NCBI GenBank assembly: GCA_001797465.1
Contig: MGPQ01000002.1
Coordinates: forward strand, 32,410 to 96,409
Source of the DNA: Deltaproteobacteria bacterium GWB2_55_19
GTDB lineage: Bacteria; Desulfobacterota; GWC2-55-46
DNA length: 64,000 bases
Reading direction: 5' to 3'
Part shown: positions 1 through 64,000 of the stretch, piece after piece
Layout of the letters: each line of letters starts with the position of its first letter
How positions within the stretch are numbered: the first letter of the stretch is position 1
The notes under the pieces: generated by a model
What the model saw: only the letters and a program-made list of their open reading frames with translations
What the model was told of the DNA's origin: nothing
Database searches by the model: none
Position numbers and translations under genes: made by a program

Positions 1-8363: not shown

Positions 8364-9896
8364 TTAAACGAACTTGAATTTTTTAAGCGCCGCTATGCAC
8401 ATCCGGAGCATGACGACGCCGTTCTGCAACCGCTTCGTCATCTTCGTTTCTCCGTAGACGCGCTCGAGGTAATGGACCGGCACTTCGATTATCTTAAGGT
8501 GGAGCTTCGCCGCGCCGAATATGAGCTCGTAGTCGCCCCACCTGTCTTCGACCCCCCAGGAGCCGAGTAGCCCCTTTACCCTCGGCCAGTCCTTTCTCCA
8601 TATGACCTTTGTGCCGCAGAGGGTGTCGGTGAGCCTCTGTCCGAGGAGGTACGAGAATGCCAGGCTGAAGAACTTGTTACCTATTATATTCAAGGTCCTC
8701 ATAGCCTGCTCCTGCATGGGGTATATCATGCGGGAGCCGTTTATGAACTCGCCCCTGCCCGAGGCTATGGCGTCGTAGAAGTACGGGAGCTCCTCGGGTA
8801 TGACGGTGAGATCGGCATCCAATATCATGAGTATGTCGCCTTTTGCCGCGTCGAACCCGGCCCAGACGTTCTTCGCCTTGCAGATGCCGGGGCCATTGAT
8901 GAGCCTGATGTTCTTTTCAGGATACAAGGCCATCATGCGCCTGACCTCGTCCGCGGTGCCGTCCGTGGACTTGTCGTCGCAGAATATTAGCTCGGTCCCC
9001 TTGCCCATCTCAGGCACGCGCTTTACCGCGTCCGCGATGTTCCCCTTCTCGTTCCTGCACGGGACGATGACGGAAACGGTATAGCCGTCAGCGGGCCTGT
9101 TCACAATCTTCTTCGCTACCGCTATCTGGAGGAAGCAGAGGCTCTTTATTACCGGGACCTTGGCGAGTATGTCGTTAAAGAACCACGAGACGGCCGGGAT
9201 GTTGACGGGAAAGAGCACCTGATGGTATTTTTTCACCACCTCGTATCCGGCGAGATAGAGCATGTTCTCGATTACCGGGAGGTTAAGCCAGTTCTGCGTT
9301 GGCTGGGGGACCTTCCATCCGAGCTTCTCGGCGGCCACGATGAGCGGCCTCCAGAGGTAGTTGTAGTTGATGACGATGAGTCGCGTGGAATCGTCGGCAG
9401 AGCGTCCGGCGTTTAAGAATGCCTTCTCTATGTCTATGATGTCGCCTAAGGTGTAAAAGACGATGTAGTCGAACTTCTCTTTCAGCTCGACATCCTCGGG
9501 GTCGGCGCACTCGAATGAGTATTTCGGGTACTTTTTCTTAGCGAACGATACCATCTTCTGGCAGATATCGACGCCGAGCGCCTTTTTGGGGGATAAGTCA
9601 GGTAGGACCTGGCCGAGCTCGGACCTGAAGAGGAGGACGTCCTTACCCGGCTCAACGATAAATTTGAGCGAGGACCCGAGCTTCTTGTAGAAGTAGCGGT
9701 TCTTTATTATCCACTTTTCGCGGACCTCGGCGATACTATCGTACGAGGCCCGGATGAGGGCCTTTCGCGACTCGATGTGCTCAAGCGCCCAGTTAGTCTC
9801 TTTCGGCTCTCCGCTCATCCTTCTCCTATGTGCATTCCAGGCCAGAGAGACAGCCGTGGGCCTCAAAACCAACGAAAAACTCTCATTTTTTACCAT
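8364..9896 (-). CDS. Bifunctional methyltransferase-like / family 2 glycosyltransferase (DPM1-like)
   Basis: N-terminal MT-like domain (ALGVDICQKMVSF). C-terminal GT2 domain (VSVIVPCRNEKGNI, CDDKSTDGT, ILMILDADL). Confidence 0.7.
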   Translation of the reverse strand: MVKNESFSLVLRPTAVSLAWNAHRRRMSGEPKETNWALEHIESRKALIRASYDSIAEVREKWIIKNRYFYKKLGSSLKFIVEPGKDVLLFRSELGQVLPDLSPKKALGVDICQKMVSFAKKKYPKYSFECADPEDVELKEKFDYIVFYTLGDIIDIEKAFLNAGRSADDSTRLIVINYNYLWRPLIVAAEKLGWKVPQPTQNWLNLPVIENMLYLAGYEVVKKYHQVLFPVNIPAVSWFFNDILAKVPVIKSLCFLQIAVAKKIVNRPADGYTVSVIVPCRNEKGNIADAVKRVPEMGKGTELIFCDDKSTDGTADEVRRMMALYPEKNIRLINGPGICKAKNVWAGFDAAKGDILMILDADLTVIPEELPYFYDAIASGRGEFINGSRMIYPMQEQAMRTLNIIGNKFFSLAFSYLLGQRLTDTLCGTKVIWRKDWPRVKGLLGSWGVEDRWGDYELIFGAAKLHLKIIEVPVHYLERVYGETKMTKRLQNGVVMLRMCIAALKKFKFV

Positions 9897-10048
9897 ATTC
9901 AGCCCTTGAAATCAACAGGGGCCTTGGCGCGGGCAGCGGTGTCCCTCAGAGTCTTTCGGCTTATTCCCTGATTTCATTAAGCTCTAATGCGGGTTGTTTT
10001 TAATATGAGCGCCTGGAAGGTACATGGGGACGGTTGTGAGGGCAAAAA

Positions 10049-10279
10049 ATGGCTAAAGTTTTAAATACCGCACCCGATATAAACAATAAGGAGTTTTTTA
10101 AAAAGGAGGGACTTGTGATAAAGGAAACCACGGCTCAAAAGTCTAAATACCTTTTAATGGCGTTGATCTCGCTCCTGGTGCTCGGGAACCTCGTTTATCT
10201 CCTTACGAACAACTCGGAGATTATTTTCAAGTACATGGCGGCCCTGGCCGACAAGCTCCACGGCAGAATGCAGCTCTGA
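10049..10279 (+). CDS. Small hypothetical membrane protein (76 aa)
   Basis: GAGGG RBS 7 nt upstream; one TM helix (LLMALISLLVLGNLVYLL); followed by a hairpin terminator. Locally low GC. Confidence 0.4.
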   Translation: MAKVLNTAPDINNKEFFKKEGLVIKETTAQKSKYLLMALISLLVLGNLVYLLTNNSEIIFKYMAALADKLHGRMQL

Positions 10280-10306
10280 AAGGCCGCTGAAACTTTGAAC
10301 ATAGTA

Positions 10307-10343
10307 ATAGCGGACGCCTCTCGCGTCCGCTATTATTTATTTC
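10307..10343 (+). terminator. Hairpin terminator between the convergent small ORF and the NAPRTase gene
   Basis: atagcggacgcctctcgcgtccgctat followed by TTATTTATTT. Confidence 0.5.
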
Positions 10344-11510
10344 CTACAAAGCCAGCCCCTTTATCGCCTGAAGCGCCCTCTCCCTTATTTTTTTAGGTTC
10401 TCCGAGGTCCGCTACTATCCTGCCCTCCGTTACAAGCGGATGGAAGAGGCTTGTAAACACGCCACCGCAGGCGCACTCACCCGTAGCGGCCCCTAAAGGG
10501 ATTATCTTTCTTTCATTGCAGGACGAACACTTGATAACGTCCTTCGCCCCTGACCACTTTCCCCGTTTCGCGACAGCCTCTCCATCAATCTCCATTATGT
10601 CCATGGCAAAGTCCACGACAGGGGCGTTACTGATGCAGGTGCCGACGCCGAAGGCGTCTACGATGGGCTTTAGCCTTATCACCTCGTCTTCGTCGAGCCC
10701 GCCGCTCGCGAAGAGCTTTACATCCTTAAAACCCCGGAGGTCGAGCTCCCATCTCACCTCCTCGAATATCCGGTAAAAGTCGCCCCTCCTTGAAGCGGGC
10801 GTATCAAGCCTGACCCCGTAAAGCCTCTCCTTCATCGCCCCGGCGACCCGCAATGCCTCGAACTTCTCGTCGTTAAAGGTGTCTATGAGCGCGACCCTCT
10901 TCACATCCCTGTCTATCACCTCATCAAACGCCCGCGTTGCCTCGACCGTATCCCCCATAACGAGTATGAGCGCGTGCGGCATGGTGCCCATTGGGTCGAC
11001 CTCCAGCAACTCCGCGCTCGCGATCACTGCGACCCCGTCGCACCCCCCTATGAAGGCGGCACGCTCTATCATCGGCGCTATGGCCGGGTGCATCCTTCTC
11101 GCCCCGAAGCTCGCGACCGTCCTGTCGCCAGCCGCAAGCCTTATCCTCGCTGACTTTGTCGCGACCCCGGTAGATTGACATATAAGGCCTAAAAGCGCGG
11201 TCTCGAATACGCAAAAATCCGCGTATCTCCCCTCTATTTCTGCGACCGGCTCCCAGGGGTAGAAGACCTCGCCTTCCCTGAAAGACCTTATGTTCACCGG
11301 CTTGCCTTCCATAAGACGCGCGACCTCCTCTATCCCCGCGAGCACTCCCCAGCCGTAGTTGACGGGCAGTTTCTTCGCGAAGAACTCGGCCCTGACCCTT
11401 TTCTCGATCCCCTTCACTTTAAGTATTTCGAGGGTCCGCGCAAAGTATACGTCGGTCACGCGTCCGCCCTTTATATCCTCGTCGCTTGCTATGTGGAACC
11501 TATGTTTCAT
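10344..11510 (-). CDS. Nicotinate phosphoribosyltransferase family protein (archaeal-type NAPRTase) with a C-terminal Cys cluster
   Basis: 388 aa with family motifs (FGARRMHP, GTMPHALI). C-terminal CSSCNERK...CACGG suggests an extra zinc ribbon. Confidence 0.55.
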   Translation of the reverse strand: MKHRFHIASDEDIKGGRVTDVYFARTLEILKVKGIEKRVRAEFFAKKLPVNYGWGVLAGIEEVARLMEGKPVNIRSFREGEVFYPWEPVAEIEGRYADFCVFETALLGLICQSTGVATKSARIRLAAGDRTVASFGARRMHPAIAPMIERAAFIGGCDGVAVIASAELLEVDPMGTMPHALILVMGDTVEATRAFDEVIDRDVKRVALIDTFNDEKFEALRVAGAMKERLYGVRLDTPASRRGDFYRIFEEVRWELDLRGFKDVKLFASGGLDEDEVIRLKPIVDAFGVGTCISNAPVVDFAMDIMEIDGEAVAKRGKWSGAKDVIKCSSCNERKIIPLGAATGECACGGVFTSLFHPLVTEGRIVADLGEPKKIRERALQAIKGLAL

Positions 11511-11529
11511 AAGCCTCCTTATATCATTA

Positions 11530-12195
11530 TCATCCCCGTCTCTTGAAAGGCCGGATGAGGAACACCCCTAGGATGCCCGCGAGAAACCCTCCTATATGGG
11601 CGTACCAGGCGATGCCGCCGGAGGCTACGCCAGAGCTCAATATCTGCATCAAAAACCAGAAGCCCAGGAATACTACGGCCGGTATGCGGGCGACGGATAC
11701 GAAGAAGATGAGGAATACGAGCGTCTTTATCTGAGCCCTCGGGAACATCAGGAAGTACGCGCCGAGGACCCCGGCGACCGCTCCGCTCGCGCCTATCATG
11801 GGGACCGTCGAAGTTGGTTCCATCATTATGTGAGAGAGGCTCGCGACAACCCCGGTCACGAGATAGAAGACAAAAAACGTGAAGTGTCCGAACGCGTCCT
11901 CGACGTTGTCGCCGAATACCCAGAGAAAGAGCATGTTGCCGGCTATGTGAAAAAGCCCCCCATGGACGAACATGGCTGTGAGGAGCGTAAAAGGCGGTGG
12001 CACGAACGCCCTCGGGGCCGCGTCAATGAGATGCGTTATCTCGTAGGGTATCGCGGCGGTCCTAAGGACGAACCCCTCCCCTCCAGGCATCCCGAGCATT
12101 ATCTCGTATATGAATACGAGCGAGTTGATTACTATTATCGCTATGGTTACGAAAGGGACGGTGCTCGATGGGATGTCGTCCTTGAGAGGTATCAT
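11530..12195 (-). CDS. Rhomboid family intramembrane serine protease
   Basis: GASGAVAG catalytic Ser motif, a His in the last TM (AHIGGFLAGI), 6 TM helices. Confidence 0.85.
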   Translation of the reverse strand: MIPLKDDIPSSTVPFVTIAIIVINSLVFIYEIMLGMPGGEGFVLRTAAIPYEITHLIDAAPRAFVPPPFTLLTAMFVHGGLFHIAGNMLFLWVFGDNVEDAFGHFTFFVFYLVTGVVASLSHIMMEPTSTVPMIGASGAVAGVLGAYFLMFPRAQIKTLVFLIFFVSVARIPAVVFLGFWFLMQILSSGVASGGIAWYAHIGGFLAGILGVFLIRPFKRRG

Positions 12196-12522
12196 TCGCT
12201 TCCGCCGAAGGGGTTAATAGTCGTGTTCCTGCGGACCCACGGTCTCGCGCCGCTTATCCGGGCCTCTGTCAACGAGGGAATGCCCGGTCCGCCACAGTCT
12301 TGGGTATCAACAGTTACTTAGCATTGACCTCTGTCTTTGTCAAGGCCGGGCCAGAATATCCGGAGACTCCTGTCACCCATATTATCACCTTACGCTGGAT
12401 GTGAACTCTGCCCGTCCGGCAAGGACCCGGCGAGGACCATTTGACAACTTTTCGGATTCTGATACGCTTAAGCTAACAGCCTGTTCATGGGGCTCAAAAA
12501 AGAGGTCGAAAGGAATTCAGGC

Positions 12523-13044
12523 ATGGAGAGGAAAGGCGCAGTCACATTCAAGGGGAACCCGTTAACGCTCCTCGGCTCTGAGCTTAATAAAGGAGACAAG
12601 GCCCCGGACTTCAAGGCGATAGGCAAGGACCTGAAAGAGGTTCAGTTAAAGGACTTCTCCGGCAAGGCGAAGATCATAAGCGTAACGCCCTCGCTCGACA
12701 CCCCTGTATGCGACGCGCAGGCGCGGCGCTTCAACCAGGAGGCCGCAAAGCTCCCCGGCGGCGTCGCGGTCATCAATATCAGCATGGACCTCCCCTTTGC
12801 AATCAGCCGGTTCTGCTCGAGTGCGGGGATAGAGAAGGTGCAGACCCTTTCGGACCACAGGGACGCGTCTTTCGGAATTAACTACGGGGTGCTCATAAAG
12901 GAGCTCCGGTTGCTCGCGCGCTCGATATTCGTCATAGACTCTAACGACGTGATACGCCATATCGAAATCGTCAAGGAAGTCACCTCAACGGTAGACTTTG
13001 ACGCGGCGCTAAAGGCGGCAGAAGCACTCCTCACCAGAAGATGA
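12523..13044 (+). CDS. tpx: Thiol peroxidase (atypical 2-Cys peroxiredoxin Tpx)
   Basis: GDKAPDF, SLDTPVCDAQ (peroxidatic Cys), ISRFCS (resolving Cys). ORF track starts at 12487; ATG 12523 has AGGAA upstream. Confidence 0.8.
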   Translation: MERKGAVTFKGNPLTLLGSELNKGDKAPDFKAIGKDLKEVQLKDFSGKAKIISVTPSLDTPVCDAQARRFNQEAAKLPGGVAVINISMDLPFAISRFCSSAGIEKVQTLSDHRDASFGINYGVLIKELRLLARSIFVIDSNDVIRHIEIVKEVTSTVDFDAALKAAEALLTRR

Positions 13045-13196
13045 ATTTCTGGCTACCTCTGCAAATAACAATTTTTAGAGGTAGCCTTATTGAAGACCAG
13101 CGGCCTCAGGGACGCGGCTTTTAAGCCGCGCCTTAAAGCCCTTAAATAGATGCGCGGCATCGCGTGTGCATTGGGCCTACCGGACGGAGAACCCTG

Positions 13197-13913
13197 ATGA
13201 TTACGCTCAGAAGCCCTGATGAGATATTCAAGGCCCAAGGCGAAATCGAAGAAGGCACCTTCCAGGGCCGCTGGCACTTTTCTTTCGGGGACTACCGCGA
13301 CAGGAAACACACGCGCTTCGGCGCGCTCCGCGTATTCAACGACGACACACTCTCCCCCGGAGCAATCTGGCCGCTCCACCCCCATAGAGAAATAGAGGTC
13401 GTCACCTACTGCGCCGGCGGCGAGTTCAGGCATGCCGATGAGAACGGCAGGGGCGGGGTGCTCAAAAAAGGCGGCGTCCAGCATACGACCGTTGGCCGGG
13501 GGATGTGGCACTCTGAGATAAACAACCGCTCTGACGCCCCGATGCGCTTCATCCAGATGTGGTTCTATCCGTCCGCAGAGGGGCTTAAGCCCTCGGTCGA
13601 GCAGAGGCACTTCGAGCGGAAAGACCGCTTCAACAGGCTACTGCCTATCGTTTCGCCGGTACACAAAGGCGCACTCCCCATACAATCTAACGCGCGCGTA
13701 TTCGCTTTATTCCTCGAAAAGGGGCGCGCGACCGACTACCGCATGGAGGCCGGTAGAGGAGCCTATGTCTATATGCTTGAAGGGGGCCCGGCGCGGATAA
13801 ACGAAAGGCTTGTCTACGAATTCGGCGCGGCGATGATAATGGATGAGACCGACATCTTCTTCCGCGCCGAAAAGGACGCGGAGATGCTCCTTATCGACGT
13901 CGCGCTCTCGTAA
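13197..13913 (+). CDS. Pirin family (cupin) protein
   Basis: Metal-binding HPHREIEVVTY...E and WHFSFGDY motifs. ATG 13197 has a GGAGA RBS (ORF track starts at 13164). Confidence 0.8.
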   Translation: MITLRSPDEIFKAQGEIEEGTFQGRWHFSFGDYRDRKHTRFGALRVFNDDTLSPGAIWPLHPHREIEVVTYCAGGEFRHADENGRGGVLKKGGVQHTTVGRGMWHSEINNRSDAPMRFIQMWFYPSAEGLKPSVEQRHFERKDRFNRLLPIVSPVHKGALPIQSNARVFALFLEKGRATDYRMEAGRGAYVYMLEGGPARINERLVYEFGAAMIMDETDIFFRAEKDAEMLLIDVALS

Positions 13914-13960
13914 AAGATTGGCCAGCCCTCCCCCCTGCAATGATACCGGGGGTTTGTATT

Positions 13961-14785
13961 TTAGGGCTTATAATAGAGGAGTTCCCTCGCGAACGGGGAG
14001 ACTATCTGGGCGATGCGCTGTATCTCTTTGTGCTTGAGCGAGAAGAAGTTCGAGGCGAGCTCGGCGTTCTCTCTCAGCTGTTCGATGTTGTCCGCGCCTA
14101 TTACGGCGGTCGCGACCGGCTGAGTGAGCGCGTAGTTGAAGAGGAGCTTTTTCGGCGCATCCCAGAGGCCTCTAAGGTAGGTCTTCATGGCGACGACACC
14201 TATGTCCTTTGCGCCGGCTATTGGGACTATCTCTTCGATGAAAGGCTTGTAGTGCTGTTCAGCTGGGTTGACCGGGATTAGGACGGTATCGAAGTCGAAC
14301 GCCTCGAGACAGCGCTTTAATATGAGCGGGTCCTGGTGGCCTGTAACGCCTATGAAGCGGACCTTTCCTGCCGCCTTTGCCTCAACGAACGCCTCGAGCG
14401 CGCCATTGGCGCCGAAGATGACGTTAAAGTCGTCCTCGGTCCTGACGTCGTGTATCTGCCAGACGTCGAGGTAGTCGGTCTTCATGTTCTTGAGCGTCTC
14501 GTCGAGGTGTGCGAGAGCGCCTTTCCTGTCCCGCGCGTGAGATTTGGAGGCGAGATAAATTTTATCCCTCTTGCCCTTGAGCGCCTCTCCGTAGTAGATT
14601 TCGCTCCCGGCGTAGGCGCGGGCGGATTCCAGGTAGTTGATCCCTAAATCGATGGCCTCGGATATCATCTCCATCGCGGCCTTTTCCTGGCCGTAGCTCC
14701 TTAATAGCCCCTCGCCGCCGAGCCCGAGTATCGTCACTTCGAGTCCGGTCTTTCCAAGCCTTCTCTTCGGTATAGGTTTTTCCAT
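13961..14785 (-). CDS. Aldo/keto reductase
   Basis: RRLGKTGLEVTILGLGG, YLDVWQIHD and NAD(P)-binding tail typical of the AKR superfamily. Confidence 0.85.
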   Translation of the reverse strand: MEKPIPKRRLGKTGLEVTILGLGGEGLLRSYGQEKAAMEMISEAIDLGINYLESARAYAGSEIYYGEALKGKRDKIYLASKSHARDRKGALAHLDETLKNMKTDYLDVWQIHDVRTEDDFNVIFGANGALEAFVEAKAAGKVRFIGVTGHQDPLILKRCLEAFDFDTVLIPVNPAEQHYKPFIEEIVPIAGAKDIGVVAMKTYLRGLWDAPKKLLFNYALTQPVATAVIGADNIEQLRENAELASNFFSLKHKEIQRIAQIVSPFARELLYYKP

Positions 14786-14968
14786 AGCAAGAGATTATAC
14801 CAATAATTCGGCTTGAGTACACTATTTTCAAGAGCGGGGAAGGGCGGGATATGGATCAAGGGCCGGACATACGGCTGTCACTGCCCGGGTGCGGCTACGG
14901 CAACCAGGCCTTTGCGTCCGGCGCTTACTTGAACCGGACGGGTTCCGGCAGAGGCGTATTCAAGGCCC

Positions 14969-15247
14969 TTAGCGCTTATTCGAACCTCTCCCGCTCCCCG
15001 GCCATCTCCTCGACCTCTGGAGGGAGTGTATCCTCTCGTCCATCCTGCCTACGATAGAGAAGAGGTTCCGAGCCTCCTCCTCGTAGGTTAAGAGCCGCAA
15101 TTCCGGCCCCGCATGGGTATAGCCCTTGCCGTCCTTCTTGCCGCACTTGCAGACCTGGCAGTCGCAGTCGCATTCCTTTCCGGGCTTCTTGCCGTCTTCG
15201 GAGCCGCCCGCGACCATATCTATTACTATCCTGTTTTTCGGTTCCAT
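14969..15247 (-). CDS. Small cysteine-cluster protein (metallothionein-like CDCDCQVCKC motif)
   Basis: Strong RBS AGGAGG 6 nt upstream of ATG 15247. Residues 25-35 are ECDCDCQVCKC flanked by Lys/Gly. Lies 32 nt downstream of the HAD-like gene on the same strand. Confidence 0.5.
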   Translation of the reverse strand: MEPKNRIVIDMVAGGSEDGKKPGKECDCDCQVCKCGKKDGKGYTHAGPELRLLTYEEEARNLFSIVGRMDERIHSLQRSRRWPGSGRGSNKR

Positions 15248-15278
15248 GATACGCCTCCTTTCAAGGTTGGAGAAGCGT

Positions 15279-15638
15279 TCAGTCCCAGTAAAAACTCCTG
15301 CCTGAAGATATCAGTTCCGCGACCAGTATGGGGTCGGCCGGCATCATACCCGAGGTGTGCATGGGCACCTTATAGACCCTCCCCGGCATCCAGCCCTCCG
15401 GCTCGTCGTCTACGCAGACGTCAGGCCTGAAAGGTATGGCGCCCTTTCTGTATACCTCGCCATCTATCCCGGTCTGCCTCAAGACCTCCCTGTAATAATC
15501 GACGGGCCCGCTCGTCCAGAAGCTTACATCTATGCCTGATGCCCTTAAACTACTTATCGTCTCTTTTATGCCCGGCCTTAAGGCCATATCGAGCGCGCCA
15601 AAGACCGTGCCGTTTAAATCGAAGATGATATGCATCAA
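15279..15638 (-). CDS. Small HAD-superfamily hydrolase-like protein
   Basis: Motif I HIIFDLNGTV at the N-terminus. A TATAAT -10 element and AAGGGGG RBS lie upstream. Confidence 0.5.
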   Translation of the reverse strand: MMHIIFDLNGTVFGALDMALRPGIKETISSLRASGIDVSFWTSGPVDYYREVLRQTGIDGEVYRKGAIPFRPDVCVDDEPEGWMPGRVYKVPMHTSGMMPADPILVAELISSGRSFYWD

Positions 15639-15782
15639 TGCCCCCTTTACACAGCATAGATTATACGGGAGGGCCGATTAAAAGGAGATTAGAGCGAAAA
15701 GTGACATGAATATAGAAGGTTATACTGACAGCACTGACAGCAAGGCGGGCGGATTAAAAGGAATGGCAAGGGCGCAAGGCCA

Positions 15783-15820
15783 CAATAAAACGCCCGGGGG
15801 CTTAACAGCAAGGGGCGTTA
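15783..15820 (-). terminator. Putative terminator downstream of the cytb561-RR-HK operon
   Basis: Minus strand: aacgccc-loop-gggcgtt followed by TTTTATTG. Confidence 0.35.
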
Positions 15821-15848
15821 AGATAGGGGATATGAAAATTTTCAGGGT

Positions 15849-17264
15849 TCAGGCAACCGCGTCCCCGGTCTCCGGGTTTTTTGGCAGATAGACGTTGAAC
15901 GTGGTGCCGCTCCCTAACCGGCTCTTGACCTCGATCTTTCCGCCGTGGGCCTCTACGATGGTCCTTACGATGGAGAGCCCGAGCCCGCTGCCGACGGTAA
16001 TGCCCCTGCTCGCGTCGACCCTGTAGAACCTGTCGAAAATCTTCTCCTGTTCTCCCTCAGGGATACCTATTCCCGTGTCGGAGACCGAGATGAGCGCGCC
16101 GCCATTCGATTCATTGACGCTTATCTCGACCCTGCCCTGGGGCTTGTTGTACTTGAGCGCGTTCTCGACGATATTCGTGAAGACCTCGGTCAACCCTTCC
16201 CTGTCGCCGCTTATGAACACATTCGTCCCTTCGAGCTTTATGCCTATGCCCTTGCTTGCGGCCGAGTGCTCTATGAGCTTCAATACGTCTTTCATGAGGT
16301 CCATGAGGTCCATCCTCACGGGCTTGAACTGGATGGTCTTGTTATCCAGCCTCGATATGACGAGTATCCTGTTTATGATGTCGCACATGCGGTTTACGGT
16401 ATCGCCTATCTTCCTTATCGCCTCCTTGTAGTCGCCCGGTCCCCTCTCGCGCCCAAGCGTCACGTCGCAGAAGCTCTTTATGATGGAGGTAGGGGTCCGG
16501 AGCTCGTGCGAAGCGTCGGATAAGAACTGCTTCTGGCGCGAGAACGACTCCTCAAGCCTGCCGAGCATGGTGTTGAAGGATGCGGCGAGCGGCTTCAACT
16601 CAATTGCGACCCCCCTCTCCTCGACCCTCTCAGCGAGGTTTTTCTCGGTGATCTGTCCGATCTTCCGGGTAAAGGCCCGTATGGGCTTCAAGGCCCATCC
16701 TGTCATGAGGAATACCCCTATGCCGCAGATGACGAAGACCACCGGGAAGATGGCGAGTACAACGTTCCTGAACGAGCTCAAGACCTCCTGGGTGTCCTCG
16801 AGCGAGTCGGCGGCCTGGAAGGTGAGCCTTCCGACCGAGAACCGGAACGACTGGCTTATGAGCCTCATGTGCTCGTTGCCGGGCCCGATTATGGTCCTGA
16901 ACTCGCCCTGCTCGGACCCCGTGTAGACCGGGAGCGTCTCATCGGCGAGCGCGAGCGACGGGGAGCGCACAAGGATATTGCCGTCCTCGGAGATCAGCTG
17001 GTAATAGTGGCCGGAGAGCTTCTCGGCATACACGCCTGTCACCGCCGCGGCGAGCTCCTGCAGTTCGCTCTCAAGCTGTCCCTGGGCCTCTTCAATGGCC
17101 ATGAGGTTCGCTATCGTGTCGACCTCGGACTGGAGGTGCTCGTCGGCCAGGTGGATCGTCACCTCGCCGAGCTTGTAGTAGAGGAATAGCTCTATGCCCG
17201 CGAAGAATATCGAGAAGACGACAAGGAACCATACTACTATCCGGAGCTTTATCGAGTTGAACAT
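15849..17264 (-). CDS. Sensor histidine kinase (CusS/CopS-like; TM-periplasmic-TM-HAMP-HisKA-HATPase)
   Basis: H-box SHELRTP; N, G1, G2 boxes (ENALKYN, DTGIGI, GSGLGLS); two TM segments. Confidence 0.85.
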   Translation of the reverse strand: MFNSIKLRIVVWFLVVFSIFFAGIELFLYYKLGEVTIHLADEHLQSEVDTIANLMAIEEAQGQLESELQELAAAVTGVYAEKLSGHYYQLISEDGNILVRSPSLALADETLPVYTGSEQGEFRTIIGPGNEHMRLISQSFRFSVGRLTFQAADSLEDTQEVLSSFRNVVLAIFPVVFVICGIGVFLMTGWALKPIRAFTRKIGQITEKNLAERVEERGVAIELKPLAASFNTMLGRLEESFSRQKQFLSDASHELRTPTSIIKSFCDVTLGRERGPGDYKEAIRKIGDTVNRMCDIINRILVISRLDNKTIQFKPVRMDLMDLMKDVLKLIEHSAASKGIGIKLEGTNVFISGDREGLTEVFTNIVENALKYNKPQGRVEISVNESNGGALISVSDTGIGIPEGEQEKIFDRFYRVDASRGITVGSGLGLSIVRTIVEAHGGKIEVKSRLGSGTTFNVYLPKNPETGDAVA

Positions 17265-17269
17265 CCCCC

Positions 17270-17941
<672 letters not shown>

Positions 17942-17968
17942 TTTTTAGCTCCTTTTTTTGGGTGACGG

Positions 17969-18640
17969 TCATTCCTTCGGAAAGTACTTCTTTCCGTGCA
18001 CCATCGATGACAAGAGCCCTGTCTTCTCCGAGACCTCGTGTACGACGAGGCCGACGAGGTGCGCGAAGATGAAAAAAATGATATACAGGAAACCCGCCTC
18101 GTGGACCTCTTCGAGCGCGCCGGAGACCGCCTCTACCACCTCCTCGCCCATGCCGGCGAAAAGACCGGAGAGCGGCCCTGTCTTGAGCTCGGCCCCTGAG
18201 AGGACGAGCCCCGTCACACACTGGCTCGCGAGCGCGACGAATAAGACGACATAGAATATCGAGGCGAGCGGGTCGTGCCCTATCGCGCGAGCGGGACTCC
18301 CCTTAAGGCCGCTCAAGTACCACCTTATGTCCCGGACTATCCCCGCCCTCTGCTCGCGCCTTACGGGGACGATATCCGCCCACCTCGCGTAAGAGTTCCC
18401 GGCAAAGGCCCAGATGACGCGTAGCGAAAATGTGGCGATGAACGCGAACCCGACATAGGCGTGCGCGAAGTTGAGCTGGCGCCTTAACGGCTTTTCCACC
18501 CCGAGCAGTTCCATGCCTTCTTTTCCGAGCATGAGGAGCGCGAGCGTTATGACGAGCAGGGCGTTTATCCAGTGGAGAACGCGGGTCTGCCAGTCCCACG
18601 CGTCGACCATGATGCGCTCTTTTTCTTCTCTCCCCACCAT
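17969..18640 (-). CDS. Cytochrome b561 / Ni-Fe-hydrogenase b-type cytochrome family membrane protein
   Basis: 4 TM helices with a conserved His pattern (HWINALLV, HAYVGF, HLVGLVVHE). Confidence 0.65.
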   Translation of the reverse strand: MVGREEKERIMVDAWDWQTRVLHWINALLVITLALLMLGKEGMELLGVEKPLRRQLNFAHAYVGFAFIATFSLRVIWAFAGNSYARWADIVPVRREQRAGIVRDIRWYLSGLKGSPARAIGHDPLASIFYVVLFVALASQCVTGLVLSGAELKTGPLSGLFAGMGEEVVEAVSGALEEVHEAGFLYIIFFIFAHLVGLVVHEVSEKTGLLSSMVHGKKYFPKE

Positions 18641-18774
18641 CAGGTTCCTTTCACGGGATAACGGCCTCGTACATATTCATCTCCCCTCAGGCCCCTGGAG
18701 ATCCTATCACATTCAGATTAAAAACTGATTAGACAGGCTGTAATTCGCGTATAAAACAAGGTAGTTACCGTATT

Positions 18775-19848
18775 TCAGTCCAGGTGCTGTTCATAGATGT
18801 CATTGAAGTCCGCGGCTATTTTTCTGAACATGTCGAGCAGGGCCGGGTCGAAATGCGATGGAAGCGTCCTGCCGTCGCCATCGAGTATGATGCTTAAAAC
18901 CTCCTTGTGTGAGAGGGCCGGCTTGTAGGGGCGCCTGGACCTGAGGGCGTCGTACTGGTCGACGAGCATCACTATCCTGCCTTCAAGCGGCGCCTCGGCC
19001 CCTTTGAGGCCCCTCGGGTATCCTGTGCCGTCCCACCTCTCGTGGTGGGTAAGCGCGACTGATGCCGCTATCTGGATGTTCTCGTGCGGGGAGTCGATGA
19101 GCATCTTGTTGCCTATGGAGGTGTGGGTCTTCATCACCTCGAACTCCTCGGTGGTGAGCCTGCCGGGTTTAAGGAGTATGCTGTCCGGGATGCCGATCTT
19201 CCCGATGTCGTGCATTGGGGACGCGAATGTGATGTTCTCGACGAACTCCGCGCCCTTTCCGAGCGCCTCGGCGAGCCTCCCGGAGTATATCCCGATCCTT
19301 TTGATGTGCGCCCCGGTGTCGGTGTCCCTGTACTCGGCGACGGCGGTCATCCTGTGGACTATCTCCCTGGATATGGATTTTACCATGCTGAGGGCGTTGG
19401 CGAGCTCGTGCGTCCTCTTTTTCACGTCCTCCTCGAGCTTCAACTTGTAGTTCTTCTCTATCTGGAGGAGCCTCCCGTAGTTGACCGCCTTTTTTACGGC
19501 ATGGAGGAGGTACTCGGGCTTATAGGGCTTTATAATGAAGTCGAAGGCCCCCTGCTTTACGGCGTTTACCGCCATGTCGAGCTCCGCGTACGCGGTCATG
19601 AGTATTACCGGGACCTCCTTGTTCATGGAGTGTATCTTTTCGAGGAGGTCTATGCCGGACATCCCCGGCATCTTTACGTCGGTCAGGACCGCGTCGAACC
19701 TCCCGAGCGCGAACTTTTTTACCGCCTCAGCCGGGTCCGTAAACGGGGAGACCGAGAACCCGTATCCCGAAAGGAGGAGAGAAGTGCTGTCGAGGACGAA
19801 TGCGTTGTCGTCGACGACAAGTATGGCGCCCTCCTGTATCTCGTTCAT
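18775..19848 (-). CDS. Response regulator with HD-GYP phosphodiesterase domain (RpfG-like)
   Basis: N-terminal receiver (ILVVDDN...D), then an HD domain (HDIGKIGIP) and the [11 protein letters not shown] motif. Confidence 0.85.
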
Positions 19849-22800
19849 CTGTCTATCACCTCCCTGACTTTTTTGAGGAACTCGCTCGGCGAGACAGGCT
19901 TGGAGATGAAATCCCGCGAGCCCGCGAGCCCCTTGGACCTCACTAAATCCGAGGGATATCCGCTGGTGAAGATGACCTTCATATCCGGCTTTACTGACTT
20001 TATCATCTCATAGACCTCGTTCCCGGCCTTTCTCGGCATGACTATGTCGAGGATGAGGAGGTCGATTGAGTCCTTGTGCTCCATGAACTTCGAATAAGCG
20101 TCCTCGCCGTCGACCGCCGCGATGACCCTGTAGCCGAACTCCTGGAGGATGGTCTTTGCGATGTTCCTGACGTCCTCTTCGTCTTCGGCAAGGAGGACGG
20201 TCTCGGAGCCGCCCCGGACGAGGAACTTTTCAGGCTCGGCGTGCAGCAAGGCCTCTTCGGCGAGCGGAAGGTATATCCTGAAGGTCGTCCCCGCGCCGGG
20301 ATTGCTCGCGACGTCTATGAAGCCGTTATGCTGTTTCACTATGCCGTAGACCATCGAGAGCCCGAGCCCAGTGCCCTTGCCTACCCCCTTGGTCGTGAAA
20401 AACGGCTCGAAGACCTTCTTCAATATCTCTTCGGACATGCCCTCGCCGGTGTCCGAGAACACTATCACGGCGTGTCTGCCGGGCGAGCCGTAGCCGTGGG
20501 CGTCCACGAAGTCGCGCCCGATAACGGCGGCTTCGGTAGAGATGGCGATCCTCCCGCCCCCGGGCATCGCGTCTCTCGCGTTCGTAGCCAGGTTCATGAG
20601 GACATGCTCTATCTGGGTCGAGTCGGCCTTGACTACGAGCGGCTCGGCGCAGAGCGAGGCCGTAAGCTCTATGTCCTCGCCTATGAGCCGCTTGAATATC
20701 TTCTCTACGCGCCTTACGAGTTCGTTAATATCCGTGGGCTGGGGGTTCAATACCTGTTTTCTGCTGAAGGCGAGAAGCCCCTGTGTGAGGCTTGCCGCCT
20801 TCTCGGATAAGGTCAGTATGTGGTCCGAGTAGCTCCTGACGAGGTCGTCGTCACCCTTTTTCATCAGAAGGAGGTTCCCGTACCCGATGAGGGCCGTCAG
20901 GATGTTGTTGAAGTCGTGGGCGATGCCTCCGGCCAACTGGCCCACGGCTTCCATCTTCTGCGCCTGCCTGAACTGGTCCTCTATGTTTTTCCTCTCGGTT
21001 ATGTCCTCGACGATGCCGTCGAGGAAGACCTCGTTGTCCTGCGCCTTCCTGACGGCGGTGACGGAGGCCCAGAACCTCCTGCCCTTCCGGGTCTTAAGCT
21101 CCGCCTCCTCTCCCCTGACGAAACCGTCCCTGTCGAGCTTCTTCAAAAACTCCTCCCTGCCGGCCGGGTCACAGTAAAAGGAGCTCACTGTCATCTCCTG
21201 GAGTTCCTCTCTTGATGAGGCCTCGAACATCTCCGCGAGCGCGCGGTTGACCTCGATGAACCGGGCGTCATCACCCCATGTCGTCCTGAAGATGCCTACG
21301 GTCAGGTTATTGGCGAGATCCTCGTATTTGAGCTTCAACTCCCTGCGTGCCTCGTCGGCGGTCTTGGCCTTTCTCTCGGATTCGATAGATTCCATTGCGT
21401 AGGAGATGTCGGCCGCGAGGGCTTCGAGCAGAGCGACGTCCTCCTCGTTGAAAGAACCCTGGACCCCGGAGTAAAGGCTCATCGCGCCCATGGGTTTTCC
21501 GCCCCTCCAGAGCGGGATCGCGGCCAGGGACCCGAAGCGGCACTCAAGCGCCCTCTCCTTCCATTGGGCCATGTCGGGGTCATTGCCAATGTCGTTGCAG
21601 ACCACGGGCCTCCCCTCGCTGACCGCGGTCCCGGCCGGGCACCGGCCCGCAGGCTCCTCCGACACGCTTATGTCCATAGTAGACAGATATTCGGCGCACG
21701 CGCCGCTTGAGGCGACGGGCTTTACCGATTTTGTCCCATCATCGACGACCCCTATCCACGCGAAGAGGAACCCGCCCTCCTCTACCGCTATCCTGCACGC
21801 CTCCTCGCATAGCTTCTCAGTGTCGCGGACGCGCACTATCGCCTCGTTTATCCGGCTAAGCACCGCGTAGAGCCGGTTGAGCCTCTCGATCCTCTCCTCG
21901 GCGAGCTTTTTCTCCGTTATGTCCGAAAAGACCCCGTCGGTGTATTTGACGCCGTCCCTCTCGTACGCGGCGGTGGCCCTGTCGTTCACCCATATCCATC
22001 GCCCGTCCTTCGTCCGCATCCTGTAGACCTCGTCAAAGACCTTGTTCATGGAGAAGAAGTCGGAATAGGCCCTTCTGACCATTTCAATGTCGTCGGGGTG
22101 GACGCTTGAGAACCATATCCGCGGGTCGGCGTATATCTCCTCAGGGGTATAGCCCATTATTCCCATTACATTCGCGCTCGCGAATACGACTTGGCCGTCC
22201 TCGGCGGCCGTCCAGACGACGTCCGGTATGTTCGAGATAAGGGTCCTGTGCTTCTCCTCGCTCTCGCGGAGGAGGTCGGCCCGCGTCTTTATCTCCAGCG
22301 ACATCCTGTTGAAGGACTCCGAGAGAACGCCGATCTCGTCCCTTGTCTCTACGGGTACCAAAGCGCCGTAGCCGCCCTCGGCGATCCTGGAGGTGGCCGA
22401 GACGATGGTCACAAGCCGCCTTATGACCACCCTGTAAAGAAAGACGAAGAAGGCGCCTATGAGGGCCGCGGATATGAGCCCCCCGACGAGGGCGTCCCTA
22501 AACATCTCGTCTATGGGCGCGAGGACCTCGGCTGAGTCGGCCTCAGCCACGAGCGCCCACTGGAGCATGGGCAGGCACATCGACGCCCCGGCGACCTCGA
22601 CGCCCCTGTAATTGCCGTAGAATGCGGCGACCTCCTTCGCCCCCCGGAGGCACTCGTCTACCGGCAGTGTATTGACCTTTGTATTAAGGATAGAATCCTT
22701 CACAAAGGCCGACGCTGTTATCATGAGCCTGTCCCTGTTGACGATGTAGACCTCCATCGTCTCCCTCTTGCCCTTTGACCCGGGTATGCCCCCTAAGTCC

Positions 22801-23399
22801 CTGTTGAACTCGCCCTTAAGAAGCGCGGTAAGGCCAGAGAGGCGAACAAAGTTGACGAGGGCCCCGATAGTCCTGCCGCCCTTGTCCCTTTCAAGGATAG
22901 GCACGGCGATGATGATGATGCCGGACGCATCTCCGAGGTCATGCTCCGTAATAAACGGTCCCTTTGTCCCTGCCATAAAAAAAGGCTCAGTTGAGACATC
23001 CGTCCCGGCGTAATTCTGGTCAGTGGAAGCGACTATCCTCCCGTCGAGGGAGACGACCGCGATACGCGCGAGCGATGGGTCGAGGACGAGCTTCTCCCTG
23101 TCCATGTACTCGCCGAGCCTCCTCGACGCCCCCTTGTCCCCGGAGGCGAACCTCTTCATCTCGGCCCTTATATGGCCGTCGGTAGAAAAGTCCTGGGCCC
23201 GCCTCTTCGACATCTCGAGGTATTGATAGACCTGCCCCTCATAGGCCTCCGCGATGACGGTGAGGTCGTCGAGGACGCTCTTTTTCAGGTGCTCCTTGTT
23301 TTTATTGTAGCTGAATACGAATGTGATGAGTATGGGGAGGATTATGAGGATAAGGGCCAAAAGGGCCTTTGTAAGGAGTGAGGAGCCGGAAAATTTCAT
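19845..23399 (-). CDS. Multi-domain hybrid sensor histidine kinase (periplasmic sensor-HAMP-PAS-GAF-PAS-HisKA-HATPase-REC)
   Basis: 1184 aa. H-box [10 protein letters not shown]-boxes DTGEGM/GLGLSMV, C-terminal receiver ([10 protein letters not shown]...LDIVMP). A 4-nt overlap with the downstream HD-GYP gene. Confidence 0.85.
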
Positions 23400-23648
23400 A
23401 AACCCCTTTAGATATTATCACCCCGGACGAGCCCGTTATAAAGAACCGGGAGAGAGACGCCGTCCAGGGCATTCCCCGCAAGGGGTCTATTTTTAGTGTA
23501 ACCTGCCGTGCAGAGAGAAATCAAGGTAAATTGAGCAGTTATCCGGTTTCAAGGCCACGCGGCGGACTCATCCGCGCTCCGCGCCTTGTTGACTCATCGA
23601 CCATCCCGAGTATATCTTAAAGCCCTTTTTTTGAAAACCTTCCGCACC

Positions 23649-24986
23649 TCATAAGGCCTCGCCTTTATGACGGGCCCTTACAACAGAAGCGAACGACATG
23701 AGAAAGGATACCAGGAGCGGCCCCTGTATCCACCAGAAAGGGAGCTTGTATCTGTTTGCCGGATGGTCGGCGAGGACGCCGAGCGCGAGGTAATTAAGGA
23801 CGATGAATGAAGCTAAGAAAAGCCCAGCCGCAAACCCGGGCGAGCGCCTCTTGACAAGGAAAAATAGGATTAAAGACGCGGTAAAAAGGACCGTCAACGC
23901 GACGGAGACCGCCCTTTTGGCAAGGATATCGTTAATGGACTTGTTAACCCATAAGTACGCTTGAGCCAACGGCGCGGGCCTCCCTTCAAGGATATTGCCG
24001 AACGCCGCGTTCTCCCAGGGTTTAACCTCTATGAAGCCCTGGATGTTCCCCGCTAACGAGGCGGAAAACCCAACGGGGTCGGAGAATACCGCCTCTTGCG
24101 CGACCTCAAGGAACGCCGCCTCAATCGTCCCCATGCCGCACTTGGCCTCGCGGAGGATGTCATTCGTCGTAAAAGTATTCGGGCCTATGGGCTTCGGCGC
24201 ATAGAACCTGGCGGAGTTTTCAGCGACAAGGGCGTACCTTTCTTTCGTCTCATCGGACATGGCGCACTCAAAGCCGGTCATCAGCCTGTATGCCGCGACA
24301 AAGTTGGCGTACTCCGGGACATAGTCCGGGAGGTAGACCTTGAGGTACTCCCTGAACCCCTCTTTCACGTCCCTCTGAATGGGGCTCCCGTAATCGATAA
24401 AATCCGCGGTCCTTATGAGCATGGTGACGCCGAGTACGCCGACAGGCTCTCCCTTGCCGCCTGTGGCCCTTACGGCTAACTGCCCGGCGGCAAGGCTTAA
24501 GGCCAGATATATCCCGATGTAAATAGACGCCCCTTTAATAAGTGACGGCGCCGTGGTCCGAAGGAGCGCGGCTTTCGCAAGCCTCACCGAGAGGAACGCG
24601 AGCACGATCGCCGCGAAAAGGACGGACGTCGGCCTAATGGAGACCGCCGCGAAGCTCGCGAGGGCGAGAGGCGCCATAAGGGAGGCCCTCCATGTCTCAA
24701 AGTATTTGATGGCCAGCCAGAGGGAAACGAGGAGGAAAAAGTGGTTCAGGAAGTCCGAGAGTATCGCCCTTTCGTAGATAATCATCGCGGAGCTTACGGT
24801 TATCGCGAAGGCGAAGAAGGCGGGGACGAGCCTTCCCTTGAAAAGGCGCCTTAAGACCGCGTAGAAGATCGGATAGCTCAAGACCCCGAGCGCGTGCTGG
24901 ACCCAGACCGCGTTTTCGCGCGCCGCCCCCGTTATCCGGTAGACGAGGGCGAGGAATACGGGGTAGCCGAGCGGCCTTGTTGGCAT
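23649..24986 (-). CDS. GT-C fold glycosyltransferase (ArnT/PMT-like); N-terminus probably displaced by a frameshift (see finding)
   Basis: Polytopic membrane protein. The in-frame region upstream of the ATG (to 25244) encodes TM1 and a YPDTETYELF (ArnT-like PDE-TRY) motif but contains no start codon. Confidence 0.6.
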   Translation of the reverse strand: MPTRPLGYPVFLALVYRITGAARENAVWVQHALGVLSYPIFYAVLRRLFKGRLVPAFFAFAITVSSAMIIYERAILSDFLNHFFLLVSLWLAIKYFETWRASLMAPLALASFAAVSIRPTSVLFAAIVLAFLSVRLAKAALLRTTAPSLIKGASIYIGIYLALSLAAGQLAVRATGGKGEPVGVLGVTMLIRTADFIDYGSPIQRDVKEGFREYLKVYLPDYVPEYANFVAAYRLMTGFECAMSDETKERYALVAENSARFYAPKPIGPNTFTTNDILREAKCGMGTIEAAFLEVAQEAVFSDPVGFSASLAGNIQGFIEVKPWENAAFGNILEGRPAPLAQAYLWVNKSINDILAKRAVSVALTVLFTASLILFFLVKRRSPGFAAGLFLASFIVLNYLALGVLADHPANRYKLPFWWIQGPLLVSFLMSFASVVRARHKGEAL

Positions 24987-25195
24987 GGAATGCGCGAGCG
25001 CGTTAACGGATTCAAGCGCGAAGAGCTCATATGTCTCGGTGTCCGGGTAGCTTATGAGGTCGAGGTGAAAAGAAAGATAGACCCTTAAAAGAGCGGCGGC
25101 GGCGATGAAGAGTATGTGAACGTAGAGGACCCTGTCCTTCAGAAACGTCTCCCTGGACCGCCGGGAAAGCCCTCCCCCTGAGCGGCCATCCTTGT

Positions 25196-26602
25196 CTATA
25201 CCTTGAAGAACTGTTTTATCCTTGAGAGTATGGACTCCTGAAGCTCAGCGGGGCGTATCGGCTCCGCGGAGCGCTCCCTCGCCTCTTTTAGCTCCCCGGC
25301 CCTCCTGGACAAGAGCTCCGAGAGCCTCCCGGAGAGTTCCGGGTCCTCCCTGAAGATGGAGTGGAAGACACCGGAGTCTATCACTATGCAGACGGATTCC
25401 TCAGTCGCCCTTATCGTAGCGCTCCGTGGCTCTCCGGTCAGCAGGCTCATCTCACCGAAGAACCCGCCGGGCTCAAGCGTCGTAACGAGGAGGACCTCGC
25501 CGTTCTGCCCCTTCGAGCATACCTCGGCGCGGCCGCTACTCAGAAAATAACAGGTCGAGCCGGCCTCTCCTTCGGTCACTATCGCCTCGCCCCTTCCGAA
25601 GACCTCTATGCGAGCGCTCGCCTCCACGCGGTCGAGCTCGTCGTCGGTAAGCGCCCGGAGAAAATCGACAGCCTTAAGAGACCCCCTTATGCCGCCTCGA
25701 GAGCGCGCCCTGTCTTCCTTCTTCCGGAGTATGTTCATCGCCGGATACGGTATCTCTATGCCGCTCCTCCTGAAGGAGTACCATATCTTCGAATAGATAT
25801 CGCTCCGTACCGCATAGACCTTCCGGAAGTCATCTACCCAGGCCCTTAGCCTGTATCTTACCGACGCCTCCCCGTACCCGGTTATCCAGACCTCAGGCGC
25901 GGGGTCGGAGAGTACCGAGACTGTGGATAGGGCTATCTCGCTTAACGCGCCCCTTACCCTGTCTGGCGGGTCGTCGTATGAGGCGCCTATATCCACTTCT
26001 ATCACATGGAGCGGGGTCGGGTAGGTGTAGTTCTCGAGGACGCCGTCGGCCAAGAGCCTGTTCGGGAGATAAATGTAATCGTTCTCCCTCGTAAGGAGCC
26101 GGGTCGTCCTCCATGTGACCTCCATGACCTGGCCTTCCCTATCGGATACGCGGACCCAGTCGCCCTTCGCCACTATCCGCTCCATGTTTATCCATATCCC
26201 GGTAAAGAGGTTCTTTATGGTGTCTTGGAGCGAGAGGGCGACGATACCGGTAAGCACGGCGGATGTCGTAAGGATCGGGACGAGGTTTATCCCGAGGAGC
26301 CTGTTCAAGAGGAACATCGCTCCGGCGGAATATAAGACAAGCGAGACGATAGCGCGAAGGAGCGGCGTCACCGTGTGCCTGTGGAAGAGGCTCAAAGGCG
26401 CGTCGGCTATCAGCCACTTAAGGAGCGCGACAGAGCCTAAGGTCGCGGATAGGATAAAGACCTGCCTTAAGGGTTCTGCTCCGAACTCGCCATTGAAGGC
26501 GATATCCCCCGCCTTTGCCGCGCCCGCTATGGCGTAGAGGACGACCGCGAAGATGATCGGCGAAAAAAGATTTCTTTTATTATTCTGATGGGCCTTTATC
26601 AT
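25196..26602 (-). CDS. Mechanosensitive channel (MscS family) fused to a cyclic-nucleotide-binding domain
   Basis: N-terminal TM helices and an MscS beta-domain. C-terminal cNMP-binding fold (GEAIVTEGEAG...FFGEMSLLTGEPRSATIRA). Confidence 0.8.
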   Translation of the reverse strand: MIKAHQNNKRNLFSPIIFAVVLYAIAGAAKAGDIAFNGEFGAEPLRQVFILSATLGSVALLKWLIADAPLSLFHRHTVTPLLRAIVSLVLYSAGAMFLLNRLLGINLVPILTTSAVLTGIVALSLQDTIKNLFTGIWINMERIVAKGDWVRVSDREGQVMEVTWRTTRLLTRENDYIYLPNRLLADGVLENYTYPTPLHVIEVDIGASYDDPPDRVRGALSEIALSTVSVLSDPAPEVWITGYGEASVRYRLRAWVDDFRKVYAVRSDIYSKIWYSFRRSGIEIPYPAMNILRKKEDRARSRGGIRGSLKAVDFLRALTDDELDRVEASARIEVFGRGEAIVTEGEAGSTCYFLSSGRAEVCSKGQNGEVLLVTTLEPGGFFGEMSLLTGEPRSATIRATEESVCIVIDSGVFHSIFREDPELSGRLSELLSRRAGELKEARERSAEPIRPAELQESILSRIKQFFKV

Positions 26603-26652
26603 GAGTCCAGCACTATTAACACAAATAAACCAGTTTTTGAATGATTATCGAA

Positions 26653-26688
26653 AAAAAAGGCGGCTGAAAATCAGCCGCCTTTTTCCAT
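26653..26688. terminator. Bidirectional hairpin terminator
   Basis: aaaaaaaaggcggctgaaaatcagccgccttttt between convergent/divergent units. Confidence 0.6.
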
Positions 26689-26704
26689 CCATATCAAAAA
26701 ATTG

Positions 26705-27382
26705 TCACAGCAGTTGCGTCTTCATTATCACTTCCGCCCTCTCGGCGTCCGAGATGAAGGAGTCGCTTTCCGGATACAGTATGTGCTCCTCCTTCATGTT
26801 GTGGTCGGCGAGTACGTTCATGAGCGTAGTTCTGGCCTCTTTTACCGCGGGTGCGTTCCTGGAGGCGGTGTTGCTCTCGATTTTTTCGAGCAGTTCCTTT
26901 ATATCCTTGTGCTCCATCTTCATGACAAAGGTCGGGCCGGCGTCTATCATCCCGGTCTTCTCCTCGAAGAGCGGGAAGAGTATCTCCTCTTCCGCCTTTA
27001 TGTGGCGCGTAAGTCCGAGCCTGAACTCGCGGAAGTCCGATAACGCCTCGTCCCACTGCGCGCCGGATGAGGCGTCCTCGAACCTCTCGTATATGGCGTC
27101 GAGCCTCCTGTGGTCTGTCTGAAAGTAGTCGGTAACGGACCTCTTGGCGTCAGCCTCTTTACGTCTCGCTATCTCGACCCTCCACTTCTCAGGCCCCTGC
27201 TCGAGCGGCCACCACTCGTATTCGCCAGCGTGCTCGTTCTGGAACTGGTAGAGGAGCGGCCTCGGCTCGTGGTCGTTAACAAGCACGAACGATTCACCGG
27301 GCGCAAGCCCCTTGAAGGTATTGAATATCATCGGGTGCCTCTCCTTCGGGGCCATCTCCCTCACATCGAGTATCTTATGCAT
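26705..27382 (-). CDS. DUF2249 - hemerythrin-like (HHE cation-binding) two-domain protein
   Basis: N-terminal DUF2249-like segment (LDVREMAPKERHPMIFNTF...WRVEI). C-terminal His/Glu-rich hemerythrin-type motifs (HIKAEEEILFP, HKDIKELL, HNMKEEHILYP). Confidence 0.65.
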   Translation of the reverse strand: MHKILDVREMAPKERHPMIFNTFKGLAPGESFVLVNDHEPRPLLYQFQNEHAGEYEWWPLEQGPEKWRVEIARRKEADAKRSVTDYFQTDHRRLDAIYERFEDASSGAQWDEALSDFREFRLGLTRHIKAEEEILFPLFEEKTGMIDAGPTFVMKMEHKDIKELLEKIESNTASRNAPAVKEARTTLMNVLADHNMKEEHILYPESDSFISDAERAEVIMKTQLL

Positions 27383-27530
27383 TCAGCGTCCCTCCCTAAA
27401 ATTTTATGCGTTTTTCCGTCGACAATCCCTTACCCTGTTATTTTGCGCAATCCCGCCCCAAATGAACATGACAAAAATCAACAGAGGGGGAGACTCCCTC
27501 TCATGTCCGTCCGGGACGTTCCTATCAGGT

Positions 27531-27992
27531 TTAAAGGGGCTGTTGCGGTGTGGCGGGCCGGGCCGTAAGGCTTAATATCCGCCTGACGGAATCGAGGAAG
27601 TCTTTTTTGGTGAACGGCTTTTTAAGGACACTGGCGTTCTTGCAGAAAAAATGCAGCGTCTCACCCTCGCCGAAGAGGTCGCCGGTGATGAAGAGGAACT
27701 TGTCTTTGAGCTCCGGCCGCCCGCCGGTCGCCTTCCGGCAAAAATCTATGCCGTCGAGCTTGGGCATATTTATGTCGAGGACTATGAGGTCGTAACTGGC
27801 CGTATCTATCCTCGCCAGCGCGGCAAAGCCGTCAGGGGCGGTATCTACCTGGTAGCCGTCGCTCAAGAGGATCTCGGAACAGACTTCCCTCACGAGCTGT
27901 TCGTCGTCGACGAGTAGTATCCTTTTGGATGTCGCTGTCACGCGGGCCGGTCCTTTGGTCAGGAGTCTACGGCTTATAAAATAACACTCCAT
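27531..27992 (-). CDS. Single-domain response regulator receiver protein
   Basis: ILLVDDEQLV...DLIVLDINMPKLDG...K; no output domain. Confidence 0.75.
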   Translation of the reverse strand: MECYFISRRLLTKGPARVTATSKRILLVDDEQLVREVCSEILLSDGYQVDTAPDGFAALARIDTASYDLIVLDINMPKLDGIDFCRKATGGRPELKDKFLFITGDLFGEGETLHFFCKNASVLKKPFTKKDFLDSVRRILSLTARPATPQQPL

Positions 27993-28138
27993 CCGTCCTT
28001 TTACAATAAATTAAAATCTCCGGGGGCGCCGACATGCCGCTTAAAACCCCGGAAGCGCGGACCGTGGAGTACATTACCCGTACGCCGGAGCCCGGGGCTT
28101 TGACGCCGACGGAGCGGATGGACTTTTGGATGCGCCCG

Positions 28139-28480
28139 CTAAAACGAGACCGCGAACGCCGTAAGCCGCTCCAAAGCCCTTATGCCCCTCGTCTCGTCCT
28201 TTTCGACAAAGACCATCGTCCCGGCCTTGACCTCGACCTCTTTGCCCTCGACGGTCATCACGCCGCAGCCGCTGATAAAATAGAATACGCCCCTGCCGCT
28301 GACGTGCGGCTTGATCTCCTGGCCCGGCTCCATGCAGATGAGCGGGACCTTGTAATCGGGCTTTATGCGCAGTATCCTCGGCGCGAACTCCGCGGCGAAA
28401 CCGATCCTGTCGTTTACGTCGATTACTTCCATAATTGGGGCCTCCTTGAATTCCGTGACCGGAAGGTACTTCTCTATCAC
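28139..28480 (-). CDS. Cupin domain protein
   Basis: 113 aa. Two-motif cupin signature (HVSGRGVFYFISG...G, VFVEKDETRG). Confidence 0.65.
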   Translation of the reverse strand: MIEKYLPVTEFKEAPIMEVIDVNDRIGFAAEFAPRILRIKPDYKVPLICMEPGQEIKPHVSGRGVFYFISGCGVMTVEGKEVEVKAGTMVFVEKDETRGIRALERLTAFAVSF

Positions 28481-28594
28481 AATAACGGGCGGGTTCCAAC
28501 AGAAAATTACCGTTGTGCCTAAGGCGGGGGGCGCGCCGCGTTTTATAACCCTTCGTTAAACCATTGACTAAGCGCCCATAAAAAGGATAGAATT

Positions 28595-29308
28595 TTGCTT
28601 ATGTTTTTGAGGACACTCGCCCTCTGGGCGCTGGGACTGCCATTAACCGCCTTTATCTTCCTCGCCATAATGGCCACGTTTGTATTTGACAGGAACGGGC
28701 GCGCGATCCACTCGCTCGTCGCGCTCTGGGCGAGGCTCATACTCCTCATCTCAGGCGTGAGCGTCAGTGTCGAGGGCATGGAAAATATCCCCACAGGCAC
28801 TCCCGTCGTGTTCCTCTCCAACCACCAGGGTGCCTTCGACATACCGGTCCTGCAGGGCTTCATCCCGGTGCAGTTCAGGTGGGTCGCGAAAAAGAGCCTC
28901 TTCAACGTCCCCCTCATCGGCTGGTCGATGCGCTTCGCCGGATACATAGCGATAGACAGGGACAACGCGGCCGAGGCGTTAAAGTCCATGGAGGCGGCGG
29001 CCTCCCGGATCAGAAACGGGACCTCTGTCCTCATCTTCCCCGAGGGGACGAGGTCGGATACCGGAAAACTGCTCCCGTTTAAAAGGGGCGGCTTCATGCT
29101 CGCGGCCAAGAGCGGGGCGCCCATAGTGCCCGTCGCGGTGAGCGGGACTAACGTCATAATGACGCGGGGCGGGTTATCTATCCGGCCCGCCTCGGTAAGG
29201 GTCAGCTTCGGGCACCCGATTGAGACCAGCGGCGCGGAGGACAAGTATCTGAGAAACAGGACAAAAGAGGCCATAGAGGCCCTTTTCACAAAGATAAAGG
29301 GGGGTTAA
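28595..29308 (+). CDS. plsC: 1-acyl-sn-glycerol-3-phosphate acyltransferase
   Basis: HxxxxD motif (SNHQGAFD), FPEGTRS motif, N-terminal TM anchor. Confidence 0.85.
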   Translation: MLMFLRTLALWALGLPLTAFIFLAIMATFVFDRNGRAIHSLVALWARLILLISGVSVSVEGMENIPTGTPVVFLSNHQGAFDIPVLQGFIPVQFRWVAKKSLFNVPLIGWSMRFAGYIAIDRDNAAEALKSMEAAASRIRNGTSVLIFPEGTRSDTGKLLPFKRGGFMLAAKSGAPIVPVAVSGTNVIMTRGGLSIRPASVRVSFGHPIETSGAEDKYLRNRTKEAIEALFTKIKGG

Positions 29309-29315
29309 CGCGGGA

Positions 29316-31001
29316 TTGGAGACTGATATCACGACAGGCGCGCCTCATCCGTCTTTGAAGCTCATACCGCTCGGCGGGCTCGGTGAGATAGGGCTCAACA
29401 TGATGCTCGTCGAGTACGACGACACGATAGTCGTCGTCGACTGCGGGCTCATGTTCCCGGAGGATTACATGCTCGGGATCGACCTCGTCATCCCGGACAT
29501 CTCTTACTTGAGGAGGAACCGCGACAAGGTAAAGGCGTTCGTCATAACCCACGGCCACGAAGACCACACCGGGGCCCTGCCCTTCGTCCTCAGGGAGATC
29601 AACGCGCCGATCTACGCCACCGCCCTGACGATCGGGCTGATAGAGGAAAAACTCTCCGAGTTCGGCCTGCTCGGCTCCACCACATTCGAAACCGTCAGGC
29701 CCCGCGACGTCGTCTCCATCGGCCCCTTCGACATAGAGTTCATCCGGGTCTCGCACTCGATCGTCGACGGTTGCGGGCTTGCGATAAGGACGCCCTTGGG
29801 CGTCGTCGTCCACACCGGGGACTTCAAGATGGACCAGACCCCGGTGGACGGAGAGGTCATGGACTACGCGCGGTTCGCCGAGTACGGAGAGGCCGGCGTC
29901 CTCTGCTTCATGTCGGACTCGACGAACGTCGAAAAAGAAGGCTACACCTTATCTGAAAAAGAGATAGGCTACAACCTCGAGGAGATATTCAGGAAGTGCG
30001 AGGGCAGGATAATAGTCGCCGCCTTCTCCTCCAACATCCACAGGATACAGCAGGTGATAGACGCCGCGGCCAAGCACGGCAAAAAGGTCGCCCTGAACGG
30101 GAAATCGATGGCCGCCAACTACAGGATCGCGCACACGCTCGGGTACCTGAAGGCCCCGGACGGCATCGTCGTGGACTTGAAAGAGATAGACGCCCTCCCG
30201 CACGACAAGGTCGTGCTCTTGACAACCGGTTCGCAGGGCGAGCCGATGAGCGCGCTGACGCGCATGGCGATGGACAGCCACAAACAGTTGAAGGTCGAGA
30301 AGGGCGACACCGTAATACTCTCCTCCAAGTTCATCCCCGGCCACGAGAAGGCGATATCGTCGATGATGAACCACCTTTACAGGAGGGGCGCGGACGTCAT
30401 CTACGAGAAGGTTTCAGAGATACACGTCTCCGGGCACGCGTCCAAGGAAGAGCTGAAAATCATGCTGAACATCGTAAAGCCCCGGCACTTCATGCCCGTG
30501 CACGGCGAGTACAGGCACCTCGTCCTCCACACGAGGCTGGCGGCAAAGGTCGGCATACCGCCCGCGAACATCATACTCGCCGAGGACGGCGACGTAGTCG
30601 AGTTCACGGAAAACGGGTTCTCGATAAGGGACAAGGTCGAGCACGGCAGGGTCTTCGTCGACGGCAAAGGGGTGGGAGACGTCGGCGCGATGGTTCTTAA
30701 GGACAGGTCGCACCTTTCGCAGGACGGGCTCGTACTCGCCATCATCGCTTTGGATTCGACAACAGGCGAAACGGTCTACGGCCCCGAGATAATGACAAAG
30801 GGGCTCGTATTCGAAGAGGAAAGCGCCGCGCTCCTCGAAGGGGCGAAATCGGTAGTGATAGAGACGCTGAACGCTTCGAACGTCGAAGTGAGGACCGAAC
30901 AGCTTGAGGTGAAGGAGGAGATACGGCGGGCCCTCAGGAGGTTTTTCAACAAGAAGCTCGAAAGAAGGCCGGTCATACTCCCGATAATAATCGAGATATA
31001 G
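29316..31001 (+). CDS. rnj: Ribonuclease J
   Basis: Metallo-beta-lactamase HGHEDH motif, beta-CASP and C-terminal domains; 561 aa. Confidence 0.9.
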   Translation: METDITTGAPHPSLKLIPLGGLGEIGLNMMLVEYDDTIVVVDCGLMFPEDYMLGIDLVIPDISYLRRNRDKVKAFVITHGHEDHTGALPFVLREINAPIYATALTIGLIEEKLSEFGLLGSTTFETVRPRDVVSIGPFDIEFIRVSHSIVDGCGLAIRTPLGVVVHTGDFKMDQTPVDGEVMDYARFAEYGEAGVLCFMSDSTNVEKEGYTLSEKEIGYNLEEIFRKCEGRIIVAAFSSNIHRIQQVIDAAAKHGKKVALNGKSMAANYRIAHTLGYLKAPDGIVVDLKEIDALPHDKVVLLTTGSQGEPMSALTRMAMDSHKQLKVEKGDTVILSSKFIPGHEKAISSMMNHLYRRGADVIYEKVSEIHVSGHASKEELKIMLNIVKPRHFMPVHGEYRHLVLHTRLAAKVGIPPANIILAEDGDVVEFTENGFSIRDKVEHGRVFVDGKGVGDVGAMVLKDRSHLSQDGLVLAIIALDSTTGETVYGPEIMTKGLVFEEESAALLEGAKSVVIETLNASNVEVRTEQLEVKEEIRRALRRFFNKKLERRPVILPIIIEI

Positions 31002-31104
31002 TGTAGGATGCGATAAATGTCTTTATACTGCGTTGCGCTCCTCGGAAAATCCTCGACGTACGCGACAAGTACGCCTGCGGTTTTCCTCGTCGCGCGCCTT
31101 GTCT

Positions 31105-31560
31105 AAAGTCATTTCTTGCGTCCGAAGGGTTGCATCCGGCTACCGTCTAAAAAACAAACATGCCGTATTGCGGCGGGTCAATCCCAACTTGAACCCGCAG
31201 GGTTTTTAGTCCTGTTTTACCAATACACAGGCGCAGGGCGGAAAACGCATAAGGGAAGAAGAGGCGCGCGAGCGGATGGGGGAGGAAGAAAGCGTTAGGA
31301 GCCCCTGCGGATAAGCGCGCGGAGCGCGCAAAAAGACCTTGGGCAAAAATGTCTTCTCCCCTTCTTACCAAGGAGGGGCGGGGGGAGGTCGTCTTGAAAT
31401 CACCCCTCCCTGCCTCCCCTTGTAAAAAGGGGAGGAGATTTACTCCAGCGCAAAAAGGCCTTGGGCAAAATGTTCAAATAGCCCGTACAAAACGCATCTC
31501 GGGTTACGAATTAACGGGCTCAGGCTACAAACCTGAACCCGCCATCGGCAAGTGTGATAT
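31105..31560. repeat. Copy 2 of the mosaic intergenic repeat family (Z module plus hairpin modules plus X-like hairpin)
   Basis: ttttaccaatacacaggcgcagggcggaaaacgcataagggaag... is identical to 47707-47750 and reverse-complemented at 37425-37455. Terminal gggttacgaa...ctgaacccgc hairpin. Confidence 0.7.
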
Positions 31561-31601
31561 AGTCATCTTTAAAATACCCAAAAATATATAAAGACCCTTC
31601 C

Positions 31602-32714
31602 ATGTCAAACCTTAAATCAAAAGTCTTCTTCGCGGACCTGCGCGCGGGCTCCAGACGGAACCTCTTCGATAAGATTGGCGAGATCCTCGCCCTCGCCGGC
31701 GCGAAGACGCGCTTCAGGAAGGGGCACCTCGTCGCCGTCAAACTCCACTTCGGCGAGAAGGGCAACTCTTCCTACATAAGGCCTGTCTTCGTCAGAAAAG
31801 CCGTGGACGCGATAAAGGAGACCGGTGCGCTCCCCTTTTTAACCGACACTAACACCCTCTATGTCGGCACGCGCGGGAATACCGTCACGCACCTTAAGAC
31901 CGCCATCGAGAACGGCTTCGCGTATCCGGTAGTCGGCGCGCCGCTCGTCATCGCCGACGGCCTCCGCGGAGAACTCGCAACCGACGTCAGGGTCGACGGA
32001 AAATTCTTTGAGAGCGTAAAAATAGCCTCGATGATAGCGGGGGCGAACGGGCTCCTTGCGCTCACCCACTTCAAGTGCCACGAGATGACCGGGTTCGGAG
32101 GGGCGCTAAAGAACATCGGGATGGGGTGCGCGAGCCGTGAGGGCAAGCTCGCCCAGCACTCGAACCTCGCGCCAATCGTAGACCCGGCGGGGTGCACCGC
32201 CTGCGGGGAATGTTCGCTTGCGTGCCCCGTTAACGCCATAGACATCGGGAGCGTCGCCGTCATAAACGCGAGCTCCTGCATCGGGTGCGGCCACTGCATA
32301 GCGGCGTGCCCCGAGGGGACGATAAACATCCAGTGGGACGAGACCGCCTCCAACCTCCAGGGGAAGATGGCGGAGTACGCTAAAGGGGCGCTCGCCGGCA
32401 AGGATGGCAGAACCCTCTTCGTCAACTTCGTAACGGACGTCTCGCCCGCGTGCGACTGTTACGGACACAACGACGCGCCCATCGTGCCTGATATCGGAAT
32501 ACTCGCCTCAGCCGACCCCGTTGCCATCGACCAGGCATCGGCCGACCTCGTGAACGCCGAAGAGGGTATAAGGGACTCGGCGCTGAAGGCAGGCCATGAG
32601 CGCGGCGGCGACAAGTTCAGGGGCGTCCACCCTGCCGTGGACTGGGAGGTCCAGCTGGACGCGGCGGCGTCCCTCGGGCTCGGCAAAAGGCTCTATGAGA
32701 TCGAAAAAATATGA
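31602..32714 (+). CDS. DUF362 domain iron-sulfur protein with 2x[4Fe-4S] ferredoxin motif
   Basis: CTACGECSLACP and CIGCGHCIAACP motifs embedded in a DUF362-like scaffold; 370 aa. Confidence 0.6.
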   Translation: MSNLKSKVFFADLRAGSRRNLFDKIGEILALAGAKTRFRKGHLVAVKLHFGEKGNSSYIRPVFVRKAVDAIKETGALPFLTDTNTLYVGTRGNTVTHLKTAIENGFAYPVVGAPLVIADGLRGELATDVRVDGKFFESVKIASMIAGANGLLALTHFKCHEMTGFGGALKNIGMGCASREGKLAQHSNLAPIVDPAGCTACGECSLACPVNAIDIGSVAVINASSCIGCGHCIAACPEGTINIQWDETASNLQGKMAEYAKGALAGKDGRTLFVNFVTDVSPACDCYGHNDAPIVPDIGILASADPVAIDQASADLVNAEEGIRDSALKAGHERGGDKFRGVHPAVDWEVQLDAAASLGLGKRLYEIEKI

Positions 32715-32757
32715 TATCATCAAGGCGGCTTCTCCGAGCCTTTAAAGGGGTTTTAAA

Positions 32758-34626
32758 ATGGCGGTAAAGAAGATAGGAGAGCTCCTCGTCGAATCAGGCC
32801 TCATCTCCGGCGAACAGCTCGAGGAGGCGCTTAAGGAATCCTGGGCCGGCACGGGTCTCAGGCTTGGCGCCATCATAGTGAAGAGGGGATTCGCGAGCGA
32901 GGTCGATATCGCTCAGACCCTCTCCTTTCAGCTTAACATCCCGTTCGTCGACATCAGTTCGGCCACCGTAGACCCGGAGGCGATAAAGCTCGTCTCCGAA
33001 AAACTTGCCAAAAAGTACATCCTCGTGCCTCTCTATCAGGACAGGAAGGTACTCAGGGTGGCGATGACCGACCCGCTTAACCTAAGCGCCATAGACGACG
33101 TCCGGTTTTCAACAGGGCTCGACGTCCAGCCGTGCGTGGCGTCCCTCTCTGACGTAACGGGCGCCATCTCTCGCTACTACCACCTGAACGAGCCGATAGA
33201 AGACCTCATAGGGGACCTTAAGAAGGACAAGCTCGTCGAGGTGATACACGAGCCCGACGCCAGCCGCGACATCTCCGACCAGGTGAAGAAATCCTCGGCC
33301 CCGCCGATCATAAAGATGGTGGATTCCATCATCATCCACGGCTCTGGCAACCGCGCGAGCGACATACACATAGAGCCGCATGAAAAAGGCGTAAGGCTCC
33401 GGATACGCGTCGACGGCCTCATGAGGGAAACGATGCAGCTCCCGAAGTGGGTGCAGGGCCCTGTCACATCCCGCATAAAGCTCATGGCCAGCATGGACAT
33501 CGCCGAGCGCAGGGTCTCGCAGGACGGGCGGATAAAGGTCCGGCTCGGCGACAGGAGCCTCGATATGCGCGTCTCTACACTGCCGACCCAGTACGGCGAG
33601 ACCGTAGTCATGAGGCTCCTCGACCCGAAGGCCGAGGTCCACGACCTCGGGAGCGTCGGGTTCCTGAAGGACGACCTCAACCGCGTAAAGGACCTTATCG
33701 AGCGCCCGCAGGGCGTCGTGCTCGTCACCGGCCCCACGGGCTCCGGCAAGACCTCGACGCTCTACGCGATGATAGGCCACATAAAGAAAGAGCAGATAAA
33801 CATCATCACCATCGAGGACCCGATAGAGTACGAACTCAAGGACGTGAACCAGGTCGCCGTAAACGAGAAGACCGGGCTTACCTTCTCGTACACCTTAAGG
33901 TCCGTCCTCAGGCAGGACCCGGACGTGATACTCATAGGGGAGATGAGGGACGCCGAGACCGCGATAATCGCCCACCAGGCCTCTCTCACCGGGCACCTCG
34001 TCTTCTCCACCCTCCACACGAACGACGCGATATCTTCCGTCATAAGGCTCCGGAACATGGGGATACCGTCATACATGATAGCCTCGGCGCTTAACGGCAT
34101 AGTGGCGCAGAGGCTTGTGCGCACCATCTGCCTGAACTGCAAGGAGGAGTACACGCCGGGCTCCGCGGAGATAAAGCGCTCAGGGCTCAAGTGGTCCGGC
34201 AGGAAGCTTTACCGGGGCGCGGGGTGCGCTTCCTGCAACGGGTCCGGCTACTCAGGGAGGGTCGGGGTCTTCGAGGTCCTGCCGGTTAACGCCGCCATAC
34301 GCGCGCTCATAGCGTCGGACGCCCCCGAGCAGGAGATCATGTCCGCCGCCATGAAGGCCGGGATGACGCCTTTGCACCTCGACGGCCTTAGAAAGGTCGC
34401 GGCAGGGATAACGACACTCGAAGAGCTCACGCGCGTAATATACCTCTCCAGGCCGGAGGAGGAGCCCGGAGGGGTCTGCACCTCGTGCATGAAGCCCGTC
34501 CCCCCCGGCACAGAGGCCTGCCCCCACTGCGGCAACCTCACAAAAAAGACCTGCGATTCATGCGGAAAGAACCGGGAGCCGGACTGGATAGCCTGCCCGT
34601 ACTGCGGGGCACGCTTCGGCCGTTAG
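32758..34626 (+). CDS. GspE/PilB-family secretion ATPase with T2SSE_N domain and C-terminal double zinc-ribbon extension
   Basis: N-terminal GspE_N (LISGEQLEEALK...). Walker A GPTGSGKT; Asp/His boxes; tetracysteine CLNCK...CASCNGSG; extra tail CTSCM...CPHCG...CDSCG...CPYCG. Confidence 0.8.
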   Translation: MAVKKIGELLVESGLISGEQLEEALKESWAGTGLRLGAIIVKRGFASEVDIAQTLSFQLNIPFVDISSATVDPEAIKLVSEKLAKKYILVPLYQDRKVLRVAMTDPLNLSAIDDVRFSTGLDVQPCVASLSDVTGAISRYYHLNEPIEDLIGDLKKDKLVEVIHEPDASRDISDQVKKSSAPPIIKMVDSIIIHGSGNRASDIHIEPHEKGVRLRIRVDGLMRETMQLPKWVQGPVTSRIKLMASMDIAERRVSQDGRIKVRLGDRSLDMRVSTLPTQYGETVVMRLLDPKAEVHDLGSVGFLKDDLNRVKDLIERPQGVVLVTGPTGSGKTSTLYAMIGHIKKEQINIITIEDPIEYELKDVNQVAVNEKTGLTFSYTLRSVLRQDPDVILIGEMRDAETAIIAHQASLTGHLVFSTLHTNDAISSVIRLRNMGIPSYMIASALNGIVAQRLVRTICLNCKEEYTPGSAEIKRSGLKWSGRKLYRGAGCASCNGSGYSGRVGVFEVLPVNAAIRALIASDAPEQEIMSAAMKAGMTPLHLDGLRKVAAGITTLEELTRVIYLSRPEEEPGGVCTSCMKPVPPGTEACPHCGNLTKKTCDSCGKNREPDWIACPYCGARFGR

Positions 34627-34759
34627 GGACGACCCGCCTGCCCGTCCGGCCTTCTCCATCCCGCCTTAGAAAACTTGCCAGAACCGCCTTTTTCGTGCTA
34701 ATATTTACCTTCCTCAAAAAAAATCGGCCGTCGGCGCCTTTCGGGCCGCAATTGTCCAG

Positions 34760-35338
34760 ATGATCGGTAAGCTCATTAAGATAACCCTTGCGGCCCTGGT
34801 GCTCTTCTTCGCCTCGGATACGCTCGCAGGCAACAACATGGACCCTGCCCCGGCGGACTGGCCGAGCTTCGATTACAAAAGGGAGCCCGGCCAGTTCAAG
34901 AGGAGGCAGAACGGGATGATAGACCCCACGCCCGACGTAGTCTCTCTTAAGTTCCTCCCCAAGGACAACTACGGGTTCGTCGATTGGACCAAGTCCATAA
35001 GGGACGGGCTCATAAAGCCCAGGGACTCCATCCTCGACAGCCAGGGGCCGCCTCCTGAAACCAGCGAGCCCGCCCCTGACGTCGTCATAAAATCCAAGCT
35101 CGACTTCATGCCGGACGTGCTCTTCCCGCATTCGGCGCACACGGTCTGGCTCAAATGCTCCGTCTGCCACCCGAAGATATTCAAAAAAAAGGCGGGGGCG
35201 ACGCCTATCACCATGACGGGGATATGGAAAGGGCAGTTCTGCGGCAGGTGCCACGACAGGGTGGCCTTCCCTACCAGGAACTGCTTCAAATGCCACTCGG
35301 TCCCGAGGCAGACTACCGAAAAAAGCACAGCCCCTTGA
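34760..35338 (+). CDS. Periplasmic triheme c-type cytochrome (c3/c7-like)
   Basis: Signal peptide plus three CxxCH motifs (CSVCH, CGRCH, CFKCH) within about 90 aa. Confidence 0.7.
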   Translation: MIGKLIKITLAALVLFFASDTLAGNNMDPAPADWPSFDYKREPGQFKRRQNGMIDPTPDVVSLKFLPKDNYGFVDWTKSIRDGLIKPRDSILDSQGPPPETSEPAPDVVIKSKLDFMPDVLFPHSAHTVWLKCSVCHPKIFKKKAGATPITMTGIWKGQFCGRCHDRVAFPTRNCFKCHSVPRQTTEKSTAP

Positions 35339-35358
35339 AAAAGGGGCTTTTTATTTTC
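35329..35358 (+). terminator. Rho-independent terminator after the cytochrome c gene
   Basis: agccccttgaaaaaggggct followed by TTTTATTTTC. Confidence 0.65.
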
Positions 35359-35411
35359 AAGACAGTCGGACGCGGACAGGGTCCGCCTTAACCGACCTTG
35401 CGGGGCCAGGG

Positions 35412-36146
35412 ATGGATTACAGGGACTTTACTAAAAAAGAGCTCGCCGACCTCCTCGACATAATCCAGGCGTGCGTACAGAGCAGGTCTGAGGCGGACGT
35501 CATGCGGGTCGTCGCGAGGATAAAGAGGCTTTTGTCCGCCGACAACGCCGTCTGCGCGCTCGGGGACGCCTCCACCGGGAGGCTCTCAAAGATACTCAAC
35601 CTGGACTACCCCGACGAATGGGGCGGGATATACATCGGAGAGAGGCTCTACACGAAAGACCCGGTCATAAGGTTCAATTACAAGTTTTTCAAGACGCACC
35701 GCTGGTCCGAGGCGTTACATCTCTTCAACGGCAAAGACCAGACCGACCTCATGAACAGGGCGACGGACTTCGGTTTGAACTACGGCATCTCAAGCGGCGT
35801 CAACGGCGAGCGTTGCAGGGGCTCCATCTTCTCATTCTCGGCCAGGCAGGACAGGTTCGAAGGAAGGCACAAAGAGATACTCGACATGCTCACCCCCCAC
35901 GTTCACCAGGCGCTCATCCGGCCATCTGAGCGCGCTCCGGGGGACGACAAAGGGCTTTCGGCAAGGGAAAAAGAGGTCCTCGTCTGGATGAAAGAGGGCA
36001 AGACCAACTGGGAGATATCTTTGATACTCCGAATAAGCGAGCGGACGGTGAAGTTCCACGTCCAGAACATCGAGAGGAAGCTAAACGCGGTGAACAAGGC
36101 CCACGCGATAGCGATCGCCTTTGGCTCGGGACTGGTCTCGAATTGA
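35412..36146 (+). CDS. LuxR-family transcriptional regulator (N-terminal ligand-binding domain plus C-terminal HTH)
   Basis: C-terminal LSAREKEVLVWMKEGKTNWEISLILRISERTVKFHVQNI is a classic LuxR/FixJ HTH. Confidence 0.8.
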   Translation: MDYRDFTKKELADLLDIIQACVQSRSEADVMRVVARIKRLLSADNAVCALGDASTGRLSKILNLDYPDEWGGIYIGERLYTKDPVIRFNYKFFKTHRWSEALHLFNGKDQTDLMNRATDFGLNYGISSGVNGERCRGSIFSFSARQDRFEGRHKEILDMLTPHVHQALIRPSERAPGDDKGLSAREKEVLVWMKEGKTNWEISLILRISERTVKFHVQNIERKLNAVNKAHAIAIAFGSGLVSN

Positions 36147-36470
36147 CGTTCACCTGGCCCGGCATGGCGGACGGCCGCCATGCCCGCTCCGCCATTCACC
36201 CGGGGCCTTGCCCGTATTTTATTCACGACATATGGAAATAGTCGATGCGGCGTCCCTGCAACGCTTGATAAAACGCCCTGCATGAATCTACTATGGAGAC
36301 ATGAGGGCCGGACAATAAACCCGCCATTAAGTAATATAAAAGATTTCGCCTGTACCTTGGTACAGGCGAAAAAGACATTTGAAATTATTATAATCCCCTG
36401 ACACTTTGACAACAGCGGCAAGGTCAGCCCATGAACCAGGCGCAAGCCTGACCTTGCCGCGAGACCATCA

Positions 36471-37205
36471 ATGATAAAGCCATCCACGGCTGAAAAGACA
36501 GAGGCGGACAAAGAGCGCAAGAAGAGGCTCAAGGAGCGTTTCAAGGCCGGCTCGCTTGACTCCTTCCACAACCTCGAGATACTCGAGCTCCTCCTTGCGT
36601 ACGCCGTCCCCGGAAAAGACATAAAGGCGCTTGCCGCGGCCCTCATCCAGCGGTTCAAATCGTTCAGGGCGGTATTCGACGCCTCGCAGGAAGACCTCAG
36701 GACCGTCCCAGGCATGGGCGAGAGCGCCGCGCTCCTCATAAGGCTCGTAAAGGACATGGCCGGGGTGTATCTGAGGGAGCGGCTCTCGGGCAAGGACCTC
36801 ATCAGGAACCCCAAGGACGTCCTCGATTACCTGAACCTGACGCTCTCAGGCGAGCGGGTCGAGAAGTTTCTGGCCATCTATCTCAATTCAAGGAACGAGC
36901 TCCTCGCCATAGAGACCCTCCATGAAGGGACGATAAACCAGACGGTGGTCTACCCGAGGAAGGCGATAGAAAAGGCGTTCAAGCACAACGCGAAGGCCGT
37001 CATCTTCGTCCACAACCACCCGAGCGGGGACTCCACCCCGTCCGGCGTCGACCGCCAGCTAACAAAGACGCTCGACAGGGCCGCGCTCGCGGTCGATATC
37101 ATCGTCCACGACCACATCATCATCGGCAAATCAAACCACTTCAGCGCCCGCGAGAACGGCTGGATAATCGGCGGGCCGACCCCCTTGCACATCGTCGGCA
37201 ATTAG
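36471..37205 (+). CDS. radC: RadC-like JAB-domain protein (UPF0758)
   Basis: JAMM motif HNHPSGDSTPSGVD, N-terminal HhH-like region. Confidence 0.8.
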   Translation: MIKPSTAEKTEADKERKKRLKERFKAGSLDSFHNLEILELLLAYAVPGKDIKALAAALIQRFKSFRAVFDASQEDLRTVPGMGESAALLIRLVKDMAGVYLRERLSGKDLIRNPKDVLDYLNLTLSGERVEKFLAIYLNSRNELLAIETLHEGTINQTVVYPRKAIEKAFKHNAKAVIFVHNHPSGDSTPSGVDRQLTKTLDRAALAVDIIVHDHIIIGKSNHFSARENGWIIGGPTPLHIVGN

Positions 37206-37214
37206 GCGGGAGAG

Positions 37215-37745
37215 TCTTTTACCCGCTCTCACATGAACTCAAATATACGCTTGTATGGGCTGGTTCGGATCTTCCGCCTAAGGCCCATTTGCGCGCTCCG
37301 CGCGCTTTTCGCGCAGGGGCTCCTAACGCTTTCTTCCTCCCCCATCCGCTCGCTCGCCCCTTAGAGCGCTACGCGTCTAATCCACCCCGGCTCGCTCGCC
37401 TCCTCCTCCCTTGGGCGCTCTCCGCCCTGCGCCTGTGTATTGGTAAAGACTGAACGAAAAATAAATCTTTTTTGTTTTTCAAAAATCCCCAGGCATGGGG
37501 TGAGCGACCTTAAGGAAGGAAGCAGTGTGAGCGAGCCGGGGAAGTAAAAAGGCGCGACAGCGCCCTAAGGGGCGAGCGAATGGGAGGGAGAGGGCGACGG
37601 GAGCGAATCCCCATGCCTAAAAAAAAGCCCGGCATGGCGCAAAAGGCTTTTAACAGAAAATTGGAATTGCCCATCAGGCATATATCTGGTCACGAATCAA
37701 AAGGTTCAGGTCGCAGACCTGAACCCGCAAAAGTTCAAAACCTGC
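37215..37745. repeat. Copy 3 of the mosaic repeat family (reverse orientation relative to copy 4; ends with the X hairpin)
   Basis: 37300-37455 is rc(Z); 37480-37620 is rc(Y) of 47560-47700; 37640-37737 X module ggttcaggtcgcagacctgaacc is reverse-complemented at 47430-47505. Confidence 0.7.
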
Positions 37746-37756
37746 GTAACCAAACT

Positions 37757-39970
37757 CTACCTGCCCTCCCTCCTCTCCGCGAGCGCCGTCTTAACCGTCT
37801 TTAAGAGGCCGCCGATGGAATAGGGCTTTTGCAGAAAGGCATACCCCTTCTCGACCAATACCGGCCACTGGGTCTTCATGTCGATAAAGCCGCCCGTAAG
37901 GACGACCGCCGTCTTCGGGTTCCTCGCCACTGCGTATTCCGCAAGGTCGAACCCGGTCCTGTCGGGGAGCGCCATGTCGGAGATGACAAGGTCGAAGACT
38001 CCGCCGTTCTCGAAGATGTCGGCCGCGTCCTTTACAATCGATGCCTCTGCAACAGCGTAGCCATGCTCCTGGAGGGCCGTTTTGGCAAAGTCTCTCGCCT
38101 TAAAGTCGTCCTCGACGAGCAAAACCCGCTCCCCTTTCCCGTCGAGGACGCCGCCTCCGCGGTCCGGCTCCAGCCGCCTGTCCCCGATAAGCGCAGGCAT
38201 ATAGACGAGGAACGTAGTCCCCTTTCCCGGCGCGCTCTCAACGGATATCCAGCCCCCGTGCTGTCTCACTATCCCGTATACGACGGCGAGCCCGAAGCCG
38301 GTCCCTTTGCCGGGCTCCTTGGTCGTGAAGAAGGGCTCGAATATGCGCTCGGCAACCTCCTTTTCCATGCCGACCCCGGTGTCCCTTACCGTAATGCGGA
38401 CCATCTCCCCGGGTTTTGAGCCTGGCATGAGCATCGAATCCCCGGGAGAGACGACAACGCTCTCGGTCTTTATGAAGAGACCCCCGCCCCCGGGCATGGC
38501 GTCGCGGGCGTTCACCGCGAGGTTCATAATCACCTGTTCGAGACTGCCCTCGTCCGCGTTGACGGGCCAGACGCCCGGCTCGAGCTCGGTTCTGACGGAG
38601 ACCTCGTCTCCTATGAGCCTCGTTATTATTATGAGGAGGTCCTCTATGACCTTGTTCACGTCCAGGAGGACGAGCTCGAAGGGGTGGTTGCGGCTGAAGA
38701 GCAGGAGCTGTTTCGTGAGCTTTGAGGCGAGCATCACCGAGAGTATGATGCCGTCGAGCCTGTGATAGAGCGGCCCGGACCTCTCCGCGTCCTCAAGGGC
38801 GAGCTCCGCGTTCCCCCTTATGGCCGTAAGGACGTTGTTGAAGTCGTGGGCTATGCCGCCGGCGAACCTCCCTATCGCCTCCATCTTCTGGGCCTGGTTT
38901 ATCCGGGCCTGGAGCCTCTCCTTCTCCATCTCAGAGCGCTTCCTCTCGGTTATGTCCCTTATGGTCCCGGTGAAGTTTATCTCTCCGCCTATGGTGAAGC
39001 TGTTGACGACGAGCTCAATCGGGAATACCTCGCGGTTCTTGCGAAGCCCCTCGATCTCCACCACCTTCCCCTGTATCGTGCTTACCCCGGTATCGAGGAA
39101 CCACTTGACCCCCTCCTTGTGGCGTTGCCTGTACTGCTCCGGCATGAGCCTTACGAGCTCCATGCCTATGAGCTCGTCCCTCTGATACCCGAATATCGCT
39201 TCGGCTGACGGGTTGCAGTCGATTATCCTGTCCCCGGTGTCGGAGACTATCATCGCGTCGAAGGCGGTGTTGTGTATCTGCCTGTACCTGCGCTCGCTCT
39301 CCTTAAGGGTCCTCTCGGTCCTCTTCCTCTCGGTTATGTCCTCTCCGGAGCTCAATACCCCGGTTATCACGCCGCCTTCCCTTAAGATTATATTGTGCCA
39401 GAGTATCGTCCTCTCGTCTCCCGCCCTCGTCAGCACCGGGTTCTCGAAGTATCCCTCCAGTTCGGACCCCCCGCCAACGAGATTGTTGAAGACCGCCCTT
39501 ACCTCGCCCCTCATCCTCTCCGGCACGAAGCGGAACCAGTCCATGCCGATGAGTTCCCTCTCTGAGTAGCCGAGTATGCCGCACCCGCGCTTGTTCATGA
39601 GCTTTATCCTGCCCGCCCCGTCGAGGACGAGGACCATGACGCCGGCTATGTCGAGGTACTTCTGAAAATTGTCCCGCTCCTGCTTGAGCTCCCTTTCCGC
39701 CTGGCGCCTCATCCTGACCATCTCAAGGACAGGCCTGAAGAGAAAAAAGTAGAGAGAGGGGACAAGAACAATCATGAGGATGGCCGGGTCGAGTATGACG
39801 TTTAAGGGATAGGTGAGCCCGGCCGCGTAGATGACGACCATTACGAGCGCCTCGGCGAGGAATACCGAGGCCGCGGTTATGAGGATGATACGGAGCGGAG
39901 AACCGTTTTGGCGCAGTCTGTCCCATGGGCCGTCCGCTCCGGACTTCCGCCCCTTCCAATCGTCTGCCAT
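37757..39970 (-). CDS. PAS/PAC hybrid sensor histidine kinase with C-terminal receiver
   Basis: Two N-terminal TM helices, about 3 PAS domains, H-box AHDFNNVLT, HATPase G-boxes, C-terminal REC (VLLVEDDF...D). Confidence 0.85.
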
Positions 39971-40269
39971 AATAACCCCTGTGCGCCGGATTTGATAAAA
40001 CCCTTCCCTTGATTATACCGTAAAATGTTTTTTCAGGGCCGCGCCGTATGGAGGGCGGCCCGGCCAATGAACGGCTGGATTCTTGAGTTGCCGCCAAAGG
40101 CGGTTGAAGAAGGATGGCTCGTTACATCCGGGAAAGATGAAAGGGCAGGACTGAAAGACACGGGAAGAGGGGCGGCATAGGCGAAAGAAGGACGCGTTGC
40201 CGCGCCATTACACCAAAAAAAAGCGCGCCCCTCTTTCGAGGGGCGCGCCAGTCCCGGCCTCCATGAACC

Positions 40270-42330
40270 TTAGACCTTGAACCTCCCTATCGCCTGCTGG
40301 AGCGAGCCTGAAAGGCCCGTCAGCGCGCCGGTCGCGCCGCTTATCTGCTCGGCGCCGGAGGATATGTCGCTGGAGAGAGCGGCTACCGACCCGATGTCCA
40401 TGCTTATCTGCTCGGAGACGCTCGTAAGCTGAGTCGTAGCCGTGGCTATCTGCTCGACCATTGAGTTCAGGTTCTTAACGCTGTCCACGATGTTCCCGAG
40501 GGCCCGGCCTGCCTGGACCGAGTACTCGACCCCGTCGCCGACCTTTTTCGCGCCTTCATCCATAGATGTTATCGCGGCCTGCACCTCGCCCTGTATCGTC
40601 TTTATCATGGCGTTTATCTGTGTCGTGGATTTGGCCGTCCGCTCCGAGAGGTTGCGGACCTCGTCGGCCACGACCGCGAACCCCCTGCCCTGCTCACCGG
40701 CGCGCGCCGCCTCTATCGCGGCGTTCAAGGCCAGGAGGTTAGTCTGCTCGGCTATATCGTTTATGACGCCGACTATCTTTCCTATCTGCTGGGAGCGGTC
40801 GCCCAGGGACTCAATGTTCCTCGCGAGTACCCCGACCATCTCTGAGATCGCCCTGACTTCGCTTATCGACCTCTCGACGATCTTCTCGCCCTCCTCGGCG
40901 AGTTCGCTCGCGCACGACGCCGTGGAGGCGATGGAAGAAGTGTTGTTGGCTATCTCGATTATCGTGTGCGACATCTCTTCCGAGGCGGCCGCGATCTGAG
41001 ACGCCTTCGCGGCCTGCCTTGACATCCCCTCGGACATCGAGTCGGAGTTGGCCTGTATTTCGCCGCTCGCCTCGGTGACTTTTTCGGCGGCGATCTCGAC
41101 GTCGCTCACTATCTCCTTGAGCTTGCCGACCATCTCGCCCATCGCGGCGTTCAAATCCGCTATCTCGTCTTTGGACCTTATCTCGGGCAACTTTACGTTG
41201 AGGTTGCCTCCTGCGATCTCTTTCACCGCGTCCGTAAGGTGCAGAAGCGGCTTCGTTATCCTGTCGGAGACGATGAAGATCACGACTATCGCTATCGCGA
41301 GCGTCACAATGACAGTAATGAGTATCGTCTGTTTTATCTTCCCGAGCGAGGACTTGCCCTCAAGCAGCTCGGAGTACGACTTCAACTGCGCGACCGACCA
41401 GTTGAAGGTCGACAGCTGCCTGTAAACGAGGTAGTGCGTCTCGCCGTTCAAATCAAAGGCGCCGTGGCCGCCCCTGCCGGACTTCATGGCAGTGAGGATC
41501 CCTGTAAACGCGGCGTCCTTCGAGATGGTATCGACCGAGGGCAGATAGTCTTTCAGGCTGTGGACCGCGTCCTCTGCGCCGTGGGCGCCCGCGTCGCCCT
41601 TAAGGTCTATGCTGATCTTGTTCCTGCTGTCCGCGACTATCATGCCCGCGGGGTCGATGACGAAGGTCCTCCCGGAGGTGTTCTCGGCGACCGTCTCCTG
41701 GAAGTAGGATATGGGTATCTCGAAGTGGTAGAACCCCGGCCTCGTCCCGTCGTCGAGGGCTATGGGAGATGTGTACGAAAAGACCCACTTGTGGGCGTCG
41801 GCGGACATATACGGGTACGCCACGTGGAACTCGCCTTTGGCGAGCCTCATCGTCGGGTCGAAGAACGGGGCCGCGTTCTCCTCGCTGGAAAAATCGTCGT
41901 CAGGCGCTATCTCTCCGAATGTTATCCTCGAGTGCTCCTGGCCGGTCGAATCTATGACGCAGGTCTCGGCGACCGGGAACTTGGACTGGACGAAGAGCGT
42001 CCAGTCGTCTATCTTCTTTTTGAGCCGCCTCTGATCAGGGGTGAACTGTATGACCTTCCCGGCGTTGTACCTGTTCCCGGCCTTTGTCTCCGGGAGCGAG
42101 AAGTATTCCTTGAAGACCGGGTAGTTCAGCGCGAATATGAGGTTTCCCCCGGCCTTCTCGTGGAAGGCGTTTATCCGGTGCGACACCCCTTCGAGCTCGT
42201 TCTCCATCGACTTGATCGCGTTCTGGACCACGGCCGTCTCAGTGGTCTTGAAGTTTATGTAGCTGTTCACGCTCAAGCCGAGGAGGATGAGGAGTACGAA
42301 GATAGCCAGAAACTTGTGTTTGATCTTCAA
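40270..42330 (-). CDS. Methyl-accepting chemotaxis protein with periplasmic Cache-type sensor
   Basis: TM, about 300-aa periplasmic domain, TM, HAMP, MCP signalling domain with a highly conserved core (ATNTSSIASTA...NLLALNAAIEAARAGEQGRGFAVVADEVRNLSERT). Confidence 0.9.
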   Translation of the reverse strand: MKIKHKFLAIFVLLILLGLSVNSYINFKTTETAVVQNAIKSMENELEGVSHRINAFHEKAGGNLIFALNYPVFKEYFSLPETKAGNRYNAGKVIQFTPDQRRLKKKIDDWTLFVQSKFPVAETCVIDSTGQEHSRITFGEIAPDDDFSSEENAAPFFDPTMRLAKGEFHVAYPYMSADAHKWVFSYTSPIALDDGTRPGFYHFEIPISYFQETVAENTSGRTFVIDPAGMIVADSRNKISIDLKGDAGAHGAEDAVHSLKDYLPSVDTISKDAAFTGILTAMKSGRGGHGAFDLNGETHYLVYRQLSTFNWSVAQLKSYSELLEGKSSLGKIKQTILITVIVTLAIAIVVIFIVSDRITKPLLHLTDAVKEIAGGNLNVKLPEIRSKDEIADLNAAMGEMVGKLKEIVSDVEIAAEKVTEASGEIQANSDSMSEGMSRQAAKASQIAAASEEMSHTIIEIANNTSSIASTASCASELAEEGEKIVERSISEVRAISEMVGVLARNIESLGDRSQQIGKIVGVINDIAEQTNLLALNAAIEAARAGEQGRGFAVVADEVRNLSERTAKSTTQINAMIKTIQGEVQAAITSMDEGAKKVGDGVEYSVQAGRALGNIVDSVKNLNSMVEQIATATTQLTSVSEQISMDIGSVAALSSDISSGAEQISGATGALTGLSGSLQQAIGRFKV

Positions 42331-42643
42331 TGTCCACCTCTCGTTTTTTAAGTCTTCAGCTTACCGCTATAATGGACGAGCCCAAAGCCCGCTTGAACAA
42401 CAACCCCAACAACCCTTCCCCTCTGGATTTTCTTGATATATCTTATTTTCGGCGTAATGTAGAAAATATTAAGCAATTTTTATGCCAGTAACCGGACAAC
42501 CCTCGCCTCAGGCCGATTCTTGCACTATAACCACTTACTTTTTCACACTTTTTTATTTAGCGGGTTTGAAAAGGAAGAGTGGCGGGCCGGCTACCAAAGA
42601 GCCCCTTATCGGCCTCTCAAACGAAAAAAGTCAAAAATTTGGT

Positions 42644-42672
42644 TTGACAAGGGGGCCTTTGCCGACTATCAT
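42644..42672 (+). promoter_or_regulatory. Sigma70-type promoter of the lipoprotein gene
   Basis: TTGACA (42644-49), 17 nt, TATCAT (42667-72). Confidence 0.45.
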
Positions 42673-42714
42673 TACAATTCAAAATTTTATTTTACCTTAT
42701 AGGAGGAGTGAGAA

Positions 42715-42894
42715 ATGAAGAAAATCGCAATGCTCGCAATTGGATCCATGTTCGTGCTGGCCTCGTTTACCGCCTGCAAGAAGCAGGAAGCACCGGCACC
42801 GGCACCGGCCGTAGTAGCCCCTGCGGAGACCGCGCCTGCGGTTGCGCCAGCGCCGGCTCCCGCGACACCCGCCCCTGCGGAGCACGCGAAGTAG
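42715..42894 (+). CDS. Small Ala/Pro-rich lipoprotein (59 aa); not in the ORF track
   Basis: AGGAGG RBS 8 nt upstream. MKKIAMLAIGSMFVLASFTAC lipobox, then (AP)n-rich tail. Strong terminator downstream. Confidence 0.65.
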   Translation: MKKIAMLAIGSMFVLASFTACKKQEAPAPAPAVVAPAETAPAVAPAPAPATPAPAEHAK

Positions 42895-42937
42895 CTGACA
42901 AAGGGCCGTAAAGACCGGCCGAGTAGGGTAATAACAG

Positions 42938-42998
42938 AAAGGCCGCAGAGGTTTTTGGAAGGGTACTCCCCTCCACTCTGCGGCCTTTCTGTTTTTGG
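42938..42998 (+). terminator. Rho-independent terminator of the lipoprotein gene
   Basis: aaaggccgcagag...ctctgcggccttt followed by CTGTTTTTGG. Confidence 0.6.
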
Positions 42999-43146
42999 AG
43001 CAATTTGATGAAACCGGGGGACGCTAATCCCTTCTCCACTTCGAACTGGACTGCGACAACAGTCGCTCGCTCGACATGACCGGGGGCAGGAAAAGGCCCC
43101 GGCTAAAAAGTCCGTCGAGGCAAGGGGCTGTTTTACAGGGCTGGCC

Positions 43147-43320
43147 CTACCCGCCCTTTTCCAGGTTCTTCACCATCTCAGTAAAGTAGTCGTCCTGAAT
43201 GGTCGTCGAATCCGCGCACTTCGGGCACTTGATAACAGCGCCTTTTTTGAGGTCCTTAGCCTTTTTCTTGAAAACAGTCTGACACGATGGGCAGGTTATG
43301 TCTATTGCGAGCTCAGCCAT
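43147..43320 (-). CDS. Small zinc-ribbon protein (57 aa); not in the ORF track
   Basis: GGAGAT RBS; MAELAIDITCPSCQTVFKKKAKDLKKGAVIKCPKCADSTTIQ... (CPxC...CPKC). Confidence 0.55.
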   Translation of the reverse strand: MAELAIDITCPSCQTVFKKKAKDLKKGAVIKCPKCADSTTIQDDYFTEMVKNLEKGG

Positions 43321-43427
43321 AGATAGTATCTCCTTCCGGATAGTATTAACTTTTTACCACAAACCGGCCCCCGTGGCAATAAGCCTAAAGGCCCTGCCCA
43401 ACAGGCCTCGTACAGGGCCTCACTAAA

Positions 43428-43460
43428 AAAAGGCCGCCGAAAAGGTTCGGCGGCCTCTCA
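43428..43460 (-). terminator. Rho-independent terminator (minus strand)
   Basis: Minus strand ggccgccgaaccttttcggcggcc followed by TTTTTTT. Confidence 0.65.
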
Positions 43461-43481
43461 GCTCTCCTGCGCGTCCCCTTC

Positions 43482-43577
43482 TTAGCTCAAGGCCGACATC
43501 CCGGCTACTATAACTATTGCGAGAGAAATGGTCGCCATGTCGTAAACCGTACTTAAGGTGACCTGTCTCCTCCTCAT
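43482..43577 (-). CDS. Candidate 31-aa single-TM membrane peptide
   Basis: GAGGAGG 7 nt upstream of ATG. MRRRQVTLSTVYDMATISLAIVIVAGMSALS. Stops 22 nt before the strong terminator. The overlapping 69-aa ORF-track frame runs through the terminator hairpin. Confidence 0.3.
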   Translation of the reverse strand: MRRRQVTLSTVYDMATISLAIVIVAGMSALS

Positions 43578-43780
43578 CTCGCCGCCTCCTCATCTGCTTT
43601 TTTGTCCATCTCCTGCCTTTCATTATAAACAATGGGGATTAAAGGATTATTAGGCGGCGGGGGTGGTTTTTCAGGGTATTCGAACAAGGCCCCTGTCTTT
43701 AATAACCGAATGATTTAAAAGACTATTTTTGCAGATAACGGGACGCCGGAGCGGGTATGCAGTAGGGCGCGCCGATTTGG

Positions 43781-43809
43781 TTGGAAAAAAATCCCCCTTG
43801 GAGTATAAT
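43781..43809 (+). promoter_or_regulatory. Sigma70-type promoter of the usp gene
   Basis: TTGGAA, 17 nt, TATAAT (43804-09), about 70 nt upstream of the start. Confidence 0.45.
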
Positions 43810-43877
43810 CTACGGGGAAAATCTTTTCAGGGTCCGGGGAAAAGAACAATTTTTAGATGGCCCCTAAAAGGCGGCTT

Positions 43878-44330
43878 ATGGAATACCGGTGCATAGTCTG
43901 CCCCATAGACGAATCAGGCCTCTCGGACAAGGCCGAGGAGACGGCCGCGTATCTGAGCGGCCTGACAGGTGCGCGCCTAATACTCGTCTATGTCATGCAC
44001 AAATGGTACGACTCCTCGATACTCGTCACCGACTCCGAGGAGTGGGGGAAGATCCACCAGCAATGGCTCGACGATGGCAGGGAACTCCTTGACAGGGAGG
44101 CGGAAAGACTCAGGGCCCGCGGCATCAGGAACATTAAAACAGAGCTCAGGGACGGCGAGACGGCCTACGAGATAATCCAGATAGCGTTCGAGCAACACGC
44201 GAACCTCATCGTAATGGCGACCGAGCGCGCCTCTCTCGTCGAAAAGCTCTTCGGGAATTCCGTTTCTTACAACGTCACCAACAAAGCGCCCTGCCCGGTA
44301 CTCTGGGTCTACTCGCATCCGAGGGAGTAG
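43878..44330 (+). CDS. Universal stress protein (UspA family)
   Basis: Usp fold motifs (ILVYVMH..., GNSVSYNVTNKAPCPVLWV). ATG 43878 has AAGG upstream (ORF track starts at 43857). Confidence 0.75.
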   Translation: MEYRCIVCPIDESGLSDKAEETAAYLSGLTGARLILVYVMHKWYDSSILVTDSEEWGKIHQQWLDDGRELLDREAERLRARGIRNIKTELRDGETAYEIIQIAFEQHANLIVMATERASLVEKLFGNSVSYNVTNKAPCPVLWVYSHPRE

Positions 44331-44397
44331 GTACGGCCAGGGGGGCCGTGAATTGCGCCTCAAACATGCTTCAGCATCTGAGATTACGGAGGGGAAG

Positions 44398-45261
44398 ATG
44401 ACTTTAAAAAAGGCATTCGCTTTTTTCATACTGCTCGCGCTCTCGTTTCTCCCGAACGCCTCGTCAGCAACGGGATTCGAGGAGCCGAAGGTCGAGTACT
44501 CGGCGGACTCCTACTTCGAGGCCGAGGGCATGACGATGAAGTCGATGGTCTTCCACGCGCCCGGGAAGGAAAGACGGGATATGGAGGGCATGGTAATGAT
44601 CATCAGGCGGGATAAGAAGGTCGTCTGGCAGCTCATGCCCGATATGAGGAAGTACATGGAGAACCCGATAGAGAAGGCCGACAGGAAATCAGACGACCTC
44701 TCGGATTACAAGGTCGTACAGACGGTCATAGGCCCCGACACCATCGAGGGCTTGAAGACCACGAAGTACAAGGTCGTCATGACGGACAAGAAGGGCAACC
44801 GGCAGACGGGCCTCATGTGGGCGACGAAAGACGGCATCATGGTCAGGCTCGAGGCCGAGGGCGAGCACGACGGCAAAAAAATGAAGATGAAGAACTACCT
44901 CAGGAACGTAAAGATAGCCAAACAGGACCCGAAGCTCTTCGAGATACCGGCCGGGTATACCAGCATGGGCTCTGTCATGGACATGTTCAGGGGCGCGCAG
45001 GAAGACGCGCGGAAGGCCCAGGAAGACGCGGACAGGAAAGCTAAAGAAGCCGAGGCAAAGCGTGCCAAAGAGGAAGCGGCGCGGAAAAAGGCTAAGGAGG
45101 AAAGGGACTATACCGCCTCTGAGCGCGATTATACTTCAGGCGAGCGCGACTACACCTCATCCCCGAGACAGAAGACCTCAACCACCACCGGGTCGGCCCC
45201 GAGCTCAACCGACGCCGCCAAGGACACCGCTAAAAAGCTCTGGAAACTCTTCGGCAAATAA
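44398..45261 (+). CDS. Secreted DUF4412-like protein with charged Lys/Glu/Ala tail and ERDYT x3 repeats
   Basis: GGAGGGGAAG RBS; signal peptide MTLKKAFAFFILLALSFL. C-terminal KEAEAKRAKEEAARKKAKE followed by ERDYTASERDYTSGERDYTSS. Confidence 0.5.
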   Translation: MTLKKAFAFFILLALSFLPNASSATGFEEPKVEYSADSYFEAEGMTMKSMVFHAPGKERRDMEGMVMIIRRDKKVVWQLMPDMRKYMENPIEKADRKSDDLSDYKVVQTVIGPDTIEGLKTTKYKVVMTDKKGNRQTGLMWATKDGIMVRLEAEGEHDGKKMKMKNYLRNVKIAKQDPKLFEIPAGYTSMGSVMDMFRGAQEDARKAQEDADRKAKEAEAKRAKEEAARKKAKEERDYTASERDYTSGERDYTSSPRQKTSTTTGSAPSSTDAAKDTAKKLWKLFGK

Positions 45262-45272
45262 GCCCGCAGGCA

Positions 45273-46097
45273 ATGCGCCACTCGATCTCTTTTATAATGC
45301 TATTTGTTTTCCTCGGCGCCGCCCTCCCGGGCGGCGCTTTTGCTTCCCCGGCCGATGACCCGTTCGCGTTCAAGGCATCGGCCTATCTCGTAAAGGCCGA
45401 CGGCAAGGTCGTCTGGTCGCGTAACCCGGATAAAAGGCTATCTCCCGCGTCCCTCACCAAGATAATGACCGCCCGTCTCGCACTTAAAAAAGGAGCGCTC
45501 GAAGAACTTGTGACGGTTTCAAGAGCGGCCTCGCAGGAGACCGGCTCCCGCCTCGGGCTTAAGGCAGGCGAAAAGATGTACCTCGGGTTTCTCATTTCAG
45601 CCGCGCTACTTAAGTCAGCTAACGACGCCTGCCATGCCGTAGCCGACCACGTCGGAGGCTCTGAAGCCGCGTTCGTCGTGATGATGAACCGGGAGGCGGC
45701 CGCGCTCGGGCTTAAGGACACCCGATTCAGGAACGCCTGCGGGCACGACGAGGACGGCCATTACTCGACGGCGCGCGACCTCTCCGTACTCGCCGAGGCA
45801 ACGCTTAAGGACAGGGCCTTCACCGATATAGTCTCGCTCGTAGCTCTCGATATCACGACCGCGGGCGGAAAGCGGCGGTTCAGGGTCGAGAATACGAACG
45901 AGCTGATGGGGAGGTACTCCGGCGCGATAGGCGTAAAATCCGGGTTTACATCGAAAGCGGGCAAATGCGTCATAGCGCTCGTCGAGCGGGACGGCAAAAG
46001 GCTCCTCCTCGTCATGCTTAACGCCCCGAACAGGTGGTGGGACGCGGTAGAGGCGTTAGACGCCGGGTTCGCCGCTGTAAAGAAGGCCTCGAAGTGA
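45273..46097 (+). CDS. D-alanyl-D-alanine carboxypeptidase (S11 peptidase, PBP5/6-like)
   Basis: Signal peptide; SxxK (SPASLTKIM), SxN (LKSAND), KTG-like (KSGFT) motifs. Confidence 0.8.
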   Translation: MRHSISFIMLFVFLGAALPGGAFASPADDPFAFKASAYLVKADGKVVWSRNPDKRLSPASLTKIMTARLALKKGALEELVTVSRAASQETGSRLGLKAGEKMYLGFLISAALLKSANDACHAVADHVGGSEAAFVVMMNREAAALGLKDTRFRNACGHDEDGHYSTARDLSVLAEATLKDRAFTDIVSLVALDITTAGGKRRFRVENTNELMGRYSGAIGVKSGFTSKAGKCVIALVERDGKRLLLVMLNAPNRWWDAVEALDAGFAAVKKASK

Positions 46098-47395
46098 AGA
46101 CTGCGGCCGTCATCGCCGCTGTGTTCGCAGTCTACCTTAACGCGCTCCTATACGGGTCTTTCCAGTTCGACGACTTCAATGTCATCGTAAACAACCCTTC
46201 GGTCCACTCACTCGATGCGTGGCTGGGAGGGCTCTCAAGCGGCATAAGGCCGTTGCTCAAATTCACCTACGCCGCGAACTGGGCGCTCTCGGACGGACCC
46301 TTCGGTTTTCACCTCTTTAACATAATTGTCCACGCGGCGTCCTCGGTCTTCGTCTTAAAACTATCGGAACTGTTCATGGAAAGGTCAGGCGTCGGCAAGG
46401 GCGCCGCGCTCTTTACCGCGCTCCTCTTCGCGCTCCACCCTATACAGACAGAGGCCGTTACCTACATATCCGGCAGGTCGTCTTCCCTCATGGCTATGCT
46501 CCTCCTCGCCTCGCTCTTTTTTTACGAGAAGGGGCGGGACAAAGGGGTTGCGCTCACATACCTCGCCTCCCCGTTCTTTTTTCTGCTCGCCGTGGGCGTC
46601 AAGGAAACGGCCGTGATCTTCCCATTCGCGCTTGTTTTATGGGACTGGGCCCTGGGCCGGGGGATGCGGGAATCGCTCAAAAAGCAGGCGACGCACTGGG
46701 GGCTTCTGCTACTCGCGGTGTTTTTCATCCTCGCAGGCTACAACCGCTTCTTTAGCGGGCTGGACCCGAGGGGGTTGTCATCGACGGTCTTAAGCAATGT
46801 AAACGGCGTTCAATATCTCCTCTCGAGGTTCGCGTTCATCCACGCGCTGAACATCGACCCCGACCTGCCAATATTGACTGCGTGGGACGCGCCGCTCATC
46901 GCAAAGGCGGTCTTCCTGTCAGCTCTGCTTGTCTCAGGGTTTCTGCTCGTCAGGAAAAGGCCCTGGGCCGGGTTCGGGATAGTCTGGCTCTTTCTCTTTA
47001 TCCTGCCGACGAATTCCGTCATACCGAGGATGGATGTGGCGAACGAGCGCCACCTTTATATCGGCGGGTTCGGGGTATTCCTCGCCGTTTCAGGCGAACT
47101 CTCAAAGATTGCAAATAATCTCGGGAGGAGGAGCGCCATAGCCGTAGCCGCGGCGCTCCTCTTGATACTCGGCGCGGCGACCGTCGCGAAAAACAGGGAT
47201 TACAGGGATGAGACGACGCTCTGGGAGGCTACCGTCAGGCTCTCCCCCGCAAAGCCCAGGGCCTGGAACAACCTCGGGTTCGCGTATTCCGCCGAGGGGA
47301 GGGAGAAGGAGGCACGAATGGCGTACATGGAGGCGCTCCGCCTCGACCCCGGATACAGAAAGGCGGAGAGGAACATTCAGGCGCTCGGCGACTGA
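46094..47395 (+). CDS. TMTC/PMT-like polytopic membrane protein with C-terminal TPR repeats (second paralog)
   Basis: ORF track gives 46034 (GTG) in a different frame from dacA. A GTG at 46094 overlapping the dacA stop (GTGA) is more parsimonious. About 10 TM helices plus TPR (WNNLGFAYSAEGREKEARMAYMEALRLDPGY). Confidence 0.6.
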   Translation: MKTAAVIAAVFAVYLNALLYGSFQFDDFNVIVNNPSVHSLDAWLGGLSSGIRPLLKFTYAANWALSDGPFGFHLFNIIVHAASSVFVLKLSELFMERSGVGKGAALFTALLFALHPIQTEAVTYISGRSSSLMAMLLLASLFFYEKGRDKGVALTYLASPFFFLLAVGVKETAVIFPFALVLWDWALGRGMRESLKKQATHWGLLLLAVFFILAGYNRFFSGLDPRGLSSTVLSNVNGVQYLLSRFAFIHALNIDPDLPILTAWDAPLIAKAVFLSALLVSGFLLVRKRPWAGFGIVWLFLFILPTNSVIPRMDVANERHLYIGGFGVFLAVSGELSKIANNLGRRSAIAVAAALLLILGAATVAKNRDYRDETTLWEATVRLSPAKPRAWNNLGFAYSAEGREKEARMAYMEALRLDPGYRKAERNIQALGD

Positions 47396-47399
47396 TAAA

Positions 47400-47940
47400 T
47401 CTCCGCCAAGGAAGCCTTGTCACTCACCCCCCCCCGTTTGCGGGTTCAGGTTTGTAACCTGAACCTTTTTGATTCATGACCCGATATACGCCTGATGGGT
47501 AATTCCAATTCTTCTGCCTAAAGCCCGTTGCGCCCTGCCGGGCTTTTTTTCGGCATGTGGATTCTCGCTACGCCCTCCCCTCCCATTCGCTCGCCCCTTA
47601 GGGCGCTGTCGCGCCTTTTTACTTCCCCGGCTCGCTCATATGGCTACCTCCCTTAAGGTCGCTCACCCCATGCCTGGGAGTTTTGAGAAACAAAAAAATT
47701 TATTTTTCGTTTTGTTTTACCAATACACAGGCGCAGGGCGGAAAACGCATAAGGGAGGAAGAGGCGAGCGCGCGAAGCGCGCAAAAAGGCCTGGACAAAA
47801 GGTTCACATAGCCGTACAAGCGAAACCGGGTTACGAATCAAAGGGTTCAGGTTGCAGACCTGAACCCGCAAAAGGCTGATAAATCCAAGCCGAGGGAACC
47901 TATTACCAAAAAAACTCCCCCTCCCCTTGCCCTCTCCCGC
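47400..47940. repeat. Copy 4 of the mosaic repeat family (complete: X-rc, Y, Z, X, with about 30-bp terminal inverted hairpin modules)
   Basis: 47438-47470 gcgggttcaggtttgtaacctgaacc and 47848-47878 gggttcaggttgcagacctgaacccgc are inverted. Internal modules are shared with the other three copies. Confidence 0.7.
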
Positions 47941-47968
47941 AAGGGGAGGGGGATTTAAGAACCACGCG

Positions 47969-48946
47969 TCAGAATATTATATTGGGCCGTATGATAAACT
48001 GGAAGTTCTCGCGCTCCGGCGGGTACTGGAGGTCTCCTGAGTACCTGTCCTCGCTCTCCCAGATGAAACCGGCGGCGATCGTAAAGCCGACGTGGCGTCC
48101 CTTCAGGGGCCAGCGCCTGTCCACCGTCAATATGTGGCGTATGGGCTTCAGGGTCTCGCTGTCCATGTCGAATTTGTACTCGAAGCCGCTGTTCTTAAGT
48201 ATCGATTCAGACTCCTCGAAGTCGAGCCTCCCTCTCCTGACAGAGACATAGACGACGTCCTTTATGTCCGGGTTTGAATGTACCTTGCCGCCGACCCTGA
48301 ACGACCAGTGGAGGTCGTGTGTCGAGAACTTCCTGTCCCCCTTTATCTTCCACTCGAACTCGAGCCAGTCGTCCTCGATGAGCCTGTTGTCCTTTATGTG
48401 GTAGTCGCCGTAGCTTACGAGGTATCCCATGTACCCGAAGTTGCCGCTCCGCCACGGCTCATTCTGGCGCGTGAACGAGACCACATTGCCGAGGAATAGA
48501 GACACCGCGTAGGGCTCCTCGAAGCCGGCGGTGACGGCCTTGACGAGGTTCAGGCTGTCGGTTATCTCGCCGCCACTGTACAGGCCCTCCATGTTGCTGT
48601 TTATGAAGACGCCGAGGTTTGGCATGGGGAATACCGCGGCCTCGAGGACGAGGAAACGCGGTATATAGGAGCTGAAGAGGAGGTCCTTATAGACGAGAAA
48701 CTCGTCCCTCTCACCGACGTCCGGTATCGGCTCGTCGGTGAGGCTCAGGTAAAGCCCGACGTTCGAGTAATACGCGTCGAGCTCGCTCTCCCAGCTTACG
48801 GTCTTTTTTGAAGGAGGCGGGGCGGCCTCTTCGGCCTTTTCTGCCGGGGCGTGCTCGGCCCGCGCCGGAGCGGAAAAGGCGAAGAACATTAATGGCAGTA
48901 TAATGAGAAGCCTTGTAAAAAAGGGGGACATCAGGGGACCCGGCAT
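47969..48946 (-). CDS. Hypothetical secreted protein, possible outer-membrane beta-barrel (C-terminal Phe)
   Basis: ORF track extends to 49066. The signal-peptide-like MSPFFTRLLIILPLMFFAFSAPARA begins near 48931-48946. Alternating beta pattern and C-terminal ...IIRPNIIF. Confidence 0.4.
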   Translation of the reverse strand: MPGPLMSPFFTRLLIILPLMFFAFSAPARAEHAPAEKAEEAAPPPSKKTVSWESELDAYYSNVGLYLSLTDEPIPDVGERDEFLVYKDLLFSSYIPRFLVLEAAVFPMPNLGVFINSNMEGLYSGGEITDSLNLVKAVTAGFEEPYAVSLFLGNVVSFTRQNEPWRSGNFGYMGYLVSYGDYHIKDNRLIEDDWLEFEWKIKGDRKFSTHDLHWSFRVGGKVHSNPDIKDVVYVSVRRGRLDFEESESILKNSGFEYKFDMDSETLKPIRHILTVDRRWPLKGRHVGFTIAAGFIWESEDRYSGDLQYPPERENFQFIIRPNIIF

Positions 48947-49118
48947 TTTTTTCTTGTGGCATATTAGCAGGTTTCGGATGGGAAGGGAATGGGGAAGAAG
49001 GGGCGGTGCTTTTTTAGAATGGACACCCGGCGGACGAACCAAAGGCGGCCATGAATTGATAAGCACGGGCGGTCTTCAATATACCCAGGCTAAACAGGTA
49101 TTCTCGCCAAGGCCTCGC

Positions 49119-49547
49119 CTAATCGTATATCGTGTACCCGTTCTGAGAGAGCCAGTTCGACTGCTCGGCGCTTATTCTCCTCTCGCAGGTGTACCTCTTG
49201 GAATCGTATACCCTCACCCACCCGAGCTTTTCGAGGTCGCCGACCTTCTGCCCTAAAACGCAGTACGCCAGCACGTCGTGGTTCACCTGCGGACAGCCGT
49301 AGAACCTGCCGTCCCGCGAGAGCCACCCTGAGGTGAGATCGTCGTTATGAAAGGGCGTCTTTGTCCAGTCGAGGTCCGTAAGGTGCGCGGCCTCCTCCGC
49401 CTCCTTTACTATATCGTCGCCGTGCTTCTCCCTGTATATGTTCCGCGCAACCCCTATCCACTTCTCGCCAATATCTAGCGACCAGTAGAAGGGCCTGGGC
49501 TTATTGGAGGCAGAGCCTCCCGGGGAAACGAGATAGAATTTTTGCAC
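49119..49547 (-). CDS. Hypothetical protein (142 aa)
   Basis: Clean ORF with coding-like composition; no recognisable motifs. Confidence 0.4.
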   Translation of the reverse strand: MQKFYLVSPGGSASNKPRPFYWSLDIGEKWIGVARNIYREKHGDDIVKEAEEAAHLTDLDWTKTPFHNDDLTSGWLSRDGRFYGCPQVNHDVLAYCVLGQKVGDLEKLGWVRVYDSKRYTCERRISAEQSNWLSQNGYTIYD

Positions 49548-50098
49548 GTTTTGCTCCTCTGCGCTAAGGCGGAAAAACCGGGTAAAAGCCTCTTCACGGA
49601 CCCAGGGCTTCCTGCCTGCAAGCGCGCCTGGTTTTTAAGGATGGGCTATTACATAGCAAAAACAGTGCCAAAAGTTATGTTTTCAGAACCACCTGAAAAC
49701 AAGTGAATTTTGATCTCGGAATAAGAAGACTCCTATGGCAAAACGCCTCAATCAAGAATAATGCGCCCCTCATGCGGGGCGTTTTGCACCAGTTTTGTAA
49801 AAAGATACTGACCCCCTGCACACGGCCTGCCCATAGGTTCTCTTTATCCAAGAAAACGATGAGTAGCGCCATTTCCATCGGAAATTCATGTCAGGTATGC
49901 GTAAATCATTATGTTAAGTTCCATCCCTGACCTAAAAGGGCCGGTTTTTTCCTTAAAGGTTTGAGACAGGCTTACCGAAATGGAATCATAAGACATATTA
50001 ATCCAGGAAAACCCTATGCATTTTGAGCCTTTGAGCCGAAGTGGCGCGTCGATGGATCTAAACGATTCAAAAAACCATGGCCGGGAGCAGGTGCAGGC

Positions 50099-50479
50099 AT
50101 GACAAGAAAAATACTCCTGGTAGACGATTCTCCAGTGGCAAGGAAGATCCTCCGCAAATGCATCCCAGAGGACGGATGCTTTGAGATCTTCGAGGCCTCC
50201 GACGGGCTCGACGGCCTCAAAAAATTCGAAGAGATAAACCCGGATATCACCTTCATGGACCTTACCATGCCGGTCATGGACGGCATGGAGGCGCTTGGCG
50301 AGATCAAGAAAAGGAACAAGGACGCCCTTGTCATAATCCAGACGGCCGATACGCAGATCAAGTCCGTATTCATGGCCATGGAGCTCGGCGCGTTCATGGT
50401 GCTTAAAAAACCGATTTCGAAGGACAGCATAAAAGCGGTCTTAAAAGAGGCTGACGGCGCTTTGCAGACGGAAAGATGA
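50099..50479 (+). CDS. cheY: CheY-like single-domain response regulator
   Basis: ILLVDDSPVARK...D...MDLTMPVMDG...K; 126 aa. Confidence 0.8.
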   Translation: MTRKILLVDDSPVARKILRKCIPEDGCFEIFEASDGLDGLKKFEEINPDITFMDLTMPVMDGMEALGEIKKRNKDALVIIQTADTQIKSVFMAMELGAFMVLKKPISKDSIKAVLKEADGALQTER

Positions 50480-51120
50480 GCGTGTTTTCGATGGATATCG
50501 GGACTGCCCAAGAGGTGATATTGACAGGTGAAGAGATAGACATATTCCAGGAAGTGATGAATATCGCTTTCGGGCAGGCCTCGGCGGACCTCGCCGAGAT
50601 ACTGGACGCCTTCGTTGTCCTCAATGTGCCGGAGGTGCGCATGCTCGATGAGTCCGCCCTCCCGGACCTAATAAGGGAAGGCGCGGGCCCAGGGGCCTTA
50701 AGCATCATAGAGCAGAGCTACTGGGGAAAGCTGAGCGGCAAGACCGTGCTCTTTTTTCCGGCGAGCGCGCGCGAAGGCCTCGCAAGGCTCTTCGGCGAAT
50801 TCAGCAGGGAGGACGCCCTCGCGTGCGCTGAAAAAGAGATATTCCTGGAGGCAGGCAACTTCATAGCCGGCGGCTGCATAGCGAGGCTCGCCAACTGCCT
50901 TGACGACCTTGTCACCTACACAGCCCCGCGCTCGGCCGAGATACTCGAACGAAACGCTGACAAGAAAACCTCCCCAACGCTGAGACGGATTGCGGCTGTC
51001 AAGATACCGTTCTCGATAGACAAGCACGGCGTCTCCGGCCTTTTGATACTGACGGCGAGCCACGAGTCGATCCCGTGGCTCAAGACGTCGCTGAAGAGGT
51101 TCATGGAGCAGTATGGATGA
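50476..51120 (+). CDS. CheC-like CheY-P phosphatase
   Basis: Two E-x2-N-containing repeats (EVMNIAFGQAS, LEAGNFIAGGCIA) typical of CheC/CheX/FliY; 4-nt overlap with cheY. Confidence 0.6.
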   Translation: MSVFSMDIGTAQEVILTGEEIDIFQEVMNIAFGQASADLAEILDAFVVLNVPEVRMLDESALPDLIREGAGPGALSIIEQSYWGKLSGKTVLFFPASAREGLARLFGEFSREDALACAEKEIFLEAGNFIAGGCIARLANCLDDLVTYTAPRSAEILERNADKKTSPTLRRIAAVKIPFSIDKHGVSGLLILTASHESIPWLKTSLKRFMEQYG

Positions 51121-52030
51121 GTATTACGCCCAGATATTCCACACCATAGACGTCGGTCTGGTGATGCTGGACAAGGACCTGCGCGTCCAGCAGTGGAGCA
51201 GATGGATGGAACAGCACAGCTCCATCCCGTTTCACAAGATAATCGGCCGCCCCCTCTTTGATTTCTTCCCCGAGCTCGACCACCCCCGCTTCCTCATGAA
51301 CTTCAAGATGGTAGTCAAGTTCGGCAACTCCTGTTTTCTCTCCCAGAAGCTCAACAAATACCTCTTCCCGTTCAAGCCCGCTGGCGCCTTTGCCGGGGAA
51401 TTCGAGTATATGCAGCAGAGTTGCGCCATGTTCCCGTTAAGGGACGAAAAGAACGCCCTCAAATACATATGCATATCGGTCAACGACGTCACTGAGACCG
51501 TGGCGTGCGAGACGAGGCTCGTAGAGATGAACGTAAGGGACGGGCTTACCGGCATCTACAACCGGAAATTCCTTGAGGCGAAACTCACTGAGGAACTCGA
51601 CAGGTCGAAGAGGTACGGACGCGCCTTCAGCGTCATCATGATAGACATCGACCACTTCAAGAAGGTAAACGATTCCTACGGCCACAGCTTCGGCGACACG
51701 GTGCTGAAGTCCACAGCCTCGATGTTGCAGTCGGGACTGAGGACCACGGATTTTCTGACAAGGTACGGGGGCGAGGAGTTCTGCTGTCTATTGCCGGAAA
51801 CCGAGTGTTCATCCGCCGTCATCGTCGCGGAACGCATGAGAGCCAACGCCGAGGCGCTGGCTCTCACCCACGGCGGAAACCCGGTCAACATTTCAATCAG
51901 CCTCGGGGTCGCCGGGGCTACGGCGGCTGATACCCCATCGGCGCTCATCGTAAGGGCCGACGAGGCCCTCTACACCGCCAAGAAGTCGGGGCGTAACAAG
52001 GTTGTCGCAAGCCAGGGCAGGGCCGCGTAA
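51113..52030 (+). CDS. Diguanylate cyclase (PAS-like N-terminus plus GGDEF)
   Basis: RYGGEEF active site, RxxD I-site-like (RSKR), DxD metal site (IDIDHFKKVND); overlaps the cheC stop. Confidence 0.85.
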   Translation: MDEYYAQIFHTIDVGLVMLDKDLRVQQWSRWMEQHSSIPFHKIIGRPLFDFFPELDHPRFLMNFKMVVKFGNSCFLSQKLNKYLFPFKPAGAFAGEFEYMQQSCAMFPLRDEKNALKYICISVNDVTETVACETRLVEMNVRDGLTGIYNRKFLEAKLTEELDRSKRYGRAFSVIMIDIDHFKKVNDSYGHSFGDTVLKSTASMLQSGLRTTDFLTRYGGEEFCCLLPETECSSAVIVAERMRANAEALALTHGGNPVNISISLGVAGATAADTPSALIVRADEALYTAKKSGRNKVVASQGRAA

Positions 52031-52125
52031 GGGGCGGAAGGTCAACGGGCAGTGCGCGAATAAAAAGGGGGACCAGGCCGTCGGCCTGGTCCCCCTTCAC
52101 TTTTGAGCGATAAACAGAGGCCTGG

Positions 52126-53127
52126 TCATGTCATTTTTTCAAGCTCTGCGAGCTGTTCGCTGGTGCCGAGGGCGATCAGGAGGTCCCCGTTCCGGATAGT
52201 GACCCTGCTCTGCGGGTCAGCCACCACCTTGAGGTTGCCGTCCTGCTTTATCGCAAGGATGTTCGCTCCCCTGGTGCACTTCTGCTTGGCCTCTCCTATG
52301 GTGAGGCCGGAAAATGGCGACATCTCGCGCACCTCTATCTCTTCCATAAGAAGCCGCTCGTCCCCGCCGCCGCCGTGCATGGCGACGTCGAGAAACTCTA
52401 CGACGTTCGGGCGGAGCAACAGGTTGGCCAGGCGCCTGCCCCCGAGCGTGTAGGGAGAAAGCACCCTGTCGGCGTGGGCCTTAAGGAGCTTGTGCTCCGC
52501 CTCTATGGAGCTCGCCCTGGCGACAACGCAGAGGTCTGGGCGCAGGGTCTTCGCGCTCAAGGTGACGTAGACGTTCTCGGCGTCGGAATCTATGGCTGAG
52601 ACCAGCCCCTTTGCCCTCATTATGCCCGCCGCCTTCAGCGCCTCGTCATCAGAGGCGCTGCCCTGCACGTACAGGAACCCCTGTACCTCGCATCTCCCTA
52701 TGGCCTCAGCGTCGTTGTCTATCACGACGAACTCCACCATGTCCCTCTTAAGCTCGACGGCCACCTGCTGGCCGACCCTGCCGAAGCCGCATATGATGTA
52801 GTGGCCGTTCAGTTCATTGATCTTCCGCTTCATGGTCTTCCTCCCGAGGACACCGCCGAGGTGGCCTGCGATTATGAACTCGGCTGTGCCTGATATTGCG
52901 TAGAGAAACGCGCCCACGCCGGATATTATGTAGATTATGATGAATATCTGACCCGCGGCGGTGAGCGGACGCGGCTCGCTGTATCCGACGGTGTAGACGG
53001 TTATTACGCTCATGTAGAGGGCGTCGAGGAACGGCCAGCCCTCGATAATCATAAGCCCGGCTACCCCCGTGGAGAGCACCCCGAAGAAGACGAGGAGCAC
53101 CTTGATTATAATGTTCTTGCGGTCCAT
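52126..53127 (-). CDS. RCK-domain potassium channel (Kch/MthK-like)
   Basis: Two TM helices plus a pore helix with TVGYS selectivity-filter variant, then TrkA-N Rossmann (GFGRVGQQVA) and TrkA-C. Confidence 0.75.
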   Translation of the reverse strand: MDRKNIIIKVLLVFFGVLSTGVAGLMIIEGWPFLDALYMSVITVYTVGYSEPRPLTAAGQIFIIIYIISGVGAFLYAISGTAEFIIAGHLGGVLGRKTMKRKINELNGHYIICGFGRVGQQVAVELKRDMVEFVVIDNDAEAIGRCEVQGFLYVQGSASDDEALKAAGIMRAKGLVSAIDSDAENVYVTLSAKTLRPDLCVVARASSIEAEHKLLKAHADRVLSPYTLGGRRLANLLLRPNVVEFLDVAMHGGGGDERLLMEEIEVREMSPFSGLTIGEAKQKCTRGANILAIKQDGNLKVVADPQSRVTIRNGDLLIALGTSEQLAELEKMT

Positions 53128-53460
53128 GAGCGGCTTATCCGGGCCTTTGCCTGGCCCTGCTTTTAAGGGTCAGAGTGCGCAACTCTTTTTTTCATGCGTC
53201 AAGGCGCGGCCCTACGGTAGATATCAAGCTTGCATGGCTTCGGGGGGGGTCTGGCGGGCCTCAAGGCATTAACGCGTCGCTGAAAGAATCCGTGACCTGT
53301 CAAGGTGCCGGACAGAATGGCCGGGGAGGTCTCCTCTGCGCCCTGCCGGAACCATACGGGTGAAAATACCACAAGGGTCTTCGGCCTGTCAAGGAGCGAA
53401 CACCAGAGGTAGCCAGGCAAGCCTGCGCTACTGCCAAAAAAACCTGACATGATTACACTG

Positions 53461-53498
53461 AAAAAACAAAGGGGTTAGCCCGTGCAGGCTAACCCCTT
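53461..53498 (-). terminator. Terminator downstream of tRNA-Phe
   Basis: Minus strand aaggggttagcctgcacgggctaacccctt followed by TGTTTTTT. Confidence 0.6.
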
Positions 53499-53506
53499 GA
53501 TTTTAA

Positions 53507-53582
53507 TGGTGGCCAGAGACGGAATCGAACCGCCGACACGAGGATTTTCAGTCCTCTGCTCTACCTGCTGAGCTATCTGGCC
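53507..53582 (-). tRNA. tRNA-Phe (GAA anticodon), CCA encoded
   Basis: Minus strand GGCCAGATAGCTCAGCAGGTAGAGCAGAGGACTGAAAATCCTCGTGTCGGCGGTTCGATTCCGTCTCTGGCCACCA; cloverleaf with anticodon loop CT-GAA-AA. Confidence 0.9.
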
Positions 53583-53619
53583 GGAAAAAGTACAGACAGA
53601 TAAGTTAATTTAAAGAGGC

Positions 53620-53880
53620 TGTATTGTCAAGTCTTTTGTCCTCGCCGAACGGGCAAGGTCCATATCGGGATGACTCTGCCTGCCCTTGCCCTATAAACTC
53701 CCGAAAGACATTGGCCACGCGCCGAGCGGTCCTCGCCGGACGGGGAGCCTTGAGCAACCCGATTTGACATTGGCCGTACGCCGAGTACCCTCGCCGGACG
53801 GGCAAATTCGTATCAAGCGGCTTTGAGTCCAAGGGCCTGGAGCAACCGGATTTGAATCTGGCCGTACGCCGAGTACCCGA
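53620..53880. repeat. Imperfect tandem repeat (about 3 units of about 65-90 bp) upstream of rsmE
   Basis: Units ttggcc(a/g)(c/t)(a/g)cgccgag(c/t)(a/g)(g/c)(t/c)cctcgccggacgg(g/c)(g/a)a...gagcaacc(c/g)gatttga recur at 53693, 53760 and 53844, with partial unit at 53640. Confidence 0.6.
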
Positions 53881-53885
53881 GCGGG

Positions 53886-54617
53886 TCAACACATGTCGCC
53901 GCAGATGCATTGCGCCGCGGATACTGCGGAGATGGCCGCGGTCTCCGCCCGCAGAATCCGGGGGCCGAAAGAAGCGGCGATAAAGCCCTGGGACGCCGCG
54001 AACCCCTCCTCCCCTTCCGACAACCCGCCCTCGGGGCCTACGAGGAGCGCTATCTTTTTCACCTTGGCGTGTTTCTTTAAAACTTCCGACAGGCCGATGG
54101 ACGCCCCCTCTTCCGCGAGCATTATCTTGAGGGAGTCCGGGCGTTCAAGCGCGCTTCTGAAGTCCGTTATAAGTATCTCGGGGAGCACGGTCCTGCCGCA
54201 TTGCTTAACCGCCTCGATCGCCGCCTTTTTGAGCCGCGCCTCCCGGCCTCTCCCTTCCTTTATAACAGGCACCGTCCGGGACGTCTCGAAAAAGACAATC
54301 GCGGTTACACCGAGCTCCGTCGCCTTCTGTACGACAAACTCGGGCTTGTCACCCTTGAGTATCCCCTGGAGGAGAGTTATCTCAACAGGGCTTTCGGTCT
54401 TTCTCGTCGAAGGGCCGATAATTGCAACTTCAGCAGACCCCCGCCCGATTGTATCGATTACGGCTTTTAGCTCAACGCCCTTTCCGTCAAAGAGGAGCAC
54501 CTCTTCACCGGCCTTAAGCCTTAAAACCTTCTTAAGATGAGAGAACTCGCCCCCCGCGATGACGGCGGTTTTTGCGCCCTCTAAAAGCCCCTCTATGTAG
54601 AAGCGCCTCAACTGCAT
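53886..54617 (-). CDS. rsmE: 16S rRNA (uracil1498-N3)-methyltransferase
   Basis: MQLRRFYI... canonical RsmE start at 54617 (ORF track extends to 54641). C-terminal SPOUT motifs (LLVGPEGG, ILRAETAA). Confidence 0.8.
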   Translation of the reverse strand: MQLRRFYIEGLLEGAKTAVIAGGEFSHLKKVLRLKAGEEVLLFDGKGVELKAVIDTIGRGSAEVAIIGPSTRKTESPVEITLLQGILKGDKPEFVVQKATELGVTAIVFFETSRTVPVIKEGRGREARLKKAAIEAVKQCGRTVLPEILITDFRSALERPDSLKIMLAEEGASIGLSEVLKKHAKVKKIALLVGPEGGLSEGEEGFAASQGFIAASFGPRILRAETAAISAVSAAQCICGDMC

Positions 54618-55525
54618 CTTTTCAATACCAGCGCGGCCCATTCTCCGATGGAATACCTTTTAGAGGGCTTGAAACCGAGGGGCAGATAGGCCTCTTGCAC
54701 TGAGGCGGCCTCTCCGGAGAGTATGCCTGAGAGTATGAGATAGCCGCCCGCCTCGACCCGCGCGGCAATCGGGAGTGAGAGCCTTTTAAGCTCCCCGGCA
54801 AGGATGTTCGCCGTAACCACTGAAAAAGCCCCCCTGACACCTTCAACCGGCCTCTTGCTTATTGTTACCGCGGCCCTGTTGAGGAGCGCGTTCTTTCTGG
54901 CGATTTTCAAGGCGATTGGGTCTATGTCGAGAGCGACCGCCTTTTTTACCTTGAGCTTTTTGGCGGAGATGGCAAGGACGCCTGAGCCTGTGCCGACGTC
55001 GAGGAAGGAGGAGATTTTATTATTCCCTGCAAGATACAAAAATGCGGCGAGGCACATCCTTGTAGTGGCATGCGAGCCCGTGCCGAATGCCATGCCTGGG
55101 TCTATCTTGACCGTTATATCGCCGGGCCTCTTTGGGACTTCCTTCCAGGTGGGACGCACTACGAGCGAGCTTCCTTTGTATGATACCCTAACCGGCTTTA
55201 TTGAGGCGCGCCACTTGACCGACCAGTCCTGGTCCCTGTAAATGGCCGTCTCGAACGACCAGCCGATGGTTTTAAGGACGCTATCGAGTAGAGCGAGGCG
55301 GCCTCGCTCGTGCTCCGGGATGAAGGCCTTGAGCTTAAGGACCTGCGATTGCTCACCCCCTATCTCGTCGGTTATGGTCCAGGTCGTGTACGAGAGGAGC
55401 GTCTCCGGGAGGGGGCCGGTCTCGACCTCCTCAACACCGGGGCTCCCTGCGGCAATGAGCGCTCCTATCGCCTCGTCTTCGCGCGCCCGGGGGCCGAGAG
55501 CGATTATCTCTATCCAGAGCTTCAC
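54608..55525 (-). CDS. prmA: Ribosomal protein L11 methyltransferase
   Basis: VGTGSGVLAISAKKL...ALDIDP SAM motif and PrmA N-terminal domain; 305 aa. Confidence 0.85.
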   Translation of the reverse strand: MKLWIEIIALGPRAREDEAIGALIAAGSPGVEEVETGPLPETLLSYTTWTITDEIGGEQSQVLKLKAFIPEHERGRLALLDSVLKTIGWSFETAIYRDQDWSVKWRASIKPVRVSYKGSSLVVRPTWKEVPKRPGDITVKIDPGMAFGTGSHATTRMCLAAFLYLAGNNKISSFLDVGTGSGVLAISAKKLKVKKAVALDIDPIALKIARKNALLNRAAVTISKRPVEGVRGAFSVVTANILAGELKRLSLPIAARVEAGGYLILSGILSGEAASVQEAYLPLGFKPSKRYSIGEWAALVLKRCS

Positions 55526-55532
55526 GAAAGGC

Positions 55533-56021
55533 TTACGACCTCATGTTTACGAACTGGAGGCTGATATCGAGGTCCTTTCCCTTGAGCGTCTGTATGCACT
55601 CCTGCAGGTCGTCTATCTTCTTGGCCGTGACCCTGATCTGATCGTCCATTATCTGGGCCTGGACCTTGAGTTTCAGTTCCTTTATGAGTTTAGTTATCTC
55701 CTTCGCCTTCTCGGATGGTATCCCCTGCTTTATCTTTATTACCTGCCTCTTCATGGAGCCGGAGGCGTCCTCGACCTTGCCGTAATCGAGGGACTTTAGC
55801 GACACCCCCCTCTTTACGAACTTGGTCTGGAGCATGTCGAGGACGGCATGGAGCTTGCCGTCGTCGTCGGCGAGCACCGTTATATCCTCCTTCTTCTCCC
55901 ACTTTATCTCGCTCTTCGAGCCCTTAAAGTCGTACCTCTGTTGCATCTCCTTTATAGCCTGGTTTACCGCGTTGTCGACCTCCTGCACATCGGTCTTCGA
56001 TACGATGTCAAATGACGGCAT
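55533..56021 (-). CDS. yajQ: YajQ family (UPF0234) nucleotide / c-di-GMP-binding protein
   Basis: [11 protein letters not shown]...162 aa, typical YajQ length and N-terminus. Confidence 0.8.
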
Positions 56022-56042
56022 CTGAAACCTCCGGTTTTTTTG

Positions 56043-56708
56043 TCAAGGCCTTACTATCGTGACCCCTTTCGAGGGCTTGAACTCGAAGAGGGAGTCCTTT
56101 ATCTCTACATTCGTCTTCATGTTCTTGAATGTGATGGACGTCTCGTTGCCGAAGGCGTCGTCTATCGTAGTTTTTCTGACGAGACCGTCGGAGTCGAGCG
56201 CAAGGGTTATCTTTCTTATGCTCTCCCCGGGGTCCTTGGGGACGAGCGTTATGGTGTTTCCGTCCGCGACCTTCGCCTTGAAGTTCTTTTTAAGGTCTCC
56301 GATGCCGGAGAGGAAGTCGGTCGCGAGCCCTGAGGCCCCGGCGTCAAACGGCTTCTCTATCGCCTGGGCGAGGTCGGGCTGATAGACCCAGATGGTCTTG
56401 CCGTTGCTTACTATCAGGTCTTCAAGCGGCTTTTTGTACTCCCAGCGCATCCTCCCCGGCTTCTTGAAATATACCCTGCCCTCAGAGGTATCAGACCTCT
56501 TCATCGCCTTTGATGCCGCCTCCTGGACAAAATCCGCTTCAATCGTTCCGATGGTCTCGTACTTCTGCTGGAGCTTCGATACGATATCGTCCGGGGGCAC
56601 AGCGGCGAATGACAGGGACGATACTATCGAAACCGCCGCGAGGACAACTAAAAACCTGTATGGTGGAAGTTTTAATTTCATATGGAGATATTTATAATCC
56701 CCCTCCAT
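56043..56708 (-). CDS. lolA: Outer-membrane lipoprotein carrier protein LolA
   Basis: Signal peptide plus LolA fold motifs (FVQEAASKAM...GRVYFKKPGRMRWEY...). Alternative start at 56681. Confidence 0.75.
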   Translation of the reverse strand: MEGDYKYLHMKLKLPPYRFLVVLAAVSIVSSLSFAAVPPDDIVSKLQQKYETIGTIEADFVQEAASKAMKRSDTSEGRVYFKKPGRMRWEYKKPLEDLIVSNGKTIWVYQPDLAQAIEKPFDAGASGLATDFLSGIGDLKKNFKAKVADGNTITLVPKDPGESIRKITLALDSDGLVRKTTIDDAFGNETSITFKNMKTNVEIKDSLFEFKPSKGVTIVRP

Positions 56709-56748
56709 CCCCCTTTAGAAAGGGGGAAGCTGACCTTTTGAAAACAAC

Positions 56749-58956
56749 CTACTCGTGCGGCTTCCTTAAGAGCACCTCTCTCGGCCTCGACCCCTGCGCG
56801 GGGCCGACGACCCCGTCTTTTTCCATCTTCTCGATGATCCGGGCCGCGGTGTTGTACCCTATCCTGAACCTCCTCTGTATGTAGGAGGTCGATATCATCT
56901 CAAGCTGTGAGGCGAGCTCCACCGCCTCATCGTAGCGTCTTAAGAACTCCTCGCCTAAGTCCGCGTCCTCGTCTATCAGCGTTGCCTCTTCCTCTTCCAG
57001 TATAACATCGCCGTAGGCGGGCGTGCCCTGATTTTTCCAGAACTCGGTCACCTTTTTTATCTCAGCCTCCGAGACATAGACGCCGTGTATCCTCTGCAAG
57101 CGCGAGGTGCCCGGCGGCAAAAAGAGCATATCGCCCTCTCCGAGCAGTGTCTCGGCCCCCCCGGCGTCGAGTATGGTCCTCGAATCCGTCTTCGACGGAA
57201 GCTGGAAAGCTATCCTCGCCGGGAAGTTCGTCTTTATGAGGCCGGTGACGACGTCGACCGAAGGCCTCTGGGTCGCGATCATCAGGTGTATGCCTGAGGC
57301 GCGGGCCATCTGCGAAAGCCTCACAAGGCACTCCTCGACGTCTTTCCCGGAGGTCATCATCAGGTCCGCGAGCTCGTCGATTATGACCACTATGTAAGGT
57401 AGCCTCTTGGCATCCCCCTCGCCGTCGTCGTCCATCCGCTGGTTGTACTTCTCGATGTTCTTAGAGCCCTTCTCCGCCATAAGCTTATAACGCTTGCCCA
57501 TCTCCGAGACTATCGCCCTAAGCGCGCCGGCGGCTTTTTTCGGGTCGGTTATGACAGGGGTCATAAGGTGCGGGATCCCCTCGTAGGCGGACAATTCCAG
57601 CATCTTCGGGTCTACCATGAGGAAACGGACGTCCTCGGGCGTGGCCTTAAAGAGGATCGAGAGTATCATGGCGTTGACCGATACGCTCTTCCCCGTCCCT
57701 GTCGCGCCTGCAACGAGCAGGTGCGGCATCCGCGCGAGGTCCGCCACATAGGGCGACCCGGAGATGTCCTTTCCGAGCGCTAATGATAAGCGCGACCTGG
57801 ACTTGGAGAAGGCCGGGCCCTCGAGCATCTCTTTCAACCTTATCATCTCCTTCGTCCGGTTCGGGACCTCTATGCCGACGACGGCTTTTCCGGGTATCGG
57901 CGCTATTATCCTTATGGACATCGCCTTCATGGCAAGCGCGAGGTCGTCGGAGAGGTTCGTAATGCGGCCGACCTTTATGCCGGGGGCGGGCTCGAACTCA
58001 TACATGGTGACGACCGGGCCAGGCCTCACCTCAAGCACCCTCCCCTCGACCCCGAAGTCGAGGAGTTTTTTCTCAAGCACCTTGGAGTTTTCAAGTAGAG
58101 AATCGGAATCTATGGAGCCGGTCTTCTCAGGCGTAGGGTCGAGGAGCGAGAGCGGCGGGAGCTTGAAGTTCCCCTTGGGGGACGAGAACTCAAGCCGCTC
58201 CTTCTCGTCCTCATCCGCCGACTTTTTGCTCACCTTCGGCGTTATTATCGCCGGACCCTGGCTCCTTGACTTTACGATTGGCGCGGGCTTTATCTCTTCG
58301 GCCTCTTCCGCCTCGAAGGCGTCAAGGTCCTCGAACTCCTCATCCATTAGAAGGGCCTCTTCCGTATCTTCTTCCGAGGAGGATTCTCTCGCCTGCATCG
58401 CCTTCGTTGCCAGCGACTTCAATAATCCGGCGGCGGGCGGGAAGAGCTTCATGCCTATCTGTATAAAGGATATGCCGGTAGCGAAGAGGATGGTTATGAG
58501 GAGCGTAGCTGATAGTATTATCATCGCGCCTGTCGCCCCGATCCAGCTCATGAAAAAGGTACTCAAGACCCTTCCGAGCGCGCCACCGGCGGTGTCGGAC
58601 AAGAGGACGATGTTCAATAACGGGGCTGAGGAGAGTATGAATACGGCGAAGCTTACAGGGAGCGCGACGCGGAAGGCGAAGACGCGCCTGAGTAAAAATT
58701 CGAATGAGACCGCGAACATGAGGAGCGGGAACACATAGGAGATATAGCCGATGGCCCATAGGAGCGCCCGCGATAGATAGACGCCGAGCGCCCCGCCCCA
58801 GTTGGCTACGGCCCCGGCGCCGTAGGAAAAGAGCGAGACCGCCGCATAGAGCGAGAGCGCGAGGAGGACGATGCCCGCGACCTCGGCCTTAAGCCCGAGG
58901 CCTTCGTTGCCCTTTCCCCCCTTGCCTTCGTTTTTAACTCTGCCGGCCTTTGCCAT
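56749..58956 (-). CDS. ftsK: DNA translocase FtsK
   Basis: N-terminal TM domain, Pro/acidic linker, motor domain with Walker A GATGTGKS and Walker B, C-terminal gamma (winged helix). Confidence 0.9.
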   Translation of the reverse strand: MAKAGRVKNEGKGGKGNEGLGLKAEVAGIVLLALSLYAAVSLFSYGAGAVANWGGALGVYLSRALLWAIGYISYVFPLLMFAVSFEFLLRRVFAFRVALPVSFAVFILSSAPLLNIVLLSDTAGGALGRVLSTFFMSWIGATGAMIILSATLLITILFATGISFIQIGMKLFPPAAGLLKSLATKAMQARESSSEEDTEEALLMDEEFEDLDAFEAEEAEEIKPAPIVKSRSQGPAIITPKVSKKSADEDEKERLEFSSPKGNFKLPPLSLLDPTPEKTGSIDSDSLLENSKVLEKKLLDFGVEGRVLEVRPGPVVTMYEFEPAPGIKVGRITNLSDDLALAMKAMSIRIIAPIPGKAVVGIEVPNRTKEMIRLKEMLEGPAFSKSRSRLSLALGKDISGSPYVADLARMPHLLVAGATGTGKSVSVNAMILSILFKATPEDVRFLMVDPKMLELSAYEGIPHLMTPVITDPKKAAGALRAIVSEMGKRYKLMAEKGSKNIEKYNQRMDDDGEGDAKRLPYIVVIIDELADLMMTSGKDVEECLVRLSQMARASGIHLMIATQRPSVDVVTGLIKTNFPARIAFQLPSKTDSRTILDAGGAETLLGEGDMLFLPPGTSRLQRIHGVYVSEAEIKKVTEFWKNQGTPAYGDVILEEEEATLIDEDADLGEEFLRRYDEAVELASQLEMISTSYIQRRFRIGYNTAARIIEKMEKDGVVGPAQGSRPREVLLRKPHE

Positions 58957-58994
58957 CTATCCTTTGTATTTTTTGTGAGAGACGCGGAGGACTT

Positions 58995-60152
58995 TTACAG
59001 GTTCTTGAACTGCTTGCTCAAGGTTATGGTCTGGTACTGGTAAGAAGAGCCGATCCTCGGGCCGTAGACCTTCTCCGGCACCTCCAGCATCTTCTCGAAA
59101 TATAACTTGCAGAAGGTCTGGCCGTCGGCGATCATAAACGGGACGTCGTGGGCGCGCACTTCCAGCACCGCCTTCGTCCCCTTGACCTCGCCCTTTGCGC
59201 CGAAGCCGAAGCCGGGGTCGAAGAACCCGGCGTAGTGGGTGCGCAGTTCCCCGGAGCCCGCTTCATACGCTATCATCTCTGCCGCGTACCTGGGCGGCAC
59301 GCGTATCCGCTCTTTGGATGAGAGTATGTAGAAGTCCTCGGGCTCGAGTATGAGCGTCCCCTTGCTGTTCCTCCGGAGAGGCTCCCAGAAGTCAGGGATA
59401 TTATAATGGTTCCTCTTTGTGAGGTCAACGACGTGGCTGTTCCTCTTGGACTTGTAGCCTATTATACCGTCCGGGCCGTCTCCGCTAAGATCCACGGACA
59501 TGAAGAGCCCCTTGGAGACCTTGAGCTCGTCGGAGGTAAGGTGCGCGTCCCCGTTAAAGAGGAGCTTGGAGTCCTTGTGCAGGGCCTTGAGTTTCGAGTC
59601 CGCGAGCGCGCACTCGCCGCTTATGAGGCGGAGCTGGACGAGCGAGAGCCCCTCTTTTATCCTGATGGTAAACGACCTCGGCATCACCTCAAGATAAAGC
59701 CTGCCCTTGTAGCCCGGGGCGATATCGTCGAACCTGGCGCTCCGGTCGGTCAAGACCCTCGCGAATATGTCGAGCCTGCCGGTCGTGGACTTCGGGTTCG
59801 CCCTTCCGCGTATGCCGGGAGGGAGCGAGACCTCTTCGGCGAGCGGGATCAGGTAGACGTGGCCTTTCTCAAGGATGCCGCCTTCGGAGATGTCCGTCTC
59901 GTACATGACGAGGTCCGAGCCGTATACGTCCTGGGTGTAGAGCTTGTCCATGACGTCCCTGTTCTCGGGCAGAAAGCTCGATACGAGCCTGTATGCCTTA
60001 CTCCCGAGGCGCAAATCCAGACTTGCGGGCTGGACCTGGCAGTCCTCGATTGCGAGCGTCTTCGAGAAGACCTGTTTCTTTTGGACGGCCTTTCTTATCA
60101 TCTGGCAGCTCAAGACGCCGCACTCGTCGGCCTTTTTCATGCTCATCCTCAT
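58995..60152 (-). CDS. Long-form dCTP deaminase-like protein (DCD family)
   Basis: SLDLRLGSKAYRL motif and dUTPase-like beta-fold, about 385 aa. Confidence 0.55.
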   Translation of the reverse strand: MRMSMKKADECGVLSCQMIRKAVQKKQVFSKTLAIEDCQVQPASLDLRLGSKAYRLVSSFLPENRDVMDKLYTQDVYGSDLVMYETDISEGGILEKGHVYLIPLAEEVSLPPGIRGRANPKSTTGRLDIFARVLTDRSARFDDIAPGYKGRLYLEVMPRSFTIRIKEGLSLVQLRLISGECALADSKLKALHKDSKLLFNGDAHLTSDELKVSKGLFMSVDLSGDGPDGIIGYKSKRNSHVVDLTKRNHYNIPDFWEPLRRNSKGTLILEPEDFYILSSKERIRVPPRYAAEMIAYEAGSGELRTHYAGFFDPGFGFGAKGEVKGTKAVLEVRAHDVPFMIADGQTFCKLYFEKMLEVPEKVYGPRIGSSYQYQTITLSKQFKNL

Positions 60153-60351
60153 TCACTATTGGAAGGGGTCTGTAAAACAAAAGGTATGATACAAAAAAAG
60201 ACGGAAGAATTGAAGGTTTTTTTGAGATGCGCATACGCGGGAGGGGCGTTTACACCTTGTCAGCTCCCCGCAAAACATAAAGGGCCCTTAAAGGGCCCTT
60301 TATGTTTCAAAAAAGTAACTTGTTATTAAGACTATTAGAAATTAGATATTT

Positions 60352-60726
60352 TTAACAGGCGTGCTCCGGGATGAAGCGTAGCCCTGCCCTTGATATGCCA
60401 TAGAACTTCCTGGTCCAGACGACCTTTGCCTTTTTCCCAATTTCAAGCTCTTTTATGAATATATCGACTGTCTCGTTCTGGTCGAACGGGAGGTAACCGA
60501 GCATCTTGATCCCCATGCCGGTCTCTGAGATATCGACAGTCTTCACAGGCACCCGCACCTCGCCCTTCAATATGTCGCAGAGGTTCTGTGAGACGGACCT
60601 GTCGCCGCCTCTCCTCTCAGGCTCGCTCGCCTTCATCAGATGGCCGCAGTGCGGGCATGGCAGGTGAGACTCCCTTGCGGCGGTATAGAAGGCATTTTCA
60701 CATTTTATGCAACTTATCTTGTTCAT
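60352..60726 (-). CDS. PilZ domain protein with N-terminal zinc ribbon
   Basis: CIKC...CPHCG, then RRxxxR-like (ERRGGDR) and D-x-S-x-x-G (VDISETGMG) PilZ motifs. Confidence 0.7.
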   Translation of the reverse strand: MNKISCIKCENAFYTAARESHLPCPHCGHLMKASEPERRGGDRSVSQNLCDILKGEVRVPVKTVDISETGMGIKMLGYLPFDQNETVDIFIKELEIGKKAKVVWTRKFYGISRAGLRFIPEHAC

Positions 60727-60967
60727 CCGAAGGACCTCGTAATGGATGCGTGGCGTTTCTTTTGGTTAATATAATAGCAACAGTTGATTTATTGTCAACA
60801 CATTTGGGCCTGATAAATCGTTTTTATTGAACTATTAATCTAATTTTAATTTCGGACGTCCTGCGGAAAACTTGAACTGCTTTTTACGCGGCGTCCAAAC
60901 GGAGCCTCTTCCTTGACTTTTGGGTATTACTCTGATAATCCTTATTCTCGTGAAAGCTGATAACCTG

Positions 60968-61255
60968 ATGAGTTTAAGGAAAAAAGCCGTGCTAGGCGCG
61001 CTTGCCGTGGCCGTCATCGCCGGGGTCGTCGTCTTCGGCAAGGGGCTCCTCGACATCAGGAGGCTTAAATCCGAGCGCGACGGGATACTCGCGTCCAATA
61101 AGACGCTCGAGGGAGAGAACCGGGGCCTCGACGCCTCAATTGAGCTCCTCAAGACCGATAAAAGGTACATAGGACGCATCGCGCGGAGCGAACTCGGCAT
61201 GATAGGCAGGAACGAGGCCGTCTACAAGCTCGAGGACGCGACGCCCCGCCCCTAA
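60968..61255 (+). CDS. ftsB: Septum formation initiator FtsB/DivIC family
   Basis: Single TM (AVLGALAVAVIAGVVVF), then a coiled coil (LKSERDGILASNKTLEGENRGLDASIELLK...) and the conserved ...IARSELGM...E motif. ORF track starts at 60920. Confidence 0.65.
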   Translation: MSLRKKAVLGALAVAVIAGVVVFGKGLLDIRRLKSERDGILASNKTLEGENRGLDASIELLKTDKRYIGRIARSELGMIGRNEAVYKLEDATPRP

Positions 61256-61297
61256 GGCCCGCCGAGAGTTTCTTTCAAATCAATCTGGAAGGTATAG

Positions 61298-62131
61298 ATG
61301 GAACGGATAGTAAAAACAGCTGGGGTCCAGCTCGCCGCGACCCTTGACAGGGAAAAAAACCTCTCCAGGGCCGCCATGCTCATAGAGCTTGCGGCTGACG
61401 AGGGGGCCAGGATAATCGCGCTCCCCCAGTTATTTCACCTCCGCTGGTTCCCCCACACCATAAACCAGAAGGGTTTCGCCCTCGCCGAGACAGCCGACGG
61501 CAGGACAGTGACTTTTCTAAGGGAGCTCGCTTTAAGGAAAAAGGCGGTCATCGTGGCGCCCATATTCGAGGCGGATTCGGGCGACCACTTCAATACCGCC
61601 TTCGTCATAGGCCCTGACGGCGGGATAATCGGCAGATACAGGAAGATGCACATACCGCAACTGCCGTTATGGGAAGAGAAGGCGTATTTCAAGCCCGGAG
61701 ACCTCGGATTCCCGATCTTCAAGACGCCGTTTGCGACTATCGGGGTGCAGATATGCTGGGACATATTCTTCCCCGAGGGGTTCAGGATCCTTGCGCTTAA
61801 GGGAGCGGAGATAGTATTCGCGCCGACCGCGTCGGCCTTCTATCACTCCCACAGAAAGTGGGAGAGGGCGATAGCGTCCGCCTCCCACGCCAACGGCATC
61901 TACATCTTCAGGGTGAACAGGACCGGCAGGGAGGAGAAGCAGGAGTTCTACGGCAGGAGCTTCTGCTCCGGGCCCGACGGCGAGTTCACGGCAAAGCCGA
62001 CGGGCACGAGCGCGGGGATCGTGCTCGCCGACATAGACCTCTCCGAGATAGCCGTCAACCGCGACGAATGGGTATTCATGAAGGACAGAAGACCGGGAGA
62101 ATACAAAGAGTTGATCGGGGAAAAGCCATGA
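61298..62131 (+). CDS. Carbon-nitrogen hydrolase family protein (nitrilase/amidase superfamily)
   Basis: Catalytic triad context E...K (YRKMHIP) ...C (ICWDIFFPE); 277 aa. Confidence 0.75.
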   Translation: MERIVKTAGVQLAATLDREKNLSRAAMLIELAADEGARIIALPQLFHLRWFPHTINQKGFALAETADGRTVTFLRELALRKKAVIVAPIFEADSGDHFNTAFVIGPDGGIIGRYRKMHIPQLPLWEEKAYFKPGDLGFPIFKTPFATIGVQICWDIFFPEGFRILALKGAEIVFAPTASAFYHSHRKWERAIASASHANGIYIFRVNRTGREEKQEFYGRSFCSGPDGEFTAKPTGTSAGIVLADIDLSEIAVNRDEWVFMKDRRPGEYKELIGEKP

Positions 62132-63768
62132 GGCGCTCGGCGACAGACATGGTCCGCGCCGCGCTTCATGCGGCTGTCAAGGACGGCGTTCTCACGGCCG
62201 ACGCCCTGCCGGAGATCATAATCGAAAAGCCGAAGAAGGAGGAGTTCGGGGATTTTTCAACCAACATCGCGATGCTCCTTGCGCCGGCTGAAAAAAAGGC
62301 GCCGAGGGAAATAGCTTCTCTTATAGCCGGGAGGATAAAAACCCTCCCCGAGGTGGAAAGGTGCGAGGTCGCCGGCCCCGGCTTCATTAATATGTTCCTT
62401 AAGAGGTCCTACTGGACCGAGGTCCTCGAAGAGATAATAAGGAAGGGCGACGGGTTCGGAAAGAGCGAGACCGGGAAGGACAAGACCGTCCAGATAGAGT
62501 TCGTCTCCGCAAACCCCACGGGCCCGCTTCACATAGGCCACGGCAGGGGCGCGGCGGTCGGGGATTCGTTGTCAAGGATACTCAAGGCCGCCGGGTTCAA
62601 GGTCGTCCGGGAATATTACATAAACGACGCTGGCAGGCAGGTAAAGACGCTCGGCGAGTCCGTAAGGCTCCGGATGGAAGAGTTGCGGGGCAAGGAGATA
62701 ACCATCCCGGAAAATTTCTACAAGGGCGCTTACGTAAAGGACATCGCGCGGGAGTACCTCGAAAAATTCCCTGACGGACAGGGCCCTGACATACAGGACT
62801 ATGCCTGCTCCTCGATGCTCTCGACGATAAGGAAGGACCTCGACGACTTCGGGGTCGCTTTCGACGAGTGGTTCAGCGAAAGGTCCCTGGACGATACTGG
62901 GCTTGTAGCTTCCACGATCGACGAACTAAAAGGGCTCGGCCATGTATACGAGTCCGAAGGCGCGCTCTGGTTCAGGACGACCGCCTTCGGAGACGACAAG
63001 GACAGGGTCCTTATCAAGGCCGACGGAGAGAGAACCTACTTCGCGTCCGACATCGCCTATCACAGGGAGAAGATAAAGAAGGGGTTTTCAACGCTCGTCA
63101 ACATCTGGGGGGCCGACCACCACGGCTACGAAGGCAGGATAAGGGCGATCTTGAAGGCCTTCGGCCACGACGACGCGGTCTTGAAGATTATATTCATCCA
63201 GCTCGTCGCGCTCCTCCGCAAAGGCGTGCCTGTCGCCATGGGGAAAAGGGAGGGCGAGTTCGTGACGCTCCGGCAGGTGATGGACGAGGTCGGGACGGAC
63301 GCCTGCAGGTTCTTCTTCCTCATGAGGAGGGCGGACGCGCACCTGGACTTCGATCTCGAGCTTGCCAAGAGCCAAGCCCCTGAAAACCCGGTCTACTACG
63401 TCCAGTACACGCACGCCAGGATTTATTCGATAATAGGTTTCGCCAGGGAGAAGGGGTTGACCCTTAAGGAGCACTTCGATTCGAACCTGCTCGCGAAGCT
63501 CGACCAGAAGGAAGAGATAGCCATAATAAAACATTTGAGCGCCTTCGAGGAGACGATAGAAAAGAGCGCCCTTCACATGGAGCCGCACAAGATAACCTTT
63601 TATCTGATGGAGCTCGCGGGGCTTTTCCACCCCTACTACAACAAGACGCGCGTCGTGACAGACGACCCGGTCCTGACGGACGCGCGCCTCCTCTTCTGCA
63701 AGGCCGTTGGCACTGTCGTGGCAAACGGTCTTGGCCTCCTCGGCGTCTCGGCGCCGGTAAAGATGTAA
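62128..63768 (+). CDS. argS: Arginine--tRNA ligase
   Basis: HIGH motif (PTGPLHIGHGRG), anticodon-binding DALR C-terminus. ATG 62128 overlaps the upstream stop (ATGA). The ORF-track 5' extension to 61858 is a spurious out-of-context read-through. Confidence 0.85.
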   Translation: MRRSATDMVRAALHAAVKDGVLTADALPEIIIEKPKKEEFGDFSTNIAMLLAPAEKKAPREIASLIAGRIKTLPEVERCEVAGPGFINMFLKRSYWTEVLEEIIRKGDGFGKSETGKDKTVQIEFVSANPTGPLHIGHGRGAAVGDSLSRILKAAGFKVVREYYINDAGRQVKTLGESVRLRMEELRGKEITIPENFYKGAYVKDIAREYLEKFPDGQGPDIQDYACSSMLSTIRKDLDDFGVAFDEWFSERSLDDTGLVASTIDELKGLGHVYESEGALWFRTTAFGDDKDRVLIKADGERTYFASDIAYHREKIKKGFSTLVNIWGADHHGYEGRIRAILKAFGHDDAVLKIIFIQLVALLRKGVPVAMGKREGEFVTLRQVMDEVGTDACRFFFLMRRADAHLDFDLELAKSQAPENPVYYVQYTHARIYSIIGFAREKGLTLKEHFDSNLLAKLDQKEEIAIIKHLSAFEETIEKSALHMEPHKITFYLMELAGLFHPYYNKTRVVTDDPVLTDARLLFCKAVGTVVANGLGLLGVSAPVKM

Positions 63769-63838
63769 GGGCGTAAAGCAAATGATGTCCGACTCGTCCG
63801 TGAAATGATTGTGGGGTGGGATGATGTTTCTGAGTGAC

Positions 63839-64000
63839 TAAATATATTTGGCCCAATGCCCCTCTGAGATAATTGATAATGGGCTACCTTTTTCCTTTAG
63901 CTGAATTCCATATTCAATCTTCGTACCATATGTCGAATGCTTCCAATCTGAACTACCAAGTAAACCAATAACAATATAAGTTGTCTCCTTATTAGGAGAT
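63839..64000 (-). CDS. 3' end of an unidentified minus-strand gene in AT-rich DNA (partial, continues beyond the window)
   Basis: Open minus-strand frame ...ETTYIVIGLLGSSDWKHSTYGTKIEYGIQLKEKGSPLSIISEGHWAKYI*. GC drops sharply after 63770. Confidence 0.3.

What the first reader, a model, noticed from the sequence alone, without database searches (positions are those of the whole stretch)
14969..15247. Small protein with a metallothionein-like CDCDCQVCKC cluster
A 92-aa ORF has a near-perfect SD (AGGAGG-6-ATG). It encodes ...GGSEDGKKPGKECDCDCQVCKCGKKDGKGYTH..., five Cys in nine residues embedded in Gly/Lys. This density is typical of metallothioneins and other metal-sequestering peptides and is unlike Fe-S or zinc-ribbon spacing. 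It sits directly downstream of a HAD-like gene and near a heavy-metal-type two-component system, in a genome that also methylates Hg. It is a candidate thiolate-cluster metal buffer.
Basis: partly seen in the sequence, partly recalled or inferred. Interest (0 to 1): 0.6.

Follow-up and report, generated by a model that had tools for sequence, protein, structure and literature searches.

The report
Small regulated protein with portable cysteine motif
The ORF is a real, conserved small gene whose ten-residue cysteine motif behaves like a self-contained metal-binding unit. It is switched on together with a tiny phosphatase-like enzyme by a neighbouring stress-sensing two-component system, and it is a new lineage-restricted family rather than a classical metallothionein.

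Summary
A 92-aa ORF lies on the minus strand at 14969-15247, with AGGAGG six bases before the ATG, and encodes CDCDCQVCKC (five Cys in ten residues, not nine).

The gene is real:
- dN/dS is 0.12-0.23 against orthologs.
- Only this frame is open in ten orthologs.
- GenBank annotates it as a hypothetical protein.

It belongs to a rare family of about 30 sequence clusters, all from groundwater or sediment Desulfobacterota-type MAGs. No Pfam, NCBIfam, PDB or metallothionein match was found.

The conserved core is [C/H]xCxCxxCxC. Four Cys are near-invariant, and the first position splits 15 Cys to 15 His, which is typical of a metal ligand.

In some relatives the motif is a separate 31-40-aa peptide with its own Shine-Dalgarno site. 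It follows a Cys-less version of the rest of the protein, so the motif is an autonomous module.

The gene follows a capless mini-HAD gene. A direct-repeat box (YTAAYC-N5-YTAATC, then TATAAT) precedes this operon and also the adjacent cytochrome b561/regulator/kinase operon, in every related locus.

My best reading is an inducible, low-capacity thiolate metal-binding or metal-switch module. A high-capacity metallothionein, or a link to Hg, is not supported. Function is inferred, not shown.

The parts
14969..15247 (-). Small-protein gene (92 aa, stop included). Modules are A (N-terminal strand), B (Cys motif) and C1 (C-terminal helix plus RWPGSGR tail).
   Evidence: ORF and translation. Orthologs at 57-97% identity and more distant family members. 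dN/dS 0.12-0.23. Only this frame is open in all orthologs. Annotated as hypothetical protein A2X99_04155 / OGP25460.1.
15254..15259 (-). Shine-Dalgarno AGGAGG, 6 nt before the ATG
   Evidence: Read directly from the sequence.
15203..15232 (-). Module A: residues 6-15, RIVIDMVAGG. The family consensus is (R/K)V(I/V)VIDLxG(E/D), a predicted strand-like N-terminal 'handle'.
   Evidence: Present in every fused and Cys-less family protein, and absent only from the stand-alone Cys peptides.
15143..15172 (-). Module B: residues 26-35, CDCDCQVCKC. The family motif is [C/H]xCxCxxCxC, usually followed by G-K-K.
   Evidence: C30, C33 and C35 are invariant and C28 is present in 31 of 34 sequences. The first position is C in 15, H in 15 and other in 4. 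In L008, L014, L015, L016 and L021 it exists as a separate 31-40-aa ORF with its own SD or translational coupling. For those peptides pN < pS.
15014..15085 (-). Module C1: residues 55-78, the predicted helix EEEARNLFSIVGRMDERIHSLQRS, followed by the RRWPGSGR tail
   Evidence: This is the only element AF2 predicts, at block-mean pLDDT about 71. It is conserved in the close subfamily and also in a Cys-less paralog in L019.
15279..15635 (-). Capless mini-HAD gene (118 aa from the ATG at 15635), first gene of the operon, 31 nt upstream of the small gene
   Evidence: Weak Pfam HAD hits. Invariant residues are D6, T10 (motif I, D-L-x-G-T), T41, K64 and D76-D77, while the D+2 position varies (N/A/M/S). 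The AF2 model has pLDDT 90.8. The listed Foldseek hits are predominantly HAD phosphatases, including capless ones (2obb, MDP-1 1u7p, HisB-N 2fpr).
15660..15692 (-). Promoter of the HAD/small-gene operon: direct repeat CTAATC-N5-TTAATC (15676-15692), a 10-nt spacer, then TATAAT (15660-15665)
   Evidence: The pattern is found 4 times in the window against 0.15 expected. The same architecture precedes the HAD gene in all 13 related loci examined.
15849..17264 (-). Sensor histidine kinase (471 aa)
   Evidence: Pfam HAMP, HisKA and HATPase_c. Best NCBIfam model is TIGR01386 heavy-metal sensor kinase, 267 bits against a cut-off of 292.55.
17270..17941 (-). OmpR-family response regulator (223 aa)
   Evidence: Pfam Response_reg and Trans_reg_C. 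Best NCBIfam model is TIGR01387, 259.8 bits against 279.2. The next best are HprR, RppA and CusR.
17969..18640 (-). Cytochrome b561-family membrane protein, first gene of the two-component operon
   Evidence: PF01292, E = 5e-27. Gene order is conserved in all related loci.
18701..18732 (-). Second copy of the box, CTAATC-N5-TTAATC (18716-18732), then 9 nt and TAGGAT, upstream of cytochrome b561/RR/HK
   Evidence: Conserved upstream of the cytochrome b561 gene in related loci.
43622..43653 (-). Third copy of the box, CTAATAATCCTTTAATC, then 9 nt and TATAAT. A probable further regulon promoter upstream of tiny ORFs and a 57-aa zinc-ribbon gene (43147-43320, -).
   Evidence: Conservation in relatives was not tested.

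Best explanation
The ORF encodes a genuine small cytoplasmic protein with three modules: an N-terminal strand (A), a central [C/H]xCxCxxCxC unit (B) and a C-terminal helix (C1). Module B is an autonomous binding unit for soft metals, with four near-invariant thiolates plus a fifth Cys or His ligand.

By analogy with other CxC-rich sites, it would hold one divalent ion (Zn, Cd or Hg class) or about two Cu(I) per chain, possibly forming a small cluster by dimerisation. This is a low-capacity binder or metal-triggered folding switch, not a bulk store.

The gene is co-transcribed with a capless mini-HAD phosphotransferase. Their promoter lacks a recognisable -35 element and instead carries a direct-repeat box for an OmpR-type regulator. 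The same box sits before the adjacent cytochrome b561/regulator/kinase operon. When that CusRS/HprRS-like system fires, on an envelope metal or oxidant signal, the cell makes the HAD enzyme and the thiolate module together.

Shown: the gene is real; the motif is conserved; the first position alternates Cys/His; the architecture is modular (fused or split); the box is shared; the partner has a HAD fold.

Inferred: metal binding, the identity of the metal, the stoichiometry, which regulator binds the box, and any functional coupling to the HAD enzyme.
For: Gene reality: purifying selection, only the sense frame open, strong SD.

Family: about 30 clusters, all carrying the motif.

Ligand signature: the first motif position is 15 Cys, 15 His and 4 other, while C30/C33/C35 are invariant.

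Autonomy of the motif: it occurs as a separate 31-40-aa ORF with AAGGAGG-type SD or TAATG coupling, downstream of a Cys-less A-C protein (L008, L014, L015) or directly after the HAD gene (L016, L021). For these peptides pN < pS.

Regulation: the box-plus-TATAAT geometry lies before both operons in every locus examined, and gives 4 hits against 0.15 expected in the window.

Regulator family: the best models are the heavy-metal TCS subfamilies.

Precedents: CopY binds Zn(II) or two Cu(I) through a C-terminal CxCxxxCxC motif; MymT is a 4.9-kDa Cu(I) binder; metallothioneins fold only on metal binding (PMC7558416). The last point fits the low AF2 confidence over the motif.
Against: There is no experimental or expression evidence. 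No homology to any known metal-binding family was found. Four to five ligands is few for sequestration. The kinase and regulator fall below the curated heavy-metal cut-offs, the kinase's sensor domain has no detectable match to any solved chain, and this regulator family also includes the oxidant sensor HprRS (PMC9302797). One related genome (L018) has lost the small gene and kept the HAD gene, and another (L006/L007) shows the reverse, so the pair is not obligatory. All family members come from one narrow lineage, so synteny carries little independent weight.
Confidence: 0.5

Rival explanations
1. Thiol redox module in an oxidant or electrophile stress regulon. The two-component system would be HprRS-like and sense oxidants, perhaps through the co-encoded cytochrome b561. 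The Cys motif would act as a sacrificial or switchable thiol/disulfide unit, or as a zinc-redox switch like Hsp33 or RsrA, rather than as a metal store.
For: The regulator's second-best model is HprR (E = 1.6e-65). HprR and CusR share a box, and HprRS controls msrPQ, which includes a haem-b membrane protein (PMC9302797). A cytochrome b561 gene heads the TCS operon. Conserved neighbours include thiol peroxidase, pirin, an aldo-keto reductase and, in L008, a nitroreductase. The sensor domain is poor in His and Met and has no detectable match to any solved chain.
Against: The Cys-to-His alternation at the first motif position fits metal ligation, not disulfide chemistry. The redox-type neighbours do not carry the box, and their synteny is within one lineage only. 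Hsp33 and RsrA precedents are recalled from memory and were not tested here.
Confidence: 0.2
2. Zinc-stabilised accessory subunit of the mini-HAD. The enzyme has no cap domain. The small protein, or the stand-alone peptide, would fold around one structural Zn and dock on the enzyme as a cap supplied in trans that sets substrate access. HisB-N and GmhB-type HADs carry a Cys/His zinc loop in cis (recalled from memory).
For: The HAD gene and the Cys motif co-occur in nearly all related loci examined, in one operon and always in that order, whatever the architecture of the rest. The HAD is capless, and HisB-N (2fpr) is among the fold matches. Four invariant Cys is the number expected for one structural zinc.
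Against: No complex prediction was possible. The tight CxCxxCxC spacing is unusual for a mononuclear structural site. L018 keeps the HAD without any Cys partner, and L006/L007 keep the Cys protein with only a remnant of the HAD gene.
Confidence: 0.15
3. One reading: a metallothionein-type thiolate-cluster buffer for Zn, Cd, Cu or Hg, functionally linked to the organism's mercury chemistry.
For: The motif has MT-like local composition (Cys-Lys-Gly) and contains the CxCxxCxC spacing of SmtA. hgcAB is in the window. The stand-alone peptides are 14-16% Cys.
Against: No MT family model matches, and hhalign against SmtA gives 2.75% probability. There are only 4-5 ligands per chain, and 5% Cys in the 92-aa protein. 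hgcAB is 13 kb away and has no shared box.
Confidence: 0.08
4. RiPP precursor: the Cys-rich stretch is a core peptide that an enzyme modifies.
For: The stand-alone forms are 31-40-aa peptides with a Cys-rich C-terminal half.
Against: No radical-SAM, MNIO/DUF692, cyclodehydratase or protease gene is present in any of the loci. In most genomes the motif lies in the middle of a protein with a conserved C-terminal module.
Confidence: 0.03
5. Not a gene: a chance ORF, or the shadow of an opposite-strand gene.
For: Overlapping ORFs exist on the other strand (15113-15430, +).
Against: dN/dS is 0.12-0.23. Only the sense frame is open in ten orthologs. The SD is conserved and the family is conserved.
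Confidence: 0.01

Closest known systems
CopY C-terminal metal switch (CxCx3-4CxC) of Gram-positive copper repressors
   Same: Both have four closely spaced Cys in two CxC pairs. In CopY this site holds one Zn(II) or two Cu(I) and acts as a metal-exchange switch (PMC7558416). The number of invariant ligands is similar, and both are low-capacity sites.
   Different: The family here has no winged-helix DNA-binding domain. The inner spacing is two residues rather than three or four, and there is an extra Cys/His ligand. No sequence homology was detected. The motif here can be a free-standing peptide.
SmtA/BmtA bacterial metallothionein (Pfam PF02069; PDB 1JJD)
   Same: SmtA's N-terminal KCACEPCLC has the same CxCxxCxC spacing, and hhalign aligns exactly this stretch. 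Both are small cytoplasmic proteins.
   Different: hhalign gives 2.75% probability, and there is no Pfam hit at E<=10. By my own count of the verified 1JJD sequence, SmtA has nine Cys, and from memory it forms a Zn4 cluster around a zinc-finger fold. The family here has only 4-5 ligands plus unrelated flanking modules.
MymT of Mycobacterium tuberculosis and other mini copper metallothioneins
   Same: These are very small, previously unannotated Cys-rich peptides induced under metal stress. MymT is 4.9 kDa and binds up to six Cu(I) (PMC7558416). The stand-alone 31-40-aa peptides here are of that size class.
   Different: No sequence relationship was seen: the exhaustive profile search returned only the family itself. 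The family here has fewer Cys. Control is by a two-component system rather than a cytoplasmic repressor (the latter from memory). MymT was not directly compared.
CusRS/HprRS regulons of E. coli
   Same: An OmpR-family regulator and kinase of the same NCBIfam subfamily. The box has a TAAT core with 11-bp half-site spacing, and a haem-b membrane protein is among the controlled genes (PMC9302797).
   Different: The box here is a direct repeat (YTAAYC-N5-YTAATC) and not the inverted CATTACAAAATTGTAATG. The targets are a cytochrome b561, a mini-HAD and a Cys-motif protein, not an efflux pump or MsrPQ. Scores are below the curated cut-offs.

Membership tests
Bacterial metallothionein SmtA/BmtA (Pfam PF02069) | Significant match to the family HMM or profile | tested here: not met
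   No Pfam family at E<=1 for the 92-aa protein, nor at E<=10 for the motif region and three stand-alone peptides. hhalign against the verified SmtA sequence gives 2.75% probability over 13 columns.
Bacterial metallothionein SmtA/BmtA (Pfam PF02069) | About nine Cys plus His ligands forming a Zn4 cluster around a zinc-finger fold | tested here: not met
   There are only 4-6 Cys per protein, with four near-invariant. AF2 gives no fold for the motif region.
Metallothionein in the broad compositional sense | Small size with high Cys content (roughly 15-30%) | tested here: inconclusive
   The window protein has 5 Cys in 92 aa (5%), which does not meet the criterion. The stand-alone peptides of relatives have 5 Cys in 31-36 aa (14-16%), which is borderline.
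Metallothionein in the broad compositional sense | Binds several metal ions in a metal-thiolate cluster | not testable with these tools
   This needs metal titration, ESI-MS or EXAFS on purified protein.
Metallothionein in the broad compositional sense | Metal-inducible expression | not testable with these tools
   The evidence is indirect only: a conserved regulator box shared with a heavy-metal-type TCS operon. The signal is unknown.
CopY-type CxCx(3-4)CxC metal-switch repressors | Winged-helix DNA-binding domain N-terminal to the Cys motif | tested here: not met
   No Pfam or NCBIfam domain was found. The N-terminal part is a short strand-like segment.
HAD superfamily (the operon partner, 15279-15635) | Motifs I-IV (nucleophile Asp, Thr/Ser, Lys, acidic pair) on a Rossmannoid fold | tested here: met
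   D6/T10, T41, K64 and D76-D77 are invariant. The AF2 model has pLDDT 90.8 and its listed fold matches are predominantly HAD phosphatases. The general acid at D+2 is NOT conserved (N/A/M/S). Pfam scores are below the gathering threshold.
Heavy-metal two-component systems (NCBIfam TIGR01386 / TIGR01387) | Score at or above the curated cut-off | tested here: not met
   267 against 292.55 bits for the kinase and 259.8 against 279.2 bits for the regulator. These are the best-scoring models, but both are below the cut-offs.
Heavy-metal two-component systems (NCBIfam TIGR01386 / TIGR01387) | Metal-binding periplasmic sensor domain like that of CusS | tested here: inconclusive
   Sequence search of the sensor domain against all PDB chains gave no hit better than E = 0.6 and none to a kinase sensor; whether a CusS sensor structure is in that library was assumed, not checked. 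Only two His are conserved in the domain. Fold-level similarity was not tested.
RiPP precursor peptides | A maturation enzyme (radical SAM, MNIO, YcaO, lanthionine synthetase or similar) encoded nearby | tested here: not met
   None is present among the called genes and Pfam annotations of seven fully annotated related loci, nor in the window neighbourhood.

The most novel reading that the evidence does not exclude
The locus encodes a previously undescribed modular small-protein system. It has a common N-terminal 'handle' (A), a portable metal-thiolate unit (B) that can be fused, inserted or free-standing, and two alternative C-terminal effectors (C1, C2). The system would work with a capless HAD phosphotransferase that lacks the general acid, as a metal-gated (or redox-gated) phospho-switch. 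For example, it could provide feedback on the very two-component system that induces it.
Probability: 0.1. Interest if true: 0.8.

Novelty: new variant of a known kind. Interest (0 to 1): 0.5.

Why it matters
Bacterial cytoplasmic thiolate metal binders are few: SmtA/BmtA, MymT and the Csp proteins. They are hard to find because they are short and compositionally odd.

This locus offers a new, unrelated family with unusually clear internal evidence, all from sequence alone:
- a ligand-type Cys/His swap;
- the same motif occurring fused or as a 31-aa stand-alone peptide;
- a phylogenetically footprinted promoter that ties it to a two-component system.

If metal binding is confirmed, it would add a minimal and easily synthesised metal-binding peptide. 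It would also be an example of a periplasm-sensing system controlling a cytoplasmic thiolate module in anaerobic, Hg-methylating groundwater bacteria. If instead the module partners the mini-HAD, it would be a new way of regulating or capping a HAD enzyme.

Tried and rejected
- Pfam, NCBIfam and PADLOC scans of the small protein, the motif region, the stand-alone peptides and the Cys-less relatives gave no hits.
- PDB sequence searches with the family profile and with the motif region found nothing relevant.
- AF2 on the small protein with a 7-sequence alignment gave pLDDT 58 with only a C-terminal helix. The model is not usable for fold search.
- hhalign against SmtA was not significant.
With the stand-alone peptides it found only two more loci of the same lineage in JGI metagenomes.
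- A PDB sequence search with the kinase sensor domain, looking for CusS-like ligands, found no kinase sensor match.
- Literature searches for this motif or family found nothing specific.
- A double-glycine leader reading of 'MVAGG' was considered and rejected, because GG is not conserved in relatives.
- A look-up of my mis-trimmed coordinates (14969-15244) failed through my own error. The annotated protein was recovered as a cluster member.
- Contexts of the 57-aa zinc-ribbon gene were all near-identical genomes, so the third box could not be footprinted.

Full report
OBSERVATION

The ORF is at 14969-15247 on the minus strand and encodes 92 aa. AGGAGG lies at 15254-15259 (-), six bases before the ATG. 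The motif CDCDCQVCKC is residues 26-35, so it is five Cys in ten residues, not nine.

It is the only 10-residue window with at least five Cys in any of the six frames of the window. Markov-shuffled sequences give 0.05 such windows per 64 kb. Composition alone is therefore only mildly unusual, and the weight of the case rests on conservation.

IS IT A GENE?

Yes, on four grounds:
- Orthologs from related metagenome-assembled genomes give dN/dS of 0.23, 0.12 and 0.18.
- In ten orthologous genes only the sense frame is free of stops, and each antisense frame is interrupted in several of them.
- The SD is strong.
- The protein is annotated as hypothetical protein A2X99_04155 (OGP25460.1) of 'Deltaproteobacteria bacterium GWB2_55_19'. 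This appears to be the source genome, because the neighbouring HAD-like protein is 100% identical to A2X99_04160.

THE FAMILY

A word-indexed search found four relatives. An exhaustive HMMER profile search of 1.8 billion representatives found only four proteins at E <= 0.001. A second profile search with a broader alignment brought the total to about 30 clusters at 90% identity.

All of them come from groundwater or sediment MAGs labelled Deltaproteobacteria or Thermodesulfobacteriota. Nothing outside this family was hit, and no metallothionein was hit. There is no Pfam, NCBIfam, PADLOC or PDB match.

THE MOTIF

Across 34 sequences the core is [C/H]xCxCxxCxC:
- The last three Cys are invariant.
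- The second Cys is present in 31 of 34 sequences. The three exceptions have CxxCxxCxC instead.
- The first position is Cys in 15, His in 15 and another residue in 4.

A clean Cys/His alternation at one position of an otherwise invariant Cys set is the classical signature of a metal ligand. It is hard to explain by disulfide chemistry. The motif is usually followed by G-K-K and preceded by K/E, giving a metallothionein-like local composition.

The spacing CxCxxCxC is the same as KCACEPCLC in SmtA. I verified my recalled SmtA sequence against PDB 1JJD. hhalign aligns exactly these columns, but with 2.75% probability. The resemblance is therefore one of spacing, not of family.

MODULAR ARCHITECTURE (the most informative result)

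I used the upstream HAD-like protein as bait in GTDB genomes. I then scanned all six frames of every fetched locus for the motif. The motif follows the HAD-like gene in every related locus except L018. Its packaging differs between loci.

(i) Fused A-B-C proteins, as in the window. These have an N-terminal strand-like segment with consensus (R/K)V(I/V)VIDLxG(E/D), then the Cys motif, then one of two unrelated C-terminal modules:
- C1 is a helix plus RWPG tail, as in the window.
- C2 is LLxxPxAYxELWxKW, as in L009 and L019.

(ii) Split systems (L008, L014, L015). A 68-78-aa protein carries A and C2 with no Cys motif. It is followed by a separate 31-40-aa ORF carrying the motif, for example MKNKPMPASAKTEKDCDCSCKVCKCKGRDKG. 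Each peptide has its own AAGGAGG-type SD, or a TAATG overlap with the preceding gene.

(iii) L016 and L021 have only the peptide directly after the HAD gene.

(iv) L019 has two genes, A-B-C2 and a Cys-less A-C1.

The stand-alone peptides show pN below pS in all pairs, and some are called as genes in public data (P0042). So the Cys motif is an autonomous, selectable unit that has been shuffled relative to the other modules. This argues against a buried structural site of a larger fold, and for a unit that does something on its own.

OPERON AND REGULATION

The small gene starts 31 nt after a 118-aa gene at 15279-15635 (-). That protein has the four HAD motifs, with invariant D6, T10, T41, K64 and D76-D77. 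The general-acid position D+2 is variable (N/A/M/S). AF2 models it confidently at pLDDT 90.8. Its listed fold matches are predominantly HAD phosphatases, including capless ones: BT_0820 (2obb), MDP-1 (1u7p) and HisB-N (2fpr).

Upstream of this gene every related locus examined has the same promoter layout: YTAAYC-N5-YTAATC, then 9-10 nt, then TATAAT. A direct repeat with 11-bp periodicity replacing the -35 element is the usual layout of promoters activated by OmpR/PhoB-type regulators (general knowledge).

The same box, with the same geometry, lies upstream of the adjacent cytochrome b561/response-regulator/histidine-kinase operon, in the window (18716-18732) and in the relatives. The strict pattern occurs four times in the window against 0.15 expected. 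A third copy with proper -10 spacing is at 43637-43653.

The simplest reading is an autoregulated two-component system whose regulon includes the HAD/Cys-motif operon. In L006/L007 the HAD gene has been deleted down to its last codons, and the box now drives the Cys-motif gene directly.

WHAT IS THE SIGNAL?

The best NCBIfam models for the kinase and the regulator are the heavy-metal subfamilies TIGR01386 and TIGR01387. Both fall just below the curated cut-offs, and HprR, RppA and CusR follow.

In E. coli this family includes both a copper/silver sensor (CusRS) and an oxidant sensor (HprRS). The two share one box, CATTACAAAATTGTAATG, and HprRS controls a haem-b membrane protein (PMC9302797). 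The box found here shares the TAAT core and the 11-bp spacing, but it is direct, not inverted.

The sensor domain has only two conserved His and no sequence match to a solved kinase sensor domain. I cannot tell metal from oxidant.

MECHANISM

I commit to module B being a soft-metal thiolate site, with probability about 0.5-0.6 for metal binding as such. With four invariant Cys and a fifth Cys/His ligand, the capacity is about one divalent ion or two Cu(I) per chain. The nearest chemical precedent is the CxCxxxCxC site of CopY, which holds Zn(II) or two Cu(I) (PMC7558416).

This makes it a low-capacity binder, hand-off point or folding switch rather than a store. Metallothioneins fold only on metal binding (PMC7558416), which fits the low AF2 confidence across the motif.

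How the A and C modules and the mini-HAD use this site is unknown. The near-constant HAD-plus-motif pairing keeps open the idea that the metal-loaded module docks on the capless enzyme.

The specific claim of a thiolate-cluster metal buffer is not supported by ligand number or by family membership. The Hg connection is only co-residence in the same genome, 13 kb apart.

NOVELTY AND SCORE

This is a new, lineage-restricted protein family with no detectable relative among known metal-binding proteins. Functionally it is most likely a variant of a known kind, namely small Cys-rich metal-binding modules.

The modular fused/split architecture and the clean regulon footprint make it an attractive and cheap experimental target. 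Nothing about its function is demonstrated, and the family is rare. Interest is 0.5.

Noticed in passing
window 43622-43653 (-), with downstream ORFs to 43147: A third copy of the regulator box (CTAATAATCCTTTAATC, then 9 nt and TATAAT). It precedes an 11-aa ORF, a 31-aa hydrophobic ORF (MRRRQVTLSTVYDMATISLAIVIVAGMSALS, called as a gene on one public contig) and a 57-aa CxxC...CxxC zinc-ribbon gene (weak DUF7836). It may be a further member of the same regulon.
   Followed up: partly
window 492-2148 (+): hgcA (782-1858, NVWCAAGK motif) and hgcB (1855-2148, ferredoxin-like with C-terminal ACC) are present. They are preceded by a 96-aa ORF that looks AbrB/SpoVT-like by eye (no domain search run), with an N-terminal Cys-rich stretch (CCAPDAKGAC) that overlaps the hgcA start. 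It could be a thiol-based regulator of hgcAB.
   Followed up: partly
L001 10297-11037 (-), L002 7416-8189 (-), L006 710-1483 (-), L008 5254-6027 (-), L010 6576-7361 (-), L021 3117-3890 (-); the corresponding window gap is 14786-14968: A conserved 246-261-aa protein lies antisense between the small gene and the aldo-keto reductase in most relatives. It has a PD-(D/E)xK-like signature (GGDYD...VEAKSSPPK) and no Pfam, NCBIfam or PADLOC match. It is absent from the window and from its closest relative L011, and L009 has a DUF2238 gene in its place.
   Followed up: partly
window 15279-15635 (-): The mini-HAD family has an invariant Cys two residues before the motif IV Asp pair (C74-V-D-D). It also has an invariant C-terminal F-(Y/F)-W-D tail that AF2 leaves disordered, and it lacks the D+2 general acid. 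It may hold a phospho-aspartate rather than turn substrate over quickly.
   Followed up: partly
L019 4395-4864 (+): This genome carries two small genes after the HAD gene: one with handle, Cys motif and C2 tail, and a second with handle and C1 helix but no Cys. C1 and C2 are therefore distinct effectors that can coexist.
   Followed up: partly
P0041 (103 aa, Logan contig): An end-to-end fusion of the Cys-less A-C2 protein with the stand-alone Cys peptide. It is either a real read-through fusion or a frameshift in a short assembly.
   Followed up: no
L002 9194-11054 (-): A NotI-like restriction enzyme and a D12-class methyltransferase are inserted between the aldo-keto reductase and pirin genes in one relative only.
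   Followed up: no
window 18775-23399 (-): A response-regulator/HD-GYP-type protein (357 aa) and a very large multi-PAS/GAF hybrid kinase (1184 aa) lie immediately upstream of the cytochrome b561 operon. They are syntenic in relatives.
   Followed up: no

Follow-up and report, generated by a model that had tools for sequence, protein, structure and literature searches.

A mosaic REPIN/BIME-like repeat family, probably non-autonomous, whose terminal hairpin brackets a RAYT gene in bacteria of several phyla

To our knowledge, work on REP/REPIN systems and their RAYTs (REP-associated tyrosine transposases) has been confined almost entirely to Pseudomonas, enterobacteria, Neisseria and Stenotrophomonas. 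The systems studied look like single-copy, vertically inherited host partners. BIMEs of enterobacteria, intergenic mosaics that combine hairpins in both orientations with other motifs and often lie at gene 3' ends, are bound by the host factors IHF, gyrase and Pol I. Correia/NEMIS and ERIC elements, which are long-hairpin MITEs found in Neisseria and enterobacteria, are intergenic palindromes of at least 100-150 bp whose transcripts form long hairpins and can affect termination or mRNA stability; they have plain inverted termini, and those of the Correia group create a TA duplication and are usually regarded as DDE-derived. We know of no Y1 gene associated with either group. REP sequences with a RAYT, such as E. 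coli REP-BIME with YafM/RayT (PDB 4ER8) and those of P. fluorescens (PMC3116915, PMC5581495), are short multi-copy extragenic palindromes that, when inverted, bracket a Y1/HUH transposase gene. In the GTAG- and CGTC-tagged REP superfamilies, a conserved tetranucleotide lies at one end of the palindrome (PMC3733652). REPINs are non-autonomous pairs of inverted palindromes that fold into one hairpin; the ends of the P. fluorescens GI REPIN lie 71 bp apart, and how REPINs move has been called unresolved (PMC3116915).

In four intergenic regions of the 64-kb window, by which we mean the whole stretch of DNA analysed, modules X, W, Y and Z recur in either orientation. We consider it about 75% probable that these regions are copies of a non-autonomous REPIN/BIME-like repeat. 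The family belongs to the known REP/REPIN class and is no new kind of element, because a RAYT gene lies between copies of this end hairpin in bacteria belonging to several phyla. Sequence inspection and self-BLAST bore out the four regions and the modules named in the original prediction, and self-BLAST found no copies beyond these four (E1 to E4) in the 64 kb. The refined limits are approximately 2215-2550 for E1, 31173-31542 for E2, approximately 37234-37728 for E3 and 47440-47869 for E4, which lowers the estimate of repeat DNA in the window from about 2 kb to about 1.6 kb. The window elements are REPIN-like palindromes with sizes of 370-495 bp, four to five times longer than typical REPINs, and have a large foreign interior.

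Module X is a 26-nt hairpin, GGTTCAGGTT-GCA-AACCTGAACC followed by CGC. It had been described as a perfect 9-bp hairpin; the hairpin is there, but its stem has 10 bp, with a 3-nt loop, an apex of GTT-loop-AAC and a conserved outer tag (5' GCGG, 3' CCGC). This tag is neither the GTAG nor the CGTC of the described REP superfamilies. With two or fewer mismatches allowed, GGTTCAGGTNNNNNACCTGAACC matched the window at four positions (31517, 37703, 47443 and 47844), against none expected from 100 shuffles. W, which lies directly inward of each X, is a GCGC hairpin followed by AAAAGGCCTTGGGCAAAA and then GGTTACGAAT. Z is the distal part of Y, inverted and diverged (a comparison made partly by eye), which gives E3 and E4 the layout of a long imperfect palindrome, X' W' Y / AT-rich centre / Y' W X. 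E3 and E4 match over 341 nt at 87.7% in opposite orientations, Z is 92% identical between E2 and E4, and the Y core of E1, which had been recognised as Y-like, is 75-80% identical to the other copies. There are two X hairpins in E4, one in E3, two decayed ones in E2 and none in E1.

E4 (47440-47869) is a complete 430-bp element in the order X' W' Y, centre, Z W X, with inverted X ends (GCGGG...CCCGC). The order X-rc, Y, Z, X given previously was right as to sequence of parts and inverted ends, and lacked W' and W. The inverted termini (~36 nt, 89% complementary) lie 370 nt apart, and the element folds as one long hairpin (MFE -189.8 kcal/mol, z -8.5). Its left terminal hairpin X' (GCGGGTTCAGGTTTGTAACCTGAACC; 47440-47465, + strand) is followed by TTTTTGATTC and is thus predicted to be terminator-like for the TPR/PMT gene ending at 47395; it agrees with the left hairpin of one RAYT unit (L141) at all 26 nt and with another unit (L127) at 24 of 24 aligned nucleotides. 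W' (47466-47550, - strand), the inverted W, has a GCCCG...CGGGC hairpin and then T7. The Y module and AT-rich centre (47578-47707, + strand) span 130 nt that are 88% complementary to 37459-37588. Z, as an inverted and diverged distal Y, was placed at 47716-47773 (+ strand) from repeat matches and by-eye comparison, and W (47776-47843, + strand) comprises a GCGCGCGAAGCGCGC hairpin and AAAAAGGCCTGGACAAAAGG ... GGTTACGAATCAAAG. The right terminal X (GGTTCAGGTTGCAGACCTGAACCCGC; 47844-47869, + strand) is predicted to be terminator-like on the - strand for the gene ending at 47969. The interval first proposed, 47400-47940, holds this element but also takes in a terminator-like GGGGAGGGG hairpin at 47916-47953; since the latter is also found at the empty site of relatives, it is resident and lies outside E4.

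E3 (37234-37728) is a 495-bp palindrome, W Y' Z-rc centre Y-rc W-rc X, with an MFE of -256 kcal/mol (z -11.5). As proposed, it is the reverse complement of Y and Z and ends in X, which is present at the right end only (GGTTCAGGTCGCAGACCTGAACCCGC; 37703-37728, + strand). At the stem apex this X has C-G in place of the consensus T-A, a compensatory change, and it is predicted to be terminator-like on the - strand for a PAS histidine kinase gene ending at 37757. E2 (31173-31542) is a decayed element of 370 bp that runs from a degenerate left hairpin (GCGGGTCAATCCCAACTTGAACCCGC; 31173-31198, + strand; one bulge) through Z, a Y'-type arm, a nested block and W to a degenerate X (GGCTCAGGCTACAAACCTGAACCCGC; 31517-31542, + strand; two stem mismatches). 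Its Z, X and extra hairpins had been recognised, and the left hairpin overlooked. The nested block (31349-31447) has two GGGGAGG-type hairpins and is flanked by a 23-nt direct repeat, GCGCAAAAAG[A/G]CCTTGGGCAAAA (31326-31348 and 31448-31470). E1 (2215-2550), the copy without X hairpins, is made up of a GC hairpin, the Y core (2250-2385), a GGGGAGGG hairpin and W (2488-2545).

The very stable folds (z -8.5 and -11.5), the compensatory hairpin changes and the intergenic position would also suit structured non-coding RNA genes or cis-regulatory RNAs, repeats kept for the RNA they encode, an alternative that the original prediction had raised. However, both strands fold alike, as the elements are palindromic, and no sigma-70-like promoter match lies within any element. 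Copies also stand either way round relative to neighbouring genes, and they are present or absent between close relatives, with modules exchanged. Rfam gave no match at the gathering score across the whole window, and nothing real for E3 and E4 at E values up to 1, apart from a chance MIR7533 match (21.5 bits against a cutoff of 230). We therefore find an RNA family quite improbable.

The site orthologous to E4 is empty in three relatives. Neither JACREU010000108 nor ERZ2470813 NODE_1630 has, in its orthologous intergenic region, the 484-bp block that includes E4 (47417-47900), and E4 is a lineage-specific insertion. E3 has an ortholog in the sister MAG (JACREU L211, 1115-1670), with one internal module or arm swapped; it is an older copy than E4. 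Family modules were also found at non-syntenic loci in the related JACPGB, JACREV and CAZDUP MAGs. The exact Z 27-mer was absent from all fetched loci, relatives carrying Z at about 85% identity only. The dispersed non-syntenic copies and the empty E4 sites, together with the bracketing of a RAYT gene by X elsewhere, support the suggestion of a mosaic MITE/REP-like, probably non-autonomous mobile family. Four copies within 46 kb could have come from a local segmental duplication confined to one chromosome stretch. That explanation is already refuted, and we give it practically no weight: the copies differ in orientation and sit among unrelated genes, the three MAGs just named carry these modules at non-syntenic loci, and more than 117 stretches of other genomes contain X. 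Neither a lack of other copies nor a purely local duplication, the two outcomes named beforehand as counting against the family, was thus what we found.

Like BIMEs, the window copies are intergenic mosaics: X, W, Y, Z and the GC and GGGGAGG hairpins are combined differently in E1 to E4 and in the JACREU ortholog. The W/Y/Z interior is a lineage-specific mosaic of the BIME kind. This resemblance is one of organisation only, since the window motifs (W, Y, Z and the GGGGAGG hairpins) are unrelated in sequence to BIME motifs and the units are long near-perfect palindromes. With Correia/NEMIS and ERIC, the window elements share the property of being intergenic palindromic repeats that fold into long hairpins.

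Kuenenia sp. Bin_40 has 19 or more X sites and JACRCL01 has 11 or more; the hosts of X include groundwater delta/Thermodesulfobacteriota MAGs, anammox Brocadiaceae and Nitrospirota. The hairpin is mostly intergenic, with 9 of 148 instances inside ORFs under crude ORF calling. Around CCCGC, the third-longest homology had a median of 54 nt upstream versus 10 nt downstream (147 X instances), and it reached 50 nt or more upstream in 74 instances and downstream in none. Homology stops just past CCCGC, and X thus marks the element end. Complete short elements with inverted hairpin ends measure ~117 nt in Brocadiaceae and ~190 nt in Kuenenia, and delta MAGs have ~84-nt doublets. In these related genomes, two inverted X hairpins with a short spacer make up doublets of 84-190 nt. 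E4 also has two inverted hairpins and folds as one hairpin, but its spacer is a foreign mosaic of ~380 nt. A look for target-site duplications flanking complete copies had been suggested as a check; no short fixed one was found among 91 elements, the longest word shared by the flanks averaging 4.6 nt versus 4.4 nt in shuffles.

In many genomes, inverted X-type hairpins tightly bracket a gene for a Y1/HUH protein of 166-167 aa, forming a hairpin-RAYT-hairpin unit of ~590 bp. Hosts include Brocadiaceae, other Planctomycetota, Nitrospirota and Thermodesulfobacteriota, along with metagenome contigs of 38-60% GC (loci L008, L060, L118, L119, L121, L126, L127 and others). A perfect hairpin of at least 8 bp lay within 100 nt upstream of the RAYT gene in 51 of 88 loci and downstream in 64 of 82. 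The protein passed the curated RAYT model (NCBIfam NF047646 REP_Tyr_transpos, 86.4 bits against a cutoff of 80) and Pfam Y1_Tnp (24.9 bits, cutoff 23), and fell far below the cutoff of NF033573 transpos_IS200 (18 bits, cutoff 55). Its HUH motif (NH-x-H) and the Tyr in Y-[IV]-H-x-NPVRK are invariant. The sole PDB match was 4ER8 TnpA-REP (E 2e-7 in a profile search), so similarity to the E. coli enzyme is remote. Across several phyla the family retains 55-95% protein identity, and it is 24-28% identical to the classical RAYT of L079. Described REPIN-RAYT pairs have been reported to be mostly vertically inherited (PMC5581495), whereas the X-linked RAYT and its hairpin span several phyla.

Hairpin and enzyme also vary together. 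The stems co-vary with RAYT divergence, 9 of 10 pairs having changed on both sides and 97.9% of cells being paired, in an input preselected as hairpins. One locus (L048) is a deletion derivative in which RAYT residues 1-33 are joined to 145-163 between hairpins, and in short Jettenia elements the 3' subterminal parts derive from the RAYT 3' end. In sensitive blastn, the window elements agree with RAYT units at their termini over 26-41 nt (80-100% identity), and a subterminal GATTCGTG motif and a CCCGCAAAAG flank are common to the window elements and L127, a contig of 60% GC. Sensitive blastn of E1 to E4 against RAYT units detected no relation of the W, Y and Z interiors to the unit. With only the terminal 26-41 nt matching, the interior is not a decayed RAYT gene. 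In the 64-kb window, tblastn with eight RAYTs found neither a RAYT gene nor a remnant. Members of the RAYT cluster are named from groundwater 'Deltaproteobacteria bacterium' MAGs, none of them tied to the window genome, JACREU, JACREV or JACPGB. The window copies could be orphans without a RAYT in their own genome.

The partner being a Y1/HUH RAYT, the class is REP/REPIN/BIME and not a classical DDE-type MITE. The MITE-like architecture originally proposed stands as far as inverted termini and dispersal go; its classical DDE form does not. An internally deleted DDE-type insertion sequence moved via terminal inverted repeats could have left the ~36-nt inverted termini of E4, 370 nt apart, and a dispersed family. 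Yet a hairpin makes up each terminus, short target-site duplications of fixed length are lacking, no DDE transposase recurs beside X at the 117 loci, and the gene between X hairpins encodes a Y1/HUH enzyme. We hold a classical MITE to be very improbable. The X family instead shares with REP/RAYT systems a short multi-copy extragenic palindrome, the bracketing of a Y1/HUH gene by inverted palindromes (for X, in other genomes), non-autonomous pairs that fold into one hairpin (as short doublets, in related genomes), an occurrence as singlets, doublets and clusters, and the lack of a short target duplication.

Several other candidates were set aside. ORF clustering at the 117 X loci returned generic histidine kinases, TPR/PMT genes and ABC ATPases as recurrent neighbours, and no transposase. 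Around the classical RAYT of L079 stands not X but a true GTAG-type REP of its own (GGTGGGCACAGCCCACCCTAC), which differs from X in sequence. An IS200-like gene in L096 does not adjoin X, and one of the IS5 family in L095 is unrelated. On sequence pattern and spacing we also dropped integron attC sites, dif/Xer sites, CRISPR repeats and TnpB guide-RNA ends: a GTTRRRY/RYYYAAC core is lacking, the central spacer is not long enough, the repeats are irregularly spaced, and one hairpin, inverted, forms both ends.

IS200/IS605 elements (IS200 group) and PATEs, which are non-autonomous derivatives of them, resemble the X system in their Y1/HUH transposase of ~150-170 aa, structure-recognised hairpin ends, insertion-sequence-sized unit, lack of a short target duplication and deletion derivatives mobilised in trans. 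Their ends are two different hairpins on the same strand, whereas those of X units are the same hairpin inverted. By analogy with IS200/IS605 enzymes, a RAYT supplied in trans would recognise folded single-stranded X hairpins, cut near the tag and move or copy anything between two inverted hairpins, probably at replication forks. The cargo in the window lineage would be a palindromic mosaic of 350-450 nt (W, Y and Z) with a separate origin.

Flanking direct repeats of 26-98 bp accompany several units, including E4 and two full RAYT units. At E4 the repeat is 26 nt long and imperfect, with a left copy at 47392-47417 (CTGATAAATCTCCGCCAAGGAAGCCT, + strand; z 5.6 versus shuffles) and a right copy at 47876-47901 (CTGATAAATCCAAGCCGAGGGAACCT, + strand) that is identical to it at 20 of 26 positions (77%), so that the two copies differ more than the orthologous flank does between species. 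The left copy takes in the TGA stop codon of the TPR gene. Repeat lengths elsewhere are 23 nt at the E2 nested block, 29 in L057, 50 (perfect) in L150, 86 in L050 and ~98 in L148. Such long repeats flank about 6-7 of roughly 84-85 units, and most units are without them. They are unexpected: the single-strand mechanism of the IS200/IS605 type does not predict them, and REP/RAYT systems differ from the X family in this respect. IS1634-type elements, which are 1.9 kb long and have DDE enzymes, make variable direct repeats tens of bp long and so resemble these X-family insertions, which make up only a small part of the units here.

Long variable repeats of this kind, with filler, are what transposase-free spread would leave: hairpin DNA stalls forks, and the polymerase template-switches to a hairpin locus, copies a segment and returns upstream, inserting foreign modules and duplicating a local stretch, with the RAYT gene merely one X-bearing locus. 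The repeats at E4, the E2 nested block, L057, L150, L050 and L148 fit this course of events, as do the shuffled modules, the arm replaced in the JACREU ortholog of E3 and an interior unrelated to the RAYT unit. It leaves unexplained, however, why the same 26-nt tagged hairpin is kept across phyla with a 55-95% identical RAYT, why the boundary at CCCGC is sharp and why stems co-vary with the enzyme, and about 78 of 84 elements have no flanking repeat. We consider template switching unlikely, if less so than the RNA and MITE alternatives.

Within the preferred REPIN/BIME-like reading, a bolder version is tentative and, in our estimate, more doubtful than not. RAYT and X would form a compact (~590 bp) autonomous element that still crosses phyla, instead of a domesticated, vertically inherited REPIN system, and that leaves long variable target duplications (26-98 bp, with filler) on insertion; the 430-495 bp palindromes of the window would be its cargo-carrying derivatives and two-way terminators. 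If so, the setting of cross-phylum spread would be anoxic groundwater and anammox communities (Planctomycetota, Nitrospirota, Thermodesulfobacteriota/'Deltaproteobacteria' and Patescibacteria), and the long-duplication footprint would bear directly on how REPINs are disseminated. Searches for a vector found none: no close RAYT homolog turned up on PLSDB plasmids (identities of 32% at most) or among INPHARED phages, and X was present in only 3 IMG/VR contigs. In contrast to the systems studied so far, a single hairpin and a single RAYT family occur here in uncultivated bacteria from several phyla. The forms on view range from full units and deletion derivatives to singlets, doublets and giant palindromes, and there are also a clean pair of filled and empty sites and several insertions with long flanking repeats. 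The X/RAYT family is thus a convenient natural data set for asking about horizontal spread and the insertion footprint.

Three of the four window X hairpins scored as terminator-like and face the flanking genes, and of 105 outer flanks, 66 look towards the 3' end of a gene under crude ORF calling (p = 0.011). As a side effect of their structure, the outer hairpins, with a T-rich run on the inward side, would resemble intrinsic terminators, so that an element between convergent genes would be terminator-like from both sides. This two-way property may explain why copies are tolerated or kept at gene 3' ends. Many RAYT genes lie at contig ends, and the hairpins break metagenome assemblies. The hairpins also yield spurious 'hypothetical proteins' with the peptide RVQVC[ND]LNP.

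Reading of the regions, a whole-window repeat search and self-BLAST agreed with the original prediction that four intergenic regions share sequence modules. Copy 1 (E1, ~2215–2550) lies between a small ferredoxin gene, just downstream of a CdhD-like gene, and glnA; copy 2 (E2, 31173–31542) lies between the genes for RNase J and a DUF362/ferredoxin protein; copy 3 (E3, ~37234–37728) separates convergent genes for RadC and a PAS histidine kinase; and copy 4 (E4, 47440–47869) separates a TPR/PMT_2 protein gene from a convergent unknown gene. The TPR protein beside copy 4 is 100% identical to A2X93_02395 of Deltaproteobacteria bacterium GWC2_56_8. The whole-window search matched copies 3 and 4 in inverted orientation over 130 nt and 58 nt (88–90% identity), and a BLAST alignment merging these spanned 341 nt at 87.7%. 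The Z modules of copies 2 and 4 have 92% identity, and a shared Y core occurs in copy 1 at 75–80%. Self-BLAST of the four elements revealed no further copies in the 64 kb. The end hairpin X occurs four times in the window (31517, 37703, 47443 and 47844) and in none of 100 shuffles, and copy 2 retains a decayed left hairpin at 31173–31198.

The earlier module description was refined further. A fourth module, W, lies directly interior to each X. Z is a diverged inverted copy of distal Y, which makes long imperfect palindromes of E3 and E4; in single-stranded form, each folded into one long hairpin (E3, −256 kcal/mol, z −11.5; E4, −189.8 kcal/mol, z −8.5). Because the unit of ~280 nt in the related genus JACRCL has the order X, centre, inverted Y, W, X, E3 and E4 look like head-to-head dimers of a Y-W-X unit.

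We aligned 148 instances of X to examine its boundaries. Sequence upstream of X was conserved within genomes in discrete lengths, conservation was absent after CCCGC, and the third-longest homology had a median of 54 nt upstream versus 10 nt downstream. X is thus the terminus of an element. At their opposite end, complete short elements carry an inverted hairpin: they measure ~117 nt in Brocadiaceae, with compensatory left-hairpin variants (AAGTT/AACTT, GGGTT/AACCC, AAATT/AATTT and ACGTT/AACGT), and ~190 nt in Kuenenia, and form doublets of ~84 nt in the delta metagenome-assembled genomes (MAGs) JACRCH and JACRCJ. Fully palindromic solo GCGGG...CCCGC hairpins were also present. This series of singlets, doublets and longer units is the range described for REPs and REPINs (PMC3116915). 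Open reading frames (ORFs) that read through X (L008 5213–5485, L081 2319–2684 and similar fetched loci) are spurious and encode the peptide RVQVC[ND]LNP; one such family, shared by L037, L081 and L097, would be annotated as a hypothetical protein.

A scan for GGYTCAGGYNNNNRACCTGAACCCGC, using one genome per species, matched at least 117 stretches. The matches listed came from groundwater 'Deltaproteobacteria' and Thermodesulfobacteriota MAGs of 55–57% GC, anammox Brocadiaceae (Kuenenia, Jettenia, Brocadia, Loosdrechtia and Wunengus), other Planctomycetota, and Nitrospirota of ~40% GC. Modules W, Y and Z were found again in the related MAGs JACPGB, JACREV and CAZDUP at 72–90% identity, beside genes with no relation to the window neighbours. 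These non-syntenic copies exclude a local segmental duplication and bear out the proposal of a mobile, dispersed family. No Rfam family fits the elements, and our literature search on REPINs, RAYTs and anammox bacteria found no description of the X hairpin or of these elements.

No gene recurred beside X across the 117 loci listed. We searched by tblastn with the sequence of the E. coli RAYT (REP-associated tyrosine transposase), confirmed by its agreement with PDB 4ER8. A strong match, a classical RAYT in a Nitrospirae MAG (L079 6100–7130; 46% identity with its E. coli counterpart), was rejected as the partner of X because the REP around it is a GTAG-type REP of its own (GGTGGGCACAGCCCACCCTAC), with one copy falling inside the RAYT reading frame (~6825–6845). 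The decisive lead was a weak match in Jettenia (L008) to a 166-aa ORF between hairpins: GCGAGTTCAGGTTTGTAACCTGAACTC ends 15 nt before the ATG and GGTTCAGGTTACAAACCTGAACCCGC lies just past the ORF end. Locus L060 has the same arrangement, and L048 carries, between hairpins, a derivative that fuses residues 1–33 with 145–163. The protein passes the NCBIfam model REP_Tyr_transpos (86.4 bits; cutoff, 80) and that of Pfam Y1_Tnp, and aligning 14 members showed no variation in the HUH motif or the tyrosine. Homologs with 55–95% identity, nearly all of 166–167 aa, occur in Brocadiaceae, Nitrospirota, Thermodesulfobacteriota, Patescibacteria and Methylomicrobium. The family is already labelled RAYT in public annotation, several homologs bearing the source label RayT.

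We examined eight RAYT contigs by exact look-up, together with 80 metagenome loci. A perfect hairpin, 8 bp or longer, was present within 100 nt upstream of the gene at 51 of 88 loci and downstream at 64 of 82, usually ~25 nt before the ATG and 5–25 nt after the stop. The stems vary together with the protein (GGTTCAGGTT, GGTTCAAGTT, GGAACTGGTT, GGAGCAGGTT, GTCGGGGTT and CGGACGGGG), yet the apex GTT-loop-AAC and the 3' YGC tag are kept. Among 24 RAYT hairpins, which had been selected for being hairpins, 9 of 10 stem pairs had changed on each side, and pairing held in 97.9% of cells. Genes of this RAYT family were very often located at the end of a contig or close to it, or on ~1-kb contigs (L121, L123 and many of L126–L205), a pattern suggesting that short-read assemblies break at the flanking hairpin repeats and that the gene is thereby excluded from binned genomes.

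We did not find a RAYT in the window or its closest MAGs; the RAYT cluster includes members whose names come from that same series of groundwater 'Deltaproteobacteria bacterium' MAGs. E2–E4 match RAYT units only in the terminal 26–41 nt (80–100% identity). On the inner side of all four window X copies is a subterminal motif, GATTCGTGAC/GATTCGTAAC, that resembles the left end of RAYT units immediately before the gene. L127, a contig of 60% GC, is the closest example: its left end reads ...CCTGAACCC-TGAATTCGTGCACGG...ATG and its right end CCCGCAAAAGCC, and the window has CCCGCAAAAGG/T at that place. This left-end-like motif on the inner side of every X indicates that each window element probably consists of a left-end REP in inverted pairs, the arrangement of REPINs. 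The system has the defining features of REP/RAYT, and its organisation resembles that of REPINs and BIMEs; it does not qualify as a GTAG/CGTC-tagged REP. Known REPIN-RAYT pairs are reported to be mostly inherited vertically, with rare transfers over long times (PMC5581495). Unusual traits of the present system are its spread across phyla, its giant palindromic cargo and its long flanking repeats.

The original prediction, of a MITE-like architecture, was to be checked by looking for target-site duplications around complete copies. We found no short target duplication across 91 hairpin-bounded units, a result in keeping with a Y1/HUH mechanism and contrary to a DDE-type MITE, as which the family does not qualify. 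Several units were, in their wider flanks, bracketed by long direct repeats: 50 bp, perfect, around the whole RAYT unit of L150 (3894–3943/4545–4594); 86 bp with two mismatches at L050 (~631–716/895–980); ~98 bp at ~88% around the whole RAYT unit of L148 (~3348–3445/4073–4170); 29 bp with one mismatch at L057 of Kuenenia (3268–3296/3436–3464); and 26 bp at 77% at L107. These five scored 18.5–59, against a maximum of 12 for random 100-nt flank pairs. E4 has a 26-bp repeat (47392–47417/47876–47901; 20/26) that scores only 11 on that scale, its significance resting on z 5.6 versus shuffled flanks. The filler between hairpin and repeat is 5–41 nt. The two copies of the E4 repeat have diverged more from each other than the orthologous flanks of different species have, which a simple insertion-time duplication with later drift does not account for. 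An IS200/IS605-type mechanism does not predict such repeats, and the system does not qualify as a member of that family. This footprint is the main reason for a reading, judged less likely than not, in which the RAYT with its X hairpins would be an autonomous element that still moves between phyla and inserts by a route leaving long duplications of variable length; widely staggered breaks, template switching at stalled forks or recombination with donor flanks could be its source. A footprint of the same kind as at E4 occurs in E2, where a 23-nt direct repeat (31326–31348/31448–31470; 22/23 identical) flanks a 99-nt block, nested in W, of two GGGGAGG-type hairpins without X. A C-rich run (CACTCACCCCCCCCC; 47419–47433) lies directly outside the E4 left hairpin, and a poly-C/G run adjoins one solo X hairpin of L033.

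Comparison with relatives revealed an empty E4 site. The gap between the TPR gene and its downstream gene is 573 bp in the window, 92 bp in JACREU010000108 (TPR 90% identical) and similar to the latter in ERZ2470813 NODE_1630 (91%); in JACPGB010000038 (73%), the same gene follows after 7 bp. The extra 484 bp (47417–47900) comprise E4 and short flanks. A GGGGAGGGG hairpin at 47916–47953, which was scored as a terminator of the gene downstream, is resident, since it is found at the empty sites. This second hairpin family (CCCCTCCCC...GGGGAGGGG) also occurs at 2405–2455 and 31354–31445, with similar hairpins in many fetched loci (L039, L066, L097, L100, L101 and L104). JACREU carries, across the same 19 kb, only E3, at the orthologous RadC-kinase site. 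The outer arms are ~93% identical, the X tag has become CCAGA by mutation, and the centre-left arm is swapped for unrelated sequence that includes a GGGGAGAGG hairpin (L211 1265–1400 versus window 37355–37470); thus, modules turn over in place. E3 and E4 differ by 12%, exceeding the divergence between E3 orthologs, which indicates that E4 was copied from a master copy other than E3.

In the GCGGG-hairpin orientation, TTTTGATTC follows the stem. Of the X hairpins in the window, three of four score as intrinsic-terminator-like, facing the 3' ends of flanking genes, and W and Y contain more hairpin-plus-T-run sites that point inward. When all loci were counted, a gene 3' end was faced by 66 of 105 outer flanks (p = 0.011, with crude ORF calls). 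These data are consistent with the elements being tolerated, or useful, as putative two-way terminators.

Several other features of the window were recorded. The sequence GTCATCGCGAGCGGAGCGAAGCAAGC (2158–2185) resembles a widespread repeat, gtcattgcgag...gaagcaatc, of L009, L012 and L022. In 20280–20980 and 38210–38910, two segments of 110–132 nt match at 72–75% identity with a common offset of 17,930 nt; they are paralogous and belong to two large genes for sensor kinases (19845–23399 and 37757–39970). A 1.5-kb stretch (42331–43856) has small ORFs only, among them a lipoprotein-like gene with Ala/Pro-rich repeats (~42716–42895) and a small minus-strand ORF, and several hairpin-plus-T-run sites. 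A minus-strand tRNA gene (53510–53582; 71 bits) lies next to two 51-nt direct repeats that share 84% identity and are 88 nt apart (53747–53885).
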